Below are positions 1 through 64,000 of a stretch of 64,000 nt of DNA, piece by piece. How positions within the stretch are numbered: the stretch's first letter is position 1; each line of letters opens with the position of its first letter. Both the position numbers and the translations under genes were made by a program. The DNA is from Promethearchaeota archaeon. Lineage in GTDB: Archaea > Asgardarchaeota > Lokiarchaeia > Sigyniarchaeales > SOKP01. A model generated the notes under the pieces. The model was not told the DNA's origin and did not search any database. It saw only the letters and a program-made list of their open reading frames with translations. The DNA is taken from assembly GCA_016839705.1 (NCBI GenBank), contig JAEOTR010000053.1, positions 1 through 64,000 of the forward strand, written 5' to 3'.

Positions 1-2
1 GT

Positions 3-224
3 AAAAAAGCTCTAAAGGAGACAGGAATCTATCTTAACGTTAACAAAGATTCGGGTAATGGAAAGGACTTAAAAAATGAAGATCTAATCTTCCTCAAAGA
101 GCTTGTTGAAGCGGGAAAGATTAAATCAGCCATAGATAGACGTTATACGATGGAACAAATTGTTGAAGCTCATGAGTATGTTGATAAAGGGCACAAAAAG
201 GGAAATGTAGTCATAATTGTTTAG
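3..224 (+). CDS. MDR-family NAD(P)-dependent oxidoreductase, 3' part only (truncated by window edge)
   Basis: Frame 3 reads ...[48 protein letters not shown], closely matching the C-termini of 233..1216 and 2654..3601. Confidence 0.9.
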
Positions 225-232
225 GAATCCTT

Positions 233-1216
233 ATGAAAGCGATTGTATGGACAAAGTATGGACCACCAGATGTTCTTCAGCTCAAAGAAGTAGAAAAGCC
301 TACTCCCAAGGACAATGAAGTACTGATAAGGATATATGCCACAACAGTATCAGCAGGGGACTGTGAAATGCGAAGCATGAAAACTGCAATCTTGTACCGG
401 CTCTTCATGCGATTATATATTGGTCTGAGAAAACCAAAGAGAATAACAATACTAGGGATGGAGTTAGCCGGGGAAATTGAAGCTGTAGGCAAAGATGTAA
501 AACTATTTAAGAAAGGTGACCAAGTTTTTGCAGCAACCGGTATTACTGGTACGGGTACTTATGCGGAGTACATATGTCTGCCTGAAGAACCTGAAGGAGG
601 GGTACTGGCAATAAAACCGACTAATATAACCTATGAAGAAGCCACCGCCATTCCGGTTGGGGGCCTTGAAGCATTGCATTTTATTAGACAAGGAAATATT
701 CATAGCGGACAAAAGGTTCTGATTAATGGTGCGGGTGGAACTATAGGAACTTTCGCGGTACAGCTTGCCAAGTACTTTGGAGCTGATGTGACTGGCGTGG
801 ACAGCACGGAGAAATTGGATATGCTGCGCTCGATTGGTGCAGACCATGTCATTGATTACACTCAAGAAGATTTCACCAAGAGCGGTGAGACCTATGATTA
901 TATTCTTGATGTGATAAGCAAGAGTTCGTTTTCAGGTAGTATAAGATCACTAAAGAAAAACGGACGCTATCGTATAACTAATCCTGGGCTGTCACAGATG
1001 GTTCGAGGGCGATTGACATCAATGACAAGCAGTAAGAAAGTGATATTCGGGGCAGTATACCTAAAGATTGAAGATTTACTCTTCCTCAAAGAGCTTATTG
1101 AGGCGGGAAAGATAAAATCGGTGATAGATAGACGCTATCGCTTAGAACAAATTGCTGAGGCTCATAGCTATGTCGAAACAGGACACAAAAAGGGACATGT
1201 AGTAATAACTGTATAG
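233..1216 (+). CDS. MDR-family NAD(P)-dependent alcohol dehydrogenase / quinone oxidoreductase-like protein
   Basis: MKAIV..YGPPDVL start, [20 protein letters not shown] nucleotide-binding loop, GHKKGHVV end. Confidence 0.9.
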
Positions 1217-1323
1217 GTGACATTTAAAATGGATAAAATAATAATAAAATAATAGCTCCAATTAGTATTATAATCAAATAAATATGTAAATAAAAAAAAA
1301 TTAAAAAATAAGAGCAGATTTGT

Positions 1324-1578
1324 ATGAAAAAATGGACAGCATTTATTATTGGAATAATTCTAGTTGTTATTTTTATAATAACAATGTTTGTATTACCTCC
1401 GTTATTAGGATGGCATTACCCCACTATATTAAGTTGGCAGGATTTTATAGATTCTATTAGTACACCAGAAGGATTTGTTATCGGGATCATTACTGAAGTG
1501 ATTCCGATTATATGCGTTACAATCGGAGCTATATTCCTTATAGTCTTTGTGATTAAGCTAATTCGAGGTAAAGAATAA
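1324..1578 (+). CDS. Small membrane protein (2 TM)
   Basis: 84-aa ORF with two hydrophobic segments. Confidence 0.6.
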   Translation: MKKWTAFIIGIILVVIFIITMFVLPPLLGWHYPTILSWQDFIDSISTPEGFVIGIITEVIPIICVTIGAIFLIVFVIKLIRGKE

Positions 1579-1852
1579 TTAAATATTAAGCTCTCTTTTT
1601 TTTAATTTTCTTCTTAATATTGTTCGAAATATCTTGTGTTGAGTAAATTGTTTCTAAATAAATATTTTTTATTAGATATTATGCATATTACAAATGTTAA
1701 CAACTCAAGATTTAGAATTCTAACTATTTCAAAATATAAATAATAAGGACAATTTAATCTTATGCATTTTTAATATTGAAAAAAGTTTCGAGACATGAAA
1801 ATTTTATGAAAGCGATGGTATACTCAAATTATGGTAAATTGGAGGATTCCCT

Positions 1853-2566
1853 TTGATTATCCTAATGAAATTAGCTGGTTTTCTCTTTCTGTTTATTTTG
1901 GTTTTAAACCTTGTAATGGCGTCATATGGTTATATAAACCCAGAACAGACGATCAGCTCAGACGATCGGACGCTTAACTCTGACGCTGAGCTGCAAAAGA
2001 TTAACAAAAATGGACCAAAAAAATTTAAAATAAGCATCGTGATAGCGCTTATAGAACATACTTGCGTCATTGCACTTCCTATAATGTTGTTTATTGTTTT
2101 TAGTCAATATAACACAATACTTGTCCTAATACTTGGAATTGTTTGGACCATCTTTCGAATAGGAGAAGGATTGATCCAAGTCTATAATGAAAAAAACTAC
2201 TGGAGACTTCTCAAAATAGCAAGACAATATTCAAGTACTAGTGGTGCCGAAAAAGAATCGTTGAGTGATTTAGGTCGTATAATTCTCAAAACAAGAGACT
2301 CTAGATTCAAATTTGCAATGATCTTATGGTCCATTGGTACATTCGCATATTCAATTGTGTTAGTTACCTATGGAGTATCCCCAATTATTGGACCAATTAT
2401 TGGATGGTTAGGAATTGTTTCCAGTATTTTAATTGGATTCGGTAACGGGATAAAATTTGTAAAACCTAGTTTTGAAGTCTTGTCCACTATCGGAGGTCTA
2501 TTGGCGATTATATTTGAAGTAATCATAGGAGGATGGCTATTATTTTTTCCAATCATCATCCCATAG
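1853..2566 (+). CDS. Multi-pass membrane protein, DUF4386-like (probable start ATG 1865)
   Basis: About 6 TM; FRIGEG and FEVIIGGWLL motifs recall DUF4386. Confidence 0.65.
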   Translation: MIILMKLAGFLFLFILVLNLVMASYGYINPEQTISSDDRTLNSDAELQKINKNGPKKFKISIVIALIEHTCVIALPIMLFIVFSQYNTILVLILGIVWTIFRIGEGLIQVYNEKNYWRLLKIARQYSSTSGAEKESLSDLGRIILKTRDSRFKFAMILWSIGTFAYSIVLVTYGVSPIIGPIIGWLGIVSSILIGFGNGIKFVKPSFEVLSTIGGLLAIIFEVIIGGWLLFFPIIIP

Positions 2567-2653
2567 CTAATATTAGAAAAATAACCTTAAAACATATTAA
2601 GTTGACCGAATCCACTCTGTATTAGATTTAATAATAAAAATTTATGAAAAAAG

Positions 2654-3601
2654 GTGATAAAAATTACAAAATACATGAGAGCGATTGTATATGAAAAATA
2701 CGGTCCACCGGAGGTTTTTCAGCTCACAGAGGTAGAAAAACCTACTCCCAAGGATAATGAAATACTGGTAAAAGTATATGCGACAACAGTAAATTATGCA
2801 GCAAGGTTAGTTCGAAGTGGTAAACACCCAGATAAAAAACTTTATACTTTCGCGTTGCGAATGATGTATGGTGTTAGAAAGCCAAAAAGACCTATACTAG
2901 GGTATGAGCTTGCTGGGGAAATTGAATCAATCGGTAAAGATGTAATATTATTTAAGAAAGGTGATCAAGTTTATGGAACTACCACTGGGTTGAAGACTGG
3001 TGCTTATGCTGAATACGTATGTCTGCCTGAAGAATGGAAGGCAGGAATGGTGGCAATAAAACCGACAAATATGACCTATCAGGAAGCCGCAACCGTTCCT
3101 ACTGGGGCAAGCACAGCGTTGCATTATCTTAGAAGAGCAAATATCCAGAGCGGTCAAAAAGTACTTATTTATGGCGCTTCTGGAGGTAATGGTACTTTTG
3201 CTGTACAGCTTGCCAAGTACTTTGGAGCAGAAGTTACCGGGGTATGTAGTACCTCGAATTTAGAATTAGTGAAATCTCTGGGAGCAGATAAGGTAATTGA
3301 CTACACTAAAGAGGATTTTACAGAAAGTGGTGAGCTTTATGATACTATCTTTGATGCCGTTGGAAAAGATTCATTCTCAAATGGTAAGAAAGGACTAACT
3401 CCAAACGGGAACTACTTGACAGTTTTAAAGGGTAGATATCGCGAAAAGAATGAAACTTTAAACTTCCTTAGAGAACTTATTGAGGCGGGGAACTTAAAAT
3501 CGGTCATAGATAAAAGCTATCCCTTAGAACAAATGGTTGAAGCCCATAGTTATGTAGATAAAGGGCACAAAAAGGGAAATGTAGTAATAAGTTTAGAATA
3601 G
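2654..3601 (+). CDS. MDR-family NAD(P)-dependent alcohol dehydrogenase / quinone oxidoreductase-like protein
   Basis: Paralog of 233..1216; YGASGGNG loop, GHKKGNVV end. Confidence 0.9.
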
Positions 3602-3614
3602 ATGTGATAGAAAT

Positions 3615-3983
3615 ATGGACGATGTGAAGATAACACTTTCATTCATATGGGTATCTGTAATGTTAATCTATTTATTAGGTGATGTGCTGCGAATATTTTC
3701 TGGAGATTTTAAACCAGGAGAAGTTGATGGTAAGCCAGTGACTCAGAAAATGTACTTTGGAATGGCAATAATAATGGTGATCCCGATTATTATGGTTGTC
3801 CTGTCCCTGATATTGGATTATCCTGTGGTTAGCTGGGTAAACATCATCGTAGCTATTTTCTTTTTTGGTTTTAATCTCATTGGTATAAAGGGGTACAAGG
3901 CTTATGATAAATTCTTGATCATTGTAAGTCTTGTGTTTAATGTACTGACTGTTTGGTATGCATGGACTCGATTTCTTTTTTGA
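3615..3983 (+). CDS. Small membrane protein, DUF6326-like
   Basis: 4 TM; KITLSFIWVSVMLIYLLGD and IPIIMVVLSL patterns. Confidence 0.6.
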   Translation: MDDVKITLSFIWVSVMLIYLLGDVLRIFSGDFKPGEVDGKPVTQKMYFGMAIIMVIPIIMVVLSLILDYPVVSWVNIIVAIFFFGFNLIGIKGYKAYDKFLIIVSLVFNVLTVWYAWTRFLF

Positions 3984-4301
3984 AATCAATTAGCGTGTAA
4001 TAATGGTATTTTTTTGAATTTAAACTCTATTCCCAAATTTCAACTAAATGGAAAATATTTTGGTACTTTTAGTTCCAATATATATTCAATTGAGAAGAAA
4101 AAAGCGGATTTTATTGATATTTTTGATTCTTTTTTTATTTTAAGGTTATATGAATTAAATGATAAATTCACTTTCCTTCTCTTTAATGGTTATAAACCCC
4201 CATTGTTTATTTTTTTACTTCTCAGTGAACATGCTCTTATTAGAGCCCCAATCTATATTAAAATTAATAAATTAAAAAAAAAATGAAAATAAAATAATAA
4301 A

Positions 4302-5603
4302 GTGAAAATTATGATAAAAGATTTTGAAGGAAAAGTAGCAGTAATTACGGGTGGTGCAAGCGGTATTGGACTGGGACTTGCTAAAGCTTTTGCTAAGCGT
4401 GGAATGAAACTAGTTCTCGCGGATATAAATAAGGAAGCTCTCGATAAAGTCTCCAAAGAATTCAGTAATAAAAAAGTTGAAGTTTTAACTGTGTTAACTG
4501 ATGTGAGTGATCCTGAACAGGTTTCTCATCTTGCAAACACTTCTTATGAACATTATGGTCGTGTAGATATACTTTGTAATAATGCAGGGATTGGTTCTGG
4601 TGGACCTATAAACTTGTTAACCAAAGAGGACTGGAATTGGGTAATTAGTGTTAATTTATTTGGGGTAATCTATGGTATTCAATCTTTTCTAAATCGAATG
4701 TTAAGCACTAAAGATCCATGTCATATTATTAATACTTCTTCATTGGCAGGATTAACTCCGGGGGATACTGGACCATATAGTGCCTCCAAATCTGCGGTGA
4801 TAGCAATTAGTGAAAGATTAGCATTAGAATGCTTCCATACAAATGTTAGTGTTTCTGTGATATGTCCCGCATTTGTTCGTTCAAATATAATAGAAAACAC
4901 AGAAATACTTAGTAAAACCCAAGAAGGACTTTGGCAACCAACACCAGTAATGATTCAGTCTGCCGGATCTGAAATAGAAAATGCGAAGAAATTATTAGAA
5001 TTGGGAATGGATCCCGAATTCATGGCTGAAATGGTAATTAAAGCAATTGAGAATGATATATTTTATGTAATAACTCATCCAGAATATTTACCATTGATTG
5101 AATCTCGATTTGAGAGTATATATAGTGATACTTTAAAATTACATGATGAACTTGTAGAGCAGCAAACAGTTAAAACAAAAATCTTTCGGAATGATTCCCC
5201 CGCATTTAGTGTTACTTACCCCGATTATTTTATAGAGATAAATCCAAATCCAATGATTAAAGCTCTCTTTGTTGCTTCCTATGCAGACATTAATCTTGAA
5301 ATCCATGTGTCTAAAATATCTCCTCAGAGACGCTTGGCAGAACTCACTAAAAAAATAGTGAGAAGATTGAAGATTTTGACAAAAGAAATAGAAATTATTT
5401 CCAATGAACCAACAAACCTAAGGGACGGAACATCTGCTTACGAATCTACATTTGAATATAAAGTAGCGGGAGTATTTAAGACTCAAAGCAAACATTTATC
5501 GGTTATTAAGGATGGAAAATGGATACGCGTTAGTATATCTGCTGCAGCTAACAATCTTAATGAAAAGCTCAAAGAGATTCTATACTCTCTTGAATTTGAA
5601 TGA
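4302..5603 (+). CDS. Short-chain dehydrogenase/reductase with extra C-terminal domain
   Basis: TGGASGIG, NNAG and YSASK motifs; about 140 extra C-terminal residues. Confidence 0.9.
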   Translation: MKIMIKDFEGKVAVITGGASGIGLGLAKAFAKRGMKLVLADINKEALDKVSKEFSNKKVEVLTVLTDVSDPEQVSHLANTSYEHYGRVDILCNNAGIGSGGPINLLTKEDWNWVISVNLFGVIYGIQSFLNRMLSTKDPCHIINTSSLAGLTPGDTGPYSASKSAVIAISERLALECFHTNVSVSVICPAFVRSNIIENTEILSKTQEGLWQPTPVMIQSAGSEIENAKKLLELGMDPEFMAEMVIKAIENDIFYVITHPEYLPLIESRFESIYSDTLKLHDELVEQQTVKTKIFRNDSPAFSVTYPDYFIEINPNPMIKALFVASYADINLEIHVSKISPQRRLAELTKKIVRRLKILTKEIEIISNEPTNLRDGTSAYESTFEYKVAGVFKTQSKHLSVIKDGKWIRVSISAAANNLNEKLKEILYSLEFE

Positions 5604-5679
5604 TTAAATTAAATCGAAGTAAAGAATACATAAATAATTATTTTTTATTTTATTGCTAGAGAGATTGATACCATATTGA

Positions 5680-6183
5680 ATGAAATATCTTGTATTAATT
5701 GAGGTCTTTAATGTGAAGTTATGGATAATATATAAAGAAGGAATTGGATTCTCAAAGTTAATTGCTGAGATGCTCCAGGATCGCTTGGAAGATTATATTG
5801 ATGTGTCCGTAGGAAATGCTAAAAAGATTGACCCTGCTTTTGTGGTTGAAGAAAGATTAAATTATTTGATTATCGGAGATGTTATAAATAAAGTAATTCC
5901 CAGTTTGGAAATTCAAAATTGGCTACTTAAGTACAGAGAAATTTCAAAAAAAGAGAATCTCATTGTTAATGCTATATCAGGTTTTTATGTTGCATTAACC
6001 GATATTACGATAGAACCTTTCTGGATTGAATTTCTTCAAGACAACGTGAGAGCTGAAATAATATATCCCCCATTACTTCGGTTAGAGCTAAATAGAACAG
6101 AGTTAGTTTTAGAGAATGGAGCATATGATATAGTTAAAGATTATACTAATGAATTTATTGATTTTTTAATTGAGAATAAATAA
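5680..6183 (+). CDS. Hypothetical protein, degenerate flavodoxin-like fold
   Basis: LWIIYKEGIGFSKLIAEML resembles flavodoxin beta1-alpha1 but lacks the S/T-rich FMN loop. Confidence 0.45.
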   Translation: MKYLVLIEVFNVKLWIIYKEGIGFSKLIAEMLQDRLEDYIDVSVGNAKKIDPAFVVEERLNYLIIGDVINKVIPSLEIQNWLLKYREISKKENLIVNAISGFYVALTDITIEPFWIEFLQDNVRAEIIYPPLLRLELNRTELVLENGAYDIVKDYTNEFIDFLIENK

Positions 6184-6200
6184 AGAACTAAGAAAAAATT

Positions 6201-6626
6201 TTATTTACAATCATCGCATTCAAAGTATATATCAATACGTTGTCCCTTAGGTTTAATTCCGAGATCAGAGATGATAACATTCCACATATTTTGTATATTT
6301 TCAGCTTTATAATCATATATTTTTCCGCACTTAGTACATACCATATTTATGTGGAGTTGCAGGTCAGGATCATATCTTATATTACTCTCATTAAATCTTA
6401 ATTTTTGTATTAATCCTAGTTCTTCTAATAAATCTAAGGTCTTATACACTGTGCCTAAGCTTATTGTGGGATAATCAATCTTTAATGCATGGTAAACTTG
6501 ATCAGTAGAAGGATGATCTCCTCTTGAAAGTATGAATTTACATATTGCTAAACGCTGTGCGGTCACTTTAAATCCATTTTCTCTAAAAAGATCAATTAAT
6601 TCTTGATCATCCATCCATATCACCAT
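6201..6626 (-). CDS. perR: Fur-family transcriptional regulator, PerR-like
   Basis: T.QR..I, HPST, SLGTVYKTL, CxxC...CxxC; divergent from catalase. Confidence 0.85.
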   Translation of the reverse strand: MVIWMDDQELIDLFRENGFKVTAQRLAICKFILSRGDHPSTDQVYHALKIDYPTISLGTVYKTLDLLEELGLIQKLRFNESNIRYDPDLQLHINMVCTKCGKIYDYKAENIQNMWNVIISDLGIKPKGQRIDIYFECDDCK

Positions 6627-6721
6627 TCTCTTTAGTACTCTTTTAGATAAAAAGTCAAGTTATTAATATTTCTTTTATTATAAAAATGTAATGTTTTTTA
6701 ATAATAGTTACTGTCTAGTAT

Positions 6722-6750
6722 TTATTCCTAATTAGGAATAATTCTTAATT
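6722..6750. promoter_or_regulatory. Palindromic operator candidate between perR and katA
   Basis: Perfect 20-bp palindrome TTATTCCTAATTAGGAATAA (6722-6741) overlapping an imperfect one, AATTAGGAATAATTCTTAATT (6730-6750). Confidence 0.65.
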
Positions 6751-6840
6751 AGCTTTCTATATGAGTTAAAAGAAAAATACTTAAATAAAATCATAAAACG
6801 AATAAAATTGAATACACAACAAAGCAAAAGATGAAAAAAA

Positions 6841-8295
6841 ATGGTAGATGAAAAAAAAGAAAAAACATTAACTTCTGCTGGTGGAGCACCCGTTTCAGAT
6901 AATCAAAATTCTGAGACTGCGGGTGAGAGAGGTCCTGTTCTCATGCAAGATGTACATTTACTTGAGAAATTGGCTACGTTTGCTAGAGAGCGAATACCTG
7001 AGCGAGTAGTACATGCAAAAGGAGCTGGAGCCTATGGCACTTTTACTGTTACAAACGATATTACACAATATACAAAAGCTAAAATCTTCTCTGAAATTGG
7101 CAAAAAAACTGATCTATTTGCTCGTTTCTCAACAGTTGCAGGTGAAAGAGGCTCTGCTGATACAGTCAGAGATGTGAGAGGCTTTGCGATAAAGTTTTAT
7201 ACAGAAGAGGGAAATTGGGATTTAGTAGGTAATAATACACCCGTATTTTTTGTGAGAGATCCCTTAAAATTCAGTGATTTCATCCATACACAGAAACGAA
7301 TGCCAAAATCAAACCTTCGATCTCAGACAATGTGGTGGGATTTCTGGTCTCTTGTTCCTGAAGCTCTGCATCAAGTAACCATCCTATTTTCTGATCGTGG
7401 TATCCCAAGAGGTTTCCCCCATATGAATGGTTATGGTAGCCATACTTACAGTTTTATCAATGCAAATAACGAGCGTTTCTGGGTTAAGTTTCACTTTAAA
7501 ACAATGCAAGGAATAAAGTGTTTCACTCAAGCCGAGGCTGATGAAATTGCTGGTAAAGATCCAGATTGGGCAACTCGTGATCTTTATGAAAGAATTGAAA
7601 AAGGAGATTTCCCAAAATGGGAGTTATCAGTGCAAATCATGCCAGAGCTCGATGCTGAAACATATGAGTGGAATCCTTTTGATCTCACTAAGGTTTGGCC
7701 CCATAAGGATTATCCATTGATAAAAGTGGGTATTATGGAGCTAAATAAAAACCCCGATAATTATTTTGCGGAAACTGAGCAAGCTGCATTTGATCCTTCG
7801 AATCGAGTAGCAGGTATTTCATTTTCACCTGATAAAATGCTTCAAGGGAGATTATTCTCATATGCTGATGCACATAGATACAGGTTAGGCGTAAATTATC
7901 AGAGCTTACCTATCAATCGTCCAAAAGCCGCACAAGTCAATACTTATCATAGGGACGGATTTATGAGGTTTGATGGTAATGAGGGTGCCGCAGTAGTCTA
8001 TGAACCAAATAGTTTTGGGGGGCCCAAAGAAGATCCAACATTCAAAGAACCACCTTTAAAGATTTCAGGTGATGCAGATCGATATAATCAACCTAGAGTT
8101 GACGCTGATTTCATTCAACCTGGAAATCTCTATAGATTGATGCCCTCTGATGAGCAGGATCGTCTAATACAAAACCTTGTTAATAGCTTGAAAACAGTTC
8201 CAAAATCGATTCAAGAACGAATACTTAAATATTTTTATAAAGCAGATTCATCTTGGGGAGATAAAATAGCAAAAGGATTAGGAATTGAAGCTTAA
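6841..8295 (+). CDS. katA: Monofunctional heme catalase (small subunit type)
   Basis: [30 protein letters not shown] and [16 protein letters not shown] motifs. Confidence 0.97.
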
Positions 8296-8411
8296 ACTGC
8301 TGTTTAAAAAATCATATTTAAAAGTGGTTCCTTATTTTTTTCTTAATATTGTTATAATTTTATTGTCTTTTAACCAAAATCCGATTGATCCATTAAGTAA
8401 AAAAAAACAAA

Positions 8412-10406
8412 TTATTGTTTATTAAGTTCTTCTCTTGTTTTTTCATAAAAATCTAGTGATTCAGGATTTCTTAAAGCCCCTCTATTTGCTACAGCCATTC
8501 CGTGAATTATCTTTGTAACAGCAATTTCAACTTTTTTATTACTAAATGTATAAGGAATCCCATCTGGAGGAACCTGTAGAATTACTTTAGGAACATGTCG
8601 TGGGGATGTTTTCTCCCGTAAAGTTTTCTTGATTTTTGCTTTTAACTCATCTGATAGTTCATACCCCTCATTGAGTAATACAAACATTACAACTTGAATA
8701 TCACCGCTAATCTGCTGCCCTATAACCAATGAATCAGCAATCTCAGGGAGTTGCTCAATAACATTATAGATCTCTGCCGTTCCAATTCTAACTCCAGAAG
8801 GTTTCAAAACAGCATCAGATCGTCCCCAGAATGTGACTCCACCCGTATCACTATGTATTACAATATAATCACCATGACGCCATACATTTTTACCCTTTTC
8901 TTTAAAAAAATCGAAGTATGCAGCATTATATTTTGTCATTTTATCATCGTCGCCCCAGAAATAAATGGGCATTGAGGGAAAAGGTGCTTCGCATACAAGT
9001 TCTGCTTGTTCATCTTCAACTGCTTCACCATCATCATTATAAGACTGAACTTTCATTGCTAATGATTTTCCTTGTATTTCACCAGAATACACTGGAAGGA
9101 TAGGGATAGCAGATGCAAAACATCCGTTAAGGTCCGTACCCCCACTGATTGAATTAAAAAATAGATCTTTTTTAATTCGTTTATACACATATTCAAATCC
9201 CTCAGGAGAGAGTGTGGATGCTGTTTGTGAAATTATCCTGAGAGAACTTAAATCATATTCTTCAGAGGGTTTAGCATCAATCCCCATTAAATGATGGATA
9301 TATGATGCACTTGTTCCAAAGATGGTAATTTTGTATTTCTCTATAAGCTCAAACATTCTGAGAGGAATTGGATAGAGAGGATTGCCATCATATAGGAAAA
9401 TAGTTGCTCCAACAGCCAGAGAGCTCATCAACCAATTCCACATCATCCATGAAGGAGCAGTAATATAATTTATGACATCAGAGCGTTTAAGGTCAGTAGC
9501 TAATATAAGTTCCTTTAAATGATTAATTAAAACTCCTCCTGCTCCTTGAACCATACATTTTGGTTTTCCAGTTGTACCACTTGAAAACATTACATATACA
9601 GGATGATCAAAAGGTAATTGCTCAAATTTAAGGTTAGGATCTTCATCTTTAGAAAGAAAATCATCCCAATGAATAGCATTAGGGATGCTGGTAATATCTG
9701 GTTTTCCATCAGAAACATATGAAACTACGACAACCTTCTCAATCGAAGGAATTGATTCCACAACCTCTTTAACATTAGGAATTATATCAAAAACATTATC
9801 TCTGTAATAGTAACCATCGACAGTAAATAGTACCTTTGGTTCAATTTGTCCAAATCTATCTATCACCGCACTTGCTTGTAATTCTGCCCCACAAGAAGCC
9901 CAAATAGCTCCAATTGCTGTAGTGGCTAACATTGCTGTAGGGGTTTCAATTAAATTTGGAATATAGGATACTACTCTATCCCCTACCTTCACTCCCATTT
10001 CACGAAGAGATTGCGCTAATCGAGCAACCTGTTTGTTTAAATTTTCATATGTGATTAATTCTGTTTTTTTAGTTTCTCCTTGAAAAATGAACGCGAATTG
10101 GTCATCCTTATACTTTAAGAGATTCTCTGCAAAATTAAGTTTTGCTCCAGGGAACCATTTAGTGCCCGGGAAAACTTTTAAGTCTTCAATAACTTTATCA
10201 TATTTTTTTGAAGCAATGATACCCCCAAAATCCCACATTGCAGCCCAAAAATCATCAATATTATCAATTGACCATTGGTATAATTCTTTACCCCCAATAA
10301 GTTTTATCTTATATTTCTCGTTGATAAATTCTATGAAACGTGTTATTTCTGCACTTTTTATCCATTTTATTGAAGGCTCCCAGAGATTTTTTCTTTCATC
10401 ATTCAT
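8412..10406 (-). CDS. Acetoacetate--CoA ligase
   Basis: WFPGAKLNFAENLL, FSSGTTGKPKC, SISGGTD, GRSDAVLKPSGVRIGTAEIY. Confidence 0.92.
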   Translation of the reverse strand: MNDERKNLWEPSIKWIKSAEITRFIEFINEKYKIKLIGGKELYQWSIDNIDDFWAAMWDFGGIIASKKYDKVIEDLKVFPGTKWFPGAKLNFAENLLKYKDDQFAFIFQGETKKTELITYENLNKQVARLAQSLREMGVKVGDRVVSYIPNLIETPTAMLATTAIGAIWASCGAELQASAVIDRFGQIEPKVLFTVDGYYYRDNVFDIIPNVKEVVESIPSIEKVVVVSYVSDGKPDITSIPNAIHWDDFLSKDEDPNLKFEQLPFDHPVYVMFSSGTTGKPKCMVQGAGGVLINHLKELILATDLKRSDVINYITAPSWMMWNWLMSSLAVGATIFLYDGNPLYPIPLRMFELIEKYKITIFGTSASYIHHLMGIDAKPSEEYDLSSLRIISQTASTLSPEGFEYVYKRIKKDLFFNSISGGTDLNGCFASAIPILPVYSGEIQGKSLAMKVQSYNDDGEAVEDEQAELVCEAPFPSMPIYFWGDDDKMTKYNAAYFDFFKEKGKNVWRHGDYIVIHSDTGGVTFWGRSDAVLKPSGVRIGTAEIYNVIEQLPEIADSLVIGQQISGDIQVVMFVLLNEGYELSDELKAKIKKTLREKTSPRHVPKVILQVPPDGIPYTFSNKKVEIAVTKIIHGMAVANRGALRNPESLDFYEKTREELNKQ

Positions 10407-10562
10407 AATTTAATTCACGATATTGGTATAAATTATAAAGGTTTTGAATAATCGATACTTCTATCTATTACAATTTCCTAAAAAAATTATCGGTTGTAAA
10501 GTTTTTATAGGTAATCTCAATTTATCATATAATTGTACTATTAATTTAAGATGTGAAGGAAA

Positions 10563-12014
10563 CTGGTAACAAAATTTAATGAATATTCAAATTGGATAGA
10601 GAGTAATCAACACATTTTCACGGAAATAAGCGATAAGATATGGGAATTTGCTGAATTAGGTTTTTATGAATATAAATCTTCTGAGCTTTTAGCTAAAACT
10701 CTGAAAGAAAATGGGTTTTCTGTTGATATGGGCGTTGCATCAATGCCTACTGCATTTGTTGCGTCTTATGGTAATGGTAAACCAACAATAGCGGTATTAG
10801 GGGAATATGATGCTTTACCAGGATTAAGTCAAGTTGCTGAACCCATAAAAAAGCCATTAAAAGAGGGGGCTCCGGGTCATGGATGTGGTCATAATCTTCT
10901 AGGAACTGCAGGGATAGGTGGTGTCTTAGCGGTTAAACAGGCTATTGACGCAGGAAAAGTTAAAGGGACAATAAAATATTATGGTTGTCCCGCAGAGGAA
11001 ATCTTTAATGCGAAGGGATACATGATAAGTCCTGGTGGTGTATTTGAAGATATTGATATTTCTATAACATGGCATCCAGGCTGGACCAATGAAATCGCAG
11101 TCCAATCAAATAATGCCATGAATTCAGTTTTCTTTAAGTTCTACGGGAAAACCGCTCACGCCGCAGCAGACCCTCATAAAGGTCGTAGTGCACTCGATGC
11201 AGTGGAACTGATGAATGTTGGTGCAAATTTCATGCGAGAACATATGATACCTGATGCCCGACTTCATTATGTAATAACTAAAGGAGGTCTTGCTCCTAAT
11301 ATAGTTCCCGCAGAAGCTGAAGTACATTATTTTGTAAGATCTCCTGAACGACATCAAGTTGATGAACTTTATAATCGCTTAAAGAAAGTAGCTGAGGGGG
11401 CCGTATTAATGACAGAAACACGATTAGAAATTGATTTCATCAGTGGATTGTATAATCCTATCCGAAATAAAGTAATAAACAATGTTATATATGAAAACAT
11501 GAGAAACTTAGGACCTCCAAAGTTTAATAAAGATGAACAAGCATTTGCTCAAGAGCTAAAAAAAACCGTACCACCAATTGATGAAACTGAAATGAAAAAA
11601 ATTGTACCTCCTGATAAGTGGGAGAGAGCAATGAAAAATCTTCAAGAACCGCTATTTCCCGTCATATCTCGACCATTGGGAGAAGGAAAAGTAGAAGCGA
11701 GTTCTACAGATGTAGGAGATGTTTCATGGTATACCCCTTTAGGAGAATTTGGCACCGTTTGCCATGTTGTAGGCTCACCAGGCCATTCTTGGCAAAATGT
11801 GGCGACTTCGGTAATGGGCATTGGACATAAAGGTATGATTAAAGCTGCTCAGATCATCAGTTTAACTGCATTAGAATTTATGAACAATCCAGAGTTAGTA
11901 GTGAAAGCTCGAACGGAATTCGAAAAGACTTTTAAAGAAAAAAAATATAAATCTCCTTTCATTGAAGGTCAAAAACCACCTTTTCACCGGTTCAAAAACA
12001 TAGAATTCGAATAA
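10563..12014 (+). CDS. M20 amidohydrolase, AbgB-like; start extended to CTG 10563
   Basis: EYDALPGLSQ, GHGCGHNLLG, PAEE, STDVGDVSW; the frame stays open 55 codons upstream of ATG 10728 and encodes the family N-terminus IWEFAELGFYEYKSS. Confidence 0.88.
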   Translation: MVTKFNEYSNWIESNQHIFTEISDKIWEFAELGFYEYKSSELLAKTLKENGFSVDMGVASMPTAFVASYGNGKPTIAVLGEYDALPGLSQVAEPIKKPLKEGAPGHGCGHNLLGTAGIGGVLAVKQAIDAGKVKGTIKYYGCPAEEIFNAKGYMISPGGVFEDIDISITWHPGWTNEIAVQSNNAMNSVFFKFYGKTAHAAADPHKGRSALDAVELMNVGANFMREHMIPDARLHYVITKGGLAPNIVPAEAEVHYFVRSPERHQVDELYNRLKKVAEGAVLMTETRLEIDFISGLYNPIRNKVINNVIYENMRNLGPPKFNKDEQAFAQELKKTVPPIDETEMKKIVPPDKWERAMKNLQEPLFPVISRPLGEGKVEASSTDVGDVSWYTPLGEFGTVCHVVGSPGHSWQNVATSVMGIGHKGMIKAAQIISLTALEFMNNPELVVKARTEFEKTFKEKKYKSPFIEGQKPPFHRFKNIEFE

Positions 12015-12040
12015 GGTTTTTAAGTTCAAGAAATATAGAA

Positions 12041-13540
12041 TTATTCTCTATTTATTATTTTATTTTTAAAAGCGACATATTCACATACTTTTGCGAGGGC
12101 ATTTATAGGTCTATCCCATAATTGAAAAAGAATTGCTCCATTTTTTCTTAAACGAATGGACCATGGGCTTGTGAAGCTCATTGGGTTAACATATAGTATA
12201 GGTATGGAATATTTTTTTGAATTTTCAAGAGTAGGTAGAATCAATTTTTGAGTAAGAATGTCTATTACCTCTGCAGATTGATTTTGGAATTCTGCGTAGG
12301 GTGCAATTCTATCATTTTTAAGATAATCATCTAACACATCTTGGAACCCTACAACTCCATATTGAACTATTGCATCAATTTCACCAGACTTCATTAGTAT
12401 GTCTGGTAATTCAACATAGAAATAAGGTAAATTCATATCAAATGCACAATCTACCGGATTTCTAGAGCTACCATTTGAGGGTAATACCTCTTTTAGTTTT
12501 TCTTGAAGTGATTCTGATAATTCTGGTACAAATAAACCTTTTTTCTCTGCATTATTTGCAGCCATTGCTCCAGGTCCTCCTGAATTCGTAATAATCCCTA
12601 TACGATTACTTTTAGGTAAAATTCCCCGAGATAAAATCATTGCAACATCTAAAAATTCTTGAATAAAGTCCGTTTTGATAATCCCTGTTTCTTTAAAGAC
12701 GCCATCAAAGATTCGGATATCACCTGCCAATGAACCTGTATGACTTTGAAGGGCACGATTTCCTGCCTTAGAACCTCCTACGTATATAGCAAGAATTGGC
12801 TTTTGAGTAGTAATTTCTCTAACTAACTCTATAAATCTTTTTCCACGCTTTAGCTCCTCAATGTATAGTCCAATTACTTTAGTATGATCATCATTTTTGT
12901 AATATTCCAAACAATCAACAATATCAATATTTGCTTCATTTCCTACTGAAATTGACTTGCTTAAGCCTAAATCCAATGAATCGGGATCAAACCAGATATG
13001 TGATGAAAGCGTCCCACTCTGGGAGGCTATCGAAAAATTTCCCTTTGTGATATTCTCCCAAATTGCAGTATTAAATGCATTATTTTCCCCAAACCAATTA
13101 TTAAAGACACCCAAACAATTAGGTCCGATAAATCTCATATCATATTGATTAGCAATATCCTTAATTTCATCAGTAAGGGAATTTTCATAATCCCCTGTTA
13201 ATTCTCTGAATCCTCCTGATATTAAAATTATCCTTTTAACTCCTTTTTCCCCACACTCTTTGAATATTTGGGGCACGATTTTAGCTGCTAAAACAATAAC
13301 AACAAGATCTGGAACTTGGGGTAAATCTAATATTGATTTATAAGCTTTAAACCCCATAACCGAATCTAATTTTAAATGGATAGGATAAATAATTCCATCA
13401 TATCCGGATTTGATTAAATTCATAATTTGAATTGCTGCTAAGGAATTCCCTTTGTTATTAGCACCATAAAAGGCAACGCTCTTTGGGTTCAGAAAGCCAT
13501 GTAGAAAGTGAGTTTTATTCATATTTCTTCTCCTATCCAA
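12041..13540 (-). CDS. ADP-forming acyl-CoA synthetase, alpha-subunit type
   Basis: CoA-binding N-terminus, GPNCLG, SQSG, SHTGSLAG (phospho-His), NSGGPG, NPVD. Confidence 0.88.
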   Translation of the reverse strand: MDRRRNMNKTHFLHGFLNPKSVAFYGANNKGNSLAAIQIMNLIKSGYDGIIYPIHLKLDSVMGFKAYKSILDLPQVPDLVVIVLAAKIVPQIFKECGEKGVKRIILISGGFRELTGDYENSLTDEIKDIANQYDMRFIGPNCLGVFNNWFGENNAFNTAIWENITKGNFSIASQSGTLSSHIWFDPDSLDLGLSKSISVGNEANIDIVDCLEYYKNDDHTKVIGLYIEELKRGKRFIELVREITTQKPILAIYVGGSKAGNRALQSHTGSLAGDIRIFDGVFKETGIIKTDFIQEFLDVAMILSRGILPKSNRIGIITNSGGPGAMAANNAEKKGLFVPELSESLQEKLKEVLPSNGSSRNPVDCAFDMNLPYFYVELPDILMKSGEIDAIVQYGVVGFQDVLDDYLKNDRIAPYAEFQNQSAEVIDILTQKLILPTLENSKKYSIPILYVNPMSFTSPWSIRLRKNGAILFQLWDRPINALAKVCEYVAFKNKIINRE

Positions 13541-13664
13541 AAAAATATTCCATGATTTTAAAACCTAAATCTTTATCCTTAATAATTTTATAATCATAAG
13601 CACATGAATTTTAATATTTAAAAAAATTATACACATTAATTAACTAAAACTGAGGTAAATAAAC

Positions 13665-13961
13665 ATGAGTGATGAAAGAGAAGATAAAGAAAATTTCATC
13701 GATAAAATAAATAATGCTCTCACAGATTTTGCTGGAAGCGTTTTTGGAGAATCTGGTAGAGACCTTATTGAGGAAACTTCTGAGAAAGTAAAAGAATTTT
13801 CAACTGAGGCTATAAGTAAACTTCTGGAATTTTCTGATTCTATAATTGATCAACTTAAGCTTAATGAAAATGACCAGGTAATGAAAGCTCGAGATAGTGT
13901 AGAAGATTTATTAAAACAAGCGGGTTTACTTAAAGAAAGTGACGAAGAAGAAGAGTTTTAA
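13665..13961 (+). CDS. Hypothetical acidic helical protein
   Basis: 98-aa ORF preceded by SD-like GAGGT. Confidence 0.7.
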   Translation: MSDEREDKENFIDKINNALTDFAGSVFGESGRDLIEETSEKVKEFSTEAISKLLEFSDSIIDQLKLNENDQVMKARDSVEDLLKQAGLLKESDEEEEF

Positions 13962-14043
13962 CATAAAAAGAAGATTAATTTTTACTTATTTTACAAACTA
14001 ATTTTATTCTTAACAATTTATTATTTCAAAATCTAATTATATT

Positions 14044-14295
14044 TTAATATACTTTAGCGTTTTCTAAGAAAGATTTTACTTCTTCTTGAGTAGCATTAAA
14101 GAGTTCTGCTATAACCATTAAAGAAGTCTGTTCATCCATCCCAAGTCCTCGGTAATCCTGCCATAATTTAATCCATGTTTCTTTCTGTGTATATTTATCT
14201 GGATGAGTATCCTGAATATGAGCCCAATATGGGTGCTCTAATTCTATACCACAATAGGGGCAGAAACGAGATTCTCCTTCATCGCTCACGGCCAT
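14044..14295 (-). CDS. Small C2H2-type zinc-finger protein
   Basis: CPYC-x10-H-x4-H followed by a helical domain; GGAG SD upstream. Confidence 0.7.
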   Translation of the reverse strand: MAVSDEGESRFCPYCGIELEHPYWAHIQDTHPDKYTQKETWIKLWQDYRGLGMDEQTSLMVIAELFNATQEEVKSFLENAKVY

Positions 14296-14413
14296 TACTC
14301 CTTTATTATATAAAATTAAAATTTTAGTTTTGAATAATTGTAATATACAATTATTAGTTTAAAAAATTTTTAATTTCAAAAAGAAAATCACATTGAAAAA
14401 AGTGATTATTAAT

Positions 14414-14932
14414 TCATTCCCATTTTTCTTCTAAGTCTTCTTGAGTTAATTTTCGTATCTGATCTACAGCCCACACAACAAATTTATAACAAGTTTTTTC
14501 CCAAATACCATTATCTCTATATTTTAAATACTCTGATGGATTACTAAAATCATAACCGCATAATCCTGAACATACCACAGTCCCAAATTGGTTCTCAAAT
14601 TCAGTACAATATTTAGCAGCTTTAAAATAAGCCAAACCCATAGTTTCTTCGTCCATTATCTTTTTCCCGCCAATTATAGCTCCAATAGCGGCACATGCAC
14701 CTATTACAGCACCACAAGCTCCCATCCATCCACTTTTTGACTTATATCCTCCAAATCCTCCCGCTAAGGGTTTAGCAATATTATGAAACATATAATCATC
14801 GATACCAAGTACCTCTAAAACGCTTGTTAAAGTTAATTCAGCACAATTTACATTTGTTTTTCTACTAGGTAACCTTACTTCTAATTCCTTAACTTTTTCA
14901 TCAAATTTAGTTTGCAAATTCTTTTTTACCAT
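14414..14932 (-). CDS. C_GCAxxG_C_C family putative redox protein
   Basis: NCAE, GGFGG, ACGAVIG, GTVVC, terminal C. Confidence 0.85.
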   Translation of the reverse strand: MVKKNLQTKFDEKVKELEVRLPSRKTNVNCAELTLTSVLEVLGIDDYMFHNIAKPLAGGFGGYKSKSGWMGACGAVIGACAAIGAIIGGKKIMDEETMGLAYFKAAKYCTEFENQFGTVVCSGLCGYDFSNPSEYLKYRDNGIWEKTCYKFVVWAVDQIRKLTQEDLEEKWE

Positions 14933-14968
14933 TTATAAACCCCAAATTATATTTTTATATTTACGATA

Positions 14969-15481
14969 TTATTCCGGGGTGAACCCGGCATCTAAAATTA
15001 TTTCAGTTGCATATTTAGCAATGGTTCCTACAAGTTTTGAACAATTTTCCATCATTCCAGATTGAAACGCTTCTTCCAAATCGTTAGGATCCCATAAATT
15101 ATAAGTTCTGCCCATTAACGATTCTTGAACATCATAACATCTACAAGACCCATATGTTTCAACATATTTGTCATGTAAATCCTTTACAAGCTTGTAAGAT
15201 TTCATAGGTTTATACATATCTCCAAAATCTTTGTATTCTCTTCCAAATAGGTAACTAATTACCATAGAAGCCCCAGTAAGCGCTCCACAAGATCCATCTC
15301 CCGTGAGACCCAGACCATCAGCAAGTCCACTTCCAGCTTTAAATACATCGTCATTCCAAATTCCTAATGCTTGAAATATAGCAGCTATTGATGTCTGAGC
15401 ACAGCCAGTATATTTTTTTTCAAATTTCTGGCCTAATTCAAATGCCTTTTCTAAAATTTTTTCCCTTGATTGTTTTACCAT
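14969..15481 (-). CDS. C_GCAxxG_C_C family putative redox protein
   Basis: GCAQ, GSCGALTG, GSCRC, terminal C. Confidence 0.88.
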   Translation of the reverse strand: MVKQSREKILEKAFELGQKFEKKYTGCAQTSIAAIFQALGIWNDDVFKAGSGLADGLGLTGDGSCGALTGASMVISYLFGREYKDFGDMYKPMKSYKLVKDLHDKYVETYGSCRCYDVQESLMGRTYNLWDPNDLEEAFQSGMMENCSKLVGTIAKYATEIILDAGFTPE

Positions 15482-15555
15482 TATAATTTCCTATTCGTTA
15501 ATTAATATTTTATAGCTTTTGAAAGAAAACAAAAATAAAAAAAGTTATGAAAATC

Positions 15556-16782
15556 TTAAAGATCAACTTCCTCTATAAGTAAAGTATCCTTACCATTCAG
15601 ATTATTCCCACAAAATTTGGCATATCGATCGAAAAAGTTCATGGGATTAGATATCGCTTCTTCTGGTGTAAGAACCCCTTTTTCCTTTATTTCGCCATTT
15701 AAAATCATTTCTGCTGCTAATGCGAGGGGAACAGATGTTACACCAGCCATACCTCCAAATGGGACACGGTTATTGGCAATAGCAATTTTTTTTCGAATTC
15801 CGTCATTTATGCCCGCTGCTATAACACTTAAACCTGGGGGCATTCCAATAAACTCTTTGATGATATCTTCATTTCTGTTCATTATTCTAACCTCCTCTCC
15901 AAATTTAATTGAAGCCTCACTAACTGAAAGTTCTTTATTCGATATCTGTTGTGTGTATTTACGCACAATATTAGTTATGGTCTTACCCATGTACATCAAG
16001 TTCGAGACAGAATTTACGTTTAAAACTCTTGGTAATGTTATAGGTTCCGGATGACCTATATGACAAACATAAGTATCTTTATAACCTGGAAATTGTAGCG
16101 GTTCCGCATCTGTAAGAGGTTTAATATCAATTATCTTACCATCTCTAAAGGTTGGGATACTTTCAACTGTTTCATAAAATAAGTGCATAGTAGCCGCATT
16201 AGCAATTTGGGGCATATCTTTAAATTTTTTGTAGAACTTCCTTGGTTCAACGAAATATTTGGGTTTACTTCCCACTCTCTCTCCAACACCATAACCCCAC
16301 GCAGTAATAAGGTCATCAACTTTATCAAGTCTAGAACAGGCTATGACGGCCATTAGATTTGTAATTCCAGGACTTGCACCAATCCCTATTAATGCAGTGA
16401 TTCCTGCTTCCTTTGCTCTGTTATTCATTTCGAGTAATTCTAACGTTGGCTTCCAATCATCACAGATATCAACATAGGGTATCTTAGCTCTAATAGCCGC
16501 ATCAAGTATCATTGTACCATATTTATAAAACGGCCCCACTGTATTCATAATTAAATCATAAGAAGAAATTAGAGAAGTAAGTTTATTCTGTTTTGTAATA
16601 TCCAATCCCACAGCTTCTAATTTATCAGAGTCGACTAAATCAATAAAGTGTTTTGCCCTTTTGTAATTTTTATCTGCAACTGTAATTGAAGTTGTTTTTG
16701 GAGATTCAAGAAGCACAGCTACAGCCATTCTTCCCATATCCCCAGATCCTCCTAATGCTAATATTTTCATTATGGCTCCCAT
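15556..16782 (-). CDS. Saccharopine dehydrogenase-like oxidoreductase
   Basis: LGGSGDMG, NTVGPFY, YVDICDD, GASPGITN, GHPEP, GVLTPE. Confidence 0.88.
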   Translation of the reverse strand: MGAIMKILALGGSGDMGRMAVAVLLESPKTTSITVADKNYKRAKHFIDLVDSDKLEAVGLDITKQNKLTSLISSYDLIMNTVGPFYKYGTMILDAAIRAKIPYVDICDDWKPTLELLEMNNRAKEAGITALIGIGASPGITNLMAVIACSRLDKVDDLITAWGYGVGERVGSKPKYFVEPRKFYKKFKDMPQIANAATMHLFYETVESIPTFRDGKIIDIKPLTDAEPLQFPGYKDTYVCHIGHPEPITLPRVLNVNSVSNLMYMGKTITNIVRKYTQQISNKELSVSEASIKFGEEVRIMNRNEDIIKEFIGMPPGLSVIAAGINDGIRKKIAIANNRVPFGGMAGVTSVPLALAAEMILNGEIKEKGVLTPEEAISNPMNFFDRYAKFCGNNLNGKDTLLIEEVDL

Positions 16783-16870
16783 CTATAATTACGTACTTAC
16801 TATTGTAATTATAGCTTTATTAATAAGTAAATCTAAATATGCATTGTTAATTTAGAAGGATGTTTTACAA

Positions 16871-17053
16871 ATGAAAAATAAATTTGCGATTACCTATATC
16901 TCGTGGGTTATAAGCCTTTCACTATATATATGGTTCTGCTCTTTAGCTTCAAATACAGAAGAGCAATTTTTGTTTTTATTGAGTTTTGGAACGATGGTTA
17001 GTATGCTTGTTTTTTGTACAATCCTCATGTTTTTATCTGAAAAACTTGACTAA
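16871..17053 (+). CDS. Small hydrophobic protein (2 TM)
   Basis: 60-aa ORF with AGGA upstream. Confidence 0.45.
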   Translation: MKNKFAITYISWVISLSLYIWFCSLASNTEEQFLFLLSFGTMVSMLVFCTILMFLSEKLD

Positions 17054-17459
17054 ATGATATTATAAATGTATTTAAAGATAAATTCAAATATTACTAATTA
17101 ATCTTCTCTTCCTTCTTGTAGCAAAACCTCCTGCCCAAACTTTATATTCCCTCATCCACTGGTCATATTTTTGCTTAAAAGGTGTTACTACTATTTTTCC
17201 TTCTTCTCGTGTTGTGTCGTTAACGAGAGTTCCCACATATATAAGCAATAGTAATGGTGACTCCGTTATCGAACCAGACTATACGAAACCATTAGAGATA
17301 TTCTCTTACAACAATAAATTCAAGGGATTTAGTGTCACTCGCTCCTTCAACATCTCAACGGACTATTTATAACGTTTTATTCTGAACGAGACATCAAAAT
17401 ATCCTGATGGGTATTTATCAGGCAATAATAATTTTCAGGTATTTTTTGTAAGTAATTCT

Positions 17460-17657
17460 ATGCTTCCCTTTGGGAATCCTGGGGTTTATGCATTCTATAG
17501 CTTCAGTACCGGTGGATTTTTAAATGAATGGCTCGATATTCCTTATAGTGATACGTGGCATGTTATCTATTTCTTGGAGGAGGATAACAGATCCAATGGA
17601 GAAACTACCCCTGAACATACCAATATGACAATCATGGACGAGATTCTTAAAATCTAA
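17460..17657 (+). pseudogene. Probable gene remnant
   Basis: Short protein-like ORF whose upstream continuation is broken by stops. Confidence 0.3.
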
Positions 17658-17699
17658 TTTCTTTTTCTTCTTTTTTGATTTCAATAATTTAATTAAGAG

Positions 17700-17954
17700 T
17701 TTAGAGCTGCTGAATTGGGTCCTTTTGCTTTCGAATGGGATAAAAAAACCGCGGAACAGAAGAAGGGAGTTCTTAATTTAGTGAGATTCGCGATACCTAG
17801 AAACGTCTATGGATCTGCTCATTTCGATTATGCTGTTGCAGCAATAACTGAGTTATATAAAAATAGAGATAAGATCCCAAAAGTAAAAATATCGCGTGGA
17901 GCTACATTGCGATTACGACATTTTCAAACAGGATTGCAGCCTATTTATGGATAA
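17700..17954 (+). pseudogene. C-terminal fragment of tryptophanase / tyrosine phenol-lyase
   Basis: RAAELG...LNLVRFAIPRNVY...LRHFQTGLQPI matches the C-terminal motifs of these beta-eliminating lyases; the preceding several hundred residues are absent. Confidence 0.8.
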
Positions 17955-18085
17955 TAATCTATAGAAATTTAATCCGATTTAATAAACCAATACAATATTA
18001 ATTTTAATCTATAAAAGTTAATAAATAACATTAATTTTATAAAATCTATAAATTAATGTACAATATTTAAAGGGGAATAATAAGA

Positions 18086-19423
18086 ATGCCTGGGATTTTA
18101 GATGGAATTGTAGTATTAGATCTTTCAGAATACATCGCCGGTCCATATTGCGGGTTTCTACTTGCAGATCTAGGTGCAGAAGTTATAAAAATCGAACCTC
18201 CTGACGGATCTGAAGAAAGACGATGGGGTAGATGGCATCGATATAAAGGTAATACAAGAATGGCTCTGACAGTAAACAGAGGCAAAAAAAGTCTTTGTCT
18301 CGACGTTAGAAAGGAAGAAGCAAAGAAGATCATCTACCGTATGGTTGAAAAGACCGATATAGTAATTCAAAATTACACGCCAGGTGTCGCTAAAAGGCTC
18401 GGGATCGATTATGACACCCTATCAGCAATCAATAAAGGAATAATTTTCATCTCAAGCACCGCATTTGGTGAAGTCGGACCCTACAAGACGCGTAAAGGTT
18501 TTGATATTATCGCACATGCCGCTTCTGGCATGATGGCCGCCTATTCTGATGAAGACGGTAAACCACGTGGACCTGGAGGAAGTCCATTTATAGATATTGG
18601 TACAGGTATGCTTAATGCCTTCAGTGCTGTATCGGCTCTATTTAACAGAACAAGGACTGGAGAAGGTCAAAAAATAGAAACATCACTCTTTTGTACTGGT
18701 ATGGCTTTGAAAGCTGCAGGTTTCGCAAAGATCGAAAGCCTGGATAAAGAAAAACATCAAGAAGAATTGGAACTTTTAAGCAATGCTTTTCTTCATGGAA
18801 AGACTCATACTGAGATTATTGATGAATTGGCCTATTTAAATCTTCGGTATGAAATGCCTAAATCAACCCGGATACTCGAAGTTCCTGATTGTAATCACAG
18901 ACCCGCAGATAGATATTCACTTCCGTATTATCGGATTTATGAAACCGCAAACGGATTTATGAGTATAGCCGCACTCACAACTCGGCAGAGAGAGGATATG
19001 TGTGGAATTATAGGCATATACGAAAAGGGAGCTGGGGTTCCATTCAGCCAGATTAACGATGATGTTATATATAATAATCAATTGGCAATGAAAGAAACGT
19101 TTGAAAAACGTTTTCGAGAAAAAACAAATGAGGAATGGATCGAAGCTCTGGAAAAAGTGGGAGTACCTTGTGGACCAGTAAATTATAGCGCGAATCTTTT
19201 CTATGATCCCCAAGTCAAGGCATTAAACATGATCTGGGATCTTGAAAACAGCGAACTAGGTCCCTATCAAATGATAGGTAATCCAATCAAGTTCATGAAA
19301 AACCCGGTAAAGCCAGGAAAAGGTGCTCCAACTTTAGGGGAAGATTCGGTTTCTATCTTGGAACAATTTGGGTACAGTAATGATGAGATTGAGGAATTTA
19401 AAAAACAGGCTGTTATAAAATAG
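18086..19423 (+). CDS. Family III CoA transferase (CaiB/BaiF)
   Basis: LDLSEYIAGPYCG..LADLGAEVIKIEPP, NRGKKS, GFD, APTLGE. Confidence 0.93.
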   Translation: MPGILDGIVVLDLSEYIAGPYCGFLLADLGAEVIKIEPPDGSEERRWGRWHRYKGNTRMALTVNRGKKSLCLDVRKEEAKKIIYRMVEKTDIVIQNYTPGVAKRLGIDYDTLSAINKGIIFISSTAFGEVGPYKTRKGFDIIAHAASGMMAAYSDEDGKPRGPGGSPFIDIGTGMLNAFSAVSALFNRTRTGEGQKIETSLFCTGMALKAAGFAKIESLDKEKHQEELELLSNAFLHGKTHTEIIDELAYLNLRYEMPKSTRILEVPDCNHRPADRYSLPYYRIYETANGFMSIAALTTRQREDMCGIIGIYEKGAGVPFSQINDDVIYNNQLAMKETFEKRFREKTNEEWIEALEKVGVPCGPVNYSANLFYDPQVKALNMIWDLENSELGPYQMIGNPIKFMKNPVKPGKGAPTLGEDSVSILEQFGYSNDEIEEFKKQAVIK

Positions 19424-19937
19424 GCAGACAGAATTTTCAACCTATGTCTAAATATATTTTTCTATAAATTACTTCTAACTTAAAGGAAAAATAAGATTAA
19501 AAAATCTTTATATTTCCAACATTCATAATTTCTGGGATATATTTTTTCTTCTTTGTATCTTCATAAAATCGTCTATCAACAATTTCAGTATTTAATTCAG
19601 CAATATCTTTAATGTACTTTTCTTCATAGTAAGGATTTACATCAGGAATTCTAAAGAATTCTTTTTTCAAAGGAATTTCCATTGAAATGAGACTCTGAAT
19701 TTACCTTCCCAACCCAAAATGCTGAAAATATAGTTTTGATGGGAAATGTATCTTAGAATCTCCCGAACAAGAAAAAATACGACATCTTCTGCAAAACTCT
19801 CGCGCTAACCTGAAACATGCTCTAAACAAGTTTTTACTTAAAGAGTGCTACCTTTATGCTGAAAAATTAGCACATTCAGAGAATTTCTATTTCCTTCCTA
19901 TCCAGAAAATTTTAAATTCTTATGGGATAAAATAAAG

Positions 19938-19971
19938 TCTGGTGAAAATTTAGAAAAAATCAGAATCGAAA
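19938..19971 (+). repeat. Imperfect direct repeat, copy 1
   Basis: TCTGGTGAA-AATTTAGAAAAAATCAGAATCGAAA; partner at 20836-20878. Confidence 0.7.
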
Positions 19972-20102
19972 TGCTTTTCGATTCTCATATCAGTTCTGTG
20001 GAACTATCGTATATAGCAAAATAATGAAAAGTTTATAATCCCATTCTGTCCACATTAATTGTAAGAAAAAAAGTTGATAAGTAAAATAGAAGATGAGTAT
20101 AA

Positions 20103-20834
20103 TTGAGAAAAAAAAGTTATGACTACTTATCCTTATTAATAATAATATGGCTTTACTCATTTATCATACCTGTAATAGCCTTAAACGAAAATAAATCCCT
20201 AACGCCAATTGCGGACTCTTTCATCGATTTCTATGAACCTACTTTAAATTTTGGTGACGATCATTATCTTAGATTAGGATATTATAGTGATTTTTTTAGA
20301 GGGTATCTAGAAAATAGCAGTCCCGCACAGTTTGAGACATTTATCAAATTCGATCTATCCCAAGCCCCATCAATTTTTTATAAAATAGAATTACGCTTAG
20401 AATTAACTTATATTAAAGCACCTACGCAAGTAGAATTCTATGAAACATTTTCATATTGGAATGAGGATACAATTACATGGAACAATGCACCCTCATACAG
20501 GATTTTACTCACATCTATTTTAATATCTCAAGCTGGTTTCTTAACGGTTGATCTAACAGATTTTCTTGAAGATGAGACAGGAGATTGGTCTATATGCCTT
20601 GCTACAAACGATTTAAATCCGGTAGCAATTGCTTCCAGACAGTGCTATACTCATGAGGAGTCAGGGCTAAATTTTGATCCTCCTAAATTAATCTATCACT
20701 ATAAAGTGAGTGATTTACCGATAATTATTGGGGTAACTGTGGCAATAGGAGCAGTCTCAATTATAGGAGGACTAATTTATGCTAAATATAGGAGAAACCG
20801 AAAGGTAATTCTTGAGGAACCTTATAATAACTAA
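20103..20834 (+). CDS. Secreted, membrane-anchored DNRLRE/CBM96-like domain protein
   Basis: Signal-like N-terminus, ADSFI...P..NFG, FIKFDLS, WNEDTITWNNAP, PKLIY, then a C-terminal TM and basic tail. Confidence 0.75.
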   Translation: MRKKSYDYLSLLIIIWLYSFIIPVIALNENKSLTPIADSFIDFYEPTLNFGDDHYLRLGYYSDFFRGYLENSSPAQFETFIKFDLSQAPSIFYKIELRLELTYIKAPTQVEFYETFSYWNEDTITWNNAPSYRILLTSILISQAGFLTVDLTDFLEDETGDWSICLATNDLNPVAIASRQCYTHEESGLNFDPPKLIYHYKVSDLPIIIGVTVAIGAVSIIGGLIYAKYRRNRKVILEEPYNN

Positions 20835-20835
20835 A

Positions 20836-20878
20836 TCTGGTGAAACCTACATGAATTTAGAAGAAATCAGAATCGAAA
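20836..20878 (+). repeat. Imperfect direct repeat, copy 2
   Basis: TCTGGTGAA-acctacatg-AATTTAGAAGAAATCAGAATCGAAA. Confidence 0.7.
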
Positions 20879-21056
20879 AACTGAAACAAAAGAAACTACG
20901 GTTTAATGGATTAATGAAAGAAATCTCTCAGGAGTTTACCACTATTTTGAACGCAAGTTCCACGATGTTGTTCTGGAAATGATAAAATCGTTAGAAAAGG
21001 CTCAAAGCACCGTTAAACAAGCATATAATTTAGTCTCAGGTAAGGGTGAGGATTAA
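20851..21056 (+). pseudogene. Small helical protein gene, apparently frameshifted
   Basis: GGTGA SD and ATG give MNLEEIRIEKLKQKKLRFNGLMKEISQE; protein-like sequence continues in another frame as HYFERKFHDVVLEMIKSLEKAQSTVKQAYNLVSGKGED*. Confidence 0.45.
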
Positions 21057-21100
21057 AATTAATTAAATATATCATCTTAGAGATTTAATAAAATCATCGC

Positions 21101-21418
21101 ATGAAAATTACCGAAAGAACAGCTTTAAAAACAGTGGTAAAGTTTGCTAAAAAAGAATACCGCGAAAAAGGACCATTATCTGGAAGAGTATTAAGAGTAA
21201 AGGATTTAAAAAAGGTTTCTATTGGCGGTCCACTCCCTCAGCGAGCTGTGAGAGAATCATATACTCATCATTTTGTGGTACTATTAGATTATGGACAAGA
21301 TTATAGGATATATTATTTTACTAAGGAAGGAGTATTAATCAATGGGGAAACGGTCGAGAAAAAATCAGACAAAATTTCAATATTAAAACAATCTACCAAG
21401 CTAGAATATAAACTCTAA
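21101..21418 (+). CDS. Hypothetical basic protein
   Basis: 105-aa ORF with protein-like composition, followed by a T-run. Confidence 0.7.
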   Translation: MKITERTALKTVVKFAKKEYREKGPLSGRVLRVKDLKKVSIGGPLPQRAVRESYTHHFVVLLDYGQDYRIYYFTKEGVLINGETVEKKSDKISILKQSTKLEYKL

Positions 21419-22380
21419 CTAATTCATTAATCCCTTTTTTTATTTTAGAAGAAATTTTTGTGTAACTATTCAAGTAACCAAGTATGATTACTTGTAGAGG
21501 AGACGGGTATACGAGTTCATACCTTATAATCATTTTCTTGGTGAGTCGGTAAATGAACCGTATTCAAATTATTCACTCATAATATCTTAGCAAAAATTTA
21601 TGTATTTAATTTTTTTACTATTTTACCGTAGAATATCTTAAGAAACACTTACGAAAAGAAAGGAGCATTCAAAAAGTGTTTGAAAGGCTAAAGGAAGATA
21701 ATTTTAAATAAGATGTCATAAATCATACGATAAAATCGTAAAAAATGAGCAGTTATCGGGATATAAGAAAAAAAAAAAAGAAATTACAAAATGCAGTTCC
21801 TAATAAAAAAGAATTAGAAGAACTATGGACAAGCAGAAATGAAATAGAAGCATTAATGAAGAATGAATCGATCGAATGGAAGAATTATAACGACAGTCAA
21901 GTTTTACACTATAAGAAATGTTAAAAGAACCAAAAGAATAAATGAATTTATCAGATGTATAGTTCTAAGGATAAAGATTATATTAAATATGTTGATTTTG
22001 TTGAGGATTTTTTCATTAAGGAATTCGAAACCTCGATCCTCATCGCTATATCTTCCATATTTAAAGCTAAGAAGTTTTTGTATATCCTCTTTAAAGTCAT
22101 TTAAATTATCTGCTTCGGTTTGATCCAATACAATTTCTAATAGTTCTGTCCAAGTAAAGAGGTCAAGATATCTCTCTCGGGATAAATATGTTATTGTGGG
22201 TATAAATCCACTTTTCAACTTATATATGAGCTCTTCTTTTAATCTAACTTATGCATATTTGTCTCCCATACTCAATTTCATTCGAAATGCTAAAAGGAAT
22301 TATATTAAAGTTTCTATGAAAATATAAATTCATTGTAAAATATTGAATATTATTTATTCACCATAAAAGGGAAAGTTTCT

Positions 22381-23688
22381 ATGTCAAGAAGAGATATTGC
22401 ATGGTATGAAAATGATATGTTTAAGAGTTTGTATATTAAAGCTGGGAGTAATGCTTTTAGGGGTTACCATTCACCTATTATAAGCCCAAAAACTACTTTC
22501 GTTGGAACTAATAGTTTAAACGATTTTATTAATCATATTTCTGCTTATTTGTCTGATGATGAAAGACGTGTATTAATAGTCGTTGATAAAGACTTGCGTA
22601 AGCTAGGAGAAAGGGTTGCTAAAAGAATGGATCAAAGAGGTATTAATAGCAGATTTTATGATAATGTTCTTCCTGATGCGCCCAAAAATACAATACTTGA
22701 GGGTGCGAAAATTTGTGAAGAATATGATCCTAAAATAATTCTAGCCGTAGGAGGAGGATCTGCCATGGATACTGCGAAGTTAATTCTATTATTTTATGAA
22801 AAACCAGAGATTAATATCAATAACATGAGTGCACCCTATTATGCGGGTCTTCGGAAAAAAGTCAAAATTCTAGCAGCAATACCCACAACTTCTGGTACAG
22901 GTGCAGAAACCACATTCATTGCGGTTGTAACAGACACAGATCGGGATCCACCGAAAAAAACGGAAGTTGTGCTCTATGAATTTTGCCCAGATTTTGTAGT
23001 CCTTCACCCTGATTTTGTAAAAACAATGCCACCAGGTTTAACTATGGGTACTGGGATGGATGCTCTTGCTCACGCAATGGGATCATACATGCTTACAATG
23101 AGTACTTTGTTTACAGATATGCATAATCTGAAAGCTATTGAAATCATTTTAGATTATTTACCACGTTCTGTAAAAAGAGGAAATGATATGGAAGCTCGTG
23201 AAAAAATGCAGATGGCGGCATATATCGCAGGAATAGGTTTTGGAAATATTTCTGGAGGTATAGAACATTCTTTAGGACACTCATTTGGAGCACTATTTCA
23301 TGTTCATCATGGTATCTGTGTGGGAGTATTTTTATCTGCTTCTATTGCTTTTCAAGCTAAAGTTACCAACCGATTTTATGAGCTTGCAAAACTGTTTAAA
23401 ATCGATGTAGAAAACCGTCTTAGAGATGAGATTCTAAAGGATTTATTAGCGGAGTTAAGAAAGTTTATGAGTAACATAAACTGTCCTTTATCTATTTCTG
23501 AAATTGAAAGCCCTAAAGTCTCAAAAGAGGAATATATAGCACAATTAGATCAGATGGTGGATTTTGCGTTCAACGATTACTGTACTCTCTCCTCTACTCG
23601 AAAGATCAGTGAATTACAATATAGGAAGATATTAGAAATTGCGTATGAAAATAAATTAGAAGATTTAATGAATTTATTTTATTCTTAG
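22381..23688 (+). CDS. Iron-containing alcohol dehydrogenase
   Basis: AVGGGSAMDTAK, IPTTSGTGAE, DALAHA, HSLGH...HHG metal ligands. Confidence 0.93.
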   Translation: MSRRDIAWYENDMFKSLYIKAGSNAFRGYHSPIISPKTTFVGTNSLNDFINHISAYLSDDERRVLIVVDKDLRKLGERVAKRMDQRGINSRFYDNVLPDAPKNTILEGAKICEEYDPKIILAVGGGSAMDTAKLILLFYEKPEININNMSAPYYAGLRKKVKILAAIPTTSGTGAETTFIAVVTDTDRDPPKKTEVVLYEFCPDFVVLHPDFVKTMPPGLTMGTGMDALAHAMGSYMLTMSTLFTDMHNLKAIEIILDYLPRSVKRGNDMEAREKMQMAAYIAGIGFGNISGGIEHSLGHSFGALFHVHHGICVGVFLSASIAFQAKVTNRFYELAKLFKIDVENRLRDEILKDLLAELRKFMSNINCPLSISEIESPKVSKEEYIAQLDQMVDFAFNDYCTLSSTRKISELQYRKILEIAYENKLEDLMNLFYS

Positions 23689-23700
23689 GAGGAAATAAAA

Positions 23701-25575
23701 ATGGAAAAATTAAATGGTTATAACGGCAAAATTGCGTATATTGATTTAGATTCATTGAAGGTAGAAGTAAAGGATCTTGACCTTAAACTTGCCGAAGCTT
23801 ATCTGGGTGGAGCAGGACTTTCAGCAAAACTTACTTTTGATTTGCTTTCTGATACTGATTATCAAACCTTACAAAAAGACCCTTTTTCAAGTATAAATCC
23901 CTTGATTTTTACTACAGGCCCATTAACAGGAACTATGACACCTTCTAGTAGCAGATATTGTGTTACAGGGATTTCACCTCTTACGGGGATATGGGGTGAA
24001 TCAACCTCAGGAGGATTTTTTCCTATTGCGCTAAAGAGAAGTGGTTATGATGCAATTGTTATTACGGGTAATGCGGAAAAACCTAAGTTTATTGCGATTA
24101 ATGATGGCACAATAAAAATTAAGGATGCTGATTCCCTATGGGGAAAAAATACCCGAGACACAATTACTTCCGTTAGAGCACTTTTAAACGATGAGAAATT
24201 TAGGGTAGCTTGTATTGGGAAGGCAGGTGAAAATTTGGTAAAATATGCGGGGATAATTAATGATGAAGGAAGAGCAGCAGGGCGGTGCGGATTAGGGGCA
24301 GTAATGGGAAAAAAGAAACTAAAAGCAATAGCTATTAAAGGGAATCAAGCGATTGAATATTTTGATAGTGAAGAATTAAGAATTCAAGGTAAAGATACGT
24401 TGGAAAAAATATTAATACCGTTTGCTACAAACTTATTTGCTCATTATGGAACTTTAATATATACTGATATGGGCATGGTTATAGGAGATGTTCCAGCAAA
24501 ATATTTTACAAGTAGTGAATTTGTCGCAGAAAACTTAACGGGACGAGCTCTAAAAGAGCAATATGTTGTATTAAAATATGCATGTGCAGGCTGTTCTATT
24601 GGATGTGGCAGAACAACACTCTTTGAGATGGAGGGCAAGGAGATAGAAGTTGATGGACCGGAATATGAAACCGCTGCCGCATTTGGGCCAATGTGTGGCA
24701 TCTTAGATTTTAAACCAATAATAAAAGCAAATCACATTTGTAATCTTGATGGTGTAGATACAATTTCTTGTGGGGTATCCATATCCTTTTTAATCTACCT
24801 AGTTGAAAATAATATTGGTATAAAAGAGATTAAAAAATATATAGCTCCTATTAAGTTAGAAGATATTCGCTGGGGGAATGAGGTAACTGTATTATCATTA
24901 CTGGATCTAATCATTAAACGAGAAGGGATTGGGGCTATTTTAGCGGAAGGGGTAAAAGCAATGGCCGAAAGGTTTGGAGTTGATCCTGAATTAGCAGCAC
25001 ATGTTAAAGGTTTGGAAATACCGATGCATGATCCGCGCGCTTATTTAGGACAGGCTCTTTCTTATATGACAAGTTGTACCGGAGCTAACCATAATAAAGG
25101 TGATTTCTATAATATTGATGGAGATGCTGCTTCATATACAAAAATCAGAAAGAAAGATAGATTTACTGTTAATAAAAGAGAGAATGCAATTATAGCATAT
25201 CAAGATTTAACAAATATATACGATTCAGCGGTTATCTGCAATTTTACACATATTAATGATATTGCATTAACAAGGTTACTAAAAGCAGCTACGGGGATTC
25301 AATCCTTTGGGAGTAGCGGAACTTTGTTTGAAATTGGAGAACGGGCTTCAAATTTGAAAAGATTAATCTCATGCAAACTCGGTTGTAAGCGAGAAGATGA
25401 TTATCTACCACAAATAGTATCAAAAGCTCTAAAATCAGGTGGTAGCGCAGGAATTACTGTGGATTTAGAAGAAAACTTGAAAGTTTATTATAAAAAGCGA
25501 GGTTGGGATTGGGATACGGGTTTCCCTTCAGAAGAAACCTTAGAAAAACTTGATATTATAAAATCAAATAGTTAA
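23701..25575 (+). CDS. aor: Tungsten aldehyde:ferredoxin oxidoreductase
   Basis: SPLTG..GESTSGG, AAGRCGLGAVMG.KKLKAI, CxxCxxxC, GPEYET, HDPR. Confidence 0.93.
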   Translation: MEKLNGYNGKIAYIDLDSLKVEVKDLDLKLAEAYLGGAGLSAKLTFDLLSDTDYQTLQKDPFSSINPLIFTTGPLTGTMTPSSSRYCVTGISPLTGIWGESTSGGFFPIALKRSGYDAIVITGNAEKPKFIAINDGTIKIKDADSLWGKNTRDTITSVRALLNDEKFRVACIGKAGENLVKYAGIINDEGRAAGRCGLGAVMGKKKLKAIAIKGNQAIEYFDSEELRIQGKDTLEKILIPFATNLFAHYGTLIYTDMGMVIGDVPAKYFTSSEFVAENLTGRALKEQYVVLKYACAGCSIGCGRTTLFEMEGKEIEVDGPEYETAAAFGPMCGILDFKPIIKANHICNLDGVDTISCGVSISFLIYLVENNIGIKEIKKYIAPIKLEDIRWGNEVTVLSLLDLIIKREGIGAILAEGVKAMAERFGVDPELAAHVKGLEIPMHDPRAYLGQALSYMTSCTGANHNKGDFYNIDGDAASYTKIRKKDRFTVNKRENAIIAYQDLTNIYDSAVICNFTHINDIALTRLLKAATGIQSFGSSGTLFEIGERASNLKRLISCKLGCKREDDYLPQIVSKALKSGGSAGITVDLEENLKVYYKKRGWDWDTGFPSEETLEKLDIIKSNS

Positions 25576-25709
25576 AGCAGTAAGTAACGTGAAAAAGCTT
25601 CTAATTTTCTAATACTCTTTTTTAATTTAGTATTGTTTAAAGTTAAATATATAAAATATTTCTAACTTAGTAATAGAAACTATATGAAATTAAAGTATTT
25701 GATCTTCAA

Positions 25710-26156
25710 TTGAAGGAACTTTACGAGTTAGGTTTTGTCTTTCGAGGATTTGTCCTTGTGAGTTATGATTTTAAAAGTTTACCTGATAAGAAAGAACTTG
25801 GTGTCAATAAAGATCTTAGGGGTGCTTTTATCTCTGCTATAAATGCTTTTGCTGATACCGCGTTCAATAAAAGCTCAATTGAGTATCTAGAATCTGGAAA
25901 TATATTATTTATCTTTAAAATGGCTGAGATTCAATCAAGCGATAATGATTTTAAAGAATCATTAATTTTATATGGTTTAGTTGATAAATCAAAGAAGAAA
26001 TCCGATAAACTTGTTAGGAAATTCTTTGAAAGAATAGATCCAATATTTCAATTGTTTCTTCAAAAATTTAGCGGAGCTAATTTTACTGAATTAAATCAAT
26101 TTGAAAATTTTGAAAAGATTGTAGGAGAATTCTTCATTAAAAAAACAGATGATTGA
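25710..26156 (+). CDS. Stand-alone longin-domain-like protein
   Basis: beta-beta-alpha-beta3-alpha-alpha pattern; DLRGAFISAINAFA helix, IEYLESGNILFIF hairpin, F...F...FENFEKIV end. Confidence 0.65.
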   Translation: MKELYELGFVFRGFVLVSYDFKSLPDKKELGVNKDLRGAFISAINAFADTAFNKSSIEYLESGNILFIFKMAEIQSSDNDFKESLILYGLVDKSKKKSDKLVRKFFERIDPIFQLFLQKFSGANFTELNQFENFEKIVGEFFIKKTDD

Positions 26157-27848
26157 TTATTTTACTAAACTCCATCCTTTTGGCTTAGTTCGAGAATAAG
26201 TAATTATCCCTTGTTCTCTTAAAGAATCAATTTCTTTTTCGATGCTACTTTTATCGAATCCTTTTACGATAATATCGTTAATGAATTGGGGTTTAGTAGC
26301 AATTACTCCTTGATCACTTAAATGTTGGATAATCACATCTTTTAACGATTCACCAGTACTGACTTTTTCGGTTGGTGTTTCCTTCTCTACTGGAACTTTC
26401 TGTTCTGTAGGTTTCACTTTTTCAGGTTCACTGCTGAGGGCTACTCTTAATTTTTCTTTATCTGTTTTGATTGGTTCTTCTATCACCATATGTTTAACTG
26501 ACACTTTCTGTTCTTCAACAGGTACTTCAACTTCCTCTTTTCCTTCTATTTCCTCACCTGGTAGGCTCCAAACAGGATAAACAATTTTTTCATACAATAT
26601 TGATTTCTGAGTGCTCATTATGTCCAATTCATTGGAGATATCTTCTTGATTATATCCTAAATCTGTTAGTTCCTTTACTAAGTCTTTCATATATCCTTTC
26701 TCATTAAGAATTTTGAAGATATGTTCCCTTATATTAGTGGGAACCTCTTTTATATCGGTTAAGTCCTCAATAGCTAAATCCTTCTTCCTTTCACTTATTT
26801 CTGGTTCATCAATCATTTGAGGAATGTTAAGAATTTTTTTTTGACCCCATTCAAAATCAGTTACATTCCTAATAGTACGGTCGTACCCTCCGAACACTAT
26901 ATGTTTTAAATCTGGTTCATTGCCTGTTAGATAACACACATGCTTAATCGATGTAGGGATTTTTGTTTTCCATTTTAATTCGATATCTTTTGAATTCAAT
27001 TCAGGATTATGAAATACCTTCAATGAACCATCGGCACACCCCGTAATAATTTCCAGTGCTTTATCTCCATCTATATCTGCAATTAACACAGAAATCGGAC
27101 GTCCCTCTTCAACTTTAATTTCCTTTACATGCTCTCCCTCGCTATTAAGAATTTTTATTGTGGAATCATCGGTGCCTAATATAATTTCATTCAATCCATC
27201 ATTAGTCACGTCACCAACCTGTATTGTATTGATCTGTGATGAAAAATTTCTATTCCACAAAATTTCAGGAAAGTTATTTTTAATATGAATTAATTGTAAT
27301 ACGCCACTTTTTGTGCCAACTAGTAATCCATAAAGTGATTTTTTCTCATTTGGTAATTTTATAATTCCTAAGGCACATGCCGTAACCCAAGAATCAAAGT
27401 AGAAAATAAATTTTGGCTCCTTTGCTTCAATACTGTCAAAAATCTTGATTGTTTTATCCTCACTGCCAATTATTAACTCGATATTCCCATCCCTCGTTAA
27501 ATCCCCTGCGATGCAACAAATAACTTTTTTAGTAGATTTATATCTCATTAATCCAACGAGTTTTTTCTTTTCTGCATTTAATTTTAACACCATGAAGTTG
27601 CCATCACCAGCACCAACTAATATCTCATCACAACCATCTCCATCTAGATCAATCGGATAACTGCATCGACACCATCCATCGAATACTCTATCATCAATAA
27701 TATTCATTTCTTCATCCATTAAATATAATGTCTTATCATGACCGCCAAAAGCTAAGAAATTTTTATCTTTACATTTCATAACTGAACATGTAAGAACCGC
27801 ATCTGGGCATTCAAAAGTCCAATTCAGTTGATACCGTTTTCTTATCAT
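26157..27848 (-). CDS. FG-GAP-type beta-propeller (BBS2/ITFG2-like) with two C-terminal winged-helix-like domains
   Basis: Repeats DLDGDGCDEILVG, GDLTRDGNIELIIGSED, GDVTNDGLNEIILG, ADIDGDKALEIITG; no signal peptide; two related C-terminal modules ending in WSL. Confidence 0.75.
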   Translation of the reverse strand: MIRKRYQLNWTFECPDAVLTCSVMKCKDKNFLAFGGHDKTLYLMDEEMNIIDDRVFDGWCRCSYPIDLDGDGCDEILVGAGDGNFMVLKLNAEKKKLVGLMRYKSTKKVICCIAGDLTRDGNIELIIGSEDKTIKIFDSIEAKEPKFIFYFDSWVTACALGIIKLPNEKKSLYGLLVGTKSGVLQLIHIKNNFPEILWNRNFSSQINTIQVGDVTNDGLNEIILGTDDSTIKILNSEGEHVKEIKVEEGRPISVLIADIDGDKALEIITGCADGSLKVFHNPELNSKDIELKWKTKIPTSIKHVCYLTGNEPDLKHIVFGGYDRTIRNVTDFEWGQKKILNIPQMIDEPEISERKKDLAIEDLTDIKEVPTNIREHIFKILNEKGYMKDLVKELTDLGYNQEDISNELDIMSTQKSILYEKIVYPVWSLPGEEIEGKEEVEVPVEEQKVSVKHMVIEEPIKTDKEKLRVALSSEPEKVKPTEQKVPVEKETPTEKVSTGESLKDVIIQHLSDQGVIATKPQFINDIIVKGFDKSSIEKEIDSLREQGIITYSRTKPKGWSLVK

Positions 27849-28002
27849 AATTTCTAAAAAGATCCTTCAGATTATGGAATCTTTTGATAATACTTAAAAT
27901 TAACTTTTCTGTTTACTCTAATTATAATTAGCTCAGAATTATTAAAGGATTAGTGTAATATAACTAAAAAAAATAAAAAAGTTAAAAAGAATAGTATTAA
28001 AA

Positions 28003-30150
28003 TTATAATGCTAATTGAGCATCTGATGGACTATATTCACCGGTACCATTAATTTCATATGAGATTTCTAAATTCTCTCCAATATCTAGTACATCAATTT
28101 CCCATCTCAAGGTATCTTGCCCTACTTCATCAGTTATTTCTGGTTTCATTGAATAAGAACCATATTCAAATTGATCTGGAACCTTATCAAGAAGGACCAT
28201 CGTATGCAATTTAGATTCACCAATATTTTCAAGAGTCAAAATAATTCTATAATTACCGAGTTCACCAATTGGAACAACTTCTTTACTTGTACGGAATTTC
28301 CTTCTGATATGAAGAGCTTCAATAATAGGAACTTCAGGTTTGAATTCTAATTCTTGACTAACAGGATATGTATTTGCGTGGTAAACTATTTCTGATTCAA
28401 ACGTGGAATCTCGAGCCGGATTTACACAGTGAATAGGATACTGGAATTCTAAAGTTGAATCTGGTTTAAACATACCTGTGCTAGTATCTTTAAGATTTTT
28501 CAATAAGATGGTAAAAACATCCCCGTCAAGATTGACCGCATCAGAAGAAAGCTCGACTTCATCACCATCCCAAATTAATTTTATTTCGCTTGCACTAGGT
28601 GGTTTATATTCTTCAGTGAAAGATTGTTGTATCACAGTAATTTCGTTTAATGGAGCAGAACCATTATTTGCCATTTTGAGAGTAGCCATAACATCTTGAG
28701 CTTTATAGGTGGGAGTTTCAACCTTATCATATCCCATATCTCCAGTTATACTTGCTATTTCTAATATAACATCTGAGATTGCAACTGCAACAGTCACTTG
28801 ATATTGATAATCAGGAACAACTCGAAATTCAAGTTTCTTCCTAAATGTTGGATAGTCTTCACTTTCATACTGCCATTTAACTGAATGCCACTGAGCTCCT
28901 GATGGTAACATTGGAACATCATTGGGATCAATATCAACGAATTTTGTCCCCTCATCATCAGGAGAGTATACATCAGCATTAAAAAGCTGAATCACGAATT
29001 CAGAAGAGTTATCAAAAATTAATTTATTATCCCAAATGTTTGGTTCTTCGTCTCTTTCAAGAGTATCAATATAAAATTTATTTCGAGTATATGCGTCAAA
29101 TTTATCAATAGCTAAACCTTCGGCAAAAGAAGAAGCTGCTTTATAGGTAACGTCAATAGTACCAGTTCTTCTTCTAGCGATGTCATTTACCATAATATTA
29201 CATGTGAATTTAAGTACAACAGTATAATCTGGTCTTAATTTCTCTATTTTCCAAACAATTTTATCTCCTTCAATTTCTGCTCTTCCTTCTGTTGTATCTC
29301 GTACCACAGGATTTGTAAAATCATCTGGTATGGTTTTGATTACTTCAATATCAGATATAGGTTTATCAAATGTATTTCTTAACGCAATGGCGAATGTAAT
29401 AGTATTTTCTCTATCAATTGAAATGCCAAAGGTCTCTAAACCTGTTTCAACAGCAGTTCCACCATCTTCCCATTTTTCTCCGTCTTCATTTTCTTCTTCA
29501 TCGTCATCTTCTTCTGTAGTTGGTGGTATGGTTACTACAGCTTTTTTAGTTACTTTACCTGTTTTATTTTTAATTTTTAGCAATTCTCTTTCAATATCAT
29601 TGATATTTAAAACGTCATCAGCTTTAGAGAGAGAACTGATAAATTCTTTAACCAAAAAAAGATTTTGGACATCTTTTTTTAATTCAAATTCTTTGGTTTC
29701 TACGTTATCTGGGTACTCCGTACCTAATTCCCTTATTGATATATCTTTCGATTTCAAATTTGTACTAGCAATATTATTGAGTGAAACGTCAATGTCCCAA
29801 AGACGATCTGATTTACTAGGATTTTCTATACTAATTTTTCCTCCAAAGCTAAAAGATTTAACATTAGCGTCATGATCTTGTTTTACTTCGACATCCTCAA
29901 TTATCTTTACTAATGCCAATAACCCTTCTCGGTTACGATCTTTCAATAGTATACTGCCTTCTAGTTGTCCTGTATCTTCGTCATATGTCTCAATAACTGG
30001 TGTAGCAGTGTCTCTATCTACTAGCTTTACTTTTCCGTCATCCATGTCTGTTCTTTTTAACCCTTCTGCTACTAGTTCTTCACCTGCTTCAGATTTATCC
30101 CATCCCATACGTGATGGTTTCTTTTCCTTTTTCTTATCCTTTTTTCCCAT
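28003..30150 (-). CDS. Cytoplasmic beta-sandwich protein with mu-homology-domain-like region and extra Ig-like domains
   Basis: Three ordered blocks resemble adaptin mu / delta-COP C-terminal domain (see findings); acidic insert; no signal peptide or TM. Confidence 0.6.
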   Translation of the reverse strand: MGKKDKKKEKKPSRMGWDKSEAGEELVAEGLKRTDMDDGKVKLVDRDTATPVIETYDEDTGQLEGSILLKDRNREGLLALVKIIEDVEVKQDHDANVKSFSFGGKISIENPSKSDRLWDIDVSLNNIASTNLKSKDISIRELGTEYPDNVETKEFELKKDVQNLFLVKEFISSLSKADDVLNINDIERELLKIKNKTGKVTKKAVVTIPPTTEEDDDEEENEDGEKWEDGGTAVETGLETFGISIDRENTITFAIALRNTFDKPISDIEVIKTIPDDFTNPVVRDTTEGRAEIEGDKIVWKIEKLRPDYTVVLKFTCNIMVNDIARRRTGTIDVTYKAASSFAEGLAIDKFDAYTRNKFYIDTLERDEEPNIWDNKLIFDNSSEFVIQLFNADVYSPDDEGTKFVDIDPNDVPMLPSGAQWHSVKWQYESEDYPTFRKKLEFRVVPDYQYQVTVAVAISDVILEIASITGDMGYDKVETPTYKAQDVMATLKMANNGSAPLNEITVIQQSFTEEYKPPSASEIKLIWDGDEVELSSDAVNLDGDVFTILLKNLKDTSTGMFKPDSTLEFQYPIHCVNPARDSTFESEIVYHANTYPVSQELEFKPEVPIIEALHIRRKFRTSKEVVPIGELGNYRIILTLENIGESKLHTMVLLDKVPDQFEYGSYSMKPEITDEVGQDTLRWEIDVLDIGENLEISYEINGTGEYSPSDAQLAL

Positions 30151-30421
30151 TTTTCCTTACCAGTTTTTAATTTTTTTTTAGATTGAAAATTTATTTAAGA
30201 GTTAATAAAAGTTAACCCAATAACATAAAATCTACTGCACTCTTTAAAAAATTTTTCATACTAAAGAAATAGGATATTAATCAAAACTCAGTGAGGTATA
30301 TTGTTATAGAAATTTGAGTATTTTTTACCATTTCAATTTGATTTCTTAGTAATAAAATACGTGTCTATATATTTATGACCACACTTTGAACACACATTAT
30401 TTATCATTTTTGTGTAAACTA

Positions 30422-31858
30422 TCATGATTCTTTTCTTTGCAGTAAAACAAAAAGCAAATCATTTACATTACACCCCGTTGGGCCTGTTACTATCTCAGTT
30501 TCAACAATTTTGAAAAATTTATTCGAATTATTATTTTCAAGATAGGTCTTTAGGTTAATATCTTTTTTATATATTTGATCTAATACGAAATTGTCTATTA
30601 ATGCACCCATCGCTTCGCTATTTCCTTCAATACCATCAAGGTTAGCACCTACAATCAAAAATTCATAAGGGATTTCCTTCTCTTTTACAAAGTCTAAAAA
30701 ACTTAACAACATTTCTTGATTTCTACCCCCAATGCCTTTACCTTTAATTGTCACAGTTAACTCCCCTGTACCAATTAGTGCAAGTTTTCCAGAAGACTTG
30801 TTTTCAATTTTTCCATTAGATTTTTGAGAAATTATCATATACAATGATTTTCCAAATTTTGATGCTTCACCACTTATTTCATTTGAAAAATAGGTTAATT
30901 CAAATCCTTCCTTCTCCAATAAGGAAATGGCTTCTTCTGCGGCAGATTTAACACTGCCTACAATATAGTTATGAACATTATTAAAGCACTCATCATTGAG
31001 CTTAGGGGTTTCTAATTTGTCATCTAGCAATCCTTCTTCTAAATAGTTAATAACAGATATGGGGATCTTATCGTAAATACGATATTTCTTCAGTATTTCT
31101 ATAGCATCATTAAAAGTAGTAGTATCTGGAACAGAAGGTCCAGATGCGATAGAGTCTAGTTTGTCTCCTACAACATCTGAAATAATTATAGAAATTAAGG
31201 TTGCTTTACTTGCATTATATAATTTTTTAGCAAGATTCCCTCCTTTAAAGTCTGATACATGTTTTCGGATAGTGTTAATTTCATGAATAGAGGCACCAGA
31301 TGCTAAGAGAAGAGAGTTAACTATTTGTAAATCTTGAAGACTAATACCCGGTTTTGGTAAAGGCAAAAGAGCAGATCCTCCACCAGAGATTAAACAAATA
31401 ATTAAATCATTTTTGTCAGATGTTTCAACAATCTTCATCATTAATTTTGTTCCCTTCAATCCATTTTTATCTGGAACGGGATGGGCGGCATAATTTAATT
31501 TTATTTTACTTCCCCGATTTTCAGATTTCACTGTACCTTTTGGGATGTTAATTATTCCGTCATAAGCAATGTCTGTATAATTTAGTAAGATTTTCTCAAG
31601 GGATAATGCCATCTCCGCAGTTGCCTTTCCCCCCCCAATAATAAAAATATTTTTATATTTCCTGAGATCATATTGGTCATTATGAATAAGTAATACATTA
31701 TCTTGGATTTTTAATGCTTTTCCAATTAAATTTTGAGGTTTTACAGCGGTAATAGACTTTTCAATAACTTCCATTGCTAATTTTCTTAGAAAGATTTGGT
31801 TTTGGTCTAAATCTTTTCCAAGAAGTCTAATAGCATTTTTTATATACAATAAAAACAC
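30422..31858 (-). CDS. Glycerate 2-kinase (MOFRL family)
   Basis: GGGKA, HPVPD, ISGGGSAL, SDVVGD....IASGP, GGRNQE, TGPTGCNVND. Confidence 0.93.
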   Translation of the reverse strand: MFLLYIKNAIRLLGKDLDQNQIFLRKLAMEVIEKSITAVKPQNLIGKALKIQDNVLLIHNDQYDLRKYKNIFIIGGGKATAEMALSLEKILLNYTDIAYDGIINIPKGTVKSENRGSKIKLNYAAHPVPDKNGLKGTKLMMKIVETSDKNDLIICLISGGGSALLPLPKPGISLQDLQIVNSLLLASGASIHEINTIRKHVSDFKGGNLAKKLYNASKATLISIIISDVVGDKLDSIASGPSVPDTTTFNDAIEILKKYRIYDKIPISVINYLEEGLLDDKLETPKLNDECFNNVHNYIVGSVKSAAEEAISLLEKEGFELTYFSNEISGEASKFGKSLYMIISQKSNGKIENKSSGKLALIGTGELTVTIKGKGIGGRNQEMLLSFLDFVKEKEIPYEFLIVGANLDGIEGNSEAMGALIDNFVLDQIYKKDINLKTYLENNNSNKFFKIVETEIVTGPTGCNVNDLLFVLLQRKES

Positions 31859-32002
31859 AGCAGGTTTCTAATACTTCACTATCCAATATGAAAATACAAT
31901 ATAAAAAAAGCGTTTATTGAGATTTATAATTTTGTGTGATTAAATTTATTACGTATTGGACTATTTACAACTTTAACATGATTCAATATTTTACATCAGA
32001 AA

Positions 32003-33505
32003 ATGGATGAGATTGATATTAAAATGTCTGATATATTATATGATATAGCTATAATCGGGGCGGGACCGGGAGGATACCATGCAGCAATTAGAGCCGCTCA
32101 GTACGGTGCTAAAGTAGCTTTAATTGAGAAAGACAAATTAGGAGGGACATGTTTAAACCTTGGTTGTATCCCTACTAAAGCTTTATACGCATCTGCACAA
32201 TCAATCGAGCGAATTAAAGATTTTGATGATCTTGGAATAGAAATTGAAAATTATAAGCTTAGTTTTAAAAAAGCGGTCGAACGAAAAAATAGAGTTGTAA
32301 AAGACCTAGTAGAAGGAATTGAAGCATTAGAAAAAGCTTGGAAGAATGATATCTTTTACGGACATGGTGAAATACTAGGAGGGAATAGTAGATCTGGGTT
32401 TCATATTCAAATTAAGGGAGAAGAAATTAATACGATTAAGGCAAAAAGGGTAATTTTAGCAACAGGTTCTTCCCCTGCTCTTATCCCTGCTTTTAATATT
32501 GATCATGAGAGAATTTTTACAAGTGATGACATTTTAGATCCGAAATTTACAAGCATACCCGAGAAATTACTTATTATAGGAGCAGGTGTAATTGGTTGTG
32601 AATTTGCATATATATTTGCTTCTTTTGGATGTAAGGTAACAATGATAGAATTCTTAGCATCTCCTTTAGCTACCGAAGAACCTATGATTGTGAAAGAATT
32701 ACTGAAAAAGTTTAAAGAATTAGGAATCGAAATAAAGACATCTCAAAATGTCCTTTCTATAGAAAATACCGGTTCAAGAGTAAAGGTGACTACCACCTCC
32801 GCATCAATCCCCCGAGATCAACTTGAAAATGCAGAAAAAACGGTCTTTGAAGCCGATTATTGTTTAGTTTCAATTGGGAGAGTAAAAGAATCTAAGGATA
32901 TTGGTTTAGAGGAATTAAATATTGAAACAGACCGAGGGACGATAAAATGCGATCATAGTAGTTTAGAAACCACCGTTTCAGGAATTTATGCAATTGGAGA
33001 TGTTACTGGAGGTTTAATGCTAGCTCACGTTGCCTACCATGAAGCAGATGTAGCTGTTGCTAATGCTCTTTCCAGTATAGAAGGCTTTTCTGTAAAAAAA
33101 AATAAAACGGATTATGAAGTGGTTCCTGCAACTATTTTTACATCTCCCAATATCGGTTCCGTTGGATTAAGAAGAAAGGCAGCGAAGGATCGTGGAATAG
33201 ATGTGTTGATGGGGTATTTTCCATATCAATCGCTTGGAAAAGCAAAATGTATGGGAGAAGAAGAAGGCTTCCTCATTACCTTAGCTGAAAAAGAATCACT
33301 TAGAATTATTGGAGCTTCTTGCATAGGAGTTGAAGCTTCTGAAATAATTGCTGAACTTGCCTTAGCAATGAAACATGGTTTGACCATCCATGATATATCA
33401 GAAACTATCCATAGTCATCCTACAATATCAGAAATGGTTCTTGAAGGATGCGAAGCGGTAATTGGAAAAGCAATTCATAAAAAAGGAAGACCTTTGCATC
33501 AATAG
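32003..33505 (+). CDS. lpdA: Dihydrolipoamide dehydrogenase
   Basis: GAGPGGY, GGTCLNLGCIPTK redox disulfide, GAGVIG, HSHPTISE. Confidence 0.93.
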   Translation: MDEIDIKMSDILYDIAIIGAGPGGYHAAIRAAQYGAKVALIEKDKLGGTCLNLGCIPTKALYASAQSIERIKDFDDLGIEIENYKLSFKKAVERKNRVVKDLVEGIEALEKAWKNDIFYGHGEILGGNSRSGFHIQIKGEEINTIKAKRVILATGSSPALIPAFNIDHERIFTSDDILDPKFTSIPEKLLIIGAGVIGCEFAYIFASFGCKVTMIEFLASPLATEEPMIVKELLKKFKELGIEIKTSQNVLSIENTGSRVKVTTTSASIPRDQLENAEKTVFEADYCLVSIGRVKESKDIGLEELNIETDRGTIKCDHSSLETTVSGIYAIGDVTGGLMLAHVAYHEADVAVANALSSIEGFSVKKNKTDYEVVPATIFTSPNIGSVGLRRKAAKDRGIDVLMGYFPYQSLGKAKCMGEEEGFLITLAEKESLRIIGASCIGVEASEIIAELALAMKHGLTIHDISETIHSHPTISEMVLEGCEAVIGKAIHKKGRPLHQ

Positions 33506-33594
33506 ACTATGCAATGATAAAATTACATAAAAAATTTCACTTCAGCATTATAGAAAAATCATCAAGTCTATTTCATAAAATAATAACTATTTTT

Positions 33595-35688
33595 TTACCG
33601 ATTTATATATTTAACCTTGAAGGAATGTAATTTCCCTTTCTTGATAATTATTTCTCTGTATGCTCCAGCTGTTTCTAGATTCTTGTATCCACCTAATCCA
33701 AGGGCAGGTGTCTGAACCACAAAAGGACCGTGTTTTTCTATACTTTCAGCATCAGTATAGAGCTCGGAATAATTATCATAATATACTGCAGCGGGATTTT
33801 CTATTTTCTTCAAGCTAAATGGAGGGGAGTCATAAACTCTGGATTTTGTTTCAGGATCCTCCAATCTAAATTCTCTTTGCATATGTGTATGCCCCGCTAA
33901 TACGAGTGTAGAATAATCCTTACAAAATTTAACAATTTTTTCCCAATTTGATGAAATTGTTCCGTATTTGACGTTAAATGACTTATCTAACCGAGCACTA
34001 GATGTTGGTTGTCCTAATTTTTGAACCAAGGATTCCTTAAATTCTTCTATTTTTTCTTTTAAGAATCTTCTCCCTTTTTTTTCAAAGATGTTAATAGATA
34101 TTTTTTGCTCCCCAGTGTTTATTGGAGGGCCATGTAAAAATAAAAATGTGTTAGTTTTTTCTTTAAATTTATGGTTAATGAGATTTTCTAAATATTTTAT
34201 TTGTTTACTAGCAAGACCAGTTACAGAAGGGTGACCCCTAACTAAATCCCTAATGTTTTTAAAAGAATCCGAACCAGTATTTAAAAAAATAAAATTGTTA
34301 TCACCAAGCGTTAATGAAAAATCAAAAGAAGGGTTGATCTCAGCCAAATATCCCTTTAATGCTGATGTAGATTTTATTATGGCAGTTATTGGAGATGCAG
34401 AAAAAAGTTCATTTAAAGCAAGGGCTTCTGCTGCATTCAGACCTATTTTTTTATACATTTCTCCCCAAGTTAGATCATAATGATATGGTCTATAATCATG
34501 ATTCCCTATAGTAGTAAATATTGGGCAGAGTAATTCTTTTCCCTGTTTTTTTCCCTTAGATTTGATTTGAGTCTTAGATTGAATAATAATATCTTTAAAA
34601 ACCTTCCAATTAGATTCCTCATACTTAAATTGATTCAATTCTCGAGCTTTTTTAGAAAATCTACTTAAAACGGTATAGTCCACGAGATCTCCTGTTAATA
34701 CTATAAAATCTACCTCATTTTTAAAGACTTTTTTGTTCATTAATTTTATGAACTTTCTAAATTGATTATTTGGGTTGATCAATCGCTTTCTTAAAGGAGT
34801 TGTTAAAGCAGATAATGATTCTCCCTGGTTGCTAATATTCCGTTTGATCTTTAATTTTTTAGCAATAGTATTTATAAAATCCTCTACGCCTCTCTTGACC
34901 GAAGACTCTGTCCATTTCTTAACAACATTATAAATTCTATCATTTCTCTCTGCGAGATGTAAATCTGTTGCATGTACAAATTGAAAATTCTTCCATTCTT
35001 GTTTAGAAACTATAATCGAATGATAATTTATTCTCTCTTGAAGCATAACAAGATCAAACATAACGAAATTTCTAACCTCAAGAAAATTTTTTATCTCTTT
35101 ACTAATGTTAAACTTAATAAGAACTCGGTAGAAGGTTTCAAAGCTACCAAAAATTCTATATTTTAAAAGATGCTCCTGCGGACTAGGCTTATCTAAATAA
35201 GAAAGGTCTGAAATTGGAATTGTTGGAACTTCTTCAACATTGACTATAGATATGGGGATTGACTGTCCTCGATAGGGATAACCTCTCAATTTTTTAAATT
35301 GATAGTCAACATCAGAAACTTTAAAATCGTAAAAAGTCTTTTTGTCTTCTGTTTCCTCGTTAATGATTCTTAGTTTCTTCCTTTCTATTTTTTTTTCTTT
35401 TCTTCTGGCCCAAAAACCTTTTTTCTCACTATCTGCACTGTAATCCAACTCTTTTTTCTTAAATGCATTTCTGAATTTCCACGTAAAATCTAATACTGGC
35501 ACCAGTTTTATTTTAGATTTGAGATTTTCATCTAGTTTTTTTGGATCCTTTATACTACTGATAAGAATTATTTCTGTTTGAAATTCTTTTGTTTTTAATT
35601 TGGGGTCAATCTTAAGAAATAGAGGATGTCCTAAATTAGGCTTGACTATGAATGATTTAGCAGTATTTTCTGTAATTTCAGTATTCAA
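33595..35688 (-). CDS. Large calcineurin-like metallophosphoesterase
   Basis: DLH, GDLVD, GNHD, LHGP and GHTH motifs in order, with long inserts. Confidence 0.85.
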   Translation of the reverse strand: MNTEITENTAKSFIVKPNLGHPLFLKIDPKLKTKEFQTEIILISSIKDPKKLDENLKSKIKLVPVLDFTWKFRNAFKKKELDYSADSEKKGFWARRKEKKIERKKLRIINEETEDKKTFYDFKVSDVDYQFKKLRGYPYRGQSIPISIVNVEEVPTIPISDLSYLDKPSPQEHLLKYRIFGSFETFYRVLIKFNISKEIKNFLEVRNFVMFDLVMLQERINYHSIIVSKQEWKNFQFVHATDLHLAERNDRIYNVVKKWTESSVKRGVEDFINTIAKKLKIKRNISNQGESLSALTTPLRKRLINPNNQFRKFIKLMNKKVFKNEVDFIVLTGDLVDYTVLSRFSKKARELNQFKYEESNWKVFKDIIIQSKTQIKSKGKKQGKELLCPIFTTIGNHDYRPYHYDLTWGEMYKKIGLNAAEALALNELFSASPITAIIKSTSALKGYLAEINPSFDFSLTLGDNNFIFLNTGSDSFKNIRDLVRGHPSVTGLASKQIKYLENLINHKFKEKTNTFLFLHGPPINTGEQKISINIFEKKGRRFLKEKIEEFKESLVQKLGQPTSSARLDKSFNVKYGTISSNWEKIVKFCKDYSTLVLAGHTHMQREFRLEDPETKSRVYDSPPFSLKKIENPAAVYYDNYSELYTDAESIEKHGPFVVQTPALGLGGYKNLETAGAYREIIIKKGKLHSFKVKYINR

Positions 35689-35889
35689 TTTATTGACCCT
35701 TGTTTTATTTATTATTCTATAATTAAGAAACCTTATAATCTTCCATAAATATCTAAATAATTTTTCTACAAATAATTCTAATATTTAATCTTAATTAGTC
35801 TTTTATTCTAGAAAGGTTTTAATTGAGTTTTTTTTTAATTCTAGTTATAAAAGTTTATTTTATATTAATTATTTTTTTGAGTTTTTACG

Positions 35890-36153
35890 ATGGAAAGACG
35901 TCCGAACAGACCAATAGACTATTTAAAATCTTCAATTAATAAAGTAATTCTCATAAAAGTTAAACGTAATAGGCTCTTAAGAGGAATATTAGCAGGATTC
36001 GATGAGCATTTAAACCTCTTCTTGGAAGAGGCTAGCCAACTTTTTGAATATCAGGACGAAGAAGGTAACATCCGCGAGGAGCATGAAACATTAGGTAGTA
36101 TCGTTGTTCGTGGCGATAACGTGATATTCGTTAATCTCGCGGAAAGTGACTAG
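35890..36153 (+). CDS. Sm-like archaeal protein (Lsm/SmAP)
   Basis: RPIDYL, G.LAGFDEHLNLFL (Sm1), VVRGDNV (Sm2). Confidence 0.93.
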   Translation: MERRPNRPIDYLKSSINKVILIKVKRNRLLRGILAGFDEHLNLFLEEASQLFEYQDEEGNIREEHETLGSIVVRGDNVIFVNLAESD

Positions 36154-36421
36154 TAATTAATGAAAGATTCTTGCCAGATTTATTATTTACTATTCAAAAT
36201 CAGTTATATAATTTCTAGTGAACAGTTTATAGGAAAATATCGTCTTGATTAATTTGTCTCATCAGACCTAAATAATAATATTGGAATTTCTAGACGGTCT
36301 AAAGATAAAATTGAAATTATCTCTTTCAATTTATTATTATAACAGTAAGGATTCAACTATGTTTTCAAAATAGATAGAATCCTAATATCGATAAAAACTC
36401 ATAAATGGCTCATTGATTGAA

Positions 36422-36577
36422 TTGTCTAGCGGGGAAAATAAAGAACAAGAAATGGTAACTTGTTGTGTTATGAACTGCCAAAAGGAAATACCAATTGAAA
36501 ACGCTATCAAGATCAAAGATAAATATTTCTGTAAATTATGCGGTGTAGCCTATTATAGAAGTAATCTCAACTTATAA
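36422..36577 (+). CDS. 51-aa zinc-finger microprotein (not in ORF track; alternative start ATG 36452)
   Basis: MSSGENKEQEMVTCCVMNCQKEIPIENAIKIKDKYFCKLCGVAYYRSNLNL*; two Cys pairs in treble-clef-like spacing. Confidence 0.65.
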   Translation: MSSGENKEQEMVTCCVMNCQKEIPIENAIKIKDKYFCKLCGVAYYRSNLNL

Positions 36578-36657
36578 TTCTATAATATTTTTACCTATAT
36601 TTTCTTTAAATGACAATATTCTTCAATAATCATAGGGATTAGTCTTTTGATTATCGA

Positions 36658-37614
36658 TTACTGAAATATCTCTATTATAGAGTCATCCCTAATATAATCT
36701 TTTGCATTGTAGTTTTTAATATTACTTATTATCTTATTGTAATCTGATCTAATTTGGTAGATTAAAGAGTGATGTTTATCCCCAAGAATATCATTAATAC
36801 TTCGATTAAAGGTTTTAGAGTGCATCATAGAATGACAATTTGAATATAAACAAACGCATTTTTCATCTATCAATAAATTTGTTATTTTTTTTATGCTATA
36901 TTTTGATATTTTATCCCATTTTATTACAGTATCCTTTTTAGATGGTAATATATGATGAAATCCTAGTGATGGAAGATTATTCTCTATTGTTATTTCTTGA
37001 CAACCAATACATGTACCACCATATAATTTCTCAACAATGTATCTTTTTTTAATCCATTTCTTAATTATATACTTAGCTTTTGATTTGTAATATTTAACTT
37101 GTCTAATCTTAGTTTTTATAAACCAATTATTATTAAGCGATATATCTATGTTTTTTTCAATTTCCTCTGGGTTATTAAGGAATAAGGATGATTGAAGTAT
37201 TAAGTTTTTAAACTGTTTAAAAATGGTTGATTTTATCATGATATGACAATTCTTACATAAAACTACAACATTATCCTTATGCAATAAATCTAAAGTTTTA
37301 TTATAGTTTCTTCCTCTTAAAGATTTCCATGAACATGACTTAGATTTTGGGTTAAGATGATGAAATTCTAAGGAGGGAAGCTTTTCTATACTAACATTAC
37401 AATTAGAACATTTGCTATTATAATTCTCAATAATAACCCTTAGCTTTTTCTTAAAGTTTTTTATCAGATTTAATATATTTCTACATTGATCACAAATTGA
37501 GCGAAGACGCCCCTGTCGTTTACTAAATTCTCTGTGCATTTTGATTTTATGGCATTTTCCACATTCCTTTCTCTTACCATCATTGAATAATTTCTGACGT
37601 GTGTTTTTTTCCAT
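36658..37614 (-). CDS. Tandem Cys-rich HNH-like endonuclease with N-terminal zinc finger
   Basis: CxxC...CxxC N-terminus, then two CxxC...L.FHH...(C/Y)xNCH units. Confidence 0.7.
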   Translation of the reverse strand: MEKNTRQKLFNDGKRKECGKCHKIKMHREFSKRQGRLRSICDQCRNILNLIKNFKKKLRVIIENYNSKCSNCNVSIEKLPSLEFHHLNPKSKSCSWKSLRGRNYNKTLDLLHKDNVVVLCKNCHIMIKSTIFKQFKNLILQSSLFLNNPEEIEKNIDISLNNNWFIKTKIRQVKYYKSKAKYIIKKWIKKRYIVEKLYGGTCIGCQEITIENNLPSLGFHHILPSKKDTVIKWDKISKYSIKKITNLLIDEKCVCLYSNCHSMMHSKTFNRSINDILGDKHHSLIYQIRSDYNKIISNIKNYNAKDYIRDDSIIEIFQ

Positions 37615-37887
37615 ATTAAATTTATTACCTTTTGAAAATTTTGTTATCTTTATTTTTTGAAAAGTAACACTCTTTAGGATTATGTATATTCAAGTTTGAG
37701 ATTCTAAATCTCAAAAAATTATTTAATTTGTAGAGTATACTGGTTTTTCAACGAAATGATATGAAATAGAAATGAAGAAGAGTTATATTTTACCTAAAAT
37801 TTGCTAAATATATTATTATTAAGGAAATATTCGATTTTCCAAAAAATTTTCAAGAAATATCACTATTTAAGAATAATATATATAATA

Positions 37888-37962
37888 AGGCTCGTGGCCT
37901 AGTATGGATAGGGCGGCAGCCTCCTAAGCTGAAGATCGGGGGTTCAATTCCCCCCGAGCCTG
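37888..37962 (+). tRNA. tRNA-Arg (anticodon CCT), intronless, CCA not encoded
   Basis: Acceptor AGGCTCG/CGAGCCT, D-arm GCCT..GGGC, anticodon loop CT-CCT-AA, T-arm GGGGG-TTCAATT-CCCCC. Confidence 0.95.
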
Positions 37963-37966
37963 TTTA

Positions 37967-38734
37967 TTACTCTTTCAAAGGTTTAAAACTTTTCATCCAG
38001 GGGAAATTATCTCCCCAACTTTCAAACACATGCCCAAATCCTTCTTTTCTAAGAGCTTCCTCAGTAGTTCTTAGAAACCTCTGTTGAACTCTGTAATCAG
38101 CAGTATCTAAAATTTCCATTAGATTAGTCACAATTTCTTCCGCGGGTATAGGAAATTTGGTAAGAGGGAGCGATTTAAGTTCCCATTTGAGATATTTATA
38201 GTATGGTCTTAATCTACCATGATGTATAGCAAAAATTACATTCAGGAACGCTGGTATAGAAAAAGCTGCTTCTAAACGGGCGGCTTCAATATTTCCATTG
38301 CGAATACATTTTAAAGAACGATAAAGATAATTGATATATGCATCTAATGATCCCGCTATGAATTTAGAAAGATGGTTTTCAGGTATCTTTCCCTTTTCAT
38401 TTATTAATTCCTGTATTTTACCGTTTTTATCAATTAAAGCTGTTAAATGAGAGAAACTATATCGATCAAAAGCTTCAGCACTGCCCCAGTGAGCATAATT
38501 CTTAAATTCAGGAAAAGAAAATACAATTAGATCTACGCCGTTGTATTTTCGAAAAGGATATCTTTCTTTATACTCTGAAACTACATTATCTTTTACAATA
38601 ATATATGTATCGTAATCTGAATATTTAGTTTGAAAACCTTTACCTCTTGAGCCTCCTAAAAAAAATCCGATTATATTTGGATCTGTTTTAGCTTCCTCAT
38701 ATATTTTTTCATAGACTTCTGATGGTGTATCCAT
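37967..38734 (-). CDS. Pol-beta-type nucleotidyltransferase domain protein
   Basis: GGSRGKG....SDYD signature plus helical C-terminal domain. Confidence 0.8.
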   Translation of the reverse strand: MDTPSEVYEKIYEEAKTDPNIIGFFLGGSRGKGFQTKYSDYDTYIIVKDNVVSEYKERYPFRKYNGVDLIVFSFPEFKNYAHWGSAEAFDRYSFSHLTALIDKNGKIQELINEKGKIPENHLSKFIAGSLDAYINYLYRSLKCIRNGNIEAARLEAAFSIPAFLNVIFAIHHGRLRPYYKYLKWELKSLPLTKFPIPAEEIVTNLMEILDTADYRVQQRFLRTTEEALRKEGFGHVFESWGDNFPWMKSFKPLKE

Positions 38735-38862
38735 TAAATAAACATTTTCTATTTTATTTATTGTTAGTAGACTAGAATTAGAAAAGCTTTATTACCCTTT
38801 TTAAAAATAGAAAATGTATAAATAATAGTCAATCATAAACAAATAATGCTAAAAATATAGAG

Positions 38863-40602
38863 GTGAAAAATTTGCCAAGAAAAATATTAAGAGTAAATAT
38901 GACTAATCTTGAGGCTAAATTCGAAGATTTACCGCAGGATTTTGCTGCTTTAGGTGGTCGGGGTATGACCTCAACTATTGTTTCAAAAGAAGTACCTCCA
39001 ACCTGTCATCCATTGCGAATTCATAATAAACTAGTAATCGCACCGGGAATTGTAACAGGTACTAGAGCTCCAACATCGGGTCGTCTCTCTTTAGGTGGAA
39101 AGTCTCCATTGACAGGAGGTATTAAAGAGGCTAATGCTGGAACAAGTTTTGCCCAAATGTTAGGAAGAATGCGTATTGGGGCAGTGATAATTGAAGGGAA
39201 ACATGAAGGGGATGATTACTTTACTTTAAAAGTTACTAATGATAATGCTGAATTTCAAGATGCCAATAAATGGGTAGGGAAGGGCTTGTATGATACTTAT
39301 AAAGCACTTTATAAAGAACATGGAGATAAAGTAGGAATTTGTGGTGTTGGGATCTCAGCAGAAGTGCTTGGAGCAATGTCGGGAGTTTGTTTCAATGATC
39401 CCGAAGGTTTACCAAGTAGGTATGCTGGAAGAGGTGGTCTTGGTGCGGTAATGGCATCCAAAGGGTTAAAATTCATAATAGTTGATGAGACTGGTGCTCC
39501 TGGCGTTGAAATAGCGAATAAGGAAATCTTTAGCCAAGGGATTAAAAAACTAAGTAATGCCCTCGGAGAACATCCAGTCACACAACCGAAAGGAGGACTT
39601 AATTCTTATGGTACTAGTGTCTTAGTTAATATTATAAACGAAGCTGGTGGGTTACCGCAAAGAAATTTTTCAAGTGGTCAAGATGAAAGAGCAGAACAAA
39701 TATCTGGTGAGGTTAAAGCAGAAGAGATTAAGAAAAGAGGAGGTGTTCGACCTCATTTCTGTAGCCCCGGTTGTGTTATTCAATGTTCCGAAGTATGGAC
39801 AAAACCAGGAGGTAAAGATCCTGTTGGAGTTTTAGAGTATGAATCAGTATGGGCTTTAGGTGCTAATTGTGGGATTTATGACTTAGATGTTATTGGTGAA
39901 TTAAATCGAGCATGCAATGATTTAGGTTGTGATACAATCGAAGCAGGTGACACAATTGCAGTAGCCATGGAAGGAGGTCTTGCAAAATTTGGAGATGGAA
40001 AAGGAGCCTTAAAATTAATGGATGAAATTCGCAAGAAAACACCTACAGGAAGATTTTTATCTCAAGGGACTGAGATTACAGGTAAAGTATTAGGTGTAAC
40101 AAGAATTCCAACTGTTAAAGGGCAAGGATTACCCGCATATGATCCACGTGCTATTAAGGGAATCGGAGTAACTTACGCAACTACACCAATGGGAGCAGAT
40201 CATACGGCAGGGTATGCAATAACTACGGAAATTATGGGTGTCGGAGGCAAAGTAGATCCAAGGGATCCTAAAAAAGCGGAGATTTCTCGTAATTTACAAA
40301 TAGCTACAGCAGCAGTTGATGCTTCAGGTTATTGTTTATTTGTAGCTTTTGCGGTTTTAGATATACCAGAAGGACTAGTAGGTATTGTAGAGTCATTAAA
40401 CGGTGTATTAGGAGCAAATTTGACTGTTGATGATGTCGGTGTTATTGGAAAACAAATCCTAGATATCGAATTAGACTTTAATAAAAGAGCAGGATTCACA
40501 GCAACTGATGATAGACTTCCAGAATTCTTTATGGAAGAAAAGCTTCCTCCTTTCGATGGAGTTTTTGATGTTACAGATGACGATTTAGATAGTGTGTTTT
40601 AG
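38863..40602 (+). CDS. aor: Aldehyde:ferredoxin oxidoreductase (second, divergent paralog)
   Basis: KSPLTGGIKEANAG, AGRGGLGAVMASKGLK, CxxGCxxxC, EYE, YDPR. Confidence 0.93.
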   Translation: MKNLPRKILRVNMTNLEAKFEDLPQDFAALGGRGMTSTIVSKEVPPTCHPLRIHNKLVIAPGIVTGTRAPTSGRLSLGGKSPLTGGIKEANAGTSFAQMLGRMRIGAVIIEGKHEGDDYFTLKVTNDNAEFQDANKWVGKGLYDTYKALYKEHGDKVGICGVGISAEVLGAMSGVCFNDPEGLPSRYAGRGGLGAVMASKGLKFIIVDETGAPGVEIANKEIFSQGIKKLSNALGEHPVTQPKGGLNSYGTSVLVNIINEAGGLPQRNFSSGQDERAEQISGEVKAEEIKKRGGVRPHFCSPGCVIQCSEVWTKPGGKDPVGVLEYESVWALGANCGIYDLDVIGELNRACNDLGCDTIEAGDTIAVAMEGGLAKFGDGKGALKLMDEIRKKTPTGRFLSQGTEITGKVLGVTRIPTVKGQGLPAYDPRAIKGIGVTYATTPMGADHTAGYAITTEIMGVGGKVDPRDPKKAEISRNLQIATAAVDASGYCLFVAFAVLDIPEGLVGIVESLNGVLGANLTVDDVGVIGKQILDIELDFNKRAGFTATDDRLPEFFMEEKLPPFDGVFDVTDDDLDSVF

Positions 40603-40620
40603 TTTTTTAACCCAATAAAA

Positions 40621-40908
40621 ATGCCAATTCGTATAAAACTTTTCGGAGATCTAAGGAAAAAAGTTCAACCAGATATTAAAGGAAGTATGCCATTAAAATT
40701 TGACATTGAAGAAAATAGCATTGACAGAGTTTCTGATATATTGGAAAAATATAACATTGAAGAAAATGAGATTATTCATATCTTTGTGAATGGGAGATAT
40801 TCAGGGCTTACCAAAAAGGTGAAAAATGGAGATATCGTAGCTATTTTTCCAATAAATATGTCTGTTTTATATAAATGGTATTTTAACAGAGAAGAAGATG
40901 AAGAATAA
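40621..40908 (+). CDS. MoaD/ThiS-like beta-grasp protein lacking C-terminal GG
   Basis: IKLFGDLR, IFVNG, GDIVAIFP, then an aromatic/acidic tail. Confidence 0.75.
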   Translation: MPIRIKLFGDLRKKVQPDIKGSMPLKFDIEENSIDRVSDILEKYNIEENEIIHIFVNGRYSGLTKKVKNGDIVAIFPINMSVLYKWYFNREEDEE

Positions 40909-41143
40909 TAAAATTACTATTACCGTTAAATTTTTTGCAATGTTAAGAGATTATGGTCCAGCGAAGGAGACAATTAGTGTTCCTGTGAATAGCACTATTA
41001 AGTTGTTATTTAAAAAATATCAGATTCCTAAGGAAGCATGGAGAACAATAATACTTGTCAATGGGAGTCCGCATAAAGATCTAGAAACAATTCTTAATCA
41101 TGGGGATATAATATCTATATTCCCACCAATTGGGGGAGGATAA
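40898..41143 (+). CDS. MoaD/ThiS/SAMP sulfur carrier
   Basis: VKFFAMLR, ILVNG, GDIISIFPPIGGG*. Confidence 0.9.
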   Translation: MKNNKITITVKFFAMLRDYGPAKETISVPVNSTIKLLFKKYQIPKEAWRTIILVNGSPHKDLETILNHGDIISIFPPIGGG

Positions 41144-41417
41144 ATCTTCTACAAACGTAAATATCTTTTTTTTATTTTCTTTTTTTATAATAAATAAGTT
41201 TACCAATTTTTGTGTAATTTTTTTTTTTTTTTAATAATATTATAGTTGGAATGTGGTATTCAGCAGATTCTAAGCCTAGTTTATGAAAAACTTTTTGGAT
41301 TGTTGTACGTGCGGTGATTACGAACAATAGGAGTGATTTTATAGATTATTAAACGAAATATAAAATAAAGATTGTGATACTACTTATTAAAATAAATTTA
41401 ATTATTAAAAATTTAAA

Positions 41418-44400
41418 GTGATATTATATATGACTTTAGTAGAAAAGAAGCTTAGAGAATCTGAAGAAAAATACAGAACTCTGACAGAACAATCTTTCTT
41501 GGGTATTTCGATTTTACAGGATGATATAATTCAATATGTAAATAACCAACTTGTAAATTTATTTGGATATACAGTAGAAGAGATTATGGCATGGGAAAAA
41601 GGGGGTTTTCTTAATATTATATATCCTGAGGATAGAAAATTAGTAGCTGAGCAGGCTAGAAAAAAACAAGCGGGTGAATCAGATATTCTTAATAAATATC
41701 AATTTAGAGGGATAAAGAAAAATGGGGATATTTTATGGTTAGAAGTATTCTCAAAAAGTATTAATTATAGGGGTAGACCCGCAGATTTTGTCACAATTCA
41801 CGATATAACTGATAAAAAAATATCTGAGCAAAAAATTAAAGAATCTGAGGAAAAATACCGTTCTATCTTTGAAAACATGACTGAAGGATTTGCTTATCAT
41901 AAAGTAATTGTAGATGAAAATAACAAACCAATCGATTACAAATATTTAGAAGTCAATCCTGCTTTCGAAAGACTCACAGGCTTAAAAGCAGAGCAAATGA
42001 TTGGGAAAAAAGTGACTGAAATATTACCTGGAACTGAGAATGATCCTGCGGATTGGATTGGTAGATTTGGTAATGTAGGTCTTACGGGAGTCCCTTTAGA
42101 AGTTGAAGATTATTCAGAAGCTATAGATAAATGGTTTAAAGTTTCAGGATATTCTCCTCAAAAAGGATATTTTGCTGTAACTTTTTCAGATATTACTGAA
42201 CAAAAAAAAGCAGAAATAATGATAGCAGAATCCGAGGAGAAATATCGTAATTTATTTAATAATGCTCCCTATGCAATTGTTCTTTTCAATATTGAAGGAA
42301 CCATTCTTGACTGTAATGAAGCTTCTAATTTAATAACAGGGTATTCTAAAGAGGATCTAATTGGTAAAAATTTTAGAGACATTAATTTCTATGTTGATAT
42401 AAACTCTGCTAATATCGAAGTAAGGGAAGATAAAGTTAAAGATGGTGAAATCCCTAAAACTAGAGATGTTTTGCTGCATAAAAAAGATGGAAGTCAGTTT
42501 TGGGCTAGATCAAATATTGAATTTGTCCACCTGAGAGATGAAACTTATGTTCAAGCAATTATCCAAGATGTTTCAGAACAAAAAGAATCTCAAATAAAAT
42601 TAAAAGAATCAGAATCTAAGTTTAGAACTATCTTTGAAGCGATTCCAGATTTATATTTTCTTGTGTCAAGTGACGCAACAATACTAGAGTATAGAGGGAA
42701 AGAACAAGATTTATATCTTAGTCCGGAAGAATTTATGGGGAAAAAAGTAATAAATCTTTTACCACCTAATCTCGGTAAAAATATGGTAGAATTGATCAAA
42801 AAGACTTTAATGACACAGCAATCTCAAAGTCTAGAATATGAATTAGAAATAGATAATAAACCACATTTCTACGAAGCAAGATATTTTTATATGTCTAAAG
42901 ATAAAGTCTCTATTTTTATCCGAGATATTACTGATCGTAAATATATAGAACAACAGATTTCTGATTTAGCAAAGTTTCCCTCAGAAAATCCAAATCCTGT
43001 ATTAAGAGTGAATAAAGAAAAAATTATCTATATTAATAAAGCAGGTCGAGATTTGTTTGATTTAACTGAAGGCAGTAAAATTCCAAATTTCTTAGAAGTA
43101 GTTTTAGTTAGAGTATTTGATGAAAATACAACGAAAATTTTGGAAATTGAGTTTGGTGACAAAAATTATTTGTTTAACATTACACCAATACTGCAAGAAG
43201 GATATGCTAATATATATGGAGGAGATATTACAGAAAGAAAAAAGTCAGAGATTGCTCTTAATTTAGAAAAAAAATTTGCTGATGATATATTAAATTCTTC
43301 AATGGATACTGTATTCGTCTTTAATCCAGAAAATGGGAAAGCAATTAGATGGAACAACGTATTCAAAGAAGTTAGTGGTTATAGCAACGAAGAAATTGCT
43401 TCAATAAAAGCCCCCGATTCATATTATAATGAGGATGACTTAAAACGTGCTTCAGAAGCAATTAAGAATGTTCTAGAAAAAGGAAAATTCAAAGTTGAAA
43501 TATCATTTCAAACTAAAGATGGGAGAAGTATTCCTTACGAGTATAGAGGAACAACACTTAAAAATTCTTCTGGGGATACGCTTATTGTTTCTGTAGGGAG
43601 AGATATTTCTGAAAGGAAGATTGCAGAGGAAAAAATAAAAGATTCCGAACTGAAATTCCGAGATCTCTATGAAGAAGCTCCCATTGCTTATTTCTCAATA
43701 GGGACAGACAAATCAATTTTGAGAGTTAATAACGCCGCAGAAAGACTTCTAGGTTATACGAAAGATGAATTATTGAAAATGAAAATCTTTGATTTATATC
43801 CTGATACAGATTATGGATTAAAATTAGCTAAAGAATTATTTTCACAATTTATAGCTGGGGAATCCATTAAAGATGTAGAACTTCAAATGACACATAAGGA
43901 AGGGAATCCTATTTGGATAAGTTTATCTGTAAAACCTATCTTCGATCTAGAAGGAAATGTTATTGAATCTCGCTCAATGGTTTTAGACATCACAGAACGT
44001 AAAAGGGCTGAGGAAGCTTTAAAATTATCAGAAAGTAATTATAGAGAGGCTTTTGATCGTGCTAATTTTTATAAAGACCTTTTTGGTCATGATATGAATA
44101 ACATTCTTCAAGTGGTTAATTCTTCCGCAGAACTCATTTCTTATCAATTAGGAGATTCTGAAAAATCAAATGACATTGCAAATATTACAGAGATAATAAA
44201 GAAACAAGTAGAGCGTGGATCAAAATTAGTATCAAACGTACGAACTCTCTCAGAACTCGAAGAGAAAAAAATTATTACCCGTAAAGTCCAGATTAAAGAA
44301 TATTTGAATTATTCAATAGAGTTTGTCAAAAAAGCATACGAAGAGAGAAATTTAAGGATTTCAGTTGAAGGAATAGATGATAACTATTTTACCAAGGCGA

Positions 44401-44750
44401 ATGAATTACTTCAAGATGTTTTTGAAAATGTATTAATTAATGGGATAAAATACAATGAAAACTCTGAGATTGACATTTCAATTAAAGCATCAAAGCAAAT
44501 AGTGGATGAGAAGGATTTTATTAAAATTGAATTCATGGATAACGGCATCGGTGTTGTTGATGATAGAAAAGAGGTGATTTTTATGAGTGGAAACAGGGAA
44601 CTTAAGGGATCAAAAGGCATGGGGCTAGGTCTTTCTTTAGTAAGTAAAATACTTCAAATATTCAAGGGTAAAATTTGGGTTGAGGATAAAATCAAAGGAG
44701 ATTATATTAAGGGAAGTAACTTCATTATAATATTACCAGGAGCAAAATAA
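41418..44750 (+). CDS. Cytoplasmic multi-PAS sensor histidine kinase
   Basis: About 7 PAS repeats (ESEEKYR...DITE.K), H-box GHDMNN, N-box ENVLINGIKY, DNGIG, GMGLGL. Confidence 0.93.
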   Translation: MILYMTLVEKKLRESEEKYRTLTEQSFLGISILQDDIIQYVNNQLVNLFGYTVEEIMAWEKGGFLNIIYPEDRKLVAEQARKKQAGESDILNKYQFRGIKKNGDILWLEVFSKSINYRGRPADFVTIHDITDKKISEQKIKESEEKYRSIFENMTEGFAYHKVIVDENNKPIDYKYLEVNPAFERLTGLKAEQMIGKKVTEILPGTENDPADWIGRFGNVGLTGVPLEVEDYSEAIDKWFKVSGYSPQKGYFAVTFSDITEQKKAEIMIAESEEKYRNLFNNAPYAIVLFNIEGTILDCNEASNLITGYSKEDLIGKNFRDINFYVDINSANIEVREDKVKDGEIPKTRDVLLHKKDGSQFWARSNIEFVHLRDETYVQAIIQDVSEQKESQIKLKESESKFRTIFEAIPDLYFLVSSDATILEYRGKEQDLYLSPEEFMGKKVINLLPPNLGKNMVELIKKTLMTQQSQSLEYELEIDNKPHFYEARYFYMSKDKVSIFIRDITDRKYIEQQISDLAKFPSENPNPVLRVNKEKIIYINKAGRDLFDLTEGSKIPNFLEVVLVRVFDENTTKILEIEFGDKNYLFNITPILQEGYANIYGGDITERKKSEIALNLEKKFADDILNSSMDTVFVFNPENGKAIRWNNVFKEVSGYSNEEIASIKAPDSYYNEDDLKRASEAIKNVLEKGKFKVEISFQTKDGRSIPYEYRGTTLKNSSGDTLIVSVGRDISERKIAEEKIKDSELKFRDLYEEAPIAYFSIGTDKSILRVNNAAERLLGYTKDELLKMKIFDLYPDTDYGLKLAKELFSQFIAGESIKDVELQMTHKEGNPIWISLSVKPIFDLEGNVIESRSMVLDITERKRAEEALKLSESNYREAFDRANFYKDLFGHDMNNILQVVNSSAELISYQLGDSEKSNDIANITEIIKKQVERGSKLVSNVRTLSELEEKKIITRKVQIKEYLNYSIEFVKKAYEERNLRISVEGIDDNYFTKANELLQDVFENVLINGIKYNENSEIDISIKASKQIVDEKDFIKIEFMDNGIGVVDDRKEVIFMSGNRELKGSKGMGLGLSLVSKILQIFKGKIWVEDKIKGDYIKGSNFIIILPGAK

Positions 44751-44796
44751 TTTATTGATTCTTTACTAATCAAACTTACATCAGTTTGATTACAAA

Positions 44797-45618
44797 TTAG
44801 CGATTTTTGGTAAACCAGTCGATTGCAAAATCAACAATTTCTCGTTGTGAAATTAATCGAGCTTCCGCTATACCAACTTTCCCTGGTATATAGTTGATTT
44901 CTGACTCAAAATCTATTCCAAGTCGTTCAAAATCATCGCTATTATGGTCTAGATCTTCATATTCTACCCATCGTCTTTTCTTTTTTATTTTCATCGAAGA
45001 TCCATTTAGAATATTCTTTTTGCCTGAGAATTCACTTCGATACTCTGCAAGATGTAACGACGTATTGTTATAATGATTAACACCTATCAATAAGATTTTT
45101 CCATCCAAATCATAAATTCGAGCAAGAGGAGAATGTTCACCCAACCCCGATGTTATTTTATGATCCTTAATAATAAATTTTGCATATTTACCCCAAGCAG
45201 CAAAAGATAAGGAAGGATGAGCACTTCGTATAACTTTAGGCCATTTTCTAAAAGTTTCTACGACGATACCCATCTCGCGTGTAGGAGTTATTTTTGGTTG
45301 ATAACCAGGCATCTCATTTTTAATAAGATCCCACCACTTTTCAGGTACAGGTGGGTTTTTCCATTTAGTTGGATCTGAATTATCAGACGAAAAAGTAGGC
45401 ATTATTAATGTACCGCGTGAAGTAAGTAGTTCCATTAAAGCTTGTACTACAGACACAGGTCCGCCAACTGTCCAGCCTATTTCAGCTAAAGAACTATGCA
45501 TGATAATAACTGATCCCGCTGTAATACCAAGTGTTTTAAAATCATTTTTTAATGTAGTTATCGTATTAGGGGACGCTGTCTCTTTAACAACCTCTCCTTC
45601 AGATCTCTTTATTTTCAT
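44797..45618 (-). CDS. AAC(3)/YokD-family N-acetyltransferase
   Basis: HSSL..IGW.VGG, GTLIMPTF, RSAHP..SFAAWG, NTSLHLAE. Confidence 0.9.
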   Translation of the reverse strand: MKIKRSEGEVVKETASPNTITTLKNDFKTLGITAGSVIIMHSSLAEIGWTVGGPVSVVQALMELLTSRGTLIMPTFSSDNSDPTKWKNPPVPEKWWDLIKNEMPGYQPKITPTREMGIVVETFRKWPKVIRSAHPSLSFAAWGKYAKFIIKDHKITSGLGEHSPLARIYDLDGKILLIGVNHYNNTSLHLAEYRSEFSGKKNILNGSSMKIKKKRRWVEYEDLDHNSDDFERLGIDFESEINYIPGKVGIAEARLISQREIVDFAIDWFTKNR

Positions 45619-45872
45619 TAAACAAAATAAATTTTTAGAAATTAAAAAATTTATGAATAGATAGTATTCTCTCTGAAGTTTTAATGAACTCAGAAAAAAA
45701 TCGAATAAAATTAGTAAAAAAAAATATTCCTAAAACCTATTTGAAATATAATACTTTTTATTTTAAAAGTTTCAGTAGATATATTTGTTGTTAGTACATA
45801 AGTACGACAAGTTTTTAGAATTTTTTATAAAAAAAAAGAAAATAAATTAAAATTAACGATTCTTGAGGTATT

Positions 45873-46085
45873 TTATACTATTTTCATTGCCAAGTCCATA
45901 TCATCAAGAGTTAATTTTTTCCTTCCAGCGTGTCGGGTCATCTCAAGAGCTTTGTTAGTCATGCCTTTTGCTAATTTCTCTAAATAGTCAATTAAGGCAT
46001 CTACCGCATCTCGAGCAACCATTTCAGCGCCATTATCTTTCATTAGCTTTCGAACTGGACTCCAAGCAAAAACTTTTTTTGCCAT
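45873..46085 (-). CDS. Archaeal histone
   Basis: 70-aa histone fold: PVRKLMK..GAEMV..DA...HAGRKKL...D..LA; GGAGG SD. Confidence 0.93.
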   Translation of the reverse strand: MAKKVFAWSPVRKLMKDNGAEMVARDAVDALIDYLEKLAKGMTNKALEMTRHAGRKKLTLDDMDLAMKIV

Positions 46086-46388
46086 TTTTTATTCCTCCAC
46101 TTTTTATTTTTAATAATATACTAGGTTTTTTTATTTTAACAAAATACTTCTTTAAGTTATATTACTTATTTTAAATATATAAGGATTACGGTAGATAATC
46201 GATACAATATGTTTGGGTTAATAATTTCATCCCATCGACAAAATACCGATGTCTGAGAAGAAAATCGAGAGATATACTTCTGAGCTATTAGAACTAAGAT
46301 CTTTTTTTATTATTGAAATCGAGGTCAAAATAAGAACATGCATCTTAATCCTTGACCAATTCTATCAGAAAAAGAAAATAAAACGTTT

Positions 46389-46961
46389 TTATTTTAAATA
46401 TTTGCGCATTATTAAAAGATTCTCAAATTCTTTATGGATAGTGAATCCTTCAGATTTATATAGTGATATAGGGCCACGGTAACTATGTGCATCTGATAAT
46501 TCCCCTGTCCTTGGGTATGATTCAATAATATCATAGTCTTTATCTTTATAATATGAAATTGCATATCTCAGTAATTCTCTTGCAATACCTCGCCTTCTAT
46601 TTGTATGAGCAATTAAAAAACAGACAATTCCTGCAATTTTTTTCTCTTGAGAATCGGGAGAATCATTTTCATAAAGAGTTTTTGCAAAATTTTCTCTTGA
46701 GTTAATATTACACCATCCAACAGGTTTGTTTTCTGAATAGGCTAAAAAGCCATGCATTTCTCCAGAGCGAATTAATTCGGTGGAAGCCTTTCTATTTTCT
46801 TCCTTAGATTGTTTTTCCCATTCCTTATTACTCCCCTTAAAGTGATAAAAACGACAATAACATCCTGACCAATCAGGATTATCGGCAAAACCTATTTCTT
46901 CAAAAAAGTATAGCCAATCGTCAAGTATATCTGATGATAACGGTTTAATTATAAAGGTCAT
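46389..46961 (-). CDS. GNAT acetyltransferase
   Basis: W.GCYC, PVGWC, CF.I....RRRGIA, ESYP. Confidence 0.88.
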   Translation of the reverse strand: MTFIIKPLSSDILDDWLYFFEEIGFADNPDWSGCYCRFYHFKGSNKEWEKQSKEENRKASTELIRSGEMHGFLAYSENKPVGWCNINSRENFAKTLYENDSPDSQEKKIAGIVCFLIAHTNRRRGIARELLRYAISYYKDKDYDIIESYPRTGELSDAHSYRGPISLYKSEGFTIHKEFENLLIMRKYLK

Positions 46962-47092
46962 TACATTTCCACCACATTAATTTCTTGTTTTAGAATGATA
47001 AAATAACTCAAATAATAGAATTAAATATGTAAAGCAGTATAAAAAATTTTATTTTCCATTTAGAATGTATAGGCATTTCCAGACTTATAATC

Positions 47093-47560
47093 TTAATATC
47101 TATTTTTTTTAAGACTTAAAATTATCCCTGGACAAATAAAAAAATAGAAGAGAATAACTAAGCTTACTAAAAATCCATTTTGTACAAATTCTCCTAAACC
47201 ACCGACAACTTCAGTAATAGAGTAATATCCTAAAACTCCAAGAATTAACCAAATAAAAATAGGTATTCCAATAAGAAACAAAATAACGGCATAATATCGG
47301 GGATTTTTCCTTCTTTTTTTACTCTTATCGATGTTAAAACTTAATCTTTCCTTTACTAAAGTAGAATACATAAACGGAAAGAAAAAGAAAGTGCTCATAA
47401 GGTATAGGAAGAAGAAAAAACCTTGTCCGGCTAGTCGAGCGAAATAATCATAAATTGGCCCAAATAGATTAAAATAACTAATTATTATCGGCACGATACT
47501 ACCTAAGAAGGCTACATAAATGATAGCTACAATTAATAGTAAAAAATGTTTTTTATTCAT
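47093..47560 (-). CDS. Membrane protein (4 TM)
   Basis: Four hydrophobic segments with a basic loop. Confidence 0.7.
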   Translation of the reverse strand: MNKKHFLLLIVAIIYVAFLGSIVPIIISYFNLFGPIYDYFARLAGQGFFFFLYLMSTFFFFPFMYSTLVKERLSFNIDKSKKRRKNPRYYAVILFLIGIPIFIWLILGVLGYYSITEVVGGLGEFVQNGFLVSLVILFYFFICPGIILSLKKNRY

Positions 47561-47783
47561 TATCTATTTGAGAAAATTAATAATTACCTAAAATCTTTTG
47601 TATTTCACACATTTGTGAACAGAAGTAATTAGATTGAGTAATTTAAGAGGTGTAAAATTATCAATATCTAGAATTGAGTCCATTTCTAAGAAAATGTATC
47701 AGAATAAACTCCATCTCAGAAAATTTAATATTTAATCAAATCCAGAAGATAATTAATTATATAATAGATAATGATGATTTTTC

Positions 47784-48851
47784 ATGGAAGAGAAGATTAT
47801 AGCAGTTACAAGAGGAGATGGGGTAGGGCCCGAAGTTGTTGATGAAGGACTTAAAATTTTAAAATTAATAGCCAAATTCACTAATTTTGATTTTAAGTTT
47901 AAGGATGCACCCGCAGGGGGAGAAGTATATAAAAAATATGGTAATAATCTTCCTGAACGTTCTTTTGACATAATTAAAAGTGCTGATGCACTCATATTTG
48001 GAGCTGTTGGGCTTCCAGACCTTCCTCCGGGTGTTGCCGAAACAGCTATCCTCAGAATAAGGCAAGAATTAGATTTATATGTTAATTTAAGACCTATCAA
48101 ACTCTATGAACCATTAAGAGACAGATGTCCTCTTAAGGATGAATTTATTGGTAATGGTATTGATATCACCTTCGTTCGAGAAAACACTGAAGGTTTGTAT
48201 GCAAATATTGGAAATATTTCTGATGATAAAGCTGAAAATCTCATGATCTATACTAGAAAAGGATGTGAACGTATCATCCGATATGCGTATGAATTTGCTA
48301 AAACAATGGGACATTCAAAAGTTACTTCAGTAGATAAGGCAAATATTCTAAAACCAAGTCAATTATGGCGTAAAATATTTCACGAAATAGGCATAGAGTA
48401 TCCAAATCTTCAAAAGGAAGATTTTTATATTGATGCCTTCTGTCAATGGTTAATTAGAGAACCTGATAAGTTTCAAACTGTCGTAACGGGCAATATGTTT
48501 GGAGATATAATAAGTGATGAAGGTGCCTTTCTTATTGGAAGTTTAGGAATGGCATCGAGTGGAAATATTCATCCTGGAAAAATATCTATGTATGAACCGA
48601 TACATGGCTCTGCCCCAGATATCTCAGGTAAGGGAATAGCAAATCCTATTGGAGCTATTCTTAGTGTCAAACTAATGATGCAAGAATCATTTCAATCTCC
48701 TGCTATTGCAAAAGAAATTGAATTATCCGTTGAGGAGTCCCTTAAAGAAGGCAGGACCATTGATCTTCAAAATCCTGATATTAAAAACCTCACAACAAAA
48801 GAGATGGGAGATTTAATAGCAGAAAAATTAAAATTAAGATTAAAAACATAA
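47784..48851 (+). CDS. leuB: 3-isopropylmalate dehydrogenase (beta-decarboxylating dehydrogenase family)
   Basis: GDGVGPEV, NLRP, RENTEGLY, VDKAN, NMFGDIISD, YEPIHGSAPDI. Substrate specificity not certain. Confidence 0.8.
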   Translation: MEEKIIAVTRGDGVGPEVVDEGLKILKLIAKFTNFDFKFKDAPAGGEVYKKYGNNLPERSFDIIKSADALIFGAVGLPDLPPGVAETAILRIRQELDLYVNLRPIKLYEPLRDRCPLKDEFIGNGIDITFVRENTEGLYANIGNISDDKAENLMIYTRKGCERIIRYAYEFAKTMGHSKVTSVDKANILKPSQLWRKIFHEIGIEYPNLQKEDFYIDAFCQWLIREPDKFQTVVTGNMFGDIISDEGAFLIGSLGMASSGNIHPGKISMYEPIHGSAPDISGKGIANPIGAILSVKLMMQESFQSPAIAKEIELSVEESLKEGRTIDLQNPDIKNLTTKEMGDLIAEKLKLRLKT

Positions 48852-48862
48852 ATCTGAATATT

Positions 48863-50422
48863 TTAATATTTATCATCAATAACGGAGAGCATTGACTCTA
48901 ACTGATCGAATATATCTAAACGAAAAGCTGTTCCGATTCTAAAGAAGAAGAGATCAATTGTTCTATTCTCAAGTTGATCATCCACGTTCAATTCCTCTAA
49001 TATTTGAGACCAACTCGTACTTTCTGTTGCTCTTATTCCAATTAATACAACTCCCTTATCTTTAGAGTTTTCAATGATTTTAATAATAATCTCTTTCCAT
49101 TGGGGGTCAACATGTTCTTTGTCTCTTGCATCAAAGATACAAAATACTCCATCAGAACTCGAGACATCGTCAGCTGCAGAATAAACATGCTGTTTTGTAA
49201 TTAGACCATTTGGATATTGGTAAACTTGTTCATCCTCATAATCTCTTACTAATGTTTGATCTCCTAATTTCTTTATATCACCAATAATTTGAAGTCCTGG
49301 ACTCCACATTGTGTTATCTGCAACAAACGAAAGGGTAAAGACAATTTTTTTCTTTATAATAGAGGATATTTTTTCATATAATAGTTCACTGCGTCTTTCA
49401 TCTTCGATTTCTTTGCTCTTCATTACGTAATGAAATGAAATCAAATTGAAAGCATCCTCTATATTCTCTCCGGTCAATGCGCTTGTTTCGATATAAGATA
49501 ACTTTATTATTTCTTTGTCAGATATTTTATTTGCTTGCTTTACTCCTTCTTGATAAAAGACTTGCCGTTCTTCACTCAAGTCTGATTTATTGCCAACTAA
49601 TACAATGGGGATTTCCTCATCGGTTGTAAACTCCTTTAGTTCGCGGTACCAGTTCAATACGTTATTAAATGACTCGCGCTTTGATAGATCAAAAACAATA
49701 AATGCTGCTTGAGCCCCTGAATAATAGACTTTTCGAAAACGACGAAAAAACTTTTGAGCTCCCAAGTCATATAATGTTACACCAATTTCGTTCCCAAAAA
49801 ATTCAAAGTTGTGAGTTAAAATATTAAGCCCTATAGTTGCCCTGTAATCTTCTGAAAACTTTTTTTCGACAAACCTACGAATAATAGAAGTTTTTCCAAC
49901 TTCATGATCACCCAAAATAACGAATTTAAAACGGTATTCCCCTTTAGTTGTTAAATCCATTTGATATAGTTGATTTTTCAACCGATCCACATTTTCTACC
50001 TCAAATTCGAAATTAGGGACGGATAATTGGATCAAATCGCCTTCTTCAGCTGATAAAATCTGAGCAGTTTTCTCGGCGAGAAATAATCCATAAGGGGAGA
50101 GTTTCTCAGGTGAAGCCATATGGTTTAATACTAAACTTAAGATGCGCTCTTCGTCAACTGATATAAACAATAAACGGTGATCTTCTGTATCAAAACTGGT
50201 ATTCCCAAATTTTTTGAATGAAAATTCGTTTCTCATTCTCTCCAAAACAGGATTTACAATAGAAGTTAAGACAGAAACAAGTTCGATGTCAACGTCTTTC
50301 CTCTTCTCACCTGCAATTATAAGACCTTCACTGTCTGAAACAATGACAGCTTCAACCTCCATATTAATCTCCAGAAACTTATTAAACAATTCAGTAAAAA
50401 ATTTATTTTTTCTTAAGACCAA
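48863..50422 (-). CDS. Roadblock + Rab-like small GTPase + degenerate GTPase-like domain (paralog B)
   Basis: N-terminal VEAVIVSDSEGLIIA; G1 GDHEVGKTS, G2 ATIG, G3 DLGAQ, G4 NKSD, G5 TSAL. Confidence 0.88.
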   Translation of the reverse strand: MVLRKNKFFTELFNKFLEINMEVEAVIVSDSEGLIIAGEKRKDVDIELVSVLTSIVNPVLERMRNEFSFKKFGNTSFDTEDHRLLFISVDEERILSLVLNHMASPEKLSPYGLFLAEKTAQILSAEEGDLIQLSVPNFEFEVENVDRLKNQLYQMDLTTKGEYRFKFVILGDHEVGKTSIIRRFVEKKFSEDYRATIGLNILTHNFEFFGNEIGVTLYDLGAQKFFRRFRKVYYSGAQAAFIVFDLSKRESFNNVLNWYRELKEFTTDEEIPIVLVGNKSDLSEERQVFYQEGVKQANKISDKEIIKLSYIETSALTGENIEDAFNLISFHYVMKSKEIEDERRSELLYEKISSIIKKKIVFTLSFVADNTMWSPGLQIIGDIKKLGDQTLVRDYEDEQVYQYPNGLITKQHVYSAADDVSSSDGVFCIFDARDKEHVDPQWKEIIIKIIENSKDKGVVLIGIRATESTSWSQILEELNVDDQLENRTIDLFFFRIGTAFRLDIFDQLESMLSVIDDKY

Positions 50423-50570
50423 GTATCCTTTACCCCAATTATTTATATCTATATTATGAATTTACTTACTATTATTTGTTGTTGTTATTAAATTATAAAA
50501 CATATTTAACTAGTTAATGAACTCTCAAAAAATTATTCCTATAGAAGTACAGTAAACTAAGATATTCGAG

Positions 50571-52157
50571 CTATAGATATCTTATTGTATTTAACATAAC
50601 CTTGAGCTGATCATAAATTTCCAATCTATATTCAACCCCTAATTTGAAAAACAATAAAGATATCATTTTCTCTTCTAATAATTCATTTACGTCAAATTCT
50701 TCCATTATCAGAGACCAATCACTTTCATCAGAGACGCGAATGCCAATTAATACTACTTTATTTTCTTTCATCTCATTTATGGTTTTTATAACAACATCTC
50801 GCCATGCTGGATCGACATGATCCTTATAACGAGCATCAAAGATACAAAACACGCCGTCAGCATCAGACACTTCAAAATTGTGATAAAGATAATTTTTTAG
50901 AGTAACCCCATTTGAAAATCTGTATAATTTCTCGTCTCTCTCATCTTTAAGTTTCTTACAATCTTCTAAACCGTTGATCTCAGCCAAAATCTGTAGTCCA
51001 GGACTCCAAAATTCATTTTCAGAGATTATTGTTAAAGTTAAAAGAGTATCCATAGGTACACCGATTATTTTCTTTTCCTTCAAGATATTATTTAACTCGT
51101 TCACTAAATCCTGTTTGACAATCTCTTCCTCTTCCTCTTTACTTTTCGATATATAGTGATATGCAATTAAAGTAAACGCGTCCTCAACATTTTCACCTGT
51201 TAGCGCACTCGTTTCAATATAGGATATTGCTATGTTTGGCTTATTCAGTAATTCATTTACTACTTGTACACCATCTTCATAACTAACTTCTCTCTGATCT
51301 CGTAGATCACTTTTATTTCCAATGATAATTATTGGTATTTCTCTTCCCCCAATAAAATCCTCTAATTCTTTATACCATTCTTTTAAACTTTCAAAAGATT
51401 TTCTATTCGTGAGATCAAATACTATAAATGCTGCTTGTGCACCTAAGTAATAGGTTTGTCGAAATCTTCGGAAAAATGTTTGAGCCCCAACATCCCACAG
51501 ACTATAGACGATATTATTGCCATAAAAGTCATAAGAATGACTTAGAATATTTAATCCTATTGTTGCACGATAGTCGTGAGAAAATCTATTTTCTACAAAT
51601 CGTCTAACTAGACTTGTTTTTCCTACTTCATGATCGCCTATTATTATAAATTTGAATCGATATAACCCTCCCTGATCTAATCGCAATTGATATATTTGGT
51701 TTTTTACTCTTTCATTGTAAGCGGTTTCATCTGTTTCATACTCAAAATTAGGAATATTTAGCTGAATACTATCACCTTCTTCAGCATTTAAAATTTGTAC
51801 TGATTTTTCTGCGAGTAAATATGCATAAGGAGATGCTTTATCAACTGATGCTAAATTATTTAGTACAAGGCTCAAAGTTCTACTTTCATCTAAAGAAATA
51901 AATAACAGTCTATAAAATTCTGTATCAAAGCTAGCTGTTCCAAATTTTTTGAAAGCAAACTCATCACGTATCCTTTCTACGATTGGATTTATTATTGATG
52001 TTAAGACTGAGACAATTTCTATATCCACGTCACTTCTTTTTTCACCTGCTATGACTAAACCAAGCCGATCACTCACGATCACCGCCTCTACATCGTCATT
52101 TATTAGCAAAAATTGATTAAAAAGTTCCGTGAAGAGTTTAGTTCGATTTATCAACAA
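50571..52157 (-). CDS. Roadblock + Rab-like small GTPase + degenerate GTPase-like domain (paralog A)
   Basis: VEAVIVSDRLGLVIA; GDHEVGKTS, ATIG, DVGAQ, NKSD, TSAL; colinear with 48863..50422. Confidence 0.88.
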   Translation of the reverse strand: MLINRTKLFTELFNQFLLINDDVEAVIVSDRLGLVIAGEKRSDVDIEIVSVLTSIINPIVERIRDEFAFKKFGTASFDTEFYRLLFISLDESRTLSLVLNNLASVDKASPYAYLLAEKSVQILNAEEGDSIQLNIPNFEYETDETAYNERVKNQIYQLRLDQGGLYRFKFIIIGDHEVGKTSLVRRFVENRFSHDYRATIGLNILSHSYDFYGNNIVYSLWDVGAQTFFRRFRQTYYLGAQAAFIVFDLTNRKSFESLKEWYKELEDFIGGREIPIIIIGNKSDLRDQREVSYEDGVQVVNELLNKPNIAISYIETSALTGENVEDAFTLIAYHYISKSKEEEEEIVKQDLVNELNNILKEKKIIGVPMDTLLTLTIISENEFWSPGLQILAEINGLEDCKKLKDERDEKLYRFSNGVTLKNYLYHNFEVSDADGVFCIFDARYKDHVDPAWRDVVIKTINEMKENKVVLIGIRVSDESDWSLIMEEFDVNELLEEKMISLLFFKLGVEYRLEIYDQLKVMLNTIRYL

Positions 52158-52339
52158 GACTTATGTAACCCTTTATTTATAATATAGTTAAGATAACAAT
52201 AACCGAAGTTTTATTTATTATTTATTAAATCGAAATTTTGTAAAAGCAATACTTTTAAGTTCTTAGCCTATAATTTTAATATAAAAAAACCTATTACTTG
52301 TAAAATTTAATTATTTAGGAAGTTATTAGTGGATATATT

Positions 52340-52921
52340 ATGCCTACTTGCATTGTTTGTCATTTAGAGATAGAAGAAAATCCAAACACTCTTTTCAAGT
52401 GCACTAATGAACATCCAATTCACAGGAAATGCTTAGCTGAATGGTTATTGCATTCACAAAATTGTCCATTATGTACTGAACCCTATTCGCAGAATGTTCT
52501 CAATCAGTTTGAAGATGAGCTTGAACAAAAAGAGCAAGAAAAGCAGGCTGCGATAGACGCTGAAAAAAAGAAAGAGGATTTTAGAAAAGTTGAAGAATTA
52601 GCAAATAGAATTATTTTCTTAAAAGAAATTGAAGAAATTGAACAATTAATTGATGATAACCAATATGAGGACGCAATAGAAAAACTCTTAGTATTATATA
52701 ATGAAGGCTCTTATGATGTAAACGACCAAAAGGTGCTGTTTCTTTTAGGAAAAGCGAATTTTTTGAAAGGACGATTTGACCTTACGATAAATTTCTTATT
52801 CAAACTCGTTAAGCTTAATTTTGAGTATCCTGATGGATTCTTATACCTTGGAAAAGCCTATGAAAAGCTTGGATTGCCCGATAAAGCGAAATGGGCTTTT
52901 GATAGAGCTAAAATAGAATAG
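52340..52921 (+). CDS. RING-H2 finger + coiled coil + TPR protein (putative E3 ligase)
   Basis: C-x2-C-x11-C-x3-H-x2-H-x2-C...W...CPLC; TPR-like LFLLGKANF and FLYLGKAYEKLG. Confidence 0.85.
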   Translation: MPTCIVCHLEIEENPNTLFKCTNEHPIHRKCLAEWLLHSQNCPLCTEPYSQNVLNQFEDELEQKEQEKQAAIDAEKKKEDFRKVEELANRIIFLKEIEEIEQLIDDNQYEDAIEKLLVLYNEGSYDVNDQKVLFLLGKANFLKGRFDLTINFLFKLVKLNFEYPDGFLYLGKAYEKLGLPDKAKWAFDRAKIE

Positions 52922-52940
52922 ATATTTTATAAAAATTTAT

Positions 52941-53768
52941 TTATTTTACTTTTACTAAACTAAGATCGACTTCCACTAATTCTCCCTGTGAATGGTCTGT
53001 AGGTCCATGTCCCTTACCAATTCTTAGACCCTCTGCTTTTTGGATCGCTGCAGTTAAATAGGCTTTTGCTATATGAACTGCTGATTTTATATCGTTTCCT
53101 TTGGCTAATTCAGCTGCGATTGCAGATGCAAAAGTACAGCCTGTACCATGAGTGTTTTTGGTTCTAATACGTGGAGCATGATACTCTATGAAATTCCTTC
53201 CATCATATAGTAAATCAATGGCATTTTTAATATCGGGTAAATGACCACCTTTAATCACAACGTTTTGGGCACCTTGATTATGAATTTTTAGAGCCGCTTC
53301 ACGGGCATCTGTTAAATTTTCAATGTTTAAATTTGTTAATGCTTGAGCTTCATAGTGATTTGGCGTTATAACATATGCAATTGAAACGAGTTCTGAAATT
53401 AATGCTTCAATGGCATCAGGTTTCAATAAATAATCTCCACTTTTAGCAACCATTACAGGATCTATTACTAATAATTCAATATTGTATTTACGAGCTCTAT
53501 CAGCTACTATTCGAATTATCTCTGTATTTGCTAGCATCCCTGTTTTCCATGCATCTGCACCAATATCTATCATTACTGAATCAATTTGCTCCCCAACAAA
53601 ACCAGGATCTATTTCAAAAACACTCTGAACACCCATAGTATTTTGTGCTGTAAGTGCTGTAATTGCGCTCATTCCATAAACCCCCCGGGCAGAAAAAGTT
53701 TTTAAATCTGCTTGAATTCCAGCTCCACCACCAGAATCAGATCCCGCAATAGTGAGTACTTTTTTCAT
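52941..53768 (-). CDS. thiD: Hydroxymethylpyrimidine(-phosphate) kinase
   Basis: VLTIAGSDSGGGAGIQADLKT, DPVM, THGTGCT; start moved to MKKVLT. Confidence 0.95.
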   Translation of the reverse strand: MKKVLTIAGSDSGGGAGIQADLKTFSARGVYGMSAITALTAQNTMGVQSVFEIDPGFVGEQIDSVMIDIGADAWKTGMLANTEIIRIVADRARKYNIELLVIDPVMVAKSGDYLLKPDAIEALISELVSIAYVITPNHYEAQALTNLNIENLTDAREAALKIHNQGAQNVVIKGGHLPDIKNAIDLLYDGRNFIEYHAPRIRTKNTHGTGCTFASAIAAELAKGNDIKSAVHIAKAYLTAAIQKAEGLRIGKGHGPTDHSQGELVEVDLSLVKVK

Positions 53769-53882
53769 TTTCCTTAGTAAATTATACCTTAATTTTATAA
53801 AAAATTTCTTATACTCTTTGTGAAATGCAAGGAAAAACCCCCGTTTTATCAAAATTTAGAGTGTTATTTTGAAGTTTACAAA

Positions 53883-53916
53883 TTTCTGAACAGATTGTTT
53901 CCGTACTGTTCAGAAA
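53883..53916. promoter_or_regulatory. Perfect 11-bp inverted repeat, operator candidate
   Basis: TTTCTGAACAG-N12-CTGTTCAGAAA in the divergent thiD / beta-helix gene interval. Confidence 0.55.
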
Positions 53917-54005
53917 ATAGAATTTTAAAATAGAAGGAATAATTGTATTATGAGAAAATAATTATTTGAAAATTATCTAAAAGTAAATATTTTGGAGAAA
54001 CTTGT

Positions 54006-55193
54006 ATGAAATCAAATACAAAATCAAAAATGATAATTTTAATCACTTTTGGAATCCTTTTCGCTATCGTACTAATGATTATCGTTAATCCAAGCTTTAT
54101 TACAGGCAATACCAAGGTAATTACTTTTGATAAGGAAAAACTAAAAATTTCAGCTGTATCAGGAAAAATTCATATAATCAATAATTCTGGTTGGGTTGAT
54201 TTTAGAAATGCTGGAAATTGTACGGGAAGTGGCACTTATTCTGACCCCTATGTTATAGAAGATTTGGTAATAGATGGTGGCAGTTCTGGAAATTCTATTT
54301 TAATTGAAAATTCCAATGTGTATTTTAAAATCGAAAATTGTACCCTCTATAATGCGGAATGGGGATCAGATGCTGGAATCGGATTATTGAATGTTAATAA
54401 TTCCCAATTAATTGGTAATGATTGTTCATATAGTCAGGTGGGGATAGTATTAGGCGATGGTAGGGATTATGGTGGGGGTTGTGATAACAACACAATAACT
54501 GGAAATATCGTAAATAACAACCGAGGGGGGATGTATTTATTTGATAGTTATAATAATACCATCTCGGGCAACACTGCAAATAACAATACATGGAGTGGGA
54601 TATATTTAGTAGGCAGTAATTCCACTGTCGTTTCGGGAAACACTATGAATGATAATAACATGTGTGGGATAAATATAGGATGGGGTTATAATAACCTTAT
54701 TGTCTCGGGAAACACTATGAACGATAATAACATGCAAGGGTTATGGATGGACGAAAGTTTTAACAATACCATCTCGGGAAATATTATGAATAACAATAAT
54801 TTGAGTGGGATATGCTTAATAGATAGTAATTATAACATCATCTCGGGAAACACCGCAATTTATAATAAGGAATGTGGGATAGTCCTTTTCCACGGCAATT
54901 ATAACACCATTTCAGGTAACACCGCAAATTACAACCAGTGGGGGATAGTTCTTTACAATACCGGTTATAACATCGTTTCAGGAAATAATTTAATAGGAAA
55001 TGATGAATGCATTGTTGAAGTAGATTGTCAAGGGAATGTAATTCAGGATAATGATTGTACACTTACGCCATCATTAAATTACTTTCCAATTATTCTCACT
55101 ATAAGTATCCCAATCGTTGCAGTTTCTGTTTTTATAATATATCAAAATCGAAAAAGATTTAGAAAACCTCAAGAAGACTTAGAGTTCTTATGA
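54006..55193 (+). CDS. Surface NosD/CASH-type parallel beta-helix protein
   Basis: N-terminal TM, GSGT..DPYVIE motif, repeated N.ISGN...NN..GI.L units, C-terminal TM. Confidence 0.85.
   Translation: MKSNTKSKMIILITFGILFAIVLMIIVNPSFITGNTKVITFDKEKLKISAVSGKIHIINNSGWVDFRNAGNCTGSGTYSDPYVIEDLVIDGGSSGNSILIENSNVYFKIENCTLYNAEWGSDAGIGLLNVNNSQLIGNDCSYSQVGIVLGDGRDYGGGCDNNTITGNIVNNNRGGMYLFDSYNNTISGNTANNNTWSGIYLVGSNSTVVSGNTMNDNNMCGINIGWGYNNLIVSGNTMNDNNMQGLWMDESFNNTISGNIMNNNNLSGICLIDSNYNIISGNTAIYNKECGIVLFHGNYNTISGNTANYNQWGIVLYNTGYNIVSGNNLIGNDECIVEVDCQGNVIQDNDCTLTPSLNYFPIILTISIPIVAVSVFIIYQNRKRFRKPQEDLEFL
54540..55000 (+). repeat. Degenerate coding tandem repeat, about 66-72 nt period
   Basis: Recurrent TC(G/A)GG.AA(C/T)A core, e.g. 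TCGGGAAACACTATGAA(T/C)GATAATAACATG twice. Confidence 0.75.
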
Positions 55194-55753
55194 CACCAAG
55201 AAGCAGAAAGTATAAAAGCGAAAGTCTCGCAATAAAATCTATATCCTCGAAATCAAAAAATGAAACCTTATCTGCAATGTCAGATCCTGAAGTAAAATCA
55301 AATGATCTAAAGGATAATAAAAAAAAAGTATTGCAAGGGAAGACTCTCCAAGTCTATTGGTATATTTTAACTCATCATAGCGCGGGAGTAAGGGAAATTC
55401 AGAACGCATTAAAAATGGTGTCTTCTGGAACGGTAGCTTATCAATTAGACAAACTATTGAAGGCAGGGATTATTTCAAAAAACAATGAAGATGGAAAATA
55501 TTATGTGAAGAAAAGTGTAAAAAAAGGTGTATTAGGTTTTTATTTTCGCTTCGGTCCTCTTATGATTCCTCGATATTCTTTATATTTAGTTGTTAACATT
55601 CTGGGTGTTGTCGGATATGTATTTCTTGCATGGACTTATGGTGACATGTTTATTACCAATCCTGCGAGTCTACTCTTTCTGTTTTTTATAATTTTTTGCA
55701 CTTCTGTATTTATTTATGAATCGATAAAGATTTGGCAAAGAAAACCAACTTGA
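55190..55753 (+). CDS. Membrane-anchored winged-helix transcription regulator
   Basis: GVREIQNAL...S.GTVAYQLDKL..AG wHTH followed by two TM helices; ATGA overlap with the upstream gene. Confidence 0.8.
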   Translation: MTPRSRKYKSESLAIKSISSKSKNETLSAMSDPEVKSNDLKDNKKKVLQGKTLQVYWYILTHHSAGVREIQNALKMVSSGTVAYQLDKLLKAGIISKNNEDGKYYVKKSVKKGVLGFYFRFGPLMIPRYSLYLVVNILGVVGYVFLAWTYGDMFITNPASLLFLFFIIFCTSVFIYESIKIWQRKPT

Positions 55754-55806
55754 TTAGCATTAAAATTAGTAGTTGATATTTATGAAAATCGGATCGGATT
55801 TTCAAC

Positions 55807-57126
55807 CTATAAAGTAGAATTTCTTTTACTTTCTAAAGTATCTTTTAATAGTTTTATCGCACAAAATTCTCCACACATACTACATACATCCTCATCATCT
55901 TCAGCACAGCCATTTCGGTAATGAATTTCTCTAGCGAGTTCTGGATCAATTGCTTGTTCAATCATACCTTCCCAGTTAAGATCTTTCCGTGCGAGATCCA
56001 TTTTATAATCCCAATCTGAAACTCGTTTACCATAACGAGCGATATTAACAGCATGGGCGGCAATTTTAGAGGAGATAACACCTCTTTTGACATCCTCCTT
56101 AGTAGGTAATCCTAAATGCTCAGAGGGAGTTACATAACACAAATAATCAGCCCCAGCTAAACCAGCAAGTACTCCTCCTATAGCGCCTACAATATCATCA
56201 TATCCTGGGGCTATGTCAGTAACCAGCGGACCTAATACATAAAATGGTGCTTCATCGCATAAAGATTTCTGCATTTTGATATTTCGTTCAACTTCGTTTG
56301 CGGGAATATGCCCTGGTCCTTCAACCATGACTTGGACATCTGCAGTCCACGCTCGCTTCACTAATTTAGAAATTTCAAGCAATTCTTGAACCTGGGCAAA
56401 ATCAGTAGAATCAAAGATACTTCCCGGTCGCATTCCGTCTCCAAGAGAAAGAGTAAAATCATATTCTTGCGCCATCTCAAGTAGATAATCATATCTTGTA
56501 TTGAAAGGATTTTCCACCTCATTTTCTAAGATCCATGATGCTAAGAATGTTCCACCCCGGGATACAACTCCCATTAATCTGGGGTGTTTGATCAGATAAT
56601 TAATAATCTCTTGAGTGACTCCAACGTGAATAGTGAAGAAATCAACACCTTCCTTAGCTTGTTCTTCCACTACGTTGAACATATCATCTTCATCCATGTG
56701 AATGATTGCCCCTTTGTTCTCAAGAGCTCTTAGTGCTGTCTGATAAATAGGAACTGTACCTAATGGAACTTTAACTTCATCAAGAATCCTTTTTCTAATA
56801 CTAATAATATCGGCTTCTGTAATACCCGTGCTTAAATCCATCACAGTATCGGCCCCAAATTGAACAGCGATTTTAGCTTTTTCTATTTCTTCATCGATAT
56901 TACAATGAGTCTTTGAAGAGCCAACATTAGCATTAATTTTAACTAATAAACCCTTCCCAATTCCTATAGGGAAGTCCATTTCTCGTCGATTTGATTTAGG
57001 AATAACGATTCTACCTTTCTCAATACCCCGTCTTATGAAATCTAATTCAACTTTTTCATTTTGAGAAACAATCTCCATATCTTTAGTAGAATGCCCATTC
57101 CTAGCAGTTCTCATTAATGTAGACAA
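55807..57126 (-). CDS. thiC: Phosphomethylpyrimidine synthase
   Basis: KINANVG, DTVMDLS, VSRGG, SLGDGMRPG, EGPGH, CSMCGEFC. Confidence 0.97.
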   Translation of the reverse strand: MSTLMRTARNGHSTKDMEIVSQNEKVELDFIRRGIEKGRIVIPKSNRREMDFPIGIGKGLLVKINANVGSSKTHCNIDEEIEKAKIAVQFGADTVMDLSTGITEADIISIRKRILDEVKVPLGTVPIYQTALRALENKGAIIHMDEDDMFNVVEEQAKEGVDFFTIHVGVTQEIINYLIKHPRLMGVVSRGGTFLASWILENEVENPFNTRYDYLLEMAQEYDFTLSLGDGMRPGSIFDSTDFAQVQELLEISKLVKRAWTADVQVMVEGPGHIPANEVERNIKMQKSLCDEAPFYVLGPLVTDIAPGYDDIVGAIGGVLAGLAGADYLCYVTPSEHLGLPTKEDVKRGVISSKIAAHAVNIARYGKRVSDWDYKMDLARKDLNWEGMIEQAIDPELAREIHYRNGCAEDDEDVCSMCGEFCAIKLLKDTLESKRNSTL

Positions 57127-57317
57127 TCTGTTATACCTTTATTTCATAAATTCATTCTTATTAGGATAAAATTATCTCTATTAGAGAATAATTATGACAA
57201 AATTATATTCTTTTGTCTTCTGAATTAAAAAAGCATTCGTAAACAAAACTTAAATAGTAGAAAATGGTAGAAATTAAAAAAAATTTGTAAAAAATTTAAA
57301 TCTTTATTATTCTGGAT

Positions 57318-57656
57318 TTATACCTCAGGAGCAGTCATGTTTATTATTTTATAAGCCTCTGTATAATCCATAATGAGTTCAGTTTTATACTTAAAGCCTT
57401 CGATTTCATTTGCAAGAAACATATTTTGTCGAGCAGCCCGTTCCATTGCTTCTTTCTCTTTTCCGTTACCCACTTGTCCTATACCAATCACCATGATATC
57501 TCCAGCTTCAGTTGATGTAACTCCAATACAGAGACTTTTATCTATTGAAGGTTCTGGAGGATTATCCTTGAGCCACTCAATAAATTTCTTTCCTACCTTA
57601 TTACCCTGATTTGGGGGATAATAAGCTCTTGTAAAAATTAATGTTATAATAACCAC
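57318..57656 (-). CDS. Hypothetical protein
   Basis: 112-aa ORF with protein-like alpha/beta pattern. Confidence 0.65.
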   Translation of the reverse strand: MVIITLIFTRAYYPPNQGNKVGKKFIEWLKDNPPEPSIDKSLCIGVTSTEAGDIMVIGIGQVGNGKEKEAMERAARQNMFLANEIEGFKYKTELIMDYTEAYKIINMTAPEV

Positions 57657-57795
57657 CTTTTTTATTCTATTTTATTTATTAAATTAGATTTCGTTGTGAT
57701 TGAAAGTTGACTTTAAAACTATATAAAACTTCACCTTTTTGTTAAAAACTCTTCGAAATCAGAAGTAGGGTTGAAAGGTTTTCTAAATATATCGT

Positions 57796-59205
57796 TTATA
57801 GGTTATGCTTATTTTGAAATTCTCTAAATGTACATATTTTGTCTAAAGCTTTAGCTGCTAGTTCGACAGATTCGAATACAGGAATTCGCATTTTAAATAA
57901 TTCTCGCTTAAAATGAACTTTATTTGCGTAATCACTAGTATCATCGACAATTTTATATGCGATACATATCAGTGGTTTTTTCATTTCTTTATAAGCTCGT
58001 TTAATTGTTTCGAGAAATATGTGATTGAAATCATATGTTTTTATAAAAATTACTGCAGAGATATTAGGATCAGAATCCAAGGTTACCAAGCTCTTAAAAA
58101 ATGTTTCAGGATGTCCCATACTTCCACCAAGATCAAGAGGATTTCGAAATATTGTATTGACATCAGGTACGAATTCTTTAAATTTTGCTACTGTTTCAGG
58201 GGTTAGTTTAGGGACCTTTAAATTGTTCCTTTCAAAGGTATCAGCAGTTTCAATTGAAGCACCACCCCCACCGGTAGTAATCCCCATATTTCTGTTCATT
58301 GGCATACTACTGATATGTTGAAATGTCATTGCTAGATTAATTAATTCATTGGAATCGTTTACCATTAAAGCTCCAGTTTGCTTTGCAACGGCTTCCCATA
58401 TCTTCACTGATCCGGCTAAACCACCAGTATGAGACATGATTGTTTCTCTTGTTGCCTCACCACTTCCTACTTTCCAAAGAATTACCGGTTTTCCCTTAAG
58501 TGTTAATTCATTGACTACTTTTATGAATTTTCTGCCAATTTCTTGACTTTTAATATTTTCGACATAAAGAGCAATGATACTTGTTTCATCATCTTCTAGG
58601 AAATATTCTAAAAAATCGACAAAATTCAAATCAATTTGGTTTCCAATTGAAAGAATTTTACTTGGATTTGTGCCATAAATTGATTGTCCTTTTGCTGCTA
58701 TGTAAATAGCTAAACCTCCAGATTGAAAAATTCCCCCAAAATTACCTGATTCATTACTGAGTAGACCGCGTGAAAAAGAGATTTTATTTTTTGGGACAAA
58801 GATCCCCATACAATTTGGACCAATTACTCGTATATTATATTTTTTTACAACTTCTAAAACTGCTACCTCTAAATGGTGATTCCCAACTTCAGAAAATCCT
58901 GAAGAAAAAATGGTAGCGAACGAAACACCTTTCTTACCACACTCCTCAAGAACAGTTGGAACAATTCTCGCTGGAACGGCAATAATTACATAATCAATAG
59001 GCTCATCATCAGGAATTTCTAAAACAGACCCATGCACAGGAATTTCATCAATAACCTGCCCTTTTAAGCGAGGATTAAATATATATAATGGTTTGTCAAA
59101 ACCAGTATATTTATAAACACTGAGCCAATATCTACCTGCTCGTTTTTCATTAACGCCTATAATTCCGATACCTCGAGGATTAAACAACTTTTCGAAATCA
59201 GTCAT
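57796..59205 (-). CDS. ADP-forming acyl-CoA synthetase, alpha-subunit type
   Basis: SSGFSE, GPNCMG, QSGG, SHTGGLAG, NPLD. Confidence 0.88.
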   Translation of the reverse strand: MTDFEKLFNPRGIGIIGVNEKRAGRYWLSVYKYTGFDKPLYIFNPRLKGQVIDEIPVHGSVLEIPDDEPIDYVIIAVPARIVPTVLEECGKKGVSFATIFSSGFSEVGNHHLEVAVLEVVKKYNIRVIGPNCMGIFVPKNKISFSRGLLSNESGNFGGIFQSGGLAIYIAAKGQSIYGTNPSKILSIGNQIDLNFVDFLEYFLEDDETSIIALYVENIKSQEIGRKFIKVVNELTLKGKPVILWKVGSGEATRETIMSHTGGLAGSVKIWEAVAKQTGALMVNDSNELINLAMTFQHISSMPMNRNMGITTGGGGASIETADTFERNNLKVPKLTPETVAKFKEFVPDVNTIFRNPLDLGGSMGHPETFFKSLVTLDSDPNISAVIFIKTYDFNHIFLETIKRAYKEMKKPLICIAYKIVDDTSDYANKVHFKRELFKMRIPVFESVELAAKALDKICTFREFQNKHNL

Positions 59206-59350
59206 AATGAAATCAATCTAAGTCACTTCAATATTAGATAAATAAAACATCTATAGAAAAATAATTAATTATTGCACAAGTATTTTTTTATTCATAATTA
59301 CTAATAAAAATACTACATTTTGTAGAAAAAAGTAAAGAGGAAAATTTCAA

Positions 59351-60265
59351 ATGGTCAGCGAAGGTATGGAAAGAATAATAAATTTGTTAAAACAACAAGG
59401 TGAACAAGAAACAAAAAAACGAGTTGAAGACAGTCGAAATAATATGGAACAAATGACTTCGATGGAGAAAATTCCAGAAGATGTCAAAATTGAAGAGATT
59501 ACAGTCAGTGGTATCCCTTCAATATGGATAAGTACACCCGAAGTTGTAAAAGAACAAGTTATTTTATATTTACATGGAGGAGGATATGTCCTAGGTTCAA
59601 TAAATACTCATAAAACACTTGGAGCTAAAATTTCACGCTCTTCTAAATCCCGGGTTTTAATGATAAATTACCGACTTGCTCCCGAAAATCCTTATCCGGC
59701 AGCTTTAGAAGATTCAGTTGCTGTCTATCAGTGGCTAATTGATGATGAAGGGATCGATCCAAAAAATATAGTAATCTCTGGAGATTCTGCTGGAGGAGGA
59801 CTAACAGCGGCATCAATTCTAAAAATAAGAGACCTTGGTATCACTTTACCCGCCGGTGGAGTTTTGCTATCACCATGGACTGATTTAGATGGCACTGGTG
59901 ATTCAGTTAGAACTAAAAGAAGAATAGATCCATATTTAGATGCAAGTGGGCTCTTTTTTATGGCTAACTTATATATTGGGGATGAAGACCCTAAAAATCC
60001 TTACATATCACCGTTATATGCAGATCTAAAGGGAATACCACCCCTATTAATACAAGTGGGTACTGCTGAAATAATACTTGATGACTCTACACGATTTGCA
60101 GAAAAAGCAAAATCCGCTGGTGTGGATGTGACGCTAGACGTTTGGGAGGACATGATCCATGTTTTTCAAGCATTTGCTTTTTGGGCTCCTGAAGGTAAGC
60201 AAGCAATTGAAAAAATCGGTGAATTTATTCAAAAATTAATGAAAAAACAAGTACAAATAATCTAG
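59351..60265 (+). CDS. Hormone-sensitive-lipase family esterase
   Basis: HGGG, YRLAPE, GDSAGG, HVF. Confidence 0.93.
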   Translation: MVSEGMERIINLLKQQGEQETKKRVEDSRNNMEQMTSMEKIPEDVKIEEITVSGIPSIWISTPEVVKEQVILYLHGGGYVLGSINTHKTLGAKISRSSKSRVLMINYRLAPENPYPAALEDSVAVYQWLIDDEGIDPKNIVISGDSAGGGLTAASILKIRDLGITLPAGGVLLSPWTDLDGTGDSVRTKRRIDPYLDASGLFFMANLYIGDEDPKNPYISPLYADLKGIPPLLIQVGTAEIILDDSTRFAEKAKSAGVDVTLDVWEDMIHVFQAFAFWAPEGKQAIEKIGEFIQKLMKKQVQII

Positions 60266-60291
60266 ATTTAACCTTTTTTTTAATAATTAAC

Positions 60292-60762
60292 CTAATCAAA
60301 TCCAATCTTTAATTGCTTTAGTAATTTAATTAAAGAAATTGTTAATTGATATTCCTTTAATTCGTTAAACGGGACAAATCTGGCATCCAAGGCGTCAGTA
60401 TCAGGAATAGGTGCTTGAGTTTCGTCTCCCTCTATTTGTTCTACAAAAAAATTAAGGAGAACGTAATGATATTCGATTTTCATGTCGCTGTCATACATAA
60501 TTTTGTCGATAATTCCCGCTAATTTAGTAACTTTTACTTTAAAACCCGTCTCCTCAAATCCTTCTCTCTCAGCAGCTTTTTCAACTTCTTCTCCTAAATC
60601 TAGATGTCCTCCGGGGATTGACCAATATCCGGCATCGGGATTATATTTTCTTTTTACTAAAAGCAGATGTTTATCTCGAATTAGAAGGATGCCCACACCG
60701 ATGTGGGGGCGTATTGGATATTTTCTAGTATCAAAAGCAGTAAGTTTTTCCCTATCAACCAT
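60292..60762 (-). CDS. Nudix hydrolase (ADP-ribose pyrophosphatase-like)
   Basis: Nudix box GGHLDLGEEVEKAAEREGFEETG. Confidence 0.92.
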   Translation of the reverse strand: MVDREKLTAFDTRKYPIRPHIGVGILLIRDKHLLLVKRKYNPDAGYWSIPGGHLDLGEEVEKAAEREGFEETGFKVKVTKLAGIIDKIMYDSDMKIEYHYVLLNFFVEQIEGDETQAPIPDTDALDARFVPFNELKEYQLTISLIKLLKQLKIGFD

Positions 60763-60839
60763 AACTTTACATTTTACAATATACTTTAAGTAGTAATGGA
60801 ATGGAGAAATTATAAAGATTAATTATTTACTGAAATAAT

Positions 60840-61331
60840 ATGGTACGCCCTTGGTATTGGCCAAAAGAAGGACAACCTCATAGAACGCAACCATTTACAT
60901 GGATTATTAAAGGAAAAATGGCAGCTTCATGGTGGCCAGATCCGTCAGTATTCGAAATTTATCAAAGAGAAGGGATCAAAGTAATCATTAATTGTTCGGA
61001 ATTTGATAACCAACAGGATATTCCTAAGGGTTTCAAGTATTTCCATATCAATATACCAGACTATGGTACACCTACAGAAGTTCAGTTAAAAAGGTTCTTT
61101 AAGATAACTAGCGAGGGAAGCATCAAAAAAGATCCAATTGTAGTGCATTGCGTAGCTGGTTGCGGAAGGTCTGGGTTAATGATTGTAGCTTGGGCAGCTT
61201 ATAAAGGTTTTATACCTAAGGGAATAGATCCTGTAAAATGGATTCGAAAATTAAGAGCATGCTGTTTAGAAACAAAAGAACAGATGGAATTAGCTCGAAA
61301 AATCGTTAAAAAATATCAAAAATTACTATAA
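60840..61331 (+). CDS. Dual-specificity / Cys-based protein phosphatase
   Basis: IPDYGTP acid loop, VHCVAGCGRSG (CX5R), ET.EQ. Confidence 0.9.
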   Translation: MVRPWYWPKEGQPHRTQPFTWIIKGKMAASWWPDPSVFEIYQREGIKVIINCSEFDNQQDIPKGFKYFHINIPDYGTPTEVQLKRFFKITSEGSIKKDPIVVHCVAGCGRSGLMIVAWAAYKGFIPKGIDPVKWIRKLRACCLETKEQMELARKIVKKYQKLL

Positions 61332-61410
61332 TGCAAGATATTTAAGAATGTAATTTATTTTATAATTAAGAATATAATTTTCTTTAATGTAAAATTACAA
61401 TTAAAAATAG

Positions 61411-62586
61411 ATGCTTATGCAAAGATCAGACTATGTGTATATGATTGCCGATAATATAATGGTATATCAGATCTCACTTCCCTCAGAACTTGAAGGAAAT
61501 AGATTGCACGAGCATCTTAGCAAATTCGAAGAAAAATATTTAAAAATCATTGCGGGATTTGACAAAAACTTCTTAGAACATTTCTTAATCATATCAAAAG
61601 GTAAGAATCAAGAAGATCTTGCTGAAATTCTCAAAAAAATGGAAAAAATTTCTTTTATGATTGGACCTACAGGTAATTTAAACTATCTAAATTCCAACCA
61701 GATTCAATATATCCTCACAAAATTGGGGTCTCTAAAATTAAATGAAATTAAAGAAGCTAAAATTAGTAATATTGCTGATGAACAAATAGAAAAAGAATTT
61801 GGAACTCCTTATAGCACTTCTTCAGCATTAGAAAATCAACTCTCGAGTGCTGCTTTTTACCTTAGCTCGATAGGATATTCTCACCAAGATATTCAAGAAA
61901 AATTTGCTGAGGTGAAAGAAGATCCTTCAAAATTAGAAGCATTATTTACCCTACCTCCCAAGGAAATTTATAACATGCCTGATGAGGTACAACAGATGAG
62001 TCGTCCTCCAACAACAAGTCAACCACGCGTAAGCTCAAGTCAAGCTTCCACTACCATAGAAAACAGTCAAGCAACGCAGAATGCGATTGATCAGCATATC
62101 CAATCAATTCAACATGAAGTTACAGGAGAAAGAGCTAAAAAGGTTGAGGAAATTATACAAATGATTAGGGATCATGTTAAAGAAAATATGAAGGAGAATT
62201 ATGAGAGAGTATTTAGACAAATACACCCAGATAGATTAGATAAAGCATTGAAGATGCTCCAAACTACCAAACGAAAATCAAAAAGGCAGACTTTATTTTT
62301 AGAATGGTTTTTTTGTTCAACTTTATTATCTAAGATTGAACTCAAAGTAGAACACTGGCAAGTCTCTTCCCAAGCGGGTCATGGTACAACGGGAGTTTAT
62401 ACCGCGGGATTAAATTTTTCTCGTTATGACAATATCATCAGGGAGTTTCCTGACGCCAAATTATCTAAAGTTATTAATATATCAAGGAGAATATTACAAA
62501 ATCCAACGAAAAATGCAATTCAAAAACTTGGGCAAGATCTCATAGCAGAAACAGGTTTTGATGAGCATCTTTATTTCACAGATTAA
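61411..62586 (+). CDS. Hypothetical protein with S/T/Q-rich linker
   Basis: 391-aa ORF, no recognised motif. Confidence 0.8.
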   Translation: MLMQRSDYVYMIADNIMVYQISLPSELEGNRLHEHLSKFEEKYLKIIAGFDKNFLEHFLIISKGKNQEDLAEILKKMEKISFMIGPTGNLNYLNSNQIQYILTKLGSLKLNEIKEAKISNIADEQIEKEFGTPYSTSSALENQLSSAAFYLSSIGYSHQDIQEKFAEVKEDPSKLEALFTLPPKEIYNMPDEVQQMSRPPTTSQPRVSSSQASTTIENSQATQNAIDQHIQSIQHEVTGERAKKVEEIIQMIRDHVKENMKENYERVFRQIHPDRLDKALKMLQTTKRKSKRQTLFLEWFFCSTLLSKIELKVEHWQVSSQAGHGTTGVYTAGLNFSRYDNIIREFPDAKLSKVINISRRILQNPTKNAIQKLGQDLIAETGFDEHLYFTD

Positions 62587-62602
62587 TCTTTCATTAAAAA
62601 AA

Positions 62603-64000
62603 TTAAACCTCTTTCTTAAATACAGTTTTTCCTCTTATTATTGTTTCAAGTATTTGGATATTTCTTATTTCATCTTTTTTCACTTCAAGAGGATTCCTAT
62701 CTAAAATCACCAAATCAGCAAATTTTCCAACCGATATACTCCCTTTTATGTTTTCTTCGAATGCGGCATAGGCACCGTTAATAGTATATGTTCTTAATGC
62801 TTCTTCCATCGTTAAACATTGCTCTGGAATAAATCCATTCCGGGTGACTAAAGCATGAAGCCCTGAAATTATATCTGGATCTTCTATAGGGCTATCTGAG
62901 CTTGATGCCATTATTATTCCCGCATCAATAATAGATTTAAATGGATAGGTATATTTACATCGTTTTTTACCCAAGCGTCTTTCTAACCACGTATATTCTG
63001 AATTTATGAAAGGAGGCTGACATGCCAGAATTATATTGTATTTTTTAATATCTCTAATAACATCTTCAGTTAATAAAGACGCATGCTCAATTCGATGACG
63101 ATGATTTTCTTTTGGAGATTCTTCTAATAATCTTTTGTATAAATCAACCAAAACTCTATTACCTTTATCTCCAATTGCATGAATCCCAATTTGAAATCCC
63201 ATTTCATGTGCTACTTTCATTCTGTTAAACATTTCTTCTTCATCTACTACGGAAAATCCGGTCACATTTGGAGCATCAGAAAACGCTTCGTGCATTAGTG
63301 CAGTTTTCGCCCCAAAAGTACCATCAAAATATCCCTTCCAACAACGTGTTTTAAATTTACTATCTTCCTCATTACTATCTAAGGATTGTTCTTTCAATTC
63401 CATCAGTTTTGATGGATCAACTATGGAAATTAGTGAATACCAACTTTGAAGTACTTCATTTTGAATCATCTGATAGACCGGGATATCACGTTGAAGAGTG
63501 GTAACTCCATGAAAAGAGGTGATTCCTTTCATTGCCAGTGATTTAAATGCTTTTTCCGCAGTTTCTTGGAGGGTATCAGGATTAGGAATTAAATATTTAG
63601 AAATTGTAGAATAAATAATACCTAATGCATTTTCACTAATAACTCCAGTTAATTCTCCCTTTTCATTTTTTCTAATCTCACCACCCCGGGGAACCTTTGT
63701 TTCGGAATTAATCCCGACTAATTCTAGTGTTTTTGTGTTGGCAACCCCAATATGGCCGTCATACCTTAGGATAATAACAGGATTCTCAGGACAAGCAACA
63801 TCTAAGTCCCATCGTGTAGGTAATTTTGGAACATCAAACATTTCTTCCTTCAATTTGAATCCAAATATTAATTCTCCTTTTCCCCTTTTTTCAGCCGTTT
63901 TTTTTAAGAATTCTTGAAGTTCATCTAAACTTGTCATAGTAGAAAGATTTAGATTCATCAATATGAACATATAGGAGATTGGATGCATATGTGAATCTAT
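62603..64000 (-). CDS. YtcJ-like amidohydrolase family 3 protein, 5' end beyond window
   Basis: DSHMH at the window edge, R.DGH...ANT, HAIGD, RIEHAS, SSDSP, GKFADLVILD. Confidence 0.9.
   Translation of the reverse strand: MDSHMHPISYMFILMNLNLSTMTSLDELQEFLKKTAEKRGKGELIFGFKLKEEMFDVPKLPTRWDLDVACPENPVIILRYDGHIGVANTKTLELVGINSETKVPRGGEIRKNEKGELTGVISENALGIIYSTISKYLIPNPDTLQETAEKAFKSLAMKGITSFHGVTTLQRDIPVYQMIQNEVLQSWYSLISIVDPSKLMELKEQSLDSNEEDSKFKTRCWKGYFDGTFGAKTALMHEAFSDAPNVTGFSVVDEEEMFNRMKVAHEMGFQIGIHAIGDKGNRVLVDLYKRLLEESPKENHRHRIEHASLLTEDVIRDIKKYNIILACQPPFINSEYTWLERRLGKKRCKYTYPFKSIIDAGIIMASSSDSPIEDPDIISGLHALVTRNGFIPEQCLTMEEALRTYTINGAYAAFEENIKGSISVGKFADLVILDRNPLEVKKDEIRNIQILETIIRGKTVFKKEV

What the first reader, a model, noticed from the sequence alone, without database searches (positions are those of the whole stretch)
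25710..30150. Candidate proto-adaptor/coat locus: longin + BBS2/ITFG2-like propeller + mu-homology protein
Seen: three adjacent cytoplasmic proteins of no metabolic type; 28003..30150 and 26157..27848 are co-oriented, and the longin gene converges on them with abutting stops (26156/26157). Known: eukaryotic adaptor complexes (AP, COPI) use a sigma/zeta longin and a mu/delta longin+MHD subunit together with propeller coat subunits, and the BBSome uses related building blocks. Inference: these are separated modules of a membrane-trafficking-like complex, with the free longin replacing the N-terminal longin missing from the MHD protein. No alpha-solenoid partner is present, and convergent orientation does not prove functional linkage.
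Basis: partly seen in the sequence, partly recalled or inferred. Interest (0 to 1): 0.88.

Follow-up and report, generated by a model that had tools for sequence, protein, structure and literature searches.

The report
Lokiarchaeal mu-homology and propeller gene pair
An Asgard archaeon has three neighbouring genes whose folds eukaryotes use in vesicle adaptors, but only two of them (a mu-adaptin-like protein and a beta-propeller) stay together across related genomes and may bind each other, while the longin gene looks like a passenger.

Summary
The three ORFs are real and belong to a Lokiarchaeia-type Asgard archaeon. The 715-aa protein holds a complete mu-homology domain (Z 15.7 to AP-2 mu2) with one inserted and two trailing Ig-like domains. 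The 148-aa protein is a generic longin fold. The 563-aa protein is an ITFG2/BBS7-like propeller with a probable winged-helix tail. The trio reading mostly fails. Three separate lineages lost mu-homology and propeller genes but kept the longin in place. Sister families keep the pair within about 7 kb in 10 of 14 genomes, often inverted, without the longin or other flanking genes. A fold of the pair gave weak support only (0.59, best control 0.00). Best reading: a cytoplasmic two-protein scaffold of unproven function, not an AP/COPI complex. The mu-homology family, including an orthologue, is already in Eme 2023. Here it also turned up in Thermoplasmatota and as one signal-anchored form, so it is not Asgard-specific. 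This scan noted the same locus before on other genomes.

The parts
25710..26156 (+). Stand-alone longin-fold protein, 148 aa; family-level neighbour, not co-inherited with the pair
   Evidence: AF2 pLDDT 78 with longin strand/helix order; VIA Z 10.7 to AP-2 mu2 N-domain, tied with synbindin, SRX, VAMP7, CPLANE; no Pfam or PDB sequence hit
26157..27848 (-). Propeller-winged-helix protein, 563 aa, no signal peptide
26847..27848 (-). FG-GAP/WD40-type beta-propeller, residues 1-334, four Asp-rich FG-GAP loops (blade count not tested)
   Evidence: Pfam Beta-prop_BBS7 E 1e-22, BBS2_Mid, Itfg2; profile vs PDB: ITFG2 E 6e-14, BBS7 1e-5, BBS2 7e-5; loops
26589..26735 (-). Degenerate first winged-helix-like repeat, residues 372-420 (fold inferred)
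   Evidence: own repeat HMM E 0.03; Pfam MCM5_C E 0.03
26163..26348 (-). C-terminal winged-helix-like repeat, residues 501-562, motif YSRxxPxGW; 0-4 copies in orthologues (fold inferred, not modelled)
   Evidence: Atlas feature hits to MCM winged helices at 0.82-0.83, a lead only
27964..27990 (-). T-rich tract after the 715-aa gene; possible archaeal terminator (inference)
   Evidence: sequence; bacterial-type scans at chance level
28003..30150 (-). Mu-homology plus Ig-domain protein, 715 aa, acidic (net charge -57), cytoplasmic
   Evidence: AF2 mean pLDDT 86, pTM 0.71
30115..30150 (-). Polybasic N-terminus, residues 1-12; possible anionic-lipid anchor (inference)
   Evidence: 5 or more K/R in the first 12 residues of 120 of 120 close homologues; absent in the C20 paralogue
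28765..29934 (-). Mu-homology domain, residues 73-462, both subdomains, interrupted by two insertions
   Evidence: VIA Z 15.7, rmsd 3.6, 228 aligned to AP-2 mu2 167-437; mu4, mu3, mu1, delta-COP, SGIP1, Syp1 at Z 11-15; profile vs AP-3 mu E 1.6e-4
29431..29628 (-). Helical and acidic disordered insertion, residues about 175-240
   Evidence: pLDDT below 50 at 205-234
28816..29082 (-). Beta-sandwich inserted before the last mu-homology strand, residues about 357-445 (boundaries inferred)
   Evidence: secondary structure; only 228 of residues 73-462 align to mu2
28303..28764 (-). Pilin/cohesin-like Ig domain, residues about 463-616
   Evidence: VIA Z 13.9 to SpaD and BcpA pilin domains
28006..28302 (-). 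DUF11-type Ig domain, residues about 617-715
   Evidence: TIGR01451 at 628-669; Pfam DUF11, two stretches

Best explanation
The functional unit is the pair, not the trio. The mu-homology/Ig protein and the propeller protein form a cytoplasmic, non-enzymatic scaffold specific to one lokiarchaeal order. Shown: the folds, order-wide linkage and repeated joint loss. Inferred: the propeller docks on the mu-homology/Ig protein; the polybasic N-terminus holds it on anionic membrane; the mu-homology sheet binds short motifs in tails of membrane proteins by strand addition; the propeller's flexible tail presents a variable number of winged-helix-like repeats that recruit a further partner. It would work like a monomeric mu-homology adaptor (stonin/SGIP1 style) that clusters membrane proteins, not like a heterotetrameric AP coat. 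The longin is a neighbour fixed in one family.
For: Full mu-homology fold. Pair adjacent in 14/14 and 29/29 informative family-level loci. In two sister families the pair lies within about 7 kb in 10 of 14 genomes from seven genera, convergent in 8, while glycerate kinase and the best longin hits lie elsewhere. All linked copies fall in one clade (SH-aLRT 100). Both genes are missing, with the longin in place, in 8 fetched loci from three branches (one clade rejected, AU p 3.5e-7). Complex fold: weak support, 0.59 against best control 0.00; the mark was reached by 58 of 80 solved and 2 of 110 mismatched pairs, but at 0.60 or under by only 7 of those 80 and by both mismatches; runs agree in at least 0% of contacts; partner pLDDT at least 84.
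Against: One deletion removes two adjacent genes, so joint loss overstates coupling. G138 and G415 keep propeller and longin without the mu-homology gene next door; G415 has it elsewhere and it was not found in G138. Unrelated genes (GH26, TFIIB, DUF1028) can sit between the pair. Most Asgard and Thermoplasmatota family members have no propeller neighbour. The position matching the tyrosine-pocket aspartate of mu adaptins appears to be Lys82. No membrane, cargo or binding data exist.
Confidence: 0.45

Rival explanations
1. Ordinary synteny. Three independent proteins sit together by descent and local rearrangement. The mu-homology/Ig protein is a general archaeal Ig-sandwich scaffold that works alone or with other partners.
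For: Glycerate kinase, metallophosphoesterase and LSm are as syntenic as the trio within the family. Family members elsewhere have other neighbours, such as a metallo-beta-lactamase-fold gene in 11 of 20 loci from other Asgard groups. The family is in 19 of 81 genomes of the phylum of a Poseidoniales genome and has a signal-anchored member. Convergent orientation in sister families rules out a conserved operon.
Against: The pair outlives every other neighbour across three families despite inversions and is lost jointly in three branches.
Confidence: 0.33
2. First reader's trio. The longin acts as the detached sigma/N-mu module, and with the mu-homology protein and the propeller forms a proto-adaptor or coat.
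For: All three folds are right. The order is kept in 13 of 13 informative family-level loci. The longin stays beside the propeller in G138 and G415.
Against: The longin is retained in three lineages that lack both partners and is not adjacent in G419, G420 or the sister families. Its structural hits do not favour sigma or mu. There is no solenoid subunit at the locus. From established AP structure (own knowledge), N-mu and sigma assemble on the large subunits, not on the mu-homology domain.
Confidence: 0.12
3. KICSTOR/GATOR-like signalling scaffold. The ITFG2-like propeller and the longin help position a small-GTPase regulator, and the winged helices bind protein or nucleic acid.
For: Best PDB match of the propeller is KICSTOR ITFG2. 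Longins of GATOR1, FLCN and Mon1-Ccz1 appear in the structural list. KICSTOR recruits GATOR1 (PMC11866974).
Against: The ITFG2 match covers propeller blades only. GATOR1 longins rank low (Z 7-8). No small GTPase gene was noted beside the trio. The longin is not co-inherited with the propeller.
Confidence: 0.1

Closest known systems
Asgard 'Adap_comp_sub' (PF00928) candidates of Eme et al. 2023 (PMC10307638, Table S3)
   Same: Same family. By eye, the listed Lokiarchaeales Bin_204 protein matches the window protein along the part shown. The paper reports the mu C-domain and the small-chain domain as not fused in Asgard.
   Different: The passages read give no neighbourhood or partner and call the distribution sparse. 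Here the family is in 251 of 301 Asgard genomes and also in Thermoplasmatota.
Mu subunits of AP-1 to AP-4 and delta-COP; stand-alone mu-homology proteins SGIP1/FCHo/Syp1
   Same: Two-subdomain mu-homology fold, Z 11-16; sequence signal to AP-3 mu and weakly to delta-COP (E 0.08).
   Different: No N-terminal longin; the domain is not C-terminal; one inserted and two trailing Ig domains; tyrosine-pocket aspartate apparently not kept; no large subunits at the locus.
KICSTOR ITFG2 and BBSome BBS2/BBS7 propellers
   Same: FG-GAP-type cytoplasmic propeller. An Asgard-eukaryote BBS7/ITFG2 structural cluster is already catalogued (PMC13734099); I could not check whether it is this family.
   Different: Tail of winged-helix-like repeats instead of the BBS ear, platform and helical domains; no other KICSTOR or BBSome subunit was identified.
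Asgard stand-alone longin/roadblock proteins
   Same: Generic longin fold, many paralogues (130 Roadblock/longin asCOGs in bioRxiv 10.1101/2020.10.19.343400).
   Different: Family-restricted subfamily with no Pfam hit.
DUF11/CLIPPER and pilin-type Ig-repeat surface proteins
   Same: C-terminal domains and mu subdomain B match DUF11 and pilin Ig folds.
   Different: Cytoplasmic, with nested mu-homology topology; only one full-length relative found has a signal anchor (P0385).

Membership tests
AP mu / delta-COP subunit | Two-subdomain mu-homology domain | tested here: met
   VIA Z 15.7, 228 aligned, rmsd 3.6; AP-3 mu E 1.6e-4
AP mu / delta-COP subunit | Longin domain fused N-terminally | tested here: not met
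   Residues 1-72 model as tail, one helix and a hairpin; a broad longin HMM hits none of 150 family representatives
AP mu / delta-COP subunit | Mu-homology domain is the C-terminal domain | tested here: not met
   Two further Ig domains follow, residues 463-715
AP mu subunit | YxxPhi pocket aspartate in strand 1 (mu2 D176; own knowledge) | tested here: inconclusive
   Position three before the conserved Glu85 is Lys in 26/26 close homologues and Asp in 8/78 distant ones; the register rests on a weak delta-COP alignment
Heterotetrameric AP/COPI complex | Two large alpha-solenoid subunits | tested here: inconclusive
   None at the locus; weak Adaptin_N hits on contigs C49 and C55, a model that also rings in Methanosarcina
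Heterotetrameric AP/COPI complex | Small longin subunit inherited with the medium subunit | tested here: not met
   Longin kept where the mu-homology gene is lost and unlinked in sister families
Heterotetrameric AP/COPI complex | Membrane recruitment, cargo binding, coat formation | not testable with these tools
   needs biochemistry
Longin fold | Five-stranded sheet with one helix on one face and two C-terminal helices | tested here: met
Sigma/zeta adaptin | Closer to sigma, zeta or N-mu than to other longins | tested here: inconclusive
   Top Z 10.7-9.8 tied among N-mu, synbindin, SRX, VAMP7, CPLANE, TRAPP, sigma; PF01217 no match and no control rang
BBS2/BBS7 | N-terminal FG-GAP-type propeller | tested here: met
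BBS2/BBS7 | Ear (GAE), platform and helical domains after the propeller (own knowledge) | tested here: not met
   Tail is a short linker with two 60-residue repeats; no such Pfam hit
KICSTOR ITFG2 | Orthology with ITFG2 and presence of KPTN, SZT2, KICS2 | not tested
   no eukaryotic sequences available by reference for a tree; partners not searched

The most novel reading that the evidence does not exclude
The mu-homology protein and the ITFG2/BBS-like propeller form a real membrane-associated cargo adaptor in Lokiarchaeia, an archaeal parallel or forerunner of mu-homology adaptors; and the mu-homology fold itself arose by nesting of archaeal Ig-like surface domains before Asgard, as the Thermoplasmatota and signal-anchored members suggest.
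Probability: 0.2. Interest if true: 0.85.

Novelty: new variant of a known kind. Interest (0 to 1): 0.55.

Why it matters
Adaptor-like domains in Asgard archaea are published as scattered, unfused pieces with no known partners. This gives one a concrete candidate partner that can be tested by co-expression, or in cultured Lokiarchaeia if they carry it, and removes the longin as the obvious partner. The family's presence in Thermoplasmatota and a signal-anchored form bear on whether the mu-homology domain is a true Asgard-eukaryote signature and on where the fold came from.

Tried and rejected
Sequence searches did not identify the longin (Pfam; PDB; Atlas 0.89 lead); only the model did. Foldseek on the whole 715-aa model returned mostly generic multi-Ig matches. 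PF00928 and PF01217 gave no match in the own genome and no control rang, so these are uninformative. Promoter and terminator scans were at chance level. The one RNA run holds only diverged relatives' contigs, mostly over the 715-aa gene; it was selected on this stretch and shows neither expression level nor co-transcription. No fusion of propeller, longin or the winged-helix repeat to a mu-homology member was found among 150 representatives; longer-length homologue searches were not run. G418, G448, G423 and G210 lack the whole block including glycerate kinase, so I did not count them as pair losses. The propeller protein was not modelled alone. Papers: no hit for mu-homology domain with archaea terms; supplements of two structural ESP papers were not held. 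The mu-homology tree is a quick LG+G4 tree without eukaryotic rows; the secreted member is a long branch and its place is unsure.
Full report
Observation. Named homologues are mostly Promethearchaeota (Lokiarchaeia). The flanks are metabolic: alcohol dehydrogenase and aldehyde oxidoreductase on one side (read by eye), glycerate kinase-like DUF4147/MOFRL, a dihydrolipoamide dehydrogenase-like gene, a metallophosphoesterase and LSm on the other.

The 715-aa protein. Pfam sees only DUF11, though about a fifth of close homologues carry PF00928. An AF2 model from 105 sequences is confident (pLDDT 86). Residues 73-462 align over the whole mu-homology domain of AP-2 mu2 (Z 15.7, rmsd 3.6, 228 residues), with mu4, mu3, mu1, delta-COP, SGIP1 and Syp1 following. 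The family profile also hits AP-3 mu by sequence (E 1.6e-4). The protein is still not a mu subunit: it has no longin, has an acidic loop and a beta-sandwich inserted in the domain, and has a pilin-like and a DUF11 Ig domain behind it. The position that matches the tyrosine-binding aspartate of mu adaptins appears to be Lys82 (register tentative). The N-terminus is polybasic in 120 of 120 close homologues.

The other two. The 563-aa protein has an FG-GAP-type propeller (BBS7 Pfam E 1e-22; best solved relative KICSTOR ITFG2, E 6e-14) and a tail with a 60-residue repeat ending in YSRxxPxGW, present in 0-4 copies in orthologues. A winged-helix fold for the repeat is inferred from pattern and weak hits. 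The 148-aa protein has no sequence hit but models as a longin; the top matches tie among N-mu, synbindin, SRX, VAMP7 and CPLANE. An iterative search finds some 30-40 longin-like ORFs in the genome, so a longin neighbour is not rare.

Neighbourhood within the family. The order mu-homology, propeller, convergent longin is kept in all informative loci, but so is glycerate kinase. This alone is family-level synteny. The informative cases are the losses. In eight fetched loci (G144, G261, G147, G040, G129, G180, G019, G030; 82-100% complete) both the mu-homology and propeller genes are gone and the longin stays in place, next to glycerate kinase in seven. Neither orthologue was found elsewhere in these genomes. 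On a tree of flanking genes they form three branches, and one clade is rejected (AU p 3.5e-7). The longin is therefore not dependent on the pair. Counter-cases: G138 and G415 keep propeller and longin without the mu-homology gene beside them, and G419 and G420 keep the pair without the longin beside it.

Neighbourhood beyond the family. The propeller orthologue was found only within the order. In two sister families, 10 of 14 genomes with it have a mu-homology gene within about 7 kb: convergent in eight, co-oriented in one, reversed in order in one. Two cases end at contig edges and two were not seen linked. Glycerate kinase and the best longin hits lie on other contigs or 0.7-1 Mb away in the genomes checked. 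All linked copies belong to one clade of the family. Kin are not independent, and I did not measure how often other gene pairs survive this distance.

Complex test. Residues 50-715 folded with the propeller (1-334) gave weak support: 0.59 (runs 0.00, 0.68, 0.59) against a best control of 0.00. The mark was reached by 58 of 80 solved complexes and 2 of 110 mismatched pairs, but at 0.60 or under by only 7 of those 80 and by both mismatches. The runs agree in at least 0% of contacts and partner pLDDT is at least 84. It shifts the odds only a little.

Range of the family. It matches 251 of 301 Asgard genomes. The host has a second copy (C20:14262-16373) in a pan-Asgard clade, whose members in other classes often sit beside a metallo-beta-lactamase-fold gene and showed no propeller neighbour. 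Long matches over the shared domains also occur in Poseidoniales and other Thermoplasmatota (19 of 81 genomes of that phylum), which group loosely with the window's clade (SH-aLRT 87). One relative, P0385, has an N-terminal hydrophobic anchor and the same domain order. The architecture is thus not Asgard-specific; transfer or older origin cannot be told apart here.

Mechanism. Shown: folds, order-wide linkage of the pair, three joint losses, decoupling of the longin. Inferred: a cytoplasmic two-protein scaffold in which a basic tail holds the mu-homology protein at the membrane, its sheet binds short motifs of membrane proteins, and the propeller docks and displays its repeats to another partner. 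I put this at 0.45, plain synteny at 0.33, the trio at 0.12 and a KICSTOR-like role at 0.10.

Known work. Eme et al. 2023 (PMC10307638) report unfused PF00928 and PF01217 domains in Asgard and list what is by eye an orthologue of this protein. A BBS7/ITFG2 Asgard-eukaryote structural cluster is mentioned in PMC13734099. I found no paper on the gene pair.

Verdict. Observation confirmed, interpretation partly supported. New variant of a known kind, interest 0.55.

Noticed in passing
P0385; L086:5001-6992: Full-length family member with an N-terminal signal or membrane anchor, next to an Rce1-like protease gene; host not identified.
   Followed up: partly
L085:4679-7858; L110-L114: Family members in Poseidoniales (long Pro-rich N-terminus, beside a GPN-loop GTPase) and other Thermoplasmatota (between an S26 signal peptidase and another conserved gene).
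   Followed up: partly
G000 C20:14262-16373: Second mu-homology paralogue, 703 aa, with a roughly 100-residue helical C-terminal extension and no polybasic tail.
   Followed up: partly
L089-L107: In 11 of 20 loci from other Asgard groups the mu-homology gene lies next to a 235-aa metallo-beta-lactamase-fold gene.
   Followed up: partly
L046:9242-9538; L047:3632-3952; L115:8542-8799; L120-L122: A small TPR-like helical ORF lies between the pair in three sister-family genomes; by eye, similar helices are fused to the propeller (G419, G420) or to a mu-homology-like copy (G452).
   Followed up: partly
P0301, P0342, P0348, P0388, P0389: Some family members start with a short HEAT-like repeat (HEAT_2 E 0.009 for P0301).
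   Followed up: partly
window 48863-52157: Two tandem 519- and 528-aa proteins that the longin/roadblock iterative search picked up weakly.
   Followed up: no
window 36658-37614: 318-aa ORF with what look by eye like two HNH-endonuclease-type Cys/His repeats.
   Followed up: no
window 30333-30425: 30-aa ORF with one CxxC just upstream of the 715-aa gene; other genomes are noted to have a mini zinc ribbon here.
   Followed up: no
window 20103-20834: Membrane-anchored CBM96-domain protein.
   Followed up: no

Follow-up and report, generated by a model that had tools for sequence, protein, structure and literature searches.

Proteins of Asgard archaea that resemble parts of the eukaryotic trafficking machinery are used to argue for the complexity of the archaeal ancestor of eukaryotes. 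The window (the whole 64,000-nucleotide stretch of Promethearchaeota DNA analysed here) contains a gene that raises the question of how far such a resemblance can be read, for its product combines a beta-propeller reminiscent of BBSome and KICSTOR subunits with winged-helix modules. Is this protein a particular relative of the eukaryotic subunits, a nucleic-acid binder or a scaffold for other proteins?

A conserved cytoplasmic protein of Lokiarchaeia

The ORF list and the translation confirmed the gene, and all the motifs quoted in the preliminary description were found in its product: GDLTRDGNIELIIGSEDKTIKIF at residue 115, GDVTNDGLNEIILG at residue 212, DLDGDG at 67, DIDGD at 258, YPVWSL at 424 and PKGWSL at 556. 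From the N- to the C-terminus the propeller is followed by a first winged-helix module, a linker and a second module:

26157..27848, minus strand: propeller-winged-helix gene, 563 codons and a stop codon (ORF list and translation)
26856..27833, minus strand: seven-bladed FG-GAP-type beta-propeller, residues 6-331 (AlphaFold2, Pfam, Foldseek)
27624..27650, minus strand: loop DLDGDGCDE, residues 67-75 (invariant in the family)
27051-27077, minus strand: second loop, DIDGDKALE, residues 258-266 (invariant columns)
26559..26747, minus strand: winged-helix module 1 (residues 368-430); acidic and diverged, with YPVWSL at its end (AlphaFold2, hhalign)
26352..26558, minus strand: disordered linker, residues 431-499 (pLDDT about 30-40)
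26439-26510, minus strand: conserved linker motif VKHMVIEEP..DKEKL, residues 447-470 (family alignment)
26160..26351, minus strand: winged-helix module 2, residues 500-563, the canonical copy ending YSRTKPKGWSL (AlphaFold2, VIA)

An ORF with about 415 relatives, present as a single copy in 114 of the 134 genomes of its own GTDB family, lies far beyond chance. It is also single in the source genome, the best 120 of its relatives are full length and 62-84% identical, and its conservation is on a par with that of the adjoining metabolic enzymes. The full-length family is confined to that one GTDB family. Neither a signal peptide nor a membrane segment is present (the highest Kyte-Doolittle value in a 19-residue window is 1.49) and the N-terminus is not hydrophobic, which shows the protein to be cytoplasmic, as had been proposed from the first reading of the sequence. 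We are thus dealing with a conserved cytoplasmic protein of Lokiarchaeia.

These data bear on a prosaic explanation, namely that the gene encodes a generic and dispensable FG-GAP repeat protein without a core function in the cell, belonging for instance to a conflict or defence system or to a surface structure. In related proteins (P0165) similar propellers are indeed joined to STAND-type ATPases, the winged-helix module itself ends a STAND-like NTPase and several genera have lost the gene; however, a single-copy gene at a fixed genomic place with 62-84% identity across genera, lacking a signal peptide and flanked by metabolic enzymes with no defence gene next to it, fits such a protein poorly, and we regard this explanation as very unlikely.

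AlphaFold2 arranged the propeller as 28 strands in seven four-stranded blades, with pLDDT values of about 85-95 (~90), and the Pfam models FG-GAP (26.9 bits) and FG-GAP_3 (45.5 bits) both scored above cut-off within it. Together with loops of the DxDxDG type, these blades and repeats place the domain in the FG-GAP class, as the preliminary description had it. Residues D67, D69, D71, G72, C73, D74 and E75 of the first loop and D258, I259, D260, G261, D262 and E266 of the second are invariant in the family alignment. Both loops conform to the integrin type of metal-binding loop and, from what is generally known of FG-GAP repeats, we take them to be putatively metal-binding. Eight cysteines are invariant as well. 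Foldseek searches with the full model retrieved generic seven-bladed propellers and WD40 proteins, with BBS2 (6voa_B) at rank 24; since such matches were generic throughout, the fold cannot separate propeller families.

Likeness to BBSome and KICSTOR propellers

The propeller had been likened to those of BBS2, BBS7 and ITFG2, and at the level of motifs this likeness stood. Beta-prop_BBS7 was its top Pfam model (81 bits), followed by CGLA (51), BBS2_Mid (48.5), FG-GAP_3 and Itfg2 (43 bits for a cut-off of 27), the three BBS and ITFG2 models all being above cut-off; in the source genome they matched this gene alone, and in none of 14 control genomes did they find a match. ITFG2, BBS7 and BBS2 were also the only named eukaryotic proteins matched by sequence among solved structures, with 22 (best domain), 20.6 and 15.6 bits. 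These matches would suit a specific archaeal relative of BBS2/BBS7 or of ITFG2 which, with its mu-homology-like and longin-like neighbours, could make up a membrane proto-coat or adaptor. A 2026 preprint, in which a BBS7/ITFG2 cluster is common only to Asgard archaea and eukaryotes (PMC13734099), points the same way.

It is the specificity of the likeness that did not stand. The same Pfam models are passed with equal or higher scores by generic multi-propellers, one bacterial PQQ-like protein among them, and a bacterial propeller protein reaches 69 bits on the Itfg2 model against 43 for the protein described here. Conversely, generic prokaryotic multi-propellers score 31-64 bits per domain with the profile of this propeller, as compared with 22 for ITFG2. 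On bit scores, the propeller is therefore not closer to the eukaryotic BBS proteins than to generic prokaryotic ones, a result well on the way to the grouping with generic bacterial proteins that the preliminary description had named among the grounds for refuting its reading.

The matches themselves are partial, non-colinear and out of register. In ITFG2 (KICSTOR; PF15907; PDB 25ge, 9o5a), too, the propeller is cytoplasmic, seven-bladed and FG-GAP-like, its blades follow the pattern GDvxxDGxxEivvG..DG.l.vf, and no other solved structure matched better by sequence (E 1e-8). The match falls into two non-colinear pieces, however; no more than two or three blades align, and these are out of register (residues 169-284 of the query with ITFG2 30-160). 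Of the 330 positions of the Pfam model only 220-287 are matched, and ITFG2 itself carries no winged-helix tail. The N-terminal propellers of BBS7 and BBS2 (PF23743, PF14783; PDB 6vbu, 6voa) are likewise cytoplasmic and provide the top Pfam family; the 81 bits of Beta-prop_BBS7, however, are made up of three partial stretches, the best one aligning residues 14-151 with model positions 123-265 of 299, and genome-wide the model was matched, by several blades, only in its second half (positions about 120-295). The fold match to BBS2 chain 6voa_B (TM 0.45 by query length, rmsd 3.6 over 326 columns) is no better than the WD40 matches. At E up to 1, Pfam detected neither BBS2_N nor BBS2_C nor the C-terminal domains of BBS7. 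Where BBS7 and BBS2 have a coiled coil, a GAE, a platform and a helical C-terminal part, the present protein has instead two winged helices and a disordered linker.

By profile score the nearest relatives outside the family are prokaryotic FG-GAP/PQQ-like multi-propellers (FG-GAP_3, Beta-prop_CGLA, Beta-prop_ACSF4), with which the protein shares the blade motif and the DxDGDG loops. Those are long proteins with two or more propellers and often secretion-type or ATPase domains, whereas the present one is cytoplasmic, has a single propeller and carries winged-helix modules; moreover, the BBS7 model beats the generic models in this protein, whereas the generic models win in the multi-propellers. 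Judged from sequence scores, then, the likeness to the eukaryotic BBSome and KICSTOR propellers proved generic and not specific. A family limited to one GTDB family, with a module limited to one order, is also a misfit for the ancestor of a eukaryotic complex, and we think a specific kinship with BBS2/BBS7 or ITFG2 unlikely.

The Pfam models of BBS7, BBS2 and ITFG2, and the catalogue entries that rest on them, are therefore passed also by ordinary prokaryotic propellers, so that a "BBSome-like" label on an Asgard protein needs phylogeny before it is read as ancestry. Our literature search retrieved no paper linking Asgard archaea with KICSTOR, FG-GAP propellers or mu-homology domains, and for the BBSome or Bardet-Biedl syndrome together with Asgard archaea it gave passing co-mentions only; the main-text part of the 2026 Nature Microbiology catalogue paper names neither BBS nor ITFG2.

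The winged-helix modules and what they may bind

AlphaFold2 modelled the second module as a canonical winged helix of the order H1-strand-H2-H3-hairpin (DSSP H-E-H-H-E-E; pLDDT 90-97). Its VIA matches span 60-68 residues and include the cullin WHB domain (Z 9.2), MecI (8.9), the MCM C-terminus (8.8), Rpa2 (8.3) and Z-alpha (7.9). The first module, of about 62 aa like the second, is homologous to it (hhalign probability 93-96%, E 3e-7 and 1e-8) and to the general module profile; its three helices were modelled at pLDDT 81-93 and its wing at low confidence. The two C-terminal winged helices that had been proposed were thereby borne out. They are copies of a previously unclassified winged-helix module, which has its own signature (TK...YSRxxPxGW/Y) and no Pfam family: the module profile gave 87.5 bits on module 2 and nothing else significant in the source genome, and ESM Atlas returned for the C-terminal part only sub-threshold rows (0.80-0.82) with hints of the MCM winged helix. 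A Pfam match of DUF5817_CT to one module of another protein (P0140) was repeated neither on this protein nor on other modules and was discarded.

E, K, V and P abound in the 69-residue spacer between the two modules (17, 11, 11 and 6 residues, respectively), which is net acidic and close to the E/P/K-rich linker of the preliminary description. Its conserved motif is 65% identical across the family versus 46% for the whole linker, with V451, E457, K464, E465 and L467 invariant, and we infer from this conservation that it may serve as a binding peptide.

Behind such propellers the module occurs in 1-5 copies, and it was found only in one order of Lokiarchaeia, including the cultured Ca. Lokiarchaeum ossiferum. 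Other bearers of the module are a STAND-like NTPase, a membrane-anchored Ig-like protein and a small basic protein; in each of them it forms the C-terminal end and is preceded by a disordered linker. For the module-bearing protein of 235 aa (genome G135) an L13e-like N-terminus was suspected, and the idea was dropped when Pfam gave nothing.

Neither of two particular relationships suggested earlier for these modules gained support. Z-alpha domains (ADAR1, ZBP1, PKZ, E3L) are winged helices that match the module in length and share with it a Pro and a Trp in the wing hairpin, but they ranked among dozens of equally good winged-helix matches (Foldseek E 0.04-0.25, besides the VIA score above), no Z-alpha chain appeared among the PDB sequence matches of the module at E up to 10, and no HTH or Z-alpha Pfam model matched at E up to 5. 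Helix 3 is, in addition, acidic, and in a manual alignment the Asn and Tyr with which Z-alpha contacts Z-DNA presumably fall on E537 and D/N541. As for a link to ESCRT, no ESCRT-II Pfam match was found, and no ESCRT-II protein was among the 50 fold matches listed; the winged helices of ESCRT-II (Vps22/25/36) are packed together, whereas the modules stand here about 70 disordered residues apart.

The wider question is whether the winged helices bind nucleic acid at all, so that the propeller complex would be tethered to DNA or RNA, or the protein would be a regulator sensing a ligand or partner. DNA binders are well represented among the fold matches (MecI, SAMD1, Z-alpha, the globular domain of linker histone H1/H5, MarR types), and the weak PDB sequence matches are to the replication and recombination winged helices of Rpa2 (E 0.025), MCM (0.066) and Hop2 (0.077). 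Module 2 has a mean net charge of +2.6, with R553, K555, K557 and T518-K519 conserved, and the linkers of relatives are rich in K, P and A in an arrangement like that of linker-histone tails. Against this, E537 and E539 of the recognition helix 3 are invariant or near-invariant, module 1 averages -4 and net charge ranges from -6 to +7 over the modules, the protein's own linker is net acidic, HTH and Z-alpha models stay silent, and 1-5 copies on unrelated head domains would suit a domain for docking more than one that reads sequence. Because module 2 is mildly basic, the R/K residues of the wing are conserved and the relatives' linkers are K/P/A-rich, we retain nucleic-acid binding as a minor, though not negligible, possibility.

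The best-conserved part of the module is the hairpin wing YSRxxPxGW/Y, not helix 3. Rpa2/RPA32, archaeal MCM and the cullin WHB domain have the same C-terminal H1-strand-H2-H3-hairpin winged helix behind a flexible linker, and those of Rpa2 and MCM act in protein recruitment; they bear no significant sequence relationship to the module, which, unlike them, is repeated 1-5 times and confined to one archaeal order. The copy number, the varied host proteins, the conserved wing and Rpa2 and MCM as the nearest, though weak, sequence matches would favour a protein, not nucleic acid, as the docking partner. We therefore prefer, at a probability of roughly 0.5, to see in this protein a cytosolic scaffold: the rigid seven-bladed propeller would offer a protein-binding platform, the two heads tethered by the flexible linker would be docking modules, and the beta-sandwich protein encoded directly upstream would be the most likely functional partner.

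A two-gene unit and its neighbourhood

The proposed partner and the rest of the locus comprise the following features:

28003..30150, minus strand: upstream neighbour, 715-aa cytoplasmic beta-sandwich protein (Pfam DUF11 only)
27849..28002, minus strand: intergenic region between the 715-aa gene and the propeller gene (alignment of 10 loci)
25710..26156, plus strand: convergent 148-aa neighbour, abutting the stop codon of the propeller gene (longin-like secondary-structure pattern)

The 715-aa gene adjoins the propeller gene in 74 of 77 family loci and the 148-aa gene does so in 75, and the block of glycerate kinase, 715-aa, propeller and convergent 148-aa genes is kept in about 75 of the 77, down to 42% identity, counts that shared ancestry inflates because the strongly syntenic genomes all belong to one GTDB family. 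The pair is also lost together: precisely those genomes that lack the propeller gene lack the 715-aa ortholog, both having been lost from genera g2 (5/5 genomes) and g6 (4/4) and from genomes G172 and G174, in all of which the 148-aa gene next to the glycerate kinase was retained. The sister family, to which Ca. Lokiarchaeum ossiferum belongs, has distant homologues of the two genes, again side by side but tail to tail (convergent); in Ca. L. ossiferum the propeller protein is NEF87_004104. The propeller gene is kept or lost together with the 715-aa gene, and the pair stays adjacent even after rearrangement. From this we infer that the two proteins bind each other.

A point against this pairing is that they are probably made from separate transcripts, because in the 10 aligned loci the upstream stop codon is followed by oligo-T runs, which may be an archaeal terminator, and then by a conserved TTTAATAA box, a candidate TATA box of the propeller gene itself.

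The neighbourhood has a bearing also on kinship with the eukaryotic complexes, for a conserved three-gene arrangement would speak for it, but the profile of the 715-aa protein found no adaptor mu chain among PDB sequences and the 148-aa gene stays when the pair is lost. The 148-aa protein had no match in Pfam or among PDB sequences; its secondary-structure pattern and a single ESM Atlas row (0.89, with Fuz_longin_1 on 34% of members) are a hint of a longin-like fold. It is tempting to speculate that the propeller-winged-helix, mu-homology-like beta-sandwich and longin-like proteins form a membrane-associated coat- or adaptor-like assembly of Lokiarchaeia, whose winged-helix heads would recruit cargo or machinery. 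We consider this improbable; if true, the complexes combining propeller, MHD and longin domains (COPI, TSET, BBSome) would have in it an analogue, either of independent origin or ancestral.

What the locus adds under the scaffold reading is a strongly conserved two-gene module, made of a propeller-winged-helix and a beta-sandwich protein, and a portable unclassified winged-helix module, putatively for docking, limited to one order of Lokiarchaeia. Both also occur in a cultured species, which makes their partners and their location accessible to study. Among RNA runs, only the sediment metatranscriptome X7, represented by contigs, shared words with the stretch; its contigs gave no coverage of the propeller gene and covered pieces of the upstream gene, two of them identical and the rest from relatives.

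Anatomy of the propeller protein

In the window, whose G+C content is about 32%, the ORF list and its translation yield a product of 563 residues for 26157-27848 (-); the host assembly measures 3.36 Mb at 93% completeness, and the records of the relatives carry the labels Promethearchaeota or Lokiarchaeota. The motifs quoted in the preliminary description are all found where it had placed them, and its view of an intracellular protein was borne out, since the N-terminus lacks hydrophobic character and the top 19-residue hydropathy window reaches 1.49, so that signal peptide and membrane segment are both absent. The structural units listed here come from an AlphaFold2 model based on 20 members of the family; a conserved linker motif is listed with them.

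Features of the 563-residue protein (structural units as modelled by AlphaFold2)
Residues 6-331, window 26856-27833 (-): seven-bladed propeller, 28 strands, four per blade, pLDDT about 85-95
Residues 332-367: connector, less certain
Residues 373-413: the three helices of winged-helix module 1
Residues 414-498: disordered stretch, i.e. the module 1 wing plus the linker
Residues 447-470, window 26439-26510 (-): motif VKHMVIEEP..DKEKL, conserved inside the otherwise variable disordered linker
Residues 501-563: module 2 (helix, short strand, helix, helix, hairpin), pLDDT about 90

A separate model of residues 362-563 gave the same picture, with pLDDT 94-97 for module 2. The linker is E/K/V/P-rich and net acidic; across the family its motif is 65% identical, as against 46% for the whole linker, and more distant relatives keep a hydrophobic-hydrophobic-I/V-E core; the motif may be a binding peptide. 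Eight propeller cysteines are invariant in the family (C14, C21, C26, C62, C73, C111, C112 and C158), including an N-terminal C-x6-C-x4-C pattern and a CC pair, and a metal or cluster site at these residues is possible. Proteins of genus g13 (P0132, 1021 aa; loci such as G272:C73 and G274:C113) carry about 490 additional N-terminal residues, in which a helical repeat, each unit about 40 aa long, forms a solenoid-like domain preceding the propeller.

Kinship of the propeller

The likeness to BBS2 and ITFG2 noted in the preliminary description stood in so far as the Pfam models Beta-prop_BBS7 (81 bits), BBS2_Mid (48.5) and Itfg2 (43) all match the protein above cut-off, and a family profile run against all PDB sequences retrieved ITFG2 (E 1e-8), BBS7 (1.5e-3) and BBS2 (0.05), besides these matching just one WD-repeat protein. 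The BBS7 and Itfg2 models match only this gene in the host genome and nothing in 14 control genomes. The alignments cover only parts of the models and are shifted in register (residues 14-151 on Beta-prop_BBS7 model positions 123-265, query positions 169-284 on ITFG2 residues 30-160), as expected from a shared blade motif rather than from a colinear orthologue. Moreover, the BBS7 model finds matches in 216 of 400 Asgard genomes, in each case through its second half and with 30-45 bits; this signal is therefore common to Asgard FG-GAP-type propellers in general. What did not stand is the specificity of the resemblance: a control Pfam scan of six of the best non-family matches from an exhaustive search, all long multi-propeller proteins (one, from a Ktedonobacteraceae bacterium, annotated as PQQ-like), showed that all six pass Beta-prop_BBS7 (73-131 bits), BBS2_Mid (96-133) and Itfg2 (64-75). 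One difference is left: our protein scores higher with the BBS7 model than with the generic ones, and the generic proteins show the reverse. Against a propeller-only profile, true relatives score 108-182 bits as one colinear domain, generic multi-propeller proteins 31-64 bits with their best single domain and ITFG2 22 bits with its best domain. This ranking points to generic prokaryotic FG-GAP/PQQ-like propellers as the closest kin outside the family, and the likeness to BBS2, BBS7 and ITFG2 is, as judged from these comparisons, a property of the entire repeat class. In the literature searched, a 2026 preprint (PMC13734099) lists a BBS7/ITFG2 cluster as shared only by Asgard archaea and eukaryotes, and we found no description that goes further.

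A winged-helix module and its possible function

The structural matches of module 2 include cullin WHB (VIA Z 9.2), MecI (8.9), SAMD1 (8.9), the archaeal MCM C-terminus (8.8), Rpa2 (8.3) and Z-alpha (7.9), and Foldseek returned the same kinds of domain at weak E-values (0.04-0.25); the module is therefore a winged helix with no subfamily standing out. Profile-profile comparison aligned module 1 with module 2 (probability 93%, E 3e-7) and with a profile built from 44 modules of numerous proteins (96%, E 1e-8), its ending YEKxxYPVWSL falling on YSRxxPKGWSL; module 1 is, on this alignment evidence, a divergent copy of module 2. The tandem of C-terminal winged helices proposed earlier thus holds for the fold of module 2 and the homology of module 1, but confidence in the model is low for the module 1 wing. 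No Pfam family covers the module, which shows only sub-threshold similarity to MCM C-terminal winged helices, and its best matches among PDB sequences are Rpa2 (E 0.025), MCM (0.066) and Hop2 (0.077). Z-alpha is absent from the latter search and, at Z 7.9, is one of many winged helices scoring up to 9.2, so the Z-alpha reading is not specific. In a manual alignment, Z-alpha and the module share the Pro and Trp of the wing, but the Asn and Tyr with which Z-alpha contacts Z-DNA presumably fall on E537 and D/N541 of module 2.

Classical winged helices read DNA with helix 3. In module 2 this helix is acidic (E537, E539), the wing is the best-conserved part of the module, and mean charges are -4 for module 1 and +2.6 for module 2; a portable docking head would therefore fit better than a DNA reader. 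Nucleic-acid binding, to which the K/P/A-rich linkers of several relatives and the linker-histone globular domains among the fold matches lend some weight, seems less likely in view of the acidic helix 3 and the negative module 1.

The module (helix 2 opening with TK, ending YS(R/K)xxP(R/K)G(W/Y)) is confined to the 563-residue protein in the host genome and, among 400 Asgard genomes, to the window's own order, where it occurs in 110 of 134 genomes of GTDB family f1, 1 of 1 of f2, 14 of 14 of f3 and 2 of 4 of f4, and in none of the other families. In more distant Asgard relatives, disordered linkers with between one and five copies of the 62-residue module come after the same propeller. A search of 5.8 billion proteins found 117 that bear the module, nearly all of them either with the propeller or fragmentary, NEF87_004104 of Ca. 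Lokiarchaeum ossiferum among them. In the few non-propeller architectures the module is always C-terminal, after a disordered linker. Two genomes of genus g12 (L096:2576-4798 (-), L097:200-1471 (-)) have it at the end of a STAND-like NTPase, a 740-aa protein whose P-loop reads GSGGTGKTT and which matches AAA_22, AAA_16 and NACHT weakly. It is also the last part of a protein (L093:3019-4197 (-)) that combines an Ig-like domain (Big_13) with a single membrane helix and a tail rich in K, P, E and A, which indicates that the module can be membrane-tethered from the cytoplasmic side. The closed 4.36-Mb genome G135 encodes a 383-aa propeller without the winged-helix tail (L089:8630-9781 (+)) and, about 3.7 Mb away, the module on a separate basic, lysine-rich protein of 235 aa (L092:3425-4132 (+)); the arrangement of this genus looks like a split form.

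Gene neighbourhood and a candidate partner

Of the 134 genomes in one GTDB family, 114 encode a single member of the full-length family, which is missing as such from the remainder of the phylum. Across 77 fetched loci the order glycerate kinase, 715-aa gene, propeller gene and convergent 148-aa gene persists down to 42% propeller-protein identity, with variable outer flanks. Neither the propeller gene nor the 715-aa ortholog occurs in two genera (5/5 and 4/4 genomes, most of them 90-100% complete) or in another two genomes; only a distant paralog of the 715-aa gene remains (E 1e-23 to 1e-31). The 148-aa gene is still present in the four loci fetched from these genera. In three of them it lies some 600 bases away from glycerate kinase, in the fourth next to the pyridine-nucleotide oxidoreductase gene. 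In a sister family (Ca. L. ossiferum and two other genomes, one being the closed 4.36-Mb genome) distant homologues of the propeller and 715-aa genes adjoin tail to tail. Joint loss and an adjacency surviving rearrangement tie the propeller protein to the 715-aa rather than the 148-aa protein, and are the strongest functional evidence that we have. The two genes are probably separate transcripts, given the conserved oligo-T runs directly after the upstream stop codon and the conserved TTTAATAA box in their gap.

The propeller gene is conserved as strongly as the surrounding metabolic enzymes, which, together with its single copy and fixed place, speaks for a cellular role over one in defence or at the surface. 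We give a probability of about one half to an order-restricted cytoplasmic scaffold, in which the propeller would serve as platform, two winged-helix heads would be tethered to it and the neighbouring 715-aa beta-sandwich protein would be its working partner. DUF11 is the sole Pfam match of the latter, which shows no sequence match to adaptor mu chains. The 148-aa protein matches nothing named by sequence; its predicted strand/helix order looks longin-like, and a single row of the ESM Atlas (0.89) suggests a longin family. A proto-coat of propeller, mu-homology-like and longin-like proteins, suggested by these fold-level analogies, is nevertheless quite improbable considering how narrowly the family is distributed and that the 148-aa gene behaves independently of the other two. 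The 148-aa gene, at window 25710-26156 (+), occurs in all but one of the 134 genomes of the family, most of which carry a second, distant paralog (E ~1e-20 to 1e-28); one such paralog lies at G000:C97:92649-93050.

The one RNA run found, the sediment metatranscriptome X7, contains pieces of the neighbouring 715-aa gene only, as short contigs over window 28003-30030 (-); two of these match the window exactly, while the rest, about 88% alike, come from relatives. Some records with this lokiarchaeal locus, namely L060 (DATKTW010000130.1) and several of the DZ/H3B/TM bins, bear the labels Nanopelagicaceae bacterium, Thorarchaeota, Hermodarchaeota, Hodarchaeota or Odinarchaeota and are probably mislabelled or mis-binned.

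Follow-up and report, generated by a model that had tools for sequence, protein, structure and literature searches.

The locus described here, from a Lokiarchaeia/Promethearchaeia genome, raises the question of what two neighbouring GTPases carry at their C-termini and whether that part of the protein is itself still a GTPase. Two adjacent minus-strand open reading frames in the window (the whole 64,000-nucleotide stretch of DNA analysed) share a plan of roadblock domain, Rab-like GTPase and a third domain of about 160 amino acids (Table 1), with paralog 2 upstream of paralog 1 and a gap of 148 bp; the length of paralog 1 is also that of most of its close homologs. As whole proteins they belong with the Asgard roadblock-fused Rab-like GTPases, with a roadblock match that is weak (Pfam Robl_LC7, E 0.016, under the cut-off) and with homology between the N-terminus of paralog 1 and those of other roadblock-GTPases. 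The Asgard roadblock/longin-fused small GTPases (Tran et al. 2024, PMC10933270; RasL group, bioRxiv 10.1101/2024.02.28.582541) likewise combine an N-terminal roadblock with a Rab-like G domain, and the text of Tran et al. mentions neither a pseudo-G domain nor a tandem arrangement of G domains. For neighbouring paralogs, heterodimers formed through the roadblock domains have been proposed, as predicted for a Rag-like pair (PMC10933270). A scan for sigma-70 promoters and terminators stayed at background level, with a sigma-70 model that is unsuited to archaea.

Table 1. Features of the two GTPase genes (positions in the window)
Feature	Position	Strand	Remarks
Paralog 1	48863-50422	-	519 aa from TTG; roadblock + Rab-like (RasL-type) GTPase + pseudo-G domain
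Roadblock-like N-terminal domain, paralog 1	50048-50422	-	Paralog 2: about 51783-52157
Rab-like G domain, paralog 1	49424-49933	-	Pfam Ras E 3e-42; Rab8a TM 0.92-0.95
Continuous 38-residue helix (predicted)	49349-49462	-	Two-domain model, H162-199, pTM 0.76
Pseudo-G domain, paralog 1	48866-49342	-	Residues 361-519; predicted small-GTPase fold, nearest Arf-GDP; G1-G5 residues lost
Remodelled P-loop, paralog 1	49292-49321	-	xDxxxWSP where GxxxxGKT expected
WSPGL	49292-49306 (paralog 1); 50994-51008 (paralog 2)	-	
Beta4 block DGVFCIFDAR	49124-49153	-	Paralog 2: 50829-50858
Beta5 block VVLIGIR	49031-49051	-	GIR replaces GNK; G4 Asn and Asp lost; paralog 2: 50736-50756
Paralog 2	50571-52157	-	528 aa; architecture as paralog 1
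Rab-like G domain, paralog 2	51150-51662	-	G3 DVGAQ at 51480-51494
Pseudo-G domain, paralog 2	50574-51044	-	Residues 372-528; 46% identity to paralog 1 copy

The first G domain of paralog 1 has G1, G2, G4 and G5 intact and a Gly-to-Ala change in G3 (DxGAQ, 49754-49768), and Walker A and NKxD are both kept in the first domains of all 231 homologs. The third domain does not carry the motifs of an active small GTPase (G1, G3, G4, G5): Walker A occurs in 0/231 homologs, DxxG in 1/231 and NKxD in 0/231, the place of G5 reads F[RK]IG, and none of the P-loop Gly/Lys/Thr, G3 Asp, G4 Asn/Asp or G5 Ser-Ala residues survives. In the P-loop, whose register was set by sequence length and by the IVGD that one divergent homolog (P0144) retains, Pro is present in 231/231 homologs and Trp in 220/231. 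At the former nucleotide face W373, P375, Q378, R433, R464 and R501 are conserved; W373, R433, R464 and R501 lie at strand ends, where they would also suit a small anionic ligand. The first-pass annotation had picked out WSPGL at the P-loop position and DGVFCIFDAR and VVLIGIR as remnants of GTPase strands, and these blocks are present and identical in both paralogs. Its strand register holds as well: the third-domain HMM, searched against all PDB sequences, finds the Rho-family protein Rnd1 as its best match (E 5.8e-5; E 0.002 with a narrower profile) and aligns DGVFCIFD...VxLIG to beta4-alpha3-beta5 of Rnd1/Rho6. Sequence homology to small GTPases is thus detectable but weak and limited to beta4-alpha5, and a Pfam scan of the isolated domain and 31 homologs returned no family.

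Structure prediction gave a confident AF2 model of the third domain (pLDDT 93.6, pTM 0.89), ordered beta1-alpha1-(switch-I strand)-beta2-beta3-beta4-alpha3-beta5-alpha4-beta6-alpha5. The predicted model has the Ras-superfamily fold, with six strands, five helices and a beta2-beta3 hairpin (Foldseek probability 1.00; VIA Z 14.0-14.3 over 156-159 residues); 378 PDB chains match it at E<=0.001, the 50 listed being GTPase domains and nearly all of them small GTPases. The small-GTPase fold that had been proposed for the C-terminus of both proteins is borne out by prediction and structure search alike, and a non-Ras fold was not obtained. A wide search also returned TIR (Z 10.3) and receiver (Z 9.0-9.4) domains, as would be expected if the third domain were a flavodoxin/CheY- or TIR-like alpha/beta sandwich that merely resembles a G domain; those alignments, however, cover 111-125 residues as against 150-159 for Arf, and the sequence profiles match GTPases in register. 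Language-model features place the domain near CENP-M, Ras and Arf clusters (CENP-M cluster 0.89), which we take only as a lead. The sandwich reading is largely refuted and we regard it as very improbable.

Within the superfamily the model points to the Arf side. After rescoring, the top 50 matches are all Arf, Arl or Sar proteins, led by Asgard HodArfR1-GDP (Z 14.3, rmsd 3.2, 159 residues aligned), with yeast Arl1 (13.6) and Arf1-GDP (13.2) next; the best Rab in an unbiased search scored Z 9.9. GerdArfR1 scored higher in its GDP form than in its GTP form (13.0 vs 11.4), and Arf chains aligned without their N-terminal helix still reached 11.4-12.2. Arf-GDP and ArfR1-GDP (PDB 8OUL, 8OUN, 1HUR) are the best whole-length matches, N-terminal helix included. 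[quoted passage not shown] In the prediction, alpha5 of the first G domain is continuous with the helix that opens the pseudo-G domain, and that helix aligns with the Arf N-terminal helix (model 1-170 against Arf-GDP residues 5-184), although in Arf it is a free membrane-binding helix and here it is the end of a covalent linker. As modelled, the third domain resembles an Arf-type switch stuck in the off conformation. Unlike Arf-GDP it lacks the P-loop, wDxGGQ and NKxD, and little of switch II is left in the large family; because the wDxGGQ signature is absent, we call the domain Arf-shaped and probably derived from the Arf side, but do not class it with the Arf proteins themselves. The likeness in N-terminal helix and switch-I strand could be partly convergent, since the structure is all predicted, with an rmsd to Arf of 3.2 A and an identity of 8-13%.

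A degenerate G domain, as the first-pass annotation called it, is what fold prediction, structure search, profile matches and the loss of G1-G5 in 231/231 homologs support, and as modelled the third domain falls among the class-i pseudoGTPases, with a GTPase fold and none of the G motifs. The known class-i cases, p190RhoGAP pG1/pG2 (PMC5593906), AAGAB psGD (PMC12490416) and CENP-M (PMC10211241), likewise pair a small-GTPase fold with five degraded G motifs, and p190RhoGAP further resembles the archaeal proteins in placing its pseudo-G domains inside a multidomain protein with another G domain of low identity to them. These cases are eukaryotic and nucleotide-free by experiment, whereas the archaeal domain is known from sequence and model, is nearest Arf-GDP in shape and follows a roadblock-Rab module; none of the three was among its 50 best structural matches. 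By analogy with them it is reasonable to infer, as the first-pass annotation did, that the third domain no longer binds guanine nucleotide and that it acts as an interaction module. The remodelled pocket might instead hold a small ligand (unhydrolysed GTP, another nucleotide or a phospholipid head group) and act as a sensor, or as a membrane anchor replacing the missing prenylation site. The conserved residues of the former nucleotide face and the lack of a C-terminal Cys motif in both proteins would fit such a role, but the loss of the nucleotide-binding residues argues against it, as does the lack of nucleotide binding in p190 pG1 and AAGAB, whose loss of residues is similar; moreover, a Pro where the helix starts and a Trp in place of the Gly would probably remove backbone amides and crowd the site. 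We consider a ligand-binding role distinctly improbable.

The origin of the domain is a separate matter, and here the first-pass proposal of an internal duplication fared poorly. BLASTP of the third against the first domain found no significant match, and hhalign gave the domain's own G-domain neighbour 0.1-5% and the roadblock-Rab domains of the sister family 0.1-8%, near the level of reversed-alignment controls. The HMM median scores on 231 third domains agree, with 3.0 bits for the own G domain and 2.1 for the sister family, against 0.1-2.2 for reversed controls, 8.8 for Rab-like paralogs and 16.8 for a Heimdall/Hod Arf-like family; since reversed alignments score only at background, the better matches lie above chance. 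With hhalign the same Arf-like family reached 92% (E 5e-7), a score inflated by its having been chosen as the best-scoring family in a genome search, and independent Lokiarchaeia Arf-like sets gave medians of 5.6 and 2.2 bits, below the Rab-like paralogs. To judge from the profiles, the adjacent Rab-like domain is among the poorest matches of the third domain, and in structure search the first G domain goes to Rab8a while the third domain of the same chain goes to the Arf side. An ancient, decayed copy of the neighbouring domain would nonetheless account for the adjacent position of the two G domains, for the kept P-loop length with IVGD in one divergent homolog where the first domain has ILGD, and for the match of a broad Rab-like paralog profile at 52-70%, and other tandem Rab-like G domains exist in the same genome; given the near-control scores and the split between subfamilies, we think it unlikely. 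Its sequence has diverged too far for a tree that would place it inside or outside the ArfR clade. We hold the fusion of an Arf-side GTPase to be more likely than a copying of the adjacent domain, and an Arf-side origin seems to us probable. A second, Arf-side small GTPase would then have been fused onto a roadblock-Rab-like protein in an ancestor that this Lokiarchaeia family shares with two small related families; no intact Arf gene lay within 1.5 kb of the sister-family roadblock-GTPase genes, and no fusion precursor was found there.

The third domain occurs in 124 of the 134 genomes of its own family (37/37 of those of high completeness), with 1-5 such paralogs per genome, and in the two small related families, and in 0 of 14 sister-family genomes, whose roadblock-GTPases are 320-400 aa long and end without it. 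The other Asgard groups that were searched yielded no copy, and its range is limited to part of a single order. A single strong match outside the order (G073) is probably misbinned: it lies on a 4.3-kb contig that is 81% identical to paralog 1 and belongs to a bin with 9% contamination, and with that in mind NCBI labels (Thor/Hod/Odin) on close matches were left out of the distribution. A 962-aa apparent fusion of both paralogs (L107) is a scaffold-gap artefact, and a homolog search from a divergent member (P0148) returned that member alone. That the blocks conserved between the paralogs imply selection had been argued earlier; selection stands, with a median dN/dS of 0.11 over 44 pairs, and the domain is under purifying selection and kept as a folded domain. 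The argument rests better on dN/dS than on paralog conservation, which is lowest in the third domain (46% identity, compared with 63% for the G domain and 71% for the roadblock).

Our preferred reading, to which we give a probability of about 0.6, is that the third domain would be a nucleotide-free class-i pseudoGTPase of Arf-side fusion origin, locked in the Arf-GDP shape and serving as a docking surface. The pseudo-G domain would be fixed in the off form by switch I as an extra strand and by the end of the linker helix, which would occupy the docking place of the Arf N-terminal amphipathic helix, so that the interswitch could not toggle. The roadblock domain, to judge from its family, would dimerise the protein, the first G domain would bind GTP/GDP as the only switch, and the stiff helix would carry a constant docking surface whose position is set by that switch. 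A precedent for docking is AAGAB, whose beta2-beta3 and beta6-alpha5 loops make the contact with the AP sigma subunit (PMC12490416). We slightly favour the docking role; lever-like coupling to the first G domain is more speculative, as is the picture of an archaeal Rab-Arf hybrid in which a dead, GDP-shaped Arf-side GTPase, locked by the linker helix, is rigidly coupled to a working Rab-like switch. Against the preferred reading, it may be observed that no other part of the protein is as poorly conserved as the third domain and that the sister family manages without it.

The domain might also work within the chain, as a lid or GDI-/GEF-like regulator that compensates the G3 Gly-to-Ala change without an outside partner. 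The H-Ras mutation G60A shifts the protein towards the inactive state 1 and impairs hydrolysis (PMC4867591), and with DxGA in 220/231 first domains this precedent makes a built-in helper plausible; the domain is never found alone (two short matches were checked and are contig-edge fragments), and the pTM of 0.76 suggests a defined relative orientation. A comparable case would be EhRabX3, a tandem-G Rab of Entamoeba histolytica in which one G domain lacks several G motifs (PMC5593906). The likeness is that, within a single chain, a motif-poor G domain comes after another G domain; a fold search with the two-domain model returned single Rab domains alone and no tandem-G structure, with known pseudoGTPases not among the listed matches, EhRabX3 absent from the results and no homology to it shown. 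EhRabX3 presumably has no roadblock domain. Because the most divergent members keep DxGG and carry the same third domain, however, the domain is older than the G3 change, and the long helix tends to keep the two G domains apart; we therefore rate intramolecular regulation as unlikely.

The pseudoGTPase domains described so far are eukaryotic, apart from a few in bacteria, literature searches for such domains in Asgard archaea found none, and the Arf-GDP-like reading is new here. The third domain, missed by Pfam, is near-universal in the largest sampled Lokiarchaeia family and represents a missed class in counts of Asgard small GTPases. With so narrow a range within one order, it has little direct bearing on the ancestor of eukaryotes. 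It is small and well-folded enough for expression and would allow a direct test of the turn of a G domain from switch to scaffold. If the Rab-Arf hybrid holds, the nucleotide state of one G domain would reposition a second, constant docking surface built on the same fold, archaea would gain their first characterised pseudoGTPase, and the scaffold reuse of dead G domains would have arisen independently in Asgard archaea and eukaryotes.

The window, contig C42 of a 3.36-Mb genome, carries two neighbouring GTPase paralogs that are 58% identical and share a three-part build: a roadblock-like N-terminus with a weak match to PF03259, a Rab-like G domain that matches Pfam Ras at E 3e-42 and, at the C-terminus, a third domain of about 160 aa, for which Pfam has no family. 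Two further paralogs of the genome, on contigs C32 and C86, are built likewise, and the genomes yielding relatives of both genes are labelled Promethearchaeota or Promethearchaeia (Loki_b31, Loki_b32, AMARA_1S, SOKP01), which places the host in the Lokiarchaeia. The third domain is not always terminal, since some paralogs of about 895 aa (P0129 and one at locus L180) continue beyond it, in P0129 with a coiled coil and TPR-like repeats. A 962-aa "fusion" of both paralogs at L107:1619-4504 was rejected, as it arises from a stretch of N in the scaffold sequence. Of the neighbouring genes, the RING-finger and TPR protein, divergent from the pair, is a possible E3 ligase, and the dehydrogenase-like gene is a convergent neighbour at locus L066 too.

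Features of the GTPase pair, its neighbours and related loci
Feature	Coordinates	Strand	Remarks
Paralog 1 ORF	48863-50422	-	519 aa
Paralog 2 ORF	50571-52157	-	528 aa
First-G-domain G3 DxGAQ (Gly to Ala, Ras G60A position)	49754-49768, 51480-51494	-	220/231 homologs
Isocitrate/isopropylmalate dehydrogenase-like gene	47784-48851	+	11-bp gap to paralog 1
RING-finger and TPR protein	52340-52921	+	zf-RING_2, E 6.5e-7
Paralog extended past third domain	L180:2644-4260	-	
G-like domain without recognisable G motifs	C32:20159-21226	-	same genome
Longin-G-roadblock-G protein	C29:23115-25208	-	same genome, 698-aa frame
CDC48-N-like start, two Rab-like domains	C53:343-2319	-	same genome, 659-aa ORF
Tandem intact Arf-like G domains	L156:1249-2862, L166:1240-2871	-	related family

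The first-pass annotation had read the third domain as a degenerate second G domain. The sequence blocks it quoted are present at the positions it gave, and its register for beta4 and beta5 recurs in the alignment of the third-domain profile with Rnd1/Rho6 (E 5.8e-5 in a search of all PDB sequences), in which beta4, alpha3 and beta5 are paired likewise. From a 40-row alignment, AlphaFold2 predicts a structure (pLDDT 93.6, pTM 0.89) with its elements ordered as in a G domain. Foldseek matched this model to 378 chains at E<=0.001, the best 50 of the 378 being GTPase domains; in an unbiased search with VIA, covering 48,161 chains, HodArfR1-GDP ranked first (Z 14.0, rmsd 3.2, 156 aligned), followed by other Arf-family and Rag-like proteins, with non-GTPase sandwiches at Z 9-10.6. 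Predicted structure and structure search thus both give a Ras-like fold, not the non-Ras fold that would have spoken against the first-pass reading.

The loss of nucleotide-binding motifs that had been seen in the two paralogs extends to all 231 distinct full-length homologs in the census: Walker A and NKxD are each found in 0/231 third domains, while every one of these homologs retains GxxxxGK[ST], the G2 Thr, NKxD and SA in its first G domain. In the register we infer from sequence, the third-domain P-loop is still eight residues long, with xDxxxWSP in place of GDHEVGKT: Trp replaces Gly (220/231), Ser or Asn replaces Lys, and an invariant Pro replaces Thr. One divergent homolog still has IVGD, which supports this register. 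G4 has become GIRx, without its Asn and Asp, and switch II is reduced to few residues in the large family and is longer in divergent members. The domain is a pseudoGTPase as defined in PMC5593906 and, by analogy with p190 pG1 and AAGAB, would not bind nucleotide. Class-i pseudoGTPases and tandem-G proteins are kinds already known, and Asgard roadblock-GTPase fusions have been published (PMC10933270); the text of that paper does not mention a pseudo or tandem G domain, and a literature search turned up no paper that describes a pseudoGTPase from Asgard or other archaea. Degenerate G domains turn up elsewhere in the genome as well, as on C32, and the C53 ORF, a second tandem-G protein, has non-canonical P-loops in both Rab-like domains. 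In the tandem Arf-like proteins of L156 and L166 a helical region follows each G domain.

Between the paralogs the third domain is the least conserved (46%, vs. 63% and 71% for the other two). Its median dN/dS over disjoint ortholog pairs (Nei-Gojobori) is nevertheless 0.11, vs. 0.066 and 0.054, which bears out the selection earlier proposed; the domain is retained as protein. Of the 134 genomes in the window's family, 124 carry it, including all 37 of high completeness, as do 1/1 and 4/4 genomes from two further families in the order. It is found in 0/14 of a fourth, even with a more divergent profile; roadblock-Rab-like relatives there have open frames of 320-400 aa, ending after the G domain. 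Other Asgard families sampled lack it, save for one contig, probably misbinned. Kin are not independent, and these counts therefore describe one or a few events. Two copies lie within 4 kb at 50/75 loci from the large family; the small families give one match per genome, so the domain seems to predate the tandem pair.

The internal duplication proposed by the first-pass annotation is not supported, at least as a recent event. In the two-domain model the first G domain matches Rab8a (TM 0.92-0.95), whereas for the third domain the best 50 matches after rescoring are all Arf, Arl or Sar, GDP forms leading (HodArfR1-GDP Z 14.3, Arl1 13.6, Arf1-GDP 13.2; GerdArfR1 13.0 with GDP vs. 11.4 with GTP); the top Rab reached Z 9.9 in the wide search. 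The third-domain HMM, searched against the phylum, matches, at E 5e-5 to 5e-4, an Arf-like family from a different Asgard family, named ADP-ribosylation-factor-like by NCBI in Heimdallarchaeaceae and Hodarchaeales, whose profile in turn matches the third domain (92%, E 5e-7). Over 231 third domains this profile scores a median of 16.8 bits, although the family had been chosen through the same signal; the corresponding score is 8.8 with a profile of Rab-like paralogs, 3.0 with that of the adjacent G domain and 0.1-2.2 with reversed controls. Two Lokiarchaeia Arf-like sets reach only 5.6 and 2.2 bits, and for these reasons the sequence case is mixed; an Arf-side donor is the likelier source, still unproven, at about 60%.

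In the AlphaFold2 model, the opening helix of the third domain continues alpha5 of the first G domain, giving a single 38-residue helix, and the pTM of 0.76 for the two-domain pair weakly suggests a preferred orientation. In the simplest model the protein would be dimerised through roadblock, with the first G domain as its one working switch and the third as a constant G-fold surface carried on a stiff arm. A precedent is AAGAB, whose pseudo-G domain holds an AP sigma subunit through two loops, beta2-beta3 and beta6-alpha5 (PMC12490416). The third domain has conserved residues in both (G406 99%, N405 91%, G497 90%), with paralog-specific residues nearby (R495/K, D503/E, S513/N). Sequence does not separate such a partner-binding surface from two rivals: a pocket of conserved Trp and Arg residues might bind a ligand or lipid, or the third domain might regulate the first G domain intramolecularly. 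The latter is made plausible by the Gly-to-Ala change in the first-domain G3, Ras G60A being known to favour the inactive state (PMC4867591). The most divergent members still have DxGG there. Besides the G3 change, the first G domain, otherwise intact, has His/Glu at Ras positions 12/13, and it may switch slowly or in an altered way.
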